DNA of 27,789 bases, taken from IMG/VR virus record IMGVR_UViG_3300042901_000537, positions 1-27,789 of that record. One strand, 5' to 3'. Under the pieces are notes generated by a model that had not been told where the DNA came from, made no database searches, and saw nothing but the letters and a program-made list of their open reading frames with translations. The position numbers were made by a program, and so were the translations under genes. Positions within the stretch are counted from its first letter, which is position 1, and every line of letters starts with the position of its first letter. The stretch is from a virus. Lineage: Duplodnaviria > Caudoviricetes. This document shows, piece after piece, positions 1-27,789 of the stretch.

Positions 1-2030
1 GTATCAAACACTCTTGTTATATCGCTGAATGCAGAAGTTGCTGCTTCAATCATATCACCCACAGTTGGAGCAGCTGCATCTAATGTGCCCATTGTTGGCA
101 TTTTTAAATTAGGTGCTGCAGCTGGTGTTGAAGAAGGTGCTGATGCACTGGCTACAACAGGATTAGGTGATGAAGTGCCTGCTGATGATGCTAAAGAAAT
201 ATCACCAGCGTAAGAATTAACTTTACTTAATAATGATGCACCATAACCACTATTTAAGTTTAAATTGCTTCCGCCAATTGATTGAGTCACGGCTCGATTA
301 GCTTCTTCTTGTGTATTAAAAGATTTTCGTAAATTGGCATCTTTAATATACCTTGCTGCAATTCTAGCCGCAACAACTGGATCATTAGCTAAATCAGGGT
401 TGTCAACTAAAGGTAGATTTAAAGCTTTACCCATAGACGCATAGTTATTCTTACCTGTCAACTGAATAAACCCTCTTCCTCGATATTTAAACCCATCACC
501 AGGTTCCGTATTACCCATTTTTCCACCATAGACCAATTCAGCTAAACCTTGTGGATTATTCGTATATTGTTTAAGTTGTTCGTCAGATAAATTTTTCGTT
601 CTTGTTGGAAATACTTCTTTTAATCTTGCTGTTGACGTATAGTTTAAATTTTCACTAGCTGGTTTAAATCCCGATTCTTTTTTAATATTTGCTAATAATG
701 CAATTTGAGTTTTTTCATCAGTTATTCCCTCTTGAGCAAAAGCAGCCATTAAATCTGATTGTATTCCTCCTGGTTTTGGATACATTCCAAAAGCTGCGCC
801 GCCAGAACCAGTTGTTATAGGTGTTGTTGAGGATCTTGTTGGTGATGTTGTAGGAGACTGAGGCGCTGGTGTAGGAGCAGGCGTTGATGCCACTGGTGTT
901 TCAGTTTGCGTTTCACCATTTGGTTTGCTACTGCTAAATCTTCTCATCTCAGCTGCATCAATACTTCCATCAGCCTGGCTTTTTAATGCACCAGCATGTT
1001 GTATATCTTGTTGTTCTTTAACAACACGAGATTCTTTAATTTCGATAGCTCTTTTACCTGATGCTTCAGCCTCAGCAATTTTAGCTCGCAACTCATCTTT
1101 AGTTCTTATTTCACCTGAGGTAAAGTCGGATAGCTCTTCATCGGTTCTATCATCTTTTAGATAGGATTTCAACTCATCATTTATTAAAAAAGTTCTTCTT
1201 GCAGATTTTGAGGCTTGACTACCTCTGTCTTGAGCTATACGCAACTTTTGTTTTTCTTGTGTATTTGCTTCTGAGTTCTTTTTATCAAGTAAATCCATTA
1301 ACCATTTTGCAGATACTAATGCAGCTGCAATTCCCAAAAATACTGGATTTGTTAATATTGGTAATAGTGTGCGAAGTGCGCCACCCAAACCTTTCATAAT
1401 ATCTAAACCAACACCAAATATTTTTCCCAAGTTTTCTGTTGAAAATATGGTTCCTAATACTCCAGTTATAGCTGCTGCAATCGTTGTTCCCATACCCATT
1501 ATTGAACCTAAAATTCCTTTATCTTCTTTTTTAGGCGCTTGTTGTGTAGGTGAAGTGGAGGGTTTTGTTTTTTCTTTACGAAATTGAGTTTCGTAAGAGG
1601 CTTCATTCTCACTAGCCTTCTTGAAGAACATGTCAGCACCTTCTCTTGGAGTGCCACCTTGTAGTTTAACCAATTTGCCAATATTTTGCCTCATCACATT
1701 CATATCTCTGGCCATACTCGGTAGAGACATAGAATTTTTAGCAGAAATTGTAGAGCTAATTTTCACATCTCTAAATTCTGAAATTAAACCATCAACATTT
1801 CCTAAAGAAGAACTCTGTGTAGTTGAAAGTTCTTTCACTTTGTCAGCTGGGGTTGCTTTGTAAGCTTTAAATACTGAAGGCAGGGCCGCAGCTAACAAGC
1901 CCTTTTGGTCAAACATTTGCCTTGGATCAATTTTTTCCAAAGCTCTTTTACCAAAAGTTGATGCTAGGCCTCCGCCTTTTGCCTTTTCAGATTTATAGAT
2001 TTCTGCTAATCTACTTGTTTTATCTGCCAT
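1..2030 (-). CDS. Tape-measure/gp29-position tail protein with a GH19 (chitinase/lysozyme-like) domain; 3' end runs off the window
   Basis: Not in the ORF track. Manual translation from ATG at 2030 gives MADKTSRLAEIYKSEKAKGGG..., open to base 1 (>676 aa). Hydrophobic segments at about 1300-1520 (GILGSIMGMGTTIAAAITGVLGTIF; PVFLGIAAALVSAKWLM), a Pro/Thr/Ser linker at about 800-920, and GH19 motifs KESGFKPASENLNY and GDGFKYRGRGFIQLTGKNNY (about 441-500). The tape-measure call rests on position after tube initiator/gp26/gp51. Confidence 0.8.
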   Translation of the reverse strand, partial: MADKTSRLAEIYKSEKAKGGGLASTFGKRALEKIDPRQMFDQKGLLAAALPSVFKAYKATPADKVKELSTTQSSSLGNVDGLISEFRDVKISSTISAKNSMSLPSMARDMNVMRQNIGKLVKLQGGTPREGADMFFKKASENEASYETQFRKEKTKPSTSPTQQAPKKEDKGILGSIMGMGTTIAAAITGVLGTIFSTENLGKIFGVGLDIMKGLGGALRTLLPILTNPVFLGIAAALVSAKWLMDLLDKKNSEANTQEKQKLRIAQDRGSQASKSARRTFLINDELKSYLKDDRTDEELSDFTSGEIRTKDELRAKIAEAEASGKRAIEIKESRVVKEQQDIQHAGALKSQADGSIDAAEMRRFSSSKPNGETQTETPVASTPAPTPAPQSPTTSPTRSSTTPITTGSGGAAFGMYPKPGGIQSDLMAAFAQEGITDEKTQIALLANIKKESGFKPASENLNYTSTARLKEVFPTRTKNLSDEQLKQYTNNPQGLAELVYGGKMGNTEPGDGFKYRGRGFIQLTGKNNYASMGKALNLPLVDNPDLANDPVVAARIAARYIKDANLRKSFNTQEEANRAVTQSIGGSNLNLNSGYGASLLSKVNSYAGDISLASSAGTSSPNPVVASASAPSSTPAAAPNLKMPTMGTLDAAAPTVGDMIEAATSAFSDITRVFD

Positions 2031-2217
2031 TTGCAACCCTTTGTTGTTCTAATCTTTGTTTTTCTTCTTCAAGGTGCTTCATTAACATATCGATATAAAT
2101 TTGTCTTTCCCAAGGTATCATATTATCCAATTCAGTCAAACTATATTTGTGATACTGCATCAATGCAAAATTAGTTTGATAATAGTTTAATAAACTATCA
2201 TGGGAAAGACTTATACG
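2020..2217 (-). CDS. gp51-like baseplate hub assembly domain, probably expressed as a -1 frameshift extension of the gp26-like gene
   Basis: Open frame RISLSHDSLLNYYQTNFALMQYHKYSLTELDNMIPWERQIYIDMLMKHLEEEKQRLEQQRVANGR*, a motif set typical of small 'gp51' ORFs in aquatic T4-likes. The first in-frame TTG/ATG is at 2163/2160 (46 aa from the ATG), after the recognisable SH..L.NYY.TNFAL segment. The stop overlaps the start region of the next gene. Confidence 0.8.
   Translation of the reverse strand, partial: RISLSHDSLLNYYQTNFALMQYHKYSLTELDNMIPWERQIYIDMLMKHLEEEKQRLEQQRVANGR
2103..2210 (-). promoter_or_regulatory. Nested inverted repeats; candidate frameshift-stimulatory RNA structure
   Basis: Perfect 10-bp pair gtctttccca (2103-2112) / tgggaaagac (2201-2210). 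Inner pairs tcaaacta (2136-2143) / tagtttga (2172-2179) and atagttt (2182-2188) / aaactat (2192-2198). Confidence 0.6.
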
Positions 2218-2936
2218 AAAAAATTTTGAATTCCTTCTAATACAATATCTTCTTCATATTTACATTTTGCACATTTAAATTCTAATTTCTTTTCAAATTT
2301 TGGCATTGTATTAAAGAATTTTTGAATTTTTTCTAAATCATCTTGTTGCATACTATCAATAAAGTCCATTAATTCTTCTCTTGTAGCATCTTTTGAATAG
2401 TAAATTTGGTTATCATCATAAATGTAATCTATACATTTAACAATTAGTTCCATTATTCCATCAAGGTCGTTTAGATTTTTAACATTAACATCATTGACCA
2501 TTTGAAATGTTGGATACTTCATTACTAATCCAAGTTTGTCAGTAATAACAATCTTGTTTGAATGCTCTTCACTCATTTTTGGTTGCAATTCTAATATGTT
2601 CAAATCAAATTTTACAACCGAATTGCAAGGTTTATCATCTACTGTATTGTTGCAATTGTATCTCAAATTTACAACCTCACCTACAGACCTAGCTCTTAGT
2701 TGAATGAATAGATGTTCAAGGTCAAAAGTTGGTAACTCATCAATGTCCACCTTACTTAATAGGCAATTGTTTAGAATTTGTTTAATGATATCGACCGACT
2801 CTTTAATTTCACCCGATTCGGAAGCCATTAAAAATAGTTTTTGTTCTTTCACAAGAAACGGTCTAAATTTTACTATTTTGCCTGTTGAAATTAGTTTAGT
2901 CTCATAAATCGGCACATCAATTTTTGGTAAAGCCAT
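2211..2936 (-). CDS. gp26: T4 gp26-like baseplate hub assembly protein (putative tail assembly chaperone)
   Basis: MALPKIDVPIYE...VKFRPFLVKEQK, FDLEHLFIQLRARSVGE, MKYPT, C-terminal CxxC (KCAKC) and LEGIQNFF end. GAGGA Shine-Dalgarno upstream. Confidence 0.88.
   Translation of the reverse strand: MALPKIDVPIYETKLISTGKIVKFRPFLVKEQKLFLMASESGEIKESVDIIKQILNNCLLSKVDIDELPTFDLEHLFIQLRARSVGEVVNLRYNCNNTVDDKPCNSVVKFDLNILELQPKMSEEHSNKIVITDKLGLVMKYPTFQMVNDVNVKNLNDLDGIMELIVKCIDYIYDDNQIYYSKDATREELMDFIDSMQQDDLEKIQKFFNTMPKFEKKLEFKCAKCKYEEDIVLEGIQNFFV
2217..2226 (-). promoter_or_regulatory. Overlapping -1 ribosomal slippery heptamers (A AAT TTT and T TTT TTC)
   Basis: Minus strand reads CAA AAT TTT TTC GTA TAA. 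Both heptamers fit X XXY YYZ in the gp26 frame, and a -1 slip enters the gp51-like frame at CGT ATA AGT CTT TCC CAT. Confidence 0.75.
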
Positions 2937-2951
2937 ATTATATCCTCACGT

Positions 2952-3746
2952 TTAAAAAATAACTCTGGTTGCTGGTGTAATTAGTCTCTCTGAAATACTA
3001 GTACCAGCTTTGTCGAAGAATCTGGATGCTTTGTCTCCAAATAGTTGAGCTGCAGCAGCTGCAATATCATATTGACCTTGATAGACCACACGATACTTTT
3101 GATAAGCAAATTGAATCGTTAGCCTATGAAATCCTTCTTCAGACCAAGATAAAGGTTGCGATACAATTGAAATTGGAAAAGCATCAATCATTTCAATTGC
3201 ATATATTTGTTTGATGAAATCATCATACTGAATAACTTTAATGTTAGTCATGTAGCGAGTGTCTTCACCTTTTGGAAAACGCAAGTTATTGGTATCAGAT
3301 GGCATAATTGCTTCGATCCAACGGTCAAATAACTTACGCTCATAAAATTCATTTGTACACAAGAATGTTAGTGTTGTAGTTCCATCTTGGTATTGTGTTT
3401 GATATGGAACTTTAAATATTGGTCCATAAATTTTAACATCAGCAGTCACTAAAGATTTACCAGGCAATTCAGCACTCTCGCATTGTAGTGCCAAATATCT
3501 TGAAATGGCAGCATTACTGCTTTTGCCTTGAGCATCAGCTGGCTCACTTCCTAAGATTTGATTGATAGCATCAGAAACATCAGTTACAATTGTATTTGGT
3601 AAATTAATTAGTTTTTCTAATGTGGATGTTTTTATAAATTTAGCAATGTATTCTGGAATAGGAAGAATAACCTCAAATCGGTTATTTTTAGCTAGACCAT
3701 CTTTAGTTTTAATATTAGATAAAAATGATTGTGGTGTGAAAGCCAT
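2952..3746 (-). CDS. gp54-like baseplate tail-tube initiator (tail tube fold)
   Basis: GLAKNNRFEV, LQCESAELPGKSL, YGPIFKVPY, ERKLFDRW and DAFPISI...LSW...LTIQFAY are tube-family motifs. Context is consistent. Confidence 0.75.
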   Translation of the reverse strand: MAFTPQSFLSNIKTKDGLAKNNRFEVILPIPEYIAKFIKTSTLEKLINLPNTIVTDVSDAINQILGSEPADAQGKSSNAAISRYLALQCESAELPGKSLVTADVKIYGPIFKVPYQTQYQDGTTTLTFLCTNEFYERKLFDRWIEAIMPSDTNNLRFPKGEDTRYMTNIKVIQYDDFIKQIYAIEMIDAFPISIVSQPLSWSEEGFHRLTIQFAYQKYRVVYQGQYDIAAAAAQLFGDKASRFFDKAGTSISERLITPATRVIF

Positions 3747-4324
3747 TAAAATTGTTCCTCAGATTCGGCATGAACTTTACTTGCTGTTGCGCCAACAAAA
3801 CTTTCCATCGGCAGTAACGCAGCTATGTCCCATTCGTCAGCAGATATTTCCAAAAACCTTGATTGCACCTGACTAAAGAGATATCGTTTAATACAAGGCT
3901 GTGCTTCAAATATCTTTGAAGCGGAAGCCAAAGCGGCATAACTCAACCTTAACTTTGTAGTTTTATCGAATTTAGTATTATTTGCATAATCACTTAACTT
4001 ATCCAATAAAATAATTCGTTGCTTTGGGTGAATGTAGTGTAGATTCAACCCTAAAAATCCATCATTGTATTGTTCTATTGGAAGTACCAATGGGAACCGG
4101 TCGTAGTATGGCATCGAACCTTTTGTCTTGGGATCATAAAAGTAAAAATACATTTTGCCGATTATGGTCGAATCACGTAGACGGATTCTATCCTGTAGTA
4201 ACGCCTGGCGACTTGGCTTCAATTGAGTTACCTTAGATTGTAGCCATGCCCGTGCTTGGTTTGTTCTTGGAGTCAAACCTTGTTTTCTTAACGATTGATT
4301 TATTCTGTCTATTAGATACGCCAT
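3746..4324 (-). CDS. gp2: T4 gp2-like DNA end protector protein
   Basis: GKMYFYFYDPKTK..MPYYDRFPLV, GFLGLNLHY and PCIKRYL motifs; adjacent to gp4. Confidence 0.9.
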   Translation of the reverse strand: MAYLIDRINQSLRKQGLTPRTNQARAWLQSKVTQLKPSRQALLQDRIRLRDSTIIGKMYFYFYDPKTKGSMPYYDRFPLVLPIEQYNDGFLGLNLHYIHPKQRIILLDKLSDYANNTKFDKTTKLRLSYAALASASKIFEAQPCIKRYLFSQVQSRFLEISADEWDIAALLPMESFVGATASKVHAESEEQF

Positions 4325-4328
4325 ATTC

Positions 4329-4336
4329 TATTTATG
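4329..4336 (-). promoter_or_regulatory. T4-type late promoter variant CATAAATA upstream of gp2
   Basis: 7/8 match to TATAAATA in the 12-bp gp4-gp2 gap, 4 nt before the ATG. Confidence 0.6.
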
Positions 4337-4783
4337 TCAAAGACCAAGTTCTTTTTCTGTGATAACTTTAAACTGCCACCCATGTTCTCTACAGAATAAA
4401 TCGGCTGCTCTCCACTTCTCCTGATTGATAGCATAAGTAGCAGCTTCTTGAATGAATCTTTGAGTCTTACGTTTCTGTACAGGCATCCTAGTTTGAGCAT
4501 CTGGTTTGACCTCAAGTACCATAGTTTTTTCTGATCCACCCTTTTGTTTAACTTTGGCAACAAAATCAGGAAAGTACCTGTGCATTCTATTGTCCACAGG
4601 TGATTTGTAGGGTATTACCAGTTCCTCTGAAGCCCACCAAATGACATTTGGATTGTCATCAAAGTATTTCATCACTCTGAGTTCCCAACTGGAACGATAT
4701 ATGATGTTGTTTGCATTACCTTTATACTTGCTTGGATTTTTGGGTTTAAAGGTGCCTTTGTAGGTTTTGTTTAGGGTATTCAT
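4337..4783 (-). CDS. gp4: T4 gp4-like head completion nuclease (TnsA-like PD-(D/E)xK fold)
   Basis: YKGTFKPKNPSKYKG, IIYRSSWE, WASEE, HRYFPDF, EVKP, NQEKWRAA and FKVITEKEL motifs. Confidence 0.92.
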   Translation of the reverse strand: MNTLNKTYKGTFKPKNPSKYKGNANNIIYRSSWELRVMKYFDDNPNVIWWASEELVIPYKSPVDNRMHRYFPDFVAKVKQKGGSEKTMVLEVKPDAQTRMPVQKRKTQRFIQEAATYAINQEKWRAADLFCREHGWQFKVITEKELGL

Positions 4784-4790
4784 ATAAATA
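4783..4790 (+). promoter_or_regulatory. T4 late (gp55-dependent) promoter TATAAATA for the baseplate operon
   Basis: Exact consensus at the 33-bp divergent gap, followed by AGGA SD and the ATG at 4817. Confidence 0.8.
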
Positions 4791-4816
4791 TATAGTACAA
4801 TTCTTTAGGACTACGA

Positions 4817-6016
4817 ATGGCATTATTCTCATTAACGGACATAAACTTTAATCCAGGTGGAAACCGTACCAACTTATTTAAGTCCAACTTCGATCAAGAT
4901 AACCTTAGATATCCATCAGATTTAGGCGATATTGGCAAAGGACACTATATGGTGTTTTATGTGAATGTTCAAAGAAGGACACAATTTAAAGATTTTACTC
5001 CATCGACCAGAACACCAGCTACCATTAGTAACAGGACAAATGATGTTAGCAATCTTTTAAATGGTGTATATGATAGTGTGGTTGGATCAACAGCAAGAAG
5101 CGCTTCTTCAGAAGGCGACCAAGCATCACCAGCAAACTTTATAGGTGATGCTAAAAATTATTTAACAGGTGCTTTGAGTAATGGTGGTTTGTTTAGGTCT
5201 ATTGTATCCACAACTGACAGCATCGCATTATACATGCCAGATACTTTGAATTTTACATACAATCAAAATTATGACAGTCCTTCAATGTCTGCTGAATTTG
5301 GTAATGTTGGAGCTGCAGCTCAAGGCGCAGCTGCTGGCGTAGATGCTGTAAAGAATTTTATTAATTCTGGAAAACAATTCTCAATTCAAAATTTGGCACC
5401 TTTTGTTAGTTCATTAACACCTTTTGCAGCTAAAGCTGTAACACAAGGATTAGGAGCAGTAAAGTTGGGTGGGGGTGCAGGAACTTTTGCAGCTTTGACC
5501 AATTTATCTGGTGGTGTTCTTTCTGAAAATCCACAATTAGAATTAATATATTCAAGTCCAGCAATGAGAGAATTTAGGTATTCATTTATGTTTTATCCTA
5601 GAGATGAAAGAGAATCAACTCAGGTACTAAACATCATTGATAAATTTAAATTTCACCAAGCACCAGAAATTTTAGGTGGAACTTTGGGTAGATTTTTGGT
5701 TCCACCATCCGAATTTGATATTGAATTCCATTACAATGGAAAAGTAAATCCAAACCTTCCTAGAGTATCTACTTGCGTTTTAACAAGTATAGATATTGAT
5801 TATGCACCTAACGGTTTCGCAGCCTATGAATCAGGTAAAACTAACCAAGCAACAAGAGGTTCAACTGGTATGCCTGTTGGTATTCGCATGGACTTAGCAT
5901 TCAAAGAAATCGACATTATTACAAAACAATTCTTCAAAAAACCTAATAGTAGAAGTGAACCTTTTGATACTTCACAAGAGGTAAATATTAATCAACCGGC
6001 CGGCGGCGGAGTTTAA
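4817..6016 (+). CDS. gp48: gp48-like baseplate tail-tube cap
   Basis: LRYPSDL, IALYMPDTL, NPQLELIY..P..REFRYSFMFYPR, PPSEFDIEF, CVLTSIDIDYAPNG, GMPVGIRMDLAFKE. Confidence 0.88.
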   Translation: MALFSLTDINFNPGGNRTNLFKSNFDQDNLRYPSDLGDIGKGHYMVFYVNVQRRTQFKDFTPSTRTPATISNRTNDVSNLLNGVYDSVVGSTARSASSEGDQASPANFIGDAKNYLTGALSNGGLFRSIVSTTDSIALYMPDTLNFTYNQNYDSPSMSAEFGNVGAAAQGAAAGVDAVKNFINSGKQFSIQNLAPFVSSLTPFAAKAVTQGLGAVKLGGGAGTFAALTNLSGGVLSENPQLELIYSSPAMREFRYSFMFYPRDERESTQVLNIIDKFKFHQAPEILGGTLGRFLVPPSEFDIEFHYNGKVNPNLPRVSTCVLTSIDIDYAPNGFAAYESGKTNQATRGSTGMPVGIRMDLAFKEIDIITKQFFKKPNSRSEPFDTSQEVNINQPAGGGV

Positions 6017-6019
6017 TCA

Positions 6020-6667
6020 ATGGCAAAATATTTTAATTTTTTTCCAAAAGTTTTATATACTCCAAATTCCCAACTGGAATCTTTGGACGTATTGACCAAC
6101 TTAACAACAAGATTTACCTTTGAACAAAAATTTAAAGAAGATACGTCTGTTTATTACAAATATGACATTAGAGATGGAGATACGCCTGAAATATTGTCAT
6201 ATAAATTGTATGGTACTCCAGAAAAACATTGGATTATTCTTTTGATGAATGATATTGTTGACCCACTTTTTGATTGGCCATTAAAACAACAAAATGTTAT
6301 AAATTTTGTTAATAGTAAATATTCAGCAAATGCTAGTGTTGGTCAAACAGGATATGAATGGGCTGCATCAAACATCCATTCTTATTACAAAATTGAAACG
6401 CAGACCATAAATTCAAACGGTCAACAGAATATTTCAAAGTACCAAATTGATGCAAATACATATGCCGCTTTGGCATCTTCAAGCACACCATACACCTTGG
6501 CTGATGGCAATCAAATAACAATTGCTATATCTAAAGAACCAAAAACTTACTATGAATATGAAGTTGATGAGAATGAAAACAAACGAACAATTAAAATCTT
6601 AAAACCTGAAATAATTCCAGCGGTAGAAAAAGAATTTAAACGTGTCCTGAATGATACAATTAAATGA
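6020..6667 (+). CDS. gp53: gp53-like baseplate wedge subunit (LysM-like)
   Basis: YFNFFP, YDIRDGDTPEILSYKLYG...HWIILLMNDI.DP..DWP, YEYE..ENE.KR.IKILKP. Confidence 0.9.
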   Translation: MAKYFNFFPKVLYTPNSQLESLDVLTNLTTRFTFEQKFKEDTSVYYKYDIRDGDTPEILSYKLYGTPEKHWIILLMNDIVDPLFDWPLKQQNVINFVNSKYSANASVGQTGYEWAASNIHSYYKIETQTINSNGQQNISKYQIDANTYAALASSSTPYTLADGNQITIAISKEPKTYYEYEVDENENKRTIKILKPEIIPAVEKEFKRVLNDTIK

Positions 6668-8010
6668 GTGAATATAATTTAAAACAAGCAACAGACTTTG
6701 ACATACGGGAGTTAACAATTGTTACTAACCGTGGCCCATTTGACTTGCGAGGAATGTTTCAAGAGCTAAACATCTTTGATAGCGTCTTGTCTCCATGCAT
6801 GACAGGCAATCTTTTAATTGTTGACTCATTGGGTTTATCTGAAAGCTTATTGTTGGATGGAACAGAAATTCTTTTGATTGATATTGAAAAAGGTGATGGA
6901 CTAGAACCACTAAAGAAAAGATTTAGGGTGTTTAGTCAAAAGAACCGAAATCAATATAATCAAACAAGCGAAGCTTATGTGTTAATGTTTGCATCGGAAG
7001 AATTTATTCTATCTGAGCAACAGAGAGTTAGCCAGCACTATGAAGATACCTATTCCGAAATTATGTATAGTATTCTTCAAGACTATTTGAAACCTGCAAA
7101 CGGCAAATTGGGTGGAAATTTTGATGATTCTCTTGGTTTAACAAGCGTGGTTATTCCATTTTTAAAACCATTTGACGCTATCAATTGGTGTGCTAAGCGA
7201 GCAATTGGTACAAATGATAAACCTAATTTTGTATTCTTTGAAAATTTGGATGGTTTTAATATCTGTTCTTTAGATACAATTATCGAATCTGATTCTATAA
7301 TGGAATTAGTATTCTCACCTAAGAATTTAAATTACCTATCCAATACAAGCTTTGATGAAGAATTCTTCGGTGTTAGAGCTATGCAAGTCATTACACAAAA
7401 TGATTTTGTAAAGAAAACAAGAGCTGGTGTTTTTGCAGGCAGTGTTGTTGGATTTGACCCAATTACTCGTACAGTAAAGAAAACAGTTTACAACTTTAAT
7501 GATGTTTATAATGACACATCACATTCAAATCCAAATCCAATAATATCACAAGATAAAAATAAAACAGGTAAAACAAATTATGAGATGCAAAATGCTAGAC
7601 AACTCGTATATTTGGATACTTCTTCTAGGGACACCAGTGAATATTTAAATGAAAAAGATGCTGAGTCTTTGCAAGTTAAAGATGTTCCACAAAAGTATAT
7701 TTTTCAAAGACAAGCCATTTTTCAAAACTTGTTTACACAAAGAGTTAAATTAGTCTTACCTGGAAACTTTTTGGTAACCTCAGGTAAGATGATAGATTTG
7801 AATGTTCCTCGTTATGGTGTTCATGCGGCAGATGATGATAATTTTGATATGACATTAAAAGGCACTTATATGATAGCGGCTACACGCCATATTATACGAT
7901 ACACTGGTTGCGAAACTATTATTGAAGTTGTGACAGATTCTACTGAAAGAGTGAATGTTCAACCAAATACAGCCGAAAAAGAAGAAACGATGACTTGGTA
8001 TGATAACTGA
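6664..8010 (+). CDS. Probable baseplate hub protein (gp27/VgrG-N-like)
   Basis: 448 aa between gp53 and gp5. ELNIFDSVLSPCMTG, KPFDAINW, FVFFEN..GF, and a C-terminal PGN...G.YMIAATRH pattern typical of hub proteins. Confidence 0.65.
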   Translation: MSEYNLKQATDFDIRELTIVTNRGPFDLRGMFQELNIFDSVLSPCMTGNLLIVDSLGLSESLLLDGTEILLIDIEKGDGLEPLKKRFRVFSQKNRNQYNQTSEAYVLMFASEEFILSEQQRVSQHYEDTYSEIMYSILQDYLKPANGKLGGNFDDSLGLTSVVIPFLKPFDAINWCAKRAIGTNDKPNFVFFENLDGFNICSLDTIIESDSIMELVFSPKNLNYLSNTSFDEEFFGVRAMQVITQNDFVKKTRAGVFAGSVVGFDPITRTVKKTVYNFNDVYNDTSHSNPNPIISQDKNKTGKTNYEMQNARQLVYLDTSSRDTSEYLNEKDAESLQVKDVPQKYIFQRQAIFQNLFTQRVKLVLPGNFLVTSGKMIDLNVPRYGVHAADDDNFDMTLKGTYMIAATRHIIRYTGCETIIEVVTDSTERVNVQPNTAEKEETMTWYDN

Positions 8011-9118
8011 TTACAATAATAAGCCTTTTCTTTACCATGGAAAAATTGAATCGATTGATGATCCTGCAGAGCTTCATCGTATGCAGGTTCGTGTCTTTGA
8101 ACTACATGATACAGATGTAACGAAGATACCAACAGAAACTCTTCCTTGGTTTCAACCGTTATTCTCAATAAATGCAGCTAATAGTGCTTCAGCACCAAAT
8201 GTTGGTGATTGGGTTCTAGTTTATTTTCCTGACCCCGAATCGGCACAATTTGGTTATGTCATGGGTACTTTGCCAGGAATTGTATCGGAAACTACTGAAC
8301 AAACAGTATATTCCACACAAACAAGACCAGTTAAACCAGCTGGTGATCCAGCAGGAACAGTAGGACGACCATCTACACCTCCATTATCCAGAAAAGTGGT
8401 TGCGGGCACAGGCGTGGATAGAAGCAACAAATCACTAGTCCATGTGTGTGATATTACACATGAAACTAATCGTGTAACTAATGCTATGCGTAGACAATTT
8501 AGTGAAGTGGTTGCAGCTATTAAAGAAGCAATTTCTGCCTTATTGAAAGCATTAGGTTTTGCCGACCCCTCTGGTGAAATATTAAAGTTGACAGAATTGG
8601 CCAAAGATATTGCAAGAAAGATTAAAAAAGTAACAGACTTTGTGAGAGATATTAATAGTACCATTGCAGAATATTTAAAAATCATTAGACAGATTAGAGC
8701 TATGATTGCTTATATTTTAAGTTTGCCTGGAAGACTTTTAGCTGAGTTTCAACAATGTTTGGCTAACTTGTATAAATCTTTATTATCAGGATTCACGTCA
8801 GCGTTTGCAGAAGTTGGCAGTATAGGTGATTTAGCAGAGTTAGCTGAAGCAGTTAATACAGTTACAACAGAAATTCAAGCTGCTGCAACTCAAGTGGCTA
8901 TATTAGCTAGCACACCACAACAGTTGGCTGCGGTTGTATCTACACCTTCAAGCTCTGCGGATATTGCTAGAGCTGAACAGGACTTTACAACTTATATGAC
9001 TTCAGATGGATTATTCAATTCTTTGGTTCCTTCTCCATCTTCTTTACAACCTTCCGCAGAAGCAACAGCTGTGGTTAGTTCCAATATTGTTGATTTTAGT
9101 AATGGAAAAATGGCTTAA
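8000..9118 (+). CDS. gp5 N-terminal part: OB-fold followed by a long helical region, no lysozyme domain
   Basis: GKIESIDDP..L.RMQVRVF.LH...IPTETLPW...P.VGDWVLVYF.D..AQ..VMGTLPG is the gp5 OB-fold. The remainder is an Ala/Leu/Ile-rich amphipathic helical sequence. Confidence 0.82.
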   Translation: MITDYNNKPFLYHGKIESIDDPAELHRMQVRVFELHDTDVTKIPTETLPWFQPLFSINAANSASAPNVGDWVLVYFPDPESAQFGYVMGTLPGIVSETTEQTVYSTQTRPVKPAGDPAGTVGRPSTPPLSRKVVAGTGVDRSNKSLVHVCDITHETNRVTNAMRRQFSEVVAAIKEAISALLKALGFADPSGEILKLTELAKDIARKIKKVTDFVRDINSTIAEYLKIIRQIRAMIAYILSLPGRLLAEFQQCLANLYKSLLSGFTSAFAEVGSIGDLAELAEAVNTVTTEIQAAATQVAILASTPQQLAAVVSTPSSSADIARAEQDFTTYMTSDGLFNSLVPSPSSLQPSAEATAVVSSNIVDFSNGKMA

Positions 9119-9120
9119 AC

Positions 9121-9930
9121 ATGGCAGTAGATAACGCTTATTCACCACCAGATTATAGTTGGCTTCAGAGAGAGTCTGAGGCTTCGGTGGAAAATCCACC
9201 AAATTTTCCAGATAATAATTCACAACAAACTAAATCTGGTCACATTTTTGAAATGGATGATACATTTGGTCGTGAGCGTATTCGAATTCACCATAGAACA
9301 GGCACCTTTGTTGAAATGCATTCTAATGGTGACGAGACACATAAGATAACTGGTGATGGTTATGAAATCATTGCAGGCAACAAATATGTACACATCAGTG
9401 GTTTTTGTAACATTACAATTGAAGGTGATGCAATCGTTAATGTCAAAGGTAATAAAACTGAGCTGATTGAGGGTAATTATAACCAAGTTATCAAAGGTGA
9501 TTTTATCCAAGTTGTTAAGGGTGAATCAAGAATGTTATCTGATGGAAATATGACAGTTGGTTGTGGTTCAGATTTTCTTGGTTCATTAAGACTTGTTACT
9601 GGTGACCACTTGAGATTAGAAGGTGATTTGTCTGTGAATGGTGGTATCTCAGCTACAAACATAACTAGTGATGGTTGGGTTGCTGCGGCACAAGGTGTAA
9701 ATGCGGGACCAAAAGGATTTGTTTCTTTACTTGGTGGTTTATCCGTTGGTATTCCAATTGCAGTTCCTGGTTGTGTAAATGCTTTAGTTGAAGTTAAAGC
9801 GCCGCTAGGAACTTTTGGCACAATGTCTGCTATTTTAATGACAGATATGATTAATACAAAAATATTTGATACTCACATCCATATGGCCAGAGGTCCAACC
9901 TCACCGCCAATTTCTGGACCAATGATTTAA
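9121..9930 (+). CDS. gp5 C-terminal part: beta-helical spike ending in an HxH motif
   Basis: TKSGHIFEMDDT.GRERIRIHHRTGTFVEMH, then 8-residue repeats (ITIEGDAI VNVKGNKT ELIEGNYN QVIKGDFI QVVKGESR), ending FDTHIHMARGPTSPP. Confidence 0.85.
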   Translation: MAVDNAYSPPDYSWLQRESEASVENPPNFPDNNSQQTKSGHIFEMDDTFGRERIRIHHRTGTFVEMHSNGDETHKITGDGYEIIAGNKYVHISGFCNITIEGDAIVNVKGNKTELIEGNYNQVIKGDFIQVVKGESRMLSDGNMTVGCGSDFLGSLRLVTGDHLRLEGDLSVNGGISATNITSDGWVAAAQGVNAGPKGFVSLLGGLSVGIPIAVPGCVNALVEVKAPLGTFGTMSAILMTDMINTKIFDTHIHMARGPTSPPISGPMI

Positions 9931-9940
9931 GGATTATATT

Positions 9941-10795
9941 ATGGCTTCACTATTCTCACGATTAAACTATACGTATACTGACCCAAACTCAATAATCAGT
10001 ACATTGTCTGATGACGTTACACGAACATTAGATTCTATGCCAAAGATGTTAACACAATGGCAAGCCGATGATGTTGCTAACAGTAATACTGGCGGTTACT
10101 TTGTTAATCCTTGTGCTAATATCACATTAAGTATTTGGGCTTCATCAAATAATTTAGTATCTGTAGCTAATAATGTCCAAGGTTCTGGTAATTTGACTGG
10201 CCTTTGGACTCAGATTACCACCACTTTTGCTTATATCAGTAACAGTTCTACCAGTAATACTCAAGCTGGAGATTTTTTAGCACATACAAATAGAATATCT
10301 GGTGTGACTTCTATAACTGTATCGGCCGACCAAGGAGTTGCTAACTTGCCTCATTATGAAACTGCGGTGCAAACAGGCAAAGCAATGGTATCTCTAATAT
10401 ATCAAACTGATGGTGTATCCAATAATGCACCAATTATGGGTAATTTTACAAGCTTGTTTGTGGCGAATGACTTGATTGCAATCTACAACACAATGTCCAC
10501 ATATGCAAATACTATTAACAATAGCATTTCAATTTCTGGTTCTGGAAGTGAGATGGATCCATTTATTCGCACTTCAAATTTGACATATAATGTGGTAAAT
10601 GCCATAGCAACAACTGCCAATACTGCGAATTCTATATTCTATGACCGCAGAAAACATGATGAACAATTCTATAAAAACTCAATTGATATTTTGAATGATT
10701 ATAAAAAAGTTAGAGGAATTGGAAATTCCGGCCAATCTGAAGATTATTTAATTAAAAATTACATTGGATCCGACAAACTTCTTTCCAGGTTGTAA
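9941..10795 (+). CDS. Hypothetical virion/baseplate-associated protein
   Basis: 284-aa ORF with AAGGA SD, between gp5C and gp25. No family recognised. Confidence 0.7.
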   Translation: MASLFSRLNYTYTDPNSIISTLSDDVTRTLDSMPKMLTQWQADDVANSNTGGYFVNPCANITLSIWASSNNLVSVANNVQGSGNLTGLWTQITTTFAYISNSSTSNTQAGDFLAHTNRISGVTSITVSADQGVANLPHYETAVQTGKAMVSLIYQTDGVSNNAPIMGNFTSLFVANDLIAIYNTMSTYANTINNSISISGSGSEMDPFIRTSNLTYNVVNAIATTANTANSIFYDRRKHDEQFYKNSIDILNDYKKVRGIGNSGQSEDYLIKNYIGSDKLLSRL

Positions 10796-10801
10796 TAAAT
10801 A
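10794..10801 (+). promoter_or_regulatory. Late promoter variant AATAAATA upstream of gp25
   Basis: ATAAATA core in a 10-bp gap, 4 nt before the ATG at 10806. Confidence 0.55.
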
Positions 10802-10805
10802 AACA

Positions 10806-11210
10806 ATGGCAATAGCAATAATCAATACAGTAAAAGAATATCGTGATTTGGATTTGAATTTTAAAATTCATCCAATCAAAAAAGATATCAACAAACATAC
10901 AGCCGAAATGGCTGTAATTAACTCAGTTAAGAACTTGGTGTTGACGCAACACTATGAGATTCCATTTCAACCTGAGATTGGTTCCAACATTCAAAAATTA
11001 TTGTTTGAACCTTTAGATTCGGTGACTGCTTCTTTACTTGATAGAGAAATTAGGCAAGTTATTAAGAATTTTGAGCCAAGATCATCCGTTGATGTTGTTA
11101 AAGTTCTTCCAGATTATGATAAAAATGGATTTACAGTAACTCTCCAATTCTATATCATTAATAGAACTGAACCAATCTCAATACAATTTTTATTAGAACG
11201 AGTACGATAA
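10806..11210 (+). CDS. gp25: gp25-like baseplate wedge subunit
   Basis: YRDLDLNF..HP...D, AVINSVKNLVLT..YE.PFQPEIGS....LLFE, I.NFEPR, LERVR end. Confidence 0.92.
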   Translation: MAIAIINTVKEYRDLDLNFKIHPIKKDINKHTAEMAVINSVKNLVLTQHYEIPFQPEIGSNIQKLLFEPLDSVTASLLDREIRQVIKNFEPRSSVDVVKVLPDYDKNGFTVTLQFYIINRTEPISIQFLLERVR

Positions 11211-13262
11211 ATGGCACAAAATCGTTTACAGGTTACCGAGCTTGATTTTGATACAATCAAGACCAACCTAAAGTCATTCCTAAAACAACAAACCGAATTT
11301 CAAGACTATGATTTTGAAGGTTCTGGTTTAAATGTTCTCATGAATTTATTGGCATATAATACACACTATAATGCCTATTACTTAAACATGGTTGCTAATG
11401 AGTCTTTCTTAGACACAGCATTACTGCGTGATTCTGTTGTTTCTCATGCTAAGACCTTGGGTTATACTCCTTATTCCAAAACTGCCGCTACCGCTATCAT
11501 AGACATGACTATTAATAGTGGCAGTGCCACGGTAGATACTTTGACGATTCCAAAAGGATACATTTTTAATTCAAATATCATTGATAAGAGGAGTTATTCG
11601 TTTGTTGTTTTAAATGAAACATCTGTTACGAAATCTGGTACTCAATATGTTTTTGAAAACTTGAATATTAAAGAAGGCCAATTAATTAATTACAATTTTA
11701 CCTATGATGAATCAAGCAATCCTAAAGCATTATTCACATTGCCGGATGAAGGCATTGATACAAACACAATTACATTAACTGTTAGACCTTCTGCAAGTAA
11801 TACACAAATTCAAGTTTACAATAAAGTAACTGATATTTTAGATACAGATGCAACTTCTCAAGTTTTCTTTTTGCAAGAGACAAAAGGTGGAAAGTTTCAA
11901 ATTTATTTTGGTAATGACAAAATTGGTAAAAAACTAGCTGATGGGTCAGTATTGAGTGTCAATTATTTGGTAACAAATGGAAGTGTTGCTAATAAAATTG
12001 ATGGATTTTCAATGACTGCTGCTATTGGTGGTTTTTCAACATCAACGATAAGTGTTGTGTCTATTGCTTCTGGTGGTTCAGATAGAGAAACTGTCGATGA
12101 AATTAAGGCGGCTTCGCCTGTCCAATTTGCTACACAAAATCGTTTGGTAACAAAAGTTGACTACGAGTCTTATATTAAAAAAAGTTATCCAAGTATTGAT
12201 TCACTCTCAGTTTGGGGCGGCGAAGATGAACTTCCGCCAATTTATGGTAAAATTTTAATTTCTTTAAAACCAAAAGAAAACTATTTTATTACGGAAATTG
12301 AAAAGACAAGAATTATAAATGAAATTATTAAACCAAAAGCTATTGTTTCAGTTAGTGCTGAGATTCGTGACCCGGAGTATTTATATTTGATTTTAAATTC
12401 AACTGTAAAGTATGATGAGAAGAAAACAACTCTTGATGATAATTCATTAAGAACACTAATTAGAAATGCAATCATTGCTTACAAAAACACCAGTTTAAAT
12501 AAATTTAACAGTATTTTTGCTCTTTCAAAATTGCAAGATGAGATTGACCGTGTCAGTCAAAATAGTATTATTGGTTCAGAAACGATTGTTCGATTGCAGA
12601 AAAGATTTCAACCGGAAATAGGTTCAACCTCAAATTATACCATTAATTTTGGTGTTCCTTTACATCGTGGTACAATTACTAATAGATTGACTTCATCTGA
12701 ATTTGCCACATTTGATAACTCTGGTGTTAGTCGTACAGCTATTATTGAAGAAATTCCACAATCTTCAACCGGCATTTCTTCAATTGAAATTTCAAATGCT
12801 GGTTATAATTACGAAACAACACCCACAATAACAATTACTGGTGATGGTGTTGGTGCAACTGCTGTTGCTATCATCCAAAATGGTAGAATTACACAAATTA
12901 AAATGACTAATCGTGGTGTTGATTACAGTCGTGCGGTTGTTACAATCTCAGGTGGTGGCGGATACAATGCTGCGGCTTCTGCGGTAATTGACACTAGAGT
13001 TGGCACAATTAGAACCATTTACTTTGACGCTGATGCCAATAGGCAAATCATAAATCCTAGTGTTGGACAAATTAATTACGGCACTGGTGTTATTACAATT
13101 AATGATTTAAGGGTTTTATCAGTTTCTACAGTAGATGGCTTAATTCGATTGAGTTTAGAATCTGAATCTGGAATTATTGAATCCAATAAAAGTACAATTA
13201 TTACAATAGATGAAACCGACTTGTCTTCAATTTTTACGCAATTATTAAAAGTTAATTCGTAA
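11211..13262 (+). CDS. gp6: gp6-like baseplate wedge subunit
   Basis: ELDFDTIKTNLKSFL, DYDFEGSGL, LAYNTHYNAYY.NM.ANESFLDTA.LR.SVVSHAK.LGY.P, QNRLVT..DY, VWGGE. Confidence 0.95.
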   Translation: MAQNRLQVTELDFDTIKTNLKSFLKQQTEFQDYDFEGSGLNVLMNLLAYNTHYNAYYLNMVANESFLDTALLRDSVVSHAKTLGYTPYSKTAATAIIDMTINSGSATVDTLTIPKGYIFNSNIIDKRSYSFVVLNETSVTKSGTQYVFENLNIKEGQLINYNFTYDESSNPKALFTLPDEGIDTNTITLTVRPSASNTQIQVYNKVTDILDTDATSQVFFLQETKGGKFQIYFGNDKIGKKLADGSVLSVNYLVTNGSVANKIDGFSMTAAIGGFSTSTISVVSIASGGSDRETVDEIKAASPVQFATQNRLVTKVDYESYIKKSYPSIDSLSVWGGEDELPPIYGKILISLKPKENYFITEIEKTRIINEIIKPKAIVSVSAEIRDPEYLYLILNSTVKYDEKKTTLDDNSLRTLIRNAIIAYKNTSLNKFNSIFALSKLQDEIDRVSQNSIIGSETIVRLQKRFQPEIGSTSNYTINFGVPLHRGTITNRLTSSEFATFDNSGVSRTAIIEEIPQSSTGISSIEISNAGYNYETTPTITITGDGVGATAVAIIQNGRITQIKMTNRGVDYSRAVVTISGGGGYNAAASAVIDTRVGTIRTIYFDADANRQIINPSVGQINYGTGVITINDLRVLSVSTVDGLIRLSLESESGIIESNKSTIITIDETDLSSIFTQLLKVNS

Positions 13263-15772
13263 TGTCAGATTTAAAAAATTCAATTCTTGTAAATCAACAA
13301 GTTCCCGAATATGTTCGGGAAGAATATCCGCTATTTGTAAACTTTTTGGAAGCTTACTATGAGTATCTTGAAACTAAACAAGGCACTCAAAAAAATGATT
13401 TAGTAACACAGGCTAAAAATTTACGATATGTTTCTGATGTTGATGATTCCATAGATAATTTTGAAGAAAGTTTTCTAAACAACTTTGCGGCATTAATGCC
13501 ACAAACCTCAGATGTTGATAAAGCATTTTTAATTAAGAATGTTCTACCAGTATATCTATCAAAGGGTAGTGAAAAATCTTTTAGTTTGCTATTCAGACTC
13601 CTGTATGGTTCTGAAGTTGATATTACTTTTCCTAAAGACAATATTCTTAGAGCTTCAGCTGGTGAGTGGACAGTTGAAAATGTTTTAAGAATTAATAATG
13701 ATGTTTTTACCAAATATACAGGTAATGGTAGTACAACAACTTTCTTTTTAGCACAACAAACTTTAGCATCTGAAATTACAGTATATGTTAATAATGTATT
13801 GACCACATCAGGTTTTAATGTCAGAAAAGAAACAAAAAAATTAATTTTTAATACTGCACCGACTAATGGTTCTGTAATTAAAGTTTACTATACCAACTTT
13901 GATTTCAATCTATTTACATCCAGAAAAATTACAGGTACAACATCCGGTGCGACTACTATTATTGAAAGAGCTGCGCCACGATTAATTACGCAACAAACTT
14001 CAATTGAATTATATACTTCTACTAATAATTTAACTGGTACTTTTTTAAATGCCGAAGAAATTACATCTGAAATTATTGGCGATGATGGCACAACACTAAT
14101 TACATTAGTATCAAATACAATTTCAACTGTTAATTCGATTGTAGTTACAAATAGTGGTTCAAGATATAATATTGGTGATCCAGTAGCAATTAATGCTGGT
14201 GGTTTTATCACTAAAGCTGAAGCTGTTATTGATTCAGTTACAACAGGTTTTGTTGATGTTTTAAGTGTTCAATTTGGTGGTGCTGGATTTCAAATTGGTG
14301 GTCTAATTACAGCATCAGGATTAGGTGGAACAAGAGTTGTTGGCGCTGCAACAGCTATAGATTCATCAGGTGATAATTCAGCAAACTCATATTCAATTTT
14401 TACGGATGTCATTAGTCCTTATGCTAATGTTTCAATTTCAAGTGCAAATTATGGATTTCCTTCAAACGTAATTCCGACTGGAGAAAATGTATCAACAAGA
14501 CTTATTGACGCATTCTCAATAGGAACGGTAACTGGAATTGGCCCAATATCAAACATTACCGTGCTGTTTTCCGATTCTTCAAATGGCTCACTTTCTTATG
14601 ATTCACAAGGGGCTCAAGTTGAAACTTTATCAAATACTTTCATTGACATTAAGACCTTTGGTTCTTTAGGTAGAATTAGGATAAACAATGGAGGCAATGG
14701 ATATGTTATTGGTGATGAGATTGTATTTGGTTCTAATCCACCAGGAACTTTTGGCGCAGGAGCTGCGGCCGCTGTAACCAATGTTAATTCGAACGGTGCA
14801 ATTACTAAAGTTGAATTTGGTCCTTCTACAATAAATGGAACAGTTTCAGTTTCAGCTAATAGTATCCAAGTTATTGGTACAGCAACAGACTTTGGTGGTC
14901 AACTTAGTATTGGTGATAGAATTTTAATTAATTTGGAATCAAGATATATTAATTCAATATCTTCTTCAACCACCTTTAATGTAAATGTGGCATTCACAAA
15001 GACCTCAACTAACAAAAGAGTGGGTGTTTATAATAGAAGTCCAATTGGTGGTTCTGGATACATACAAAATAACTTTCCATCACTAACAGTTACTTCATCC
15101 AACGGTTCAGCTTCAGGTGCTAATGTTGAAGTTATTTCAGTTATGGGTGACTCTGAACGAATTGCAGGAACAGCATCAACAGTTGCGGGACAAATTCGCT
15201 CAATTAAAATTACAAATTCTGGTGCCGGATATGAATTTTTACCAGCCATAGATTTAACTGGATATGGAGATGGAACTGCAACAGCTGAAGCTGCAATTGA
15301 AAGGTCTTATGTTTCTTTCCCCGGCCGCTGGAAAAGCTCAGAAGGTATTTTATCTGCACTAGACAGGAAAGTTCAAGGTTTGGACTATTACATTGACTTT
15401 ACATATTTGACAGCCGTTCAAGTAGAATTTTCAAAATATAAAGACATTCTAAAAGGACTTCTCCACCCAGCTGGATTTAAGAATTATGCAGAGTACCCAA
15501 TCAATAAAAACATCAGTTTGGCCACCACTCTCTCATCTGCCAAATCAGTTGAGGTTTCTGGTACAGTCAACGTAAACAGTTCAATTTATGTAACTGGTAC
15601 TAACACTAGATTCATTACAGCAAATACCCGTGGCATTTTGACAATTGGCTCAAATGTTGCTGTTAATAATCAAACCAGAACGGTAAATGCAATCATCAGT
15701 AACACACAATTTACCGTTTCTTCTGCATTTACTATGAGTTCCAACACACAATCTCTGATAATTGTAACATAA
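13262..15772 (+). CDS. gp7-like baseplate wedge protein with inserted beta modules
   Basis: QQVPEYVREEYPLFVNFLEAYYEYLE, Y.SKGSEKSF.LLFRLLYG, C-terminal DYYIDFTY...LLHPAGF; lies between gp6 and gp8. Confidence 0.78.
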   Translation: MSDLKNSILVNQQVPEYVREEYPLFVNFLEAYYEYLETKQGTQKNDLVTQAKNLRYVSDVDDSIDNFEESFLNNFAALMPQTSDVDKAFLIKNVLPVYLSKGSEKSFSLLFRLLYGSEVDITFPKDNILRASAGEWTVENVLRINNDVFTKYTGNGSTTTFFLAQQTLASEITVYVNNVLTTSGFNVRKETKKLIFNTAPTNGSVIKVYYTNFDFNLFTSRKITGTTSGATTIIERAAPRLITQQTSIELYTSTNNLTGTFLNAEEITSEIIGDDGTTLITLVSNTISTVNSIVVTNSGSRYNIGDPVAINAGGFITKAEAVIDSVTTGFVDVLSVQFGGAGFQIGGLITASGLGGTRVVGAATAIDSSGDNSANSYSIFTDVISPYANVSISSANYGFPSNVIPTGENVSTRLIDAFSIGTVTGIGPISNITVLFSDSSNGSLSYDSQGAQVETLSNTFIDIKTFGSLGRIRINNGGNGYVIGDEIVFGSNPPGTFGAGAAAAVTNVNSNGAITKVEFGPSTINGTVSVSANSIQVIGTATDFGGQLSIGDRILINLESRYINSISSSTTFNVNVAFTKTSTNKRVGVYNRSPIGGSGYIQNNFPSLTVTSSNGSASGANVEVISVMGDSERIAGTASTVAGQIRSIKITNSGAGYEFLPAIDLTGYGDGTATAEAAIERSYVSFPGRWKSSEGILSALDRKVQGLDYYIDFTYLTAVQVEFSKYKDILKGLLHPAGFKNYAEYPINKNISLATTLSSAKSVEVSGTVNVNSSIYVTGTNTRFITANTRGILTIGSNVAVNNQTRTVNAIISNTQFTVSSAFTMSSNTQSLIIVT

Positions 15773-15775
15773 ATA
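15768..15775 (+). promoter_or_regulatory. Late promoter variant CATAAATA upstream of gp8, overlapping the gp7 stop codon
   Basis: 7/8 match, 6 nt before the ATG at 15782. Confidence 0.6.
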
Positions 15776-15781
15776 TAGTTC

Positions 15782-17341
15782 ATGGCAACAAATTACACAT
15801 CTAAAAAACTAGCTTTGAATAACGCTGAAAGGTTTAAAATCTCTTTCATCGAAGCTTCACCTTCCATCCAATATATATTTTTGGGTGGCCATGTTCCTTA
15901 TGCTAATGAATCTTCTCCAGATTCTATTATTGAAACCATCTCAAATGAAAAATTAGTTTGGGACAATATGTTTGCGGCCAAAAGAGTTACGGCAAACGAT
16001 GTGGAACATTCCATTCCTCGTGTGAATTGGACAGCAAACACAAAGTACCGTCACTATGATGATACTATAGCTTTAACTGACTTAATAACTGCAAATGTAA
16101 CACAAAACCTTAAACCGATGTATGTGATTACATCGGAAAGAAATGTTTATAAGTGTTTGTCAAATAACGCAACGGCCAATTCAACTATTGAACCAACAGG
16201 TGACTTCACCACATCAAATGGCGTTATCTCTACGGCAGATAGTTACATTTGGAAATATATGTTTAATGTGAGGTCTTCTAATAAGTTTTTGACTAATGAT
16301 TGGATTCCAACTCCAACTAGGTCTGCAACCGCTAGTACATTGTCGGACTATAATTTGGATGATACAGGTGTAGTTAACGGCGAGTTGACAACTGTCACAA
16401 TTAAAACCGGCGGCACTGGTTATTACCATAACATCGTGACAGTAAGCTCCTTTGGTTCTGGTTGTACAACTTTAACTTTAGCTAACACAACCAATGTTGC
16501 AGCTAACATGTCTGTTTCTGGTACAGGCATTGCAACTGGTTCTTATATTTCCAATTTGGATTCTCCAAATAACAAAATTACATTGTCTTCTTCTACTACT
16601 GCCAACGGCGGTGGAACAGGCAATAACTTAACAATACTCACTAGAGTGTATTTTGATGGTGATGGTATTTCAGCCGCAGCTACTGCTACAGTAGCAAATG
16701 GTGCGGTCACAAAAATTACCATGTCAACTATTGGTACTGGGTATACTAGAGCTAATGCTATCATTTATGGCTCAGGAACAGGTGCAAATGCAAGATGTAT
16801 TATTGCACCAAAATATGGTCATGCTAAAAATCCAATCAAAGATTTGCTTGCTACTAATGTTATGGTTGCAAGCAGAATCGGTGATGTGGATTCTTCAGAG
16901 GGTGGAATTATTTCTATAGATACCTCATTCAGACAAATAGGTCTTCTAAGAAACCCACATAAATACGGTGTGGATGCAGCAGCAAACAACTCAACTGCTA
17001 ATGCTGTCATATCTCAAACACGAACACTAACACTTACGACCGGATCATCGTATACACTTGAAGAATATGTTTATCAAGGAACATCAGCTAATAACGCAAC
17101 TGCTTATGGATATGTTCATTCACAAACATCAACAGCTATTAAGTTAACGAGAGTGGCGGGTACATTTGTTGTTGGTCTTTCTTTAATTGGTGATACATCC
17201 GGTGTAACAAGGACTATTGTTTCTCAAGCAAATCCAGAATTTGAACCATATTCTGGTGATATCTTATATGTTGAAAATGCGGCCAAAACGGATAGAGAAG
17301 ATGGCCAAGCAGAAAATATTAAATTTGTAATACAGTTTTAA
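15782..17341 (+). CDS. gp8: gp8-like baseplate wedge subunit
   Basis: WDNMFAAKRV, IPRVNWT, YV.T...VYKCLSNN, D.YIWKYMF, FRQIGLLRNP, SGDILYVEN...R...Q.ENIKFVIQF. Confidence 0.9.
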   Translation: MATNYTSKKLALNNAERFKISFIEASPSIQYIFLGGHVPYANESSPDSIIETISNEKLVWDNMFAAKRVTANDVEHSIPRVNWTANTKYRHYDDTIALTDLITANVTQNLKPMYVITSERNVYKCLSNNATANSTIEPTGDFTTSNGVISTADSYIWKYMFNVRSSNKFLTNDWIPTPTRSATASTLSDYNLDDTGVVNGELTTVTIKTGGTGYYHNIVTVSSFGSGCTTLTLANTTNVAANMSVSGTGIATGSYISNLDSPNNKITLSSSTTANGGGTGNNLTILTRVYFDGDGISAAATATVANGAVTKITMSTIGTGYTRANAIIYGSGTGANARCIIAPKYGHAKNPIKDLLATNVMVASRIGDVDSSEGGIISIDTSFRQIGLLRNPHKYGVDAAANNSTANAVISQTRTLTLTTGSSYTLEEYVYQGTSANNATAYGYVHSQTSTAIKLTRVAGTFVVGLSLIGDTSGVTRTIVSQANPEFEPYSGDILYVENAAKTDREDGQAENIKFVIQF

Positions 17342-17350
17342 AGGCAAATA

Positions 17351-20300
17351 ATGGCGACAAACTATAATGTTAATCCTTACTATGATGATTACGATGAAGG
17401 CAAACAGTTTTATCGTATTCTGTTTAGGCCAGGTCGAGCGGTACAAGCTCGTGAATTAACACAAATCCAAACATCTCTCCAAAAACAGATTGAGCGTTTT
17501 GGCAAAAGCATTTATAAAGAAGGTTCTATTGTTGTTCCTGGTGGACAATATATTGATAGACAGTATTACTATGTAAAATTGACATCCTCTTTTGGTGCGA
17601 ATACATCTGACACGAAAATTTCATCATTAATTAACAGTACTATTACTGGTGCCAATTCTAAAGTTTCTGCTATTGTTGTTAATTCGGTTACATCAACATC
17701 AGCTGGTGATCCATCAACAATCTATGTTCGTTATACATCATCTAGTGCTTATGATGGTGGTTCCAATACTGTATTTCAACCTGGCGAAGTTATTACAAAT
17801 TCTTCTGGTAACATTAGTTTACAAGTAGCTGCAACTTCTGCCACAGGTAACGGAACAGCTTTCTCTGTTTCAAGTGGTGTTGTTTTCACCAAAGGTGTGT
17901 TTGCTTATTTTGATGACCAAACTATTATTGCTGAAAAATATACTCAGGCTAACAATGTTATTCTTGGTTTCCAAGTAACAGAATCTACAGTATCTGCAAC
18001 AAGCGATACAACCCTATTAGATCCTGCTGTAGGTGCAAGTAATTATATTGCGCCTGGTGCTGACCGTTATAAGATTGCTTTAGATTTATCAACTAGACCA
18101 TTCACATTTGACGCAAATGATGACCCTAATTTTATTGAATTAGCTCGTTTGGAAGATGGCGTTATTGTATCACAGAATTTGGATCCAAAATATAGCGTTC
18201 TTGGTGCCACATTAGCACGAAGAACATATGATGAATCTGGTGATTATATTGTTAGGCCATATGGTTTACAATTAATTAACCACTTGAAACCGAATGCAAA
18301 TATTGCTAATGGTTACTATACTGCTACCCAAGGCGGTGATGATAATAAACTTTTCAATGTGGTCACTCCAGGCAAAGCATACATTAAAGGATTTGAAGTT
18401 GAGAACATTCGCTCAAGATATATTGTTGGAAACAAAGCTCGTGAGTATGCTAATGTAAACAATGGAATTATCAGTACAACTATTGGTAATTACATCTATG
18501 TTACTAATGTTAATTCTGTTCCAGACTTTTCTTCACCGCCAGTTGTCAATTTTTATAACCAATATAACGCAGCTAAAGGCACCAACAATGGCACATTGGT
18601 TGGTACTGCAAGGGCCAAAGGTTTAGAATTTTATTCTGGAACTTCTGGAACATCAACTGCCGTTTATAAGCTTTGGTTATTTGATGTGGTAATGGCAGCT
18701 GGTTATGTTTTTGAAAGAGATGTTAAACAGATTTATTCTGACAATACCGCCTACACAGACTTTACTGCTGATATATCACCAACATTAATATTGTTGTCCG
18801 GTACTGTAACAAAGTCATCAAGTTGTACCAAAATAACAGGTGTGGGTACTGAGTTTATTGGCCAAATCAAAGACAACGATTATATTACAATCGATACAGA
18901 GACATTCAAAGTTGGTAATGTAGTCAATTCATCCTCTTTTACAACTAATACTACGCCAGTAACCAATACTGCGGGTTCATTTGCTTATTTGAATACAGTT
19001 GTTTATAACGATACTGAGCATTTAAGTAATTTGTTTGAAATGCCTTATAAAATTATTAGACAAGTCGACCCAACAAATTTAGAAACTTCTTATACAGTTA
19101 AGAGGTCTTATTCCAGAACATTGTCTGCAAACACAGTATCAATTACTGCTGGTACAGATGAAACTTTTGCATCTATTTCAGCTACAAATTATGCTGTTGT
19201 GGTTAAAAATGGTACAGCAAATGGCACATATCTAAATGCGACTAGTCTTATTACAAGAGGTGGTTCTCCAACAGGTAAAACAATTACAATTGATGTTTCA
19301 TCTCTTGCAACAACACCGGCTAATGTATCTGCATATACAACTGCTGATATTGAAGTTTTAACATCGGTACAGAAAACAAATTCTGCAGCTACAAAGAAAA
19401 CTAAAACTCTTGTATCAGCTGCAACTGTTGATTATACATCCAATGTTGCTGCACAAGCTTCAACAATATCATTAGGCAAAGCAGACATTTACCGCTTAGT
19501 TAGTGTAAGTATGTCAACATCTGCATTTGGCACTTCTTATAGTTCAGCTGGTGCCGTTGATATTACAGACCGTTATACATCCGATAATGGCCAAAAATTA
19601 ACATATTATGGTGTTGGTACAATTTCATTAAAACCAAACCAAATAAAGCCATCTGGCCCAATTAGAATTACTTTTGATTATTTTACCCATGGAACTGGAG
19701 ATTATTTCTCTGTAAATTCTTATGGTGATATCAACTATAAAGATATTCCAGCATTCACAAATAGTGGTAAAACATATCAACTCCGTGATTGCTTAGATTT
19801 TAGGCCACGTATTAATGATGCGGGTACTGGATTCACTGGTACCGGTGCTAGTGTTGGTGACTTCATTTCTCCAACAAGTGATGTTCAAACCGACTATTCA
19901 TATTACTTGCCTAGAATCGACAAGATTGCAATTGATACGCAAGGCATTATGCAAGTGGTACAAGGTGTAAGTTCTTTAGATCCTAAGGAACCAAAAACGC
20001 CAGATAACTCAATGGGTCTATTTGTATTAGACCAAAAGGCTTATGTTTTTGACATTGATAGAGATATTTCAATAACAACAATTGAAAACAAACGATATAC
20101 AATGCAAGATATTGGTAGAATTGAAAATCGTGTTAAAAATTTGGAATATTATACAGCATTAAGTTTGTTGGAAAAAGATACTCAGTCTTTACAAATCCAA
20201 GATGGCTTAGGTTTTGACCGATTCAAAAATGGTTTCATTGTAGATAATTTTGCCGGCCATGGTATTGGTGACGTTTACAACCGTGATTATGGTGTTGCAA

Positions 20301-23300
20301 TTGATTATGAAAAACAAGAATTGCGTCCTCTAATTGATAGTAAAATTATTACACTCAATGAAGTTAATACACTAACAAATTCAAGAACAGCAAATAACTA
20401 TTCATTAGTGAATGATGTTATTACTTTGCCATATACAGAAACAGTATACATCAAAAATGATAAGGCTAGTAAAACGGAAAACATTAATCCGTTTAGTGTC
20501 ATTACATGGCATGGCTTTGTTAAATTGGATCCACCTAGTGATAGTTGGGTTGATACAGAAGAATTGCCATTAATTACCAGAAATGAAAATGGCAATTATG
20601 ACCAATTCTCAGCTGACGCTAGAGCTAAAGGAACTTATGGTTCTGTTTGGAACAGTTGGCAAACCACAGTCTATGGTAGCCAACGGGTATCTACAAGAAC
20701 TGGTTTAGATTACCAAGTATCAGAAAAGATTGACACTAAAACTATTGACAATGTGGTTATTAGCACAGAAGTTGTGCCTAAAATGCGTTCAACCACTTTG
20801 AAGTTTACTGGCCAAGGTTTGAAACCTAATACTAGAATTAAGATTTTCTTTGACAATATCAATGTCACAAACTTCTGTAGAATGGGTAATGTATCTACTG
20901 CGACTTCAAACGCAAATACATTCATGTCAAACACATCAATCCGTTCCACAGTCAGTAATTTGATTACTGATAATACAGGTGCTGTTGAAGGTTTCTTTAA
21001 CTATGTTTCTGATATATTCAAATTGACCACAGGTGAAAAATCATTCCGTATTACCGATTCTGCGGTAAATTCAAACGATTTTGAAACATTGGCCGAAACA
21101 ACATTCAGTTCTTCTGGCAAATTACAATATGTGCGTGATGAAGTTGTATCAACCAGAAACGCTGTATTGAGTGTTAAAGACCTTACAGAATCGAAGACAG
21201 AACAAATTTATATTAATAATACTGTTGCTGTTATTCCTAGTGGTAGTGGCGGAGGGCCACCAACAACACAGGATGATAAGAATGATGATGATACTGGCGG
21301 CGGAACTACCTCAACAGCACTACCAAAGAAAGACGTTATTGATATTGTTTTTCAATACGGTATTAATTCTACGGTTAGTGAACAACAAAGAAAAGATTTT
21401 TATAATGGCACTTACGGTGGTGTTGCTGGATCAGCATTAAAAACTGCGGCCGATAACTCAACAATTTCACCATCATTAATTGGAGCAACCGGAACGATTG
21501 ATGGTAAAGCTATTATTGATAGTTGGAATTCAGCTATGACGTCTGGTGGCTCTTCTGCTGCTAAAGCTGCAATTGGTGTTAATGATAATACTTTGGCTGT
21601 CTATCATGCCGCTTATGCAGCAATTGGCACAGCATCTGCTGATTCTAAAGCTAACGGATTATATCAACAACATGTAAACGGTGGTGTTGCTAAAGATTTA
21701 GCAAGACAGTATGCAGCTGCAGCTATTGCAGCTGGTGTTGCAGCTGCAGGCCAAGGAACTGTTACAGAAGCAAGCACTTCTGTTGCTTGGAGAGCTGATG
21801 CTGTTGCTGCTACTACTAATGCAGTTACTTTATCACCTACTATAACGTCTGCTACTGGTTCAACAACAACAGCTAAAACATGTTCTGGTGTTGACCCATT
21901 AGCACAATCATTCTTTGTTGATACTCCATTAGTATTAACTAAAGTTGATTTGTTCTTCTTTGCAAAAGATTCTACTATTCCAATGAAAGTGGAAATTAGA
22001 AAGATGGTTAATGGATTCCCAAGTTCATACATTGTCCCATTCAGTACCACATATGTGTATCCAAGTGCCATCACAACAAGTGATGATGGTTCTGTTGCCA
22101 CATCCGTTTCGTTTGATTCACCACTCTACTTAGATGTTGGTGAATACGCAATTGTTTTGTTGGCTGAATCTATTAATTATCGTGTTTGGATTTCTGAAGT
22201 TGGTGGTACCGATGTATTAACCAATTCTTTAATCTCCGAACAACCATATATTGGTGTTTTGTTCAAATCACAAAATGCTTCAACATGGAATTCTGACCAG
22301 TTTCAAGATTTGAAATTCAGATTGTATCGTGCAGTTTATGATACTACAGTAACAGCTACTGTTGATTTAGCATTTACTGATGATACCTATGGTTTAGCAA
22401 ATTATAAGACATTAGGCAAAGACCCATTGGAAGTTTATCCTAAGTCTAGCACGATGCGGGTGTACCATGATAACCACGGACATAAGAATGGTTCAACTGT
22501 CAGATTGACTGGCTTTATTTCGTTGACCAATTTCATGTCAACAACAAACTCAAATTTCTATGGTATTGATTTGACAACATTAGAAAATCAAAACTTTACT
22601 ATTGATAATGCAACATTAGATAGTTATACAATTACTTTGCCTAATGTGGTAAACTCAAATGTTACATCATTGATAAGAGTTGGTGGTGATGGAATTGCTG
22701 CTACATCAGATTTTAAGTATGATACTTACTATTCGTCATTAGCTTCTGTTGTTCCACGAGGAACATCTTTAGTTAATAAGATTAAAACTACATCAACTGC
22801 TTATGCTATAGATTCTAGTTTTACCACAATTTCTACTGACAACTACAACTTTGCAAATTCAAGAGTGTTGGCAAGTAATGCTAATCACCAAGTTGCAATG
22901 GGTGGTGTAGATAAGTCATTCGTACATCGTGTTGAATTGTCAACATCAACTGATTATTTGTCTCCAATTTTGGATACAAAACGCAATGCAGGTATCTTTG
23001 TAAGAAACTTAATTAACTATCCAACATATGACAGCGAAAACATTATCTCTGCTAATGATGTGGTCACTATTGCAAATGCCTCTAATATTCTGGTTACACA
23101 AGTATCTGGTGCTCAAGGCCTGATTACGTTCACTGGTGCCGCAGATAAGGCAAACGCTTCTGCTATCATTAAAGGTTCTTATCTAAACATTACCGCAAAT
23201 AATGGCGTTAATGCTGGTCAGTATCGTGTGTTGGATGTTTTGAATTCTGGCGCAAATGTTTCAGTATATAATGTCAGTACACAGAATGTATCTACAAATG

Positions 23301-23704
23301 CAACGGCAACATATACTATCACAAATGGTAGAAACTTTGTTGCTGAAGAAGCCGCATATGATGGATCCGCATACTCTAAATACATTACAAGAGAAGTTAA
23401 TTTTGTTAACCCATGTACTGCGTTTAAGTTCTATGTGGATGCTATTCAACCATCAGGAACAGCTATTGACTTCTATTATAAAGTTAGTCAAGTTGGTGAT
23501 ACAATTGACTTAAAAGATAAAGAATATACTAAAGTGGCCAACGTGATTGTTACTACATCACTATCTGGTGAGTTCTATGAAGTATCTAAAATTGTGGATA
23601 ATTTGCCACAATTTGATGCCATAGTCTTTAAGATTGTGTTCAATGGTACTGATAGCTCACAAGTTCCTAAGTGTAAAAATCTTCGTGTAATTGCATTGGC
23701 TTAA
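17351..23704 (+). CDS. Large virion structural protein, DUF4815/VrlC-like
   Basis: NVNPYYDDYD...FYRILFRPG.AVQARELTQ.Q, APGADRYKI, LARRTYDESGDY, DFRPR, YYLPRIDK, KRYTMQDIG.IE.RV.NLEYYT.LSLLE, DRFKNGFIVDNF, DPLAQSF, LFKSQNASTW, NLRVIALA. Confidence 0.88.
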   Translation: MATNYNVNPYYDDYDEGKQFYRILFRPGRAVQARELTQIQTSLQKQIERFGKSIYKEGSIVVPGGQYIDRQYYYVKLTSSFGANTSDTKISSLINSTITGANSKVSAIVVNSVTSTSAGDPSTIYVRYTSSSAYDGGSNTVFQPGEVITNSSGNISLQVAATSATGNGTAFSVSSGVVFTKGVFAYFDDQTIIAEKYTQANNVILGFQVTESTVSATSDTTLLDPAVGASNYIAPGADRYKIALDLSTRPFTFDANDDPNFIELARLEDGVIVSQNLDPKYSVLGATLARRTYDESGDYIVRPYGLQLINHLKPNANIANGYYTATQGGDDNKLFNVVTPGKAYIKGFEVENIRSRYIVGNKAREYANVNNGIISTTIGNYIYVTNVNSVPDFSSPPVVNFYNQYNAAKGTNNGTLVGTARAKGLEFYSGTSGTSTAVYKLWLFDVVMAAGYVFERDVKQIYSDNTAYTDFTADISPTLILLSGTVTKSSSCTKITGVGTEFIGQIKDNDYITIDTETFKVGNVVNSSSFTTNTTPVTNTAGSFAYLNTVVYNDTEHLSNLFEMPYKIIRQVDPTNLETSYTVKRSYSRTLSANTVSITAGTDETFASISATNYAVVVKNGTANGTYLNATSLITRGGSPTGKTITIDVSSLATTPANVSAYTTADIEVLTSVQKTNSAATKKTKTLVSAATVDYTSNVAAQASTISLGKADIYRLVSVSMSTSAFGTSYSSAGAVDITDRYTSDNGQKLTYYGVGTISLKPNQIKPSGPIRITFDYFTHGTGDYFSVNSYGDINYKDIPAFTNSGKTYQLRDCLDFRPRINDAGTGFTGTGASVGDFISPTSDVQTDYSYYLPRIDKIAIDTQGIMQVVQGVSSLDPKEPKTPDNSMGLFVLDQKAYVFDIDRDISITTIENKRYTMQDIGRIENRVKNLEYYTALSLLEKDTQSLQIQDGLGFDRFKNGFIVDNFAGHGIGDVYNRDYGVAIDYEKQELRPLIDSKIITLNEVNTLTNSRTANNYSLVNDVITLPYTETVYIKNDKASKTENINPFSVITWHGFVKLDPPSDSWVDTEELPLITRNENGNYDQFSADARAKGTYGSVWNSWQTTVYGSQRVSTRTGLDYQVSEKIDTKTIDNVVISTEVVPKMRSTTLKFTGQGLKPNTRIKIFFDNINVTNFCRMGNVSTATSNANTFMSNTSIRSTVSNLITDNTGAVEGFFNYVSDIFKLTTGEKSFRITDSAVNSNDFETLAETTFSSSGKLQYVRDEVVSTRNAVLSVKDLTESKTEQIYINNTVAVIPSGSGGGPPTTQDDKNDDDTGGGTTSTALPKKDVIDIVFQYGINSTVSEQQRKDFYNGTYGGVAGSALKTAADNSTISPSLIGATGTIDGKAIIDSWNSAMTSGGSSAAKAAIGVNDNTLAVYHAAYAAIGTASADSKANGLYQQHVNGGVAKDLARQYAAAAIAAGVAAAGQGTVTEASTSVAWRADAVAATTNAVTLSPTITSATGSTTTAKTCSGVDPLAQSFFVDTPLVLTKVDLFFFAKDSTIPMKVEIRKMVNGFPSSYIVPFSTTYVYPSAITTSDDGSVATSVSFDSPLYLDVGEYAIVLLAESINYRVWISEVGGTDVLTNSLISEQPYIGVLFKSQNASTWNSDQFQDLKFRLYRAVYDTTVTATVDLAFTDDTYGLANYKTLGKDPLEVYPKSSTMRVYHDNHGHKNGSTVRLTGFISLTNFMSTTNSNFYGIDLTTLENQNFTIDNATLDSYTITLPNVVNSNVTSLIRVGGDGIAATSDFKYDTYYSSLASVVPRGTSLVNKIKTTSTAYAIDSSFTTISTDNYNFANSRVLASNANHQVAMGGVDKSFVHRVELSTSTDYLSPILDTKRNAGIFVRNLINYPTYDSENIISANDVVTIANASNILVTQVSGAQGLITFTGAADKANASAIIKGSYLNITANNGVNAGQYRVLDVLNSGANVSVYNVSTQNVSTNATATYTITNGRNFVAEEAAYDGSAYSKYITREVNFVNPCTAFKFYVDAIQPSGTAIDFYYKVSQVGDTIDLKDKEYTKVANVIVTTSLSGEFYEVSKIVDNLPQFDAIVFKIVFNGTDSSQVPKCKNLRVIALA

Positions 23705-23705
23705 T

Positions 23706-23918
23706 ATGAAATATAAAGTAGAAGGTCATCCTGATTTGATTCGGGATGGCAATAGTAAAGCAATAATTAACACTAATAAAAGTGCTATGGCTGAGCATCT
23801 ATATAAGAGGGAACTGAAAACAACAGTTCAAGGCCTTTCTGAAGAAATGAATACGATTAAAAATGAATTCAAAGAAATTAAAACTTTGTTGCAACAAATT
23901 GCATCTAGAGGACAATAA
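23706..23918 (+). CDS. Small conserved coiled-coil protein following the VrlC-like gene
   Basis: MKYKVEGHPDLIRD.NSKAIINTN plus a C-terminal heptad (IKNEFKEIKTLLQQI). The ATG at 23706 is preferred over the track's 23691 start, which overlaps the upstream gene. Confidence 0.75.
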   Translation: MKYKVEGHPDLIRDGNSKAIINTNKSAMAEHLYKRELKTTVQGLSEEMNTIKNEFKEIKTLLQQIASRGQ

Positions 23919-24631
23919 TGGCAATTAATCAAATCACAACGGCGAATACGTTCCAACAATGGTTGATTGCTACTCAATCTATTATTTCTGTTGCAAACAA
24001 TCTTACGGACGGCGGCGCTTCTTCTACTTTTTTTGCTAATACTAATGTTCAAATTGGCGGTGATTTAACTGTTACTGGTAACATTACACTTGAAGCGGTT
24101 GGTTATGACAATTTGGGAGTATCTGGTGATTTAAATGTTGTCGGTAATACAACTGTAAATAATATTTTTGCAAGTGGTGCTGGGTTTTCTCAAAACGCCA
24201 ATGTAAAATCAGGAGTAACAACATTCTCTGTTGTGAATTCTGGCTCAGGCGCTTATTTGTTTGACCAATATTCTGGTAACAATCCTGACATATATTTACA
24301 TCCTGGCCAAACAGTTTCATTTAGTATTAATGCTTCTGGACATCCATTTTTGATAAGACAATCAAATGGTGGAACACTTTATAATGTAGGCCTCACGCAT
24401 GTATCAACAACTGGTGTTGTTACTGTTGAAAGTGGCGCTCAGGCAAAAGAAACTGGAACACTTATTTGGAAAGTCCCTTTTGGATTAGCTGGTAATACAT
24501 ATGTTTATCAGTGCCAAAATCATTCCGGCATGGTAGGAAATTTAGTTATTCAACAAACTGTCACATCAGCTTTTGCAGCGGCTAATAACTCAACTGGCGA
24601 TGCTCTTGCTTTCGCAATTGCACTAGGATAA
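23918..24631 (+). CDS. Short fibre-like virion protein with a cupredoxin-like domain
   Basis: Fibre-type N-terminus (ANTFQQW), a GDLTVTGN beta-helix-like stretch, then GHPF ... YVYQCQNHSGMVG, and a C-terminal ALAFAIALG. GAGGA SD. Confidence 0.72.
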   Translation: MAINQITTANTFQQWLIATQSIISVANNLTDGGASSTFFANTNVQIGGDLTVTGNITLEAVGYDNLGVSGDLNVVGNTTVNNIFASGAGFSQNANVKSGVTTFSVVNSGSGAYLFDQYSGNNPDIYLHPGQTVSFSINASGHPFLIRQSNGGTLYNVGLTHVSTTGVVTVESGAQAKETGTLIWKVPFGLAGNTYVYQCQNHSGMVGNLVIQQTVTSAFAAANNSTGDALAFAIALG

Positions 24632-24642
24632 ATAGATAAATA
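24627..24642 (+). promoter_or_regulatory. Tandem late-promoter-like octamers GATAAATA GATAAATA
   Basis: Two adjacent copies, the first containing the TAA stop of the upstream gene. Followed by AAGGA SD and the ATG at 24664. Confidence 0.55.
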
Positions 24643-24663
24643 GAATATCAAGGATATTAAAAC

Positions 24664-24981
24664 ATGGCAAACACATTTAAAAATTATTTTGGTAAATCTG
24701 TCACAGCAAATACGACAATCTTTACCGCTGGCGCAGGAGTACAGGCTACTGTAATTGGTATGACAATTGCAAATCTGACCACTTCTCCAATATCTGCAAA
24801 TGTATTCATTACAGCTAGCGGAACAGATTATTACATGGTGAGTCAGGCTACCATTGCAGTTGGCGGCGCCTTCGTACCAATCGGAGGTGACCAGAAACTC
24901 GTCATGGAAGCAACTGATGCTATTAAGGTTTCAACCTCTGGCACTAGTGACGTTATTTTATCGGTCTTGGAGATTAGTTAA
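24664..24981 (+). CDS. Small beta-rich fibre-associated protein
   Basis: MANTFKN...TVIGMTIAN...GGDQKLVME..D.IKV...DVILSVLEIS, a type commonly found next to fibre genes in aquatic phages. Confidence 0.7.
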   Translation: MANTFKNYFGKSVTANTTIFTAGAGVQATVIGMTIANLTTSPISANVFITASGTDYYMVSQATIAVGGAFVPIGGDQKLVMEATDAIKVSTSGTSDVILSVLEIS

Positions 24982-25910
24982 TGTCTTTTCTAGGCAATAC
25001 ACCAAGCACTCAGTCATTTACATCTCTTACTGAAAGATTTAATGGCAATGGTAGCGCAACTACCTTTACATTGTCTAGAGCGGTGTATAATGCCTCTGAC
25101 ATTGAAGTCATAGTTAATAACGTCCAACAGGATCCGTATGATGCATATACGGTCAATGGTACTACAACGCTGACATTTACTGGTGCACCTTCAGTAGGCA
25201 CCGGTAATATTCTAGTAACATATCGAAACTATATTGTATCTGTAGTTGTTCCGGGTCAAGGTACTGTAACAAACAGCACTTTAGCTGCAGGTTCTGTTAC
25301 TGGTGACAAGATTGGGTTGACTGCTATTACTGGTAACCTGGTAGCTGCTGCCGCAATTACTGGTGACAAGATTGCAGCCGCAACAATTGGTTCATCTAAT
25401 CTAACGACAACCGGTGTGTCTGCCGGTTCTTATGGTGGTGCAACTCAGATTCCAGTTATTACAGTTGGTACTGATGGTCGTGTATCATATTCAGCCAACG
25501 TAGCGTTTAGTGCCGTTCCAACATTCTCAAGCGGCTCATTTGCGGTTGCTAATACATCAGGTGCAATTGCTAATACTTCATTAGATGTTTATGGTGGTGT
25601 TGCTATGAATGTGGTGACATTGGCAACTACAAGTAACACAGTCAATGTGGCACTTGCAAACTATTTCATCTCAACGCCAGCAGGAACATCTACATGGATA
25701 TTCACTGGTGTACCTGAGTCTAGAGATTCATCTTTCGTATTACAGTTGGCCAATGGCGGTAGTTATACAGTTACATGGCCTTCTTCAGTTAAGTGGCCAG
25801 CAAATACTGCACCAACACTCTCAACGAATGGTGTTGATGTGCTAATCTTTTCTACAGTTAATACAGGAACTACATGGCGTGGTTCTTCATTGACAGGCTA
25901 CACAGCATAA
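24981..25910 (+). CDS. Tail fibre / adaptor protein
   Basis: N-terminal F.GNGS.TTFTLS...V.VNNVQQDP module, 10-aa ITGDKI repeats, GSYG...IPVITV..DGRV segment, and a C-terminal VTWPSSVKWP..TAPTLS..GVDVL.F...G.TWRG domain. Confidence 0.75.
   Translation: MSFLGNTPSTQSFTSLTERFNGNGSATTFTLSRAVYNASDIEVIVNNVQQDPYDAYTVNGTTTLTFTGAPSVGTGNILVTYRNYIVSVVVPGQGTVTNSTLAAGSVTGDKIGLTAITGNLVAAAAITGDKIAAATIGSSNLTTTGVSAGSYGGATQIPVITVGTDGRVSYSANVAFSAVPTFSSGSFAVANTSGAIANTSLDVYGGVAMNVVTLATTSNTVNVALANYFISTPAGTSTWIFTGVPESRDSSFVLQLANGGSYTVTWPSSVKWPANTAPTLSTNGVDVLIFSTVNTGTTWRGSSLTGYTA
25297..25374 (+). repeat. Coding repeat with 30-nt period (xxITGDKIxx)
   Basis: ttactggtgacaagattg at 25297-25314 and 25357-25374, with a partial ttactggt at 25327. 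Confidence 0.8.
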
Positions 25911-25913
25911 ATT

Positions 25914-27789
25914 ATGGCATTTTCACCTAGAAGATTAATGCGTGGTGCCAGTGGTGCTGGCGGTTATCAAATCTCACGCAGTTTGAGGTTCAATGCTGCT
26001 GACTCTAATACGTTAACAAGAACCCCTGTAACTACTGGTTCTCGCACAACATACAGTTTAAGTTTTTGGATAAAAAATCCATTTACAAGTGGTTCTGATA
26101 ACCCTGTATGGGGTCAATCTTCAATAGCTAGGGAATCTTTAGCATTTCAAGGTTTTAGTTATGCTCACAATCCTATCCAATGGATTCCATTTACAGGATT
26201 TGAATTTAGAACAACTCAGGCTTTTAGAGACAATTCTGCTTGGTATCATGTTGTTGCAGTAGGTGATTCTACAAATGCAACTGCGGGAGATAGAGCAAGG
26301 TTATATATCAATGGTGTTCGTGTTACTGCCTTTGACCTTTCCTCAACGATTACTCAAAACGCACAAACAGGACAATTAAATACGGCAGTTTTGCATTACA
26401 TTGGCCAAACATGGTCTAGTGATGGCGCACTTCCAAGATTTTATCTTACTGAAATGAATTTCATTGATGGTCAAGCCCTGACCCCATCATCATTCGGTGA
26501 AACAAACGCACAAACAGGCGTATGGCAACCTAAAGCCTACTCAGGTAGCTACGGCACTAACGGCTTCTATCTGAACTTCTCAGACAACAGCAACACCACT
26601 GCCGCTACATTGGGTAAAGACTACTCAGGTAACGGCAACAACTGGACACCTAATAACTTCAGCGTGACTGCGGGTGCGGGTAATGACTCTGTTGTTGATT
26701 CACCAACTCCATACGGAACTGATACTGGTGTGGGTGGTGAGGTGCGTGGTAACTACGCTACGCTGAATCCATTGCATGGTGTTGCAACGTCAGGTGCTTT
26801 TTACCTTACCAATGGTAATTTAGACTTAAATGTTTTAGACAATAGTGGTTATAGAAACTTTGCGGCAACTATTAGTCCTGAAGGATTTAAAGGATATTGT
26901 GAAGTAAGAATGGCCACAGACCCAAACTTTCAAATTGGTTTTGCTTTTGAAAGTATTCTTCCATCAAACACACAATATCAAACTAATCCTCCAAACGCAT
27001 TTTATATGAGTGGAGATGGTAATTTTAGGAGTGGTCAGACTGTTGTAAGGTCTGCATATACGCCATCATTTGCTTCAGGTGATATTTTACAAATTGCTTT
27101 TGATTTTACTGGTGGCGCAAGAAATATTTGGTTTGGAAGAAATGGAACTTGGGGTACTAGTGCCGCTGGCCTTGGTGTCCCAGCAACTGGAACAAATCCA
27201 ATATTTACTGTTAGTGACCTTTCTCAAGCATGTAGGCTTTATTTTGGAATTAACACAGGTGCTGGAACTGTAACAATAAACACCAACTTTGGTCAACGCC
27301 CATTTGCCTACACAGCACCAACAGGATTCAAAGCACTTTGCACACGAAACTTGCCAGTGCCTACGATTGGGGCGACTACGGCTACGCAAGCGGGTAAGTA
27401 TTTTAATACCGTTTTATATACGGGTAATGGCACAACTCAAACAATTAGTGGCGTTGGATTCCAACCCGACTTTCTTTGGGTTAAATCTAGAAGTAATGCT
27501 TATTGGCATAGTTTACTGGATGTTGTTCGTGGTCGTGCTAAAACATTGTTTACTAATGTTACAAATGCAGAATTTACATCTGCAAGTGACAAAGAAGTTA
27601 CAGCATTTACTTCAGATGGTTTTAGTCTTGGTCCAGATGATAATTACAGCATCAACTCAAGTGGTGCAACATTTGTCGCATGGAACTGGAAAGCCGGCAG
27701 TAGCACCGTAACCAATACAGCAGGAACAATAACCAGCCAGGTAAGTGCAAATCCCACATCTGGTTTTAGTATTGTAACCTATACAGGTA
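25914..27789 (+). CDS. Receptor-binding/fibre protein with ConA-like (LamG) and SPRY-like domains; 3' end runs off the window
   Basis: Not in the ORF track. ATG at 25914 gives MAFSPRRLMRGASGAGGYQISRSLRFN..., FRDNSAWYHVV, RLYINGV, FIDGQALTPSSFGE, YGTNGFYLNF, NYATLNPL, IWFGRNGTW, NFGQRPFAYTAPTGFKALCT, YTGNG, GFQPDFLWVKSR, VAWNWKAG, GFSIVTYTG. Open to the window end (>625 aa). Confidence 0.85.
   Translation, partial: MAFSPRRLMRGASGAGGYQISRSLRFNAADSNTLTRTPVTTGSRTTYSLSFWIKNPFTSGSDNPVWGQSSIARESLAFQGFSYAHNPIQWIPFTGFEFRTTQAFRDNSAWYHVVAVGDSTNATAGDRARLYINGVRVTAFDLSSTITQNAQTGQLNTAVLHYIGQTWSSDGALPRFYLTEMNFIDGQALTPSSFGETNAQTGVWQPKAYSGSYGTNGFYLNFSDNSNTTAATLGKDYSGNGNNWTPNNFSVTAGAGNDSVVDSPTPYGTDTGVGGEVRGNYATLNPLHGVATSGAFYLTNGNLDLNVLDNSGYRNFAATISPEGFKGYCEVRMATDPNFQIGFAFESILPSNTQYQTNPPNAFYMSGDGNFRSGQTVVRSAYTPSFASGDILQIAFDFTGGARNIWFGRNGTWGTSAAGLGVPATGTNPIFTVSDLSQACRLYFGINTGAGTVTINTNFGQRPFAYTAPTGFKALCTRNLPVPTIGATTATQAGKYFNTVLYTGNGTTQTISGVGFQPDFLWVKSRSNAYWHSLLDVVRGRAKTLFTNVTNAEFTSASDKEVTAFTSDGFSLGPDDNYSINSSGATFVAWNWKAGSSTVTNTAGTITSQVSANPTSGFSIVTYTG

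Follow-up and report, generated by a model that had tools for sequence, protein, structure and literature searches.

The gp26-like and gp51-like reading frames of an uncultured lake-water phage of the T4 superfamily most probably (probability about 0.9) constitute a single tail assembly chaperone (TAC) gene, in which two tRNA-Phe slipping together by −1 on U UUU UUC would give a major TAC-N and a minor TAC-NC product. The slip signal found in the window, by which we mean the whole analysed stretch of 27,789 nucleotides, is real and well supported, and it is one more example of a published arrangement.

Methods

Altogether 194 loci were examined, namely the window, 167 IMG/VR loci and 26 isolate records. 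Five truncated loci were set aside, as were 14 T4-type loci (10 distinct phages), which have a separate full-length gp51 and served as a control. The remaining 175 loci, in which the gp26-like and gp51-like parts are adjacent, include 17 isolate genomes and were dereplicated to 112 at the 90% and to 42 at the 70% level of protein identity. These loci are related by descent, so locus counts do not represent independent events, and only single isolates stand for the Ackermannviridae- and Schizotequatrovirus-like lineages. A start-less set was formed from the 29 of 101 ungapped loci (the window and 28 others) that carry no start codon before the conserved NF. Codons read in the −1 frame past the slip are numbered from +1. 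The short form was modelled with AlphaFold2 from 35 sequences (pLDDT 85).

Results

Organization of the locus

The region belongs to the tail/baseplate module, and its genes lie on the minus strand in the order tube-fold gene, gp26, gp51-like segment and large gene (Table 1). The initial annotation had taken this for the order tube-fold gene, gp26, slip, gp51 and a gene at the tape-measure position. A tube-fold gene is indeed located upstream and a large gene downstream, but the former may be a gp54-type tube initiator, as annotated in two relatives, and in Shigella phage Ag3 and Vibrio phage D509 the next gene downstream is gp5, with no tape measure gene at that place. The large gene of the window, which overlaps the TAC-C stop by 11 nt, encodes two hydrophobic segments and a GH19-type lytic domain; its complete relatives in the clade vary in length from 543 to 825 aa. 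Profile searches gave no match of this gene to any tape-measure profile, and the NCBIfam search returned no family. The gene annotated as tape measure in Caulobacter phage Cr30 is a large one situated two places downstream.

Table 1 Predicted features of the chaperone locus in the window
Feature	Position	Strand	Evidence
Tail-tube-fold gene (gp54/gp19-like), upstream	2952..3746	−	phrog_45 E 5e-32, phrog_3629 E 2e-26
gp26-like gene, short form (TAC-N), 241 aa	2211..2936	−	PF12322 E 2e-63, phrog_150 E 1e-70
Weak internal SD-like AAGGA, possible stimulator, 8 nt 5' of the heptamer	2232..2236	−	dG −5.7
Slippery heptamer T TTT TTC, predicted site of a tandem −1 slip by two tRNA-Phe	2217..2223	−	Conservation across loci
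gp51-like C-terminal part (TAC-C), −1 frame, 65 codons and stop	2020..2217	−	phrog_634 E 4e-28
Weak A/U-rich hairpin, doubtful stimulator, 15 nt 3' of the heptamer	2179..2201	−	−6.1 kcal/mol
Putative tape measure, >676 aa, cut by the window edge	1..2030	−	Profile searches, sequence features

The 3' end of gp26 reads CAA AAT TTT TTC GTA TAA, and the gp51-like peptide is encoded in the −1 frame of gp26, which is open between TGA at 2256 and TAA at 2022. A slip would thus give a fusion of 305 aa (240+65) beside the 241-aa product, and the lengths put forward in the initial annotation were reproduced by computation from the sequence. The break in this contig of an uncultured phage falls in a run of T's, as might be expected if a homopolymer error of sequencing or assembly had split a true gene that is one in-frame fusion like T4 gp51. 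Contigs from three of four independent runs nevertheless span the junction gap-free (the fourth covers it by short overlaps only), and the same junction recurs in 175 loci, isolate genomes included, which makes the probability of such an error close to negligible.

Conservation of the predicted slip site

In all 175 loci the C part adjoining gp26 is in the −1 frame, and T TTT TTY occupies the slip position in 173 of them (110/112 and 40/42 after dereplication at 90% and 70%, respectively). Both the constant frame of gp51 and the conservation of the T run at the nucleotide level, as anticipated in the initial annotation, were therefore observed. The two exceptions are Ag3 (A ATT TTC) and D509 (A CTT TTC). 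An in-frame T TTT TTY is found at only 3 of 9,099 codon positions in the 21 ORFs of the window and, set against this background, its presence in 173 of 175 relatives is beyond chance. The residue preceding the FF pair varies (S encoded by AGT and TCT, N, D, A, G), and its codon ends in T in 173/173 FF loci; the first Phe codon is always TTT at the site versus 71% TTT elsewhere in the same genes. Two overlapping in-frame heptamers had been noted at the start of this study. Both are present in the window, but T TTT TTC alone is conserved. Being present in only 56/175 loci (18/112 in the set dereplicated at 90%), A AAT TTT was dismissed as the principal slip site.

The long form might also originate from slippage of RNA polymerase on the T6 run, with one extra U in the mRNA; the added U yields the same protein, and the site in the window has the composition A4T6. 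Transcript slippage usually needs runs of about nine, whereas here a TTC limits the run to six T's in 170 of 175 loci. Moreover, conservation does not extend to the A's, the phase of the run is fixed as X XXY YYZ, and in cyanophage-type loci an SD-like GAGG and a hairpin stand on either side of the run, at ribosomal distances. We regard a transcriptional origin of the long form as highly unlikely.

Comparison with T4-type phages

Among the 10 T4-type phages T TTT TTY was found in none. The FF pair is kept as TTC TTT after a purine in six of them (GAG TTC TTT in T4 itself), appears as GAG TTT TTT in one and is absent in three. Since most T4-type phages keep FF without the heptamer, FF is partly a protein motif, with the codon choice following the need for a slip.

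T4 gp51 is composed of a gp26-like domain and a C-terminal part that is in register with the post-slip peptide, in agreement with the fusion proposed initially. Its residues 3-248 match phrog_150, the profile of the gp26 family, and the post-slip peptide, starting at the second Phe, can be aligned with residues 200-246 of T4 gp51, with a single gap later on; residues 197-248 of phiAS4 gp51 also align with it. The gp26 of the window matches T4 gp26 along its length (E 3e-11 in a four-sequence search). With regard to family membership (PF12322, phrog_150, phrog_634), the N part is homologous to gp26 and the C part to the gp51 C-terminus. T4 gp26 (208 aa) and gp51 (249 aa) are listed as hub assembly chaperones in Leiman et al. 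2010 (PMC3004832). T4 thus carries two divergent genes, 26 for the short and 51 for the long form, and no heptamer, whereas in the window one gene would give both forms.

Coding selection and start codons past the predicted slip

The first −1 codon past the slip, still located inside gp26, specifies Arg in 97/112 loci (T4 gp51 has Lys there); the gp26 residue overlying the conserved Arg codon, by contrast, varies among A, G, V, E and D. No constraint is seen on the −1 frame 5' of the slip, where a stop occurs within 10 codons in 90/112 loci. In the window this frame contains no ATG, GTG or TTG before TTG 2163 and ATG 2160, which leaves TAC-C without its own start over the first 19 codons. For the start-less set, the segment following the gp26 stop is interrupted by stops in 0 loci when read in the −1 frame and in 22 and 28 loci when read in the other two; the synonymous fraction equals 0.37 in the −1 frame versus 0.09 and 0.12 in the others. 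The start-less segment is under coding selection from +3 to +16. Homology upstream of the first Met, one of the checks named in the initial annotation, was likewise observed.

According to the annotation found in databases, the gp51-like part would be a separate small protein, made by reinitiation after the gp26 stop or by a start at ATG 2160. GenBank records indeed carry their own gp51 of 30-63 codons starting at an early ATG, and a GenBank record labels a gp51 'tape measure protein assembly chaperone'. An ATG stands 3-4 codons past the slip (+3/+4) in 65/112 relatives, mostly cyanophage-type and often as TAATG/TGATG or TAAGTATG, and Met occurs at +20 in 76/112 loci. Because so many relatives have an ATG just after the gp26 stop, the earlier statement that the gp51 segment lacks a canonical start is valid for the window clade and not for the whole family. 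Position +4, however, behaves as a hydrophobic residue (M in 58, L in 30 and F in 19 loci) and not as a start, and SD pairing of −4 or better precedes only 1% of 75 early ATGs versus 43% of gp26 starts. The Ag3 record describes the ORF at the gp51 position as having 'no identifiable ribosome-binding site'. In the window, anti-SD pairing before ATG 2160 amounts to +2.0 kcal/mol versus −6.0 for gp26, −6.1 for the tube-fold gene and −4.5 for the next gene, so the absence of an SD before this ATG, also noted initially, was borne out. Furthermore, the window has no start before +19 and yet its codons +3 to +16 are under coding selection, and a separate gp51 leaves the invariant T TTT and the Arg at +1 unexplained. 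Independent synthesis of a gp51 protein is therefore considered very unlikely.

Predicted fold of the short form

A Foldseek search of the model against the PDB gave no match at E ≤ 0.001, with 2OB9, 3FGX and 5IR0 appearing as weak hits with E above 1. In a wide structure search across 48,161 chains, the four highest-ranking were 3FGX (Z 7.5, rmsd 3.9, 85 aligned), 3KLU (Z 7.1, rmsd 4.3, 85 aligned), 2OB9, which is the HK97 tail assembly chaperone (Z 7.0, rmsd 3.6, 82 aligned), and 5IR0 (Z 5.8, rmsd 4.1, 83 aligned), followed by a match with Z 4.2. All four cover gp26 residues ~1-95, with moderate scores (Z under 8). Only 2OB9 among them is titled a chaperone, and 3FGX and 3KLU presumably share the TAC fold. 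Judged by the model, the N-terminal domain of gp26 would thus best match the HK97 chaperone fold, which supports the initial suggestion that gp26 and gp51 are chaperones of the G/GT type. The N-domain folds appear alike, but gp26 is about twice the chain size of the HK97 protein (241 vs 104 residues) and adds a C-terminal domain bearing Cys pairs.

Sequences flanking the predicted slip site

Of the 112 loci, 89% show anti-SD pairing that reaches −4 or better immediately 5' of the slip, as compared with 10% of random internal sites. This pairing derives mostly from E-G residues, since synonymous recoding gives −5.2 versus −6.8 observed, the observed value being the stronger one in 85/112 loci. 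The Glu codon is GAG in 64/96 cases versus a background of 30%. A GAGG that ends 9 nt 5' of the heptamer is found in 56/67 cyanophage-type loci; in the window clade GAGG occurs in 3/28, and there the E-G residues largely account for the AAGGA seen in the window.

The region immediately 3' of the stop folds more strongly than its synonymous recodings, with a mean z of −2.8 and 68/112 loci below −2, whereas three control windows gave −0.3 to −0.4. In cyanophage-type loci an 11-bp hairpin begins 5-6 nt past the heptamer; it was drawn from the same 41 chosen loci that were used for its count, in which 81.6% of cells are paired (0/500 shuffles reached as high a value) and 16 cells are changed on both sides. 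By two stricter measures this hairpin was not significant (63 and 30 of 500 shuffles). The window itself gave z −2.4 for an 87-nt region, and mean folding was −3.8 kcal/mol in the window clade versus −12.6 kcal/mol in cyanophage-type loci. RNAalifold returned no consensus structure for 21 members of the window clade, and no stable hairpin was found about 6 nt downstream of the heptamer in the window, the one present there being weak and 15 nt away. As the window clade has neither a conserved downstream structure nor a strong SD, the efficiency of its slip may be low.

Discussion

We propose that a fraction of the ribosomes translating gp26 would slip back by one base at U UUU UUC, two codons before the stop, with the two tRNA-Phe probably re-pairing in tandem from UUU UUC to UUU UUU. 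Slipped ribosomes would read on into the gp51-like frame and produce a 305-aa protein, which we expect to be minor, beside the major one of 241 aa. We predict these two proteins to be tail assembly chaperones of the lambda gpG/gpGT type, one short and one long. By analogy with lambda, and considering the position of the genes, the short form may coat the tape measure protein, for which the next gene is the candidate, while the C-terminal extension may link it to tube assembly.

Programmed −1 frameshifts in lambda gpG/gpGT and P2 gpE/E' were reportedly described in the works of Levin 1993, Christie 2002 and Xu 2004. The locus analysed here resembles both systems: a slip site lies close to the end of a short chaperone gene, the −1 frame overlaps, and the gene that follows is tape-measure-like. 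The slip site differs, being G GGA AAG in lambda and T TTT TTC in the window.

The abstract of Vladimirov et al. 2022 is said to report that frameshifting appears to take place in several T4-like groups, with T4 using genes 26 and 51. Vladimirov, Gautam and Davidson (Virology 2022, PMID 34826709) reportedly identified the genes that encode tail assembly chaperones in T4-like phages. A 2025 paper (PMC12846349) refers to this work for −1 signals of the poly-T type in the TAC-N genes of T4-like phages, and another (PMC10885494) for some T4-like phages that carry a short gene together with a fused long gene and employ no frameshifting. The remark in the initial annotation that no such frameshift was known for T4-like phages thus has to be withdrawn. 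The present study concerns the same genes and makes the same claim, the window being another, uncultured lake-water lineage. An experimental test of the gp26/gp51 slip was not found in the literature searched, outside of which most subscription journals lie.

The flanking elements of the cyanophage-type loci, i.e. the upstream GAGG and the downstream hairpin, are possibly a new detail. The E. coli dnaX −1 signal combines an SD 10 nt upstream of the heptamer with an 11-bp hairpin that lies 6 nt past it (Yan et al. 2015, PMC4344849), and the cyanophage-type relatives have a GAGG and an 11-bp hairpin at matching distances. The differences are that the heptamer is U-rich and not A AAA AAG, and that the flanking elements of the window clade are weak or missing. 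We put forward, tentatively and at somewhat less than even odds, that T4-superfamily phages outside the T4 group tune the ratio of short to long form, that cyanophage-type genomes do so by an undescribed full dnaX-type signal, that lineages like the lake clade shed both helpers and retained the bare heptamer, and that Ag3-like phages use four T's. The SD of such a signal would be hidden in the conserved L-E-G codons, and its hairpin would bury the very ATG that is annotated as the 'gp51' start. If this were true, hundreds of annotated 'gp51' genes would not encode independent proteins.

For the window, the annotation should be corrected so that gp26 and the small gp51 ORF are described as one frameshifting chaperone gene. 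As regards the family, it has already been predicted in print, on bioinformatic grounds, that T4-like phages follow the rule for tail chaperones and that in T4 two genes took the place of the slip.

Sequence context of the predicted slip site

In the cyanophage-type relatives P-SSM2 and L105-L184, a hairpin starts 5-6 nt past the predicted slippery heptamer, with the annotated gp51 ATG buried inside it. Where an Ala codon in this hairpin changes at its third position, the opposite arm carries a matching Glu/Val/Ala change. At the corresponding position Ag3 (A ATT TTC) and Vibrio phage D509 (A CTT TTC) have just four T's, the -1 frame still being kept, and in both phages the junction contains a TAATG overlap. 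These four-T junctions may reflect either a single-tRNA slip or coupled reinitiation.

Neighbouring genes

The tape-measure-like gene following the gp51-like ORF encodes 543 to 825 aa across the clade relatives (L002-L078), among which the N-termini of its products are divergent. In Cr30, Melnitz-3 and IG49 an extra small gene (82-121 aa, with hydrophobic segments) separates the gp51-like ORF from the large gene.

In the window, gp5 is split over two ORFs, and the 284-aa ORF downstream of them gave no PHROG or Pfam matches. Neither gp5 ORF matched a lysozyme family in PHROG/Pfam profile searches, whereas a GH19-type domain sits in the putative tape measure gene.

Coordinates of the features described
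Feature	Location	Strand	Remark
Hairpin, P-SSM2	L081:1920-1950		
Four-T position, Ag3	L086:1980-1995		
Four-T position, D509	L085:1857-1872		
Small gene, Cr30	L082:2072-2320		
Small gene, Melnitz-3	L090:1725-2054		
Small gene, IG49	L193:1753-2118		
gp5 N part	window 8000-9118	+	OB-fold and helical extension (profile matches)
gp5 C part	window 9121-9930	+	beta-helix (profile matches)
284-aa ORF	window 9941-10795	+	between gp5-C and gp25

Follow-up and report, generated by a model that had tools for sequence, protein, structure and literature searches.

We propose that a predicted 10-bp long-range RNA stem, kept by compensatory silent changes in approximately one third of the relatives analyzed, is probably the 3′ stimulator of a −1 ribosomal frameshift in a tail assembly chaperone (TAC) gene, a proposal drawn from comparative sequence analysis. 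The window, by which we mean the whole stretch of 27,789 nucleotides, is a virus record with a T4-like tail and baseplate module, and the junction lies on its minus strand, where the message reads ...AAU UUU UUC GUA UAA GUCUUUCCCA ... UGGGAAAGAC. The 5′ arm of the outer stem, GUCUUUCCCA (2210–2201), lies in the S-L-S-H codons of the −1 frame, begins 6 nt after the heptamer U UUU UUC and is paired at 10 of 10 positions with the 3′ arm, UGGGAAAGAC (2112–2103), which lies in the W-E-R-Q codons beyond an 88-nt loop. The original prediction had described this pairing, and every motif that it named was found at its minus-strand place when the letters of the window were checked.

How stable is the predicted fold? 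Positions 2103–2210 fold at −29.2 kcal/mol (z −4.76), and none of 200 dinucleotide shuffles folded as low. The structure also held up against the codon-shuffled controls proposed for it: compared with synonymous shuffles, which keep the −1 protein and use the codon usage of the window, the predicted energy is −30.9 kcal/mol (z −4.04), with 0 of 1,000 shuffles as low. Watson-Crick pairing at all ten positions in the same register arose in 45 of 20,000 synonymous shuffles. On the other side, the amino acids themselves favor outer-stem pairing, since at least 8 of 10 pairs formed in 330 of 1,000 shuffles. The predicted pair probability of the outer stem is 0.79–1.0, and it is approximately 0.98 in contexts extending up to −150..+300; the computed cost of opening the 5′ arm is 14.9 kcal/mol. 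The stem can form only once approximately 120 nt beyond the slip site have been transcribed.

The junction and its products

What does the junction encode? The gp26-like gene at 2211–2936 (minus strand, as are the other features of the junction) would give the short TAC form (TAC-N; 241 aa; PHROG150, E 1e-70; PF12322, E 2e-63). At its end lie the slippery heptamer (2217–2223), which is conserved across junctions, and the 6-nt spacer GUAUAA (2211–2216), which includes the 0-frame stop UAA (2213–2211). The −1 frame (2020–2223) encodes a gp51-like C-terminal domain (TAC-C; PHROG634, E 4e-28; PHROG150 positions 230–281) that aligns with the end of Aes012 gp51 (E 3e-11) and would contribute 65 aa to a 305-aa long form; its first in-frame start is at 2163/2160, with none earlier. 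In T4 (L081:3803–5229) and Aes012 (L082:1762–3165), gp26 is a short form and gp51 an in-frame long form, the two being divergent genes; T4 gp26 covers PHROG150 positions 14–235 and gp51 positions 13–280 of 282. At the level of sequence, this confirms that T4-type phages carry the short form and the fused long form as two genes.

The AlphaFold model of TAC-N has a pLDDT of 91.5, and its best three matches among 48,161 chains were 3fgx (Z 7.6), 2ob9 (Z 7.2) and YqbN 3klu (Z 7.2), with rank 5 at Z 4.0. Residues 1–90 superimpose on the HK97 tail assembly chaperone 2ob9 with a moderate score (Z 7.2, rmsd 4.4, 84 aligned); 3fgx and 3klu we take to be TACs as well. The structural matches cover residues 1–95 only, the second domain having no clear solved match, and the model thus suggests, at moderate Z, that the N-terminal residues of the short product have a TAC fold. 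A search of PDB sequences with the TAC-N profile gave 0 matches at E ≤ 1, and an NCBIfam search gave no useful match.

A tail-tube-family gene lies upstream (2952–3746; PHROG45, E 5e-32; gp54-like by position in annotated relatives), and a large downstream gene (3–2030; 676+ aa) is cut by the window end. The latter has profile matches only to endolysin/GH19 families (PHROG181, E 2e-49; PF00182, E 7e-7) and is a candidate tape-measure-type protein with a GH19/lysozyme-like domain, the gene being long and the tape-measure role being suggested by position only; in Cr30 the gene annotated as tape measure comes after one small ORF. The junction is not an assembly error, since a contig of run X9 covers 1900–2940 without a gap and with 2 differing letters. 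All four sequencing runs have G, not A, at window position 2036, in the tail of the −1 frame. Rfam covariance models gave two unrelated matches in window 1500–3500 (E 3.7 and 4.7, far below gathering). Between 1800 and 4900, a sigma-70 promoter scan found 17 promoter-like sites against 12.7 ± 4.5 in shuffles, and a terminator scan found none near the junction. The motifs TATAAATA / ATAAATA at 4783–4790 (+) and 4335–4329 (−), presumably T4 late-promoter-like, precede the rightward baseplate genes and the leftward run that contains the chaperone junction. Finally, we note two adjacent ORFs (8000–9118 and 9121–9930) that resemble what we take to be two halves of a gp5-type spike gene.

The slippery site was compared across a sample of 334 loci and the window, of which 325 matched the −1 peptide, 315 were gap-free (7 gapped junctions, 2 at an edge and 1 short junction were dropped) and 255 were unique; junctions under 90% identity gave 150 representatives. 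The run of six U is present in 255 of 255 unique junctions and in 80 of 80 further loci, and the heptamer is UUUUUUC in 208 of the unique junctions, UUUUUUU in 45 and UUUUUUA in 2. In 150 of 150 representatives a U precedes the Phe codons and the first of these codons is UUU, against a baseline of 75%, and the −1 frame is shut at most 17 codons upstream in 251 of 255 junctions. A heptamer where the first ORF ends, followed by a −1 frame that is open and conserved, is the arrangement to be expected of a tail-chaperone frameshift. Among cultured phages the U run is present in 20 of 22; Ag3 (L088:3265–3444) and D509 (L094:1842–1872) have no XXXYYY heptamer before the stop and an AUG that overlaps it, so coupling or a different shift is possible there. 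In Mosig (L084:2200–2232) and 15 of 255 junctions the 0-frame stop comes seven codons later; in such late-stop junctions both reading frames run through the 5′ arm, and the stem keeps its perfect pairing. One junction (L013) has an in-frame 21-nt deletion that takes SLTELDN out of the −1 domain, either a variant or an assembly slip.

A second putative signal lies on the other side of the heptamer. Across the relatives the anti-Shine-Dalgarno (anti-SD) profile peaks at an element approximately 10 nt upstream of the slip site. Of 90 relatives, 60 use GAG for the Glu codon 14–12 nt before the heptamer (baseline 25%), and the Leu codon before that Glu ends in G in 47 of 99 (baseline 26%); the codon counts given for this element are not tree-corrected. 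Other Glu-Gly pairs have GAG in 17 of 67 cases, and in the held-out set described below the Glu codon before the heptamer is GAG in 20 of 26. At 2232–2238 of the window and at the same place in relatives, the silent positions before an invariant Gly codon are biased to (G)GAGG. We propose that this SD-like element likely aids slipping in many relatives. The window carries a weak version of the family-wide element, AAGGA (2232–2236), as its putative 5′ stimulator, with an anti-SD value of −4.8 against a null mean of −4.4 kcal/mol.

Covariation of the outer stem

Is the pairing itself selected? The outer stem is on average the top helix; it is formed by 52 of the 150 relatives and not by the other 98. 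The 5′ arm is missing in most of the window's nearest gp26 relatives, and in 44 of 151 sequences the 5′ segment has no well-paired partner, the slippery site still being kept. Because the outer stem is not universal, covariation was tested in a core subset, namely the 54 of 150 relatives able to form six other, largely amino-acid-fixed pairs, a selection for which the test columns were not consulted. In this subset, ranks 1 and 2 among 7,140 column pairs belong to the two silent pairs that can vary freely: pair 2209–2104 is C-G in 37 and U-A in 12 relatives (49 of 54, versus 57% expected), and pair 2206–2107 is C-G in 23 and U-A in 21 (44 of 54, versus 46% expected). The same pairs rank 2466 and 6805 in the other 96 relatives, and 24 and 114 of 7,140 over all 150, where unsubsetted covariation is dominated by kinship. 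Fisher p values are 7e-9 for 2209–2104 and 2e-9 for 2206–2107, the next best of 820 third-position pairs reaching 6e-4 and the crossed-pair controls 0.21 and 0.38. Confounding by GC content was ruled out, GC3 being alike in both groups. Two-sided changes number 44 against 18.2 ± 5.7 in shuffles, with six never-varying pairs fixed by the selection rule, and RNAalifold run on the relatives returns the outer helix alone.

On a FastTree phylogeny of TAC-N proteins, from which the stem columns were excluded (70 rows), parsimony changes are shared in 13 of 15 cases at 2209–2104 and in 12 of 16 at 2206–2107, and the two pairs rank 1 and 2 of 2,636; strict independent-pair sign tests are borderline (approximately 5 changes the same way and 0 opposite per pair, median p 0.0625; a separate test of this type gave 0.125 and 0.031). 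The held-out set comprised 80 further metagenome loci (38 less than 90% identical to earlier ones; 16 with the core), and its core loci have Watson-Crick pairs in 16 of 16 cases at 2209–2104 and in 13 of 16 at 2206–2107. Pair 2203–2110 is broken in 16 of the 54 core relatives. Rare codons make the stem: AGG is used in 38 of 54 relatives versus 7%, and CUY for Leu in 50 of 54 versus 22%. Measured against synonymous shuffles, relatives with the core have a folding z of −3.4 and those lacking it one of −1.9, compared with approximately −0.7 in TAC-N control stretches. Among cultured phages, Pelagibacter phage Mosig and Methylophilales phage Melnitz-3 have the identical stem at 10 of 10 pairs.

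The original prediction had staked itself on conserved and covarying pairing between the SLSH and WERQ codons, and the silent pairs do co-change among the 54 core relatives, along the tree and again in the held-out set. These comparisons indicate RNA-level selection on the outer stem; it is seen where the core is present, and only there, through compensatory changes of the kind looked for in a 3′ stimulator. Covariation demonstrates the pairing, not its purpose. The accompanying suggestion that RNA pairing shapes the protein is partly supported. Residues of the 5′ arm vary widely where the stem is lacking, but P-x-E-R persists in stem-less relatives and also in T4 gp51, a protein made with no frameshift; the 3′ arm is therefore fixed mainly by the protein. 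The edge pair 2210–2103 is C-G in 32 and G-C in 8 relatives and broken in 14 of 54; it joins S/G with Q (G-C) or A with E (C-G) in 40 of 54, a link that is weak on the tree (rank 756 of 2,636).

The interior of the stem and the spacer

The loop had been predicted to hold two further stems that would complete a three-way junction. In the window the inner hairpin AUAGUUU/AAACUAU (2198–2192/2188–2182) has a predicted pair probability of 0.41–0.63, and the inner stem UCAAACUA/UAGUUUGA (2179–2172/2143–2136), which encloses the AUG at 2160, one of 0.76–0.93. The centroid fold does show a junction here; against this, the minimum-energy fold is a nested rod and the branches lack conservation. Pairing reaches 59.7%, 61.8% and 70.9% in the inner stems versus 92% in the outer stem, the tested inner pairs hold tree ranks 164–2429 of 2,636, and the UCAAACUA stem is kept in near relatives without compensatory signal. 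The AUAGUUU hairpin was rejected as a conserved part. So was a UGCA/UGCA hairpin within UGCA-UUGA-UGCA (2167–2156, with the AUG at 2160 inside), which is predicted at only 0.11–0.16 because UGAUG/UAUCA (0.55–0.81) is preferred. Some inner helices occur in many stem-bearing relatives. The 52 QTN relatives encode Ser as AGY in 48 cases and use a G-ending Leu codon in 39, the corresponding counts elsewhere being 44 and 47 of 128; on the tree the QTN-AGY link is gone (1.3 same, 0.1 opposite, 5.6 unchanged). Since the inner branches are without covariation support, a conserved three-way junction is not supported: the junction is one predicted fold of this genome and not a conserved element, and two inner branches conserved together with the closing stem, in the manner of IS911, were not found among the relatives examined. 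Blocking of the AUG at 2160 by structure is possible for the window, where this AUG is predicted to be paired (unpaired probability 0.09–0.29), but the codon is AUG in only 215 of 255 junctions, and the frame ahead of it shows the conservation of coding sequence.

The spacer gave a different result. A 3′ structure at the classic distance had been predicted, and the outer stem indeed starts at spacer 6. A helix-start scan, which used an approximate stacking table, showed that the best helix of 70 core-bearing relatives starts sharply at spacer 6 (−16.1 versus −7.4 at spacer 5); for the 118 relatives that lack the core, spacer 6 again has the greatest excess over shuffles. A stable helix is thus predicted 5–9 nt behind the heptamer, as expected of a 3′ stimulator. 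About two thirds of the relatives do not have the outer stem; in many of these a different stem begins at that spacer. The predicted partners include a local hairpin in P-SSM2, S-PRM1 and ACG-2014f, others in S-CAM3, Cr30 and SH-Ab 15599, and a long-range helix as an alternative in two Vibrio phages; all are predictions with little covariation. For example, P-SSM2 (L085:1720–1760) and 66 unique relatives have a local 11-bp hairpin 5 nt behind the heptamer that covers the annotated gp51 AUG, and one column pair of this hairpin type is U-A in 41, G-C in 4 and A-C in 20. In five junctions (L217, L219, L212, L245 and L248) PFE/PYE replaces PWE, and the 5′ arm pairs with S-L-T-E-I codons. A near freshwater group has a second long-range register that joins LGN with M[IL]P codons, with one suggestive pair (paired in 19 of 22 versus 60% expected). 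The best explanation is that the closing stem alone, and above all its start position, is selected, and that the 88-nt interior folds lineage-specifically.

Mechanism and known systems

How might the stem act? We propose that most ribosomes would read F-F-V and then stop, giving the 241-aa product. While the two Phe tRNAs occupy the U run, the stem would stand at the mRNA entry channel and resist unwinding, and a minority of ribosomes would slip back one base into the gp51-like frame, giving the 305-aa product. The SD-like element, U UUU UUC and the entry-channel helix would together form a cassette in the style of dnaX and IS911. As the majority of ribosomes would terminate at 2211, the stretch beyond it would be free to refold. 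A bolder extension, which we regard as doubtful, is that T4-like phages have a position-fixed, partner-swapping stimulator inside the shifted frame that makes the long-to-short ratio self-limiting and drives paired residue changes (S/G with Q versus A with E). Since the closing stem extends over 36 −1-frame codons, a shifting ribosome would hold it open while crossing, and the followers would not shift.

The main rival accepts that the stem is selected and holds that it guards a ribosome-poor stretch, blocking −1 re-initiation or protecting the downstream mRNA from decay or termination, with the slip rate little changed. The predicted pairing of the AUG at 2160 fits such a guard, as do the hairpin of the P-SSM2 group, which covers an AUG two bases after the stop, the retention of the slip site in relatives without the stem, and the structure of the region without the core, which still exceeds that of TAC-N (z −1.9 versus −0.7). 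However, the helix start is tied to spacer 5–6 whatever the partner, a constraint more in keeping with the entry channel than with general protection; moreover, there is no in-frame start near the 5′ arm here and none within the first 36 nt in 129 of 255 junctions, and we consider this rival unlikely. We give distinctly less credence to an IS911-like arrangement in which the entire three-way junction is the working stimulator and the inner branches are needed for strength. The centroid fold, the UCAAACUA stem (predicted at approximately 0.9), the AGY and G-ending codons of the QTN relatives and the inner helices of many stem-bearing relatives speak for it, but the inner stems are paired far less often than the outer one, RNAalifold returns only the latter, the inner pairs rank low on the tree, where the QTN-AGY link is lost, and the minimum-energy fold is a rod.

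It is very improbable that slippage of RNA polymerase on the T run produces the long form, or that coupled re-initiation yields TAC-C, with the stem irrelevant to the ribosome's frame. Ag3 and D509, with their overlapping AUG and no XXXYYY heptamer, would suit this reading, as would the runs of at least 7 T in 45 of 255 junctions, but the window has 6 T, versus the runs of 9 cited for polymerase slippage in PMC5009743, and has no start codon near the stop for coupling. The run is, in addition, always in tandem-slip phase (U and then UUU for Phe in 150 of 150). Slightest of all is the chance that the pairing is a by-product of conserved LSH and WER motifs with complementary codons and has no RNA function. 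Six of the ten pairs are largely amino-acid-fixed, shuffles often reach 8 pairs or more, and two thirds of the relatives do without the stem, all as a by-product would have it; yet silent positions co-change on the tree and in the held-out set, the crossed controls do not, and rare codons are chosen. By this silent-site covariation the by-product reading is already largely refuted.

A 3′ stimulator at this junction would matter because the shift rate sets the ratio of short to long tail chaperone, and for T4-like phages the shift itself is only predicted. The analysis provides exact, evolution-validated base pairs to test and indicates which elements of the predicted fold can be disregarded. 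It also supports re-annotating the many small 'gp51' genes, each as the −1 portion of a single gene, and it is a clear example of codon choice in a coding region being steered by RNA structure.

Finally, the junction can be compared with known systems. As citing papers report, a frameshift in T4-like TAC genes is already published (Vladimirov, Gautam, Davidson, Virology 2022;566:9, PMID 34826709); the two-gene solution of the T4 TAC forms is described in PMC10885494, and poly-T runs in the TAC-N genes of T4-like phages are named as known slip signals in PMC12846349. The window shares with this TAC-N/TAC-NC frameshift the gene family and the poly-U slip signal. The citing passages name no 3′ RNA stimulator, covariation or upstream SD, in contrast to what is proposed for the window; our literature search found no publication on the outer stem, which Vladimirov 2022 or its supplements may describe. 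In lambda gpG/gpGT and P2-type phages, according to excerpts of PMC5009743, one gene likewise gives a short and a long chaperone by a −1 shift near its end. The model suggests a TAC-like N-terminal fold for the window protein as well, although the TAC-N of the window is different and, at 241 aa, much longer. The same excerpts name no structured stimulator for lambda and give T4 as the exception. They place 3′ stimulators 5–9 nt and −1 SD elements 9–14 nt from the slip site. The E. coli dnaX gene and IS911 combine an internal SD-like element, which is weak in the window, with a heptamer and a 3′ structure 5–9 nt downstream, an arrangement that the window resembles (PMC5009743, in part). Unlike them, the window has U UUU UUC in place of A AAA AAG, and its stem closes over 88 nt of coding sequence with a 3′ partner that varies by lineage; the IS911 stimulator is a three-way junction (PMC5009743, in part), whereas the inner branches of the window are not conserved. 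Signals that reach 44–104 nt or more downstream are represented, in the same partial source, by the apical loop-internal loop contact of IS3411 and the long-range effect of T7 gene 10. The outer stem of the window is neither a loop-loop contact, as in IS3411, nor a terminator, as in T7, but a plain closing helix between two runs of codons.
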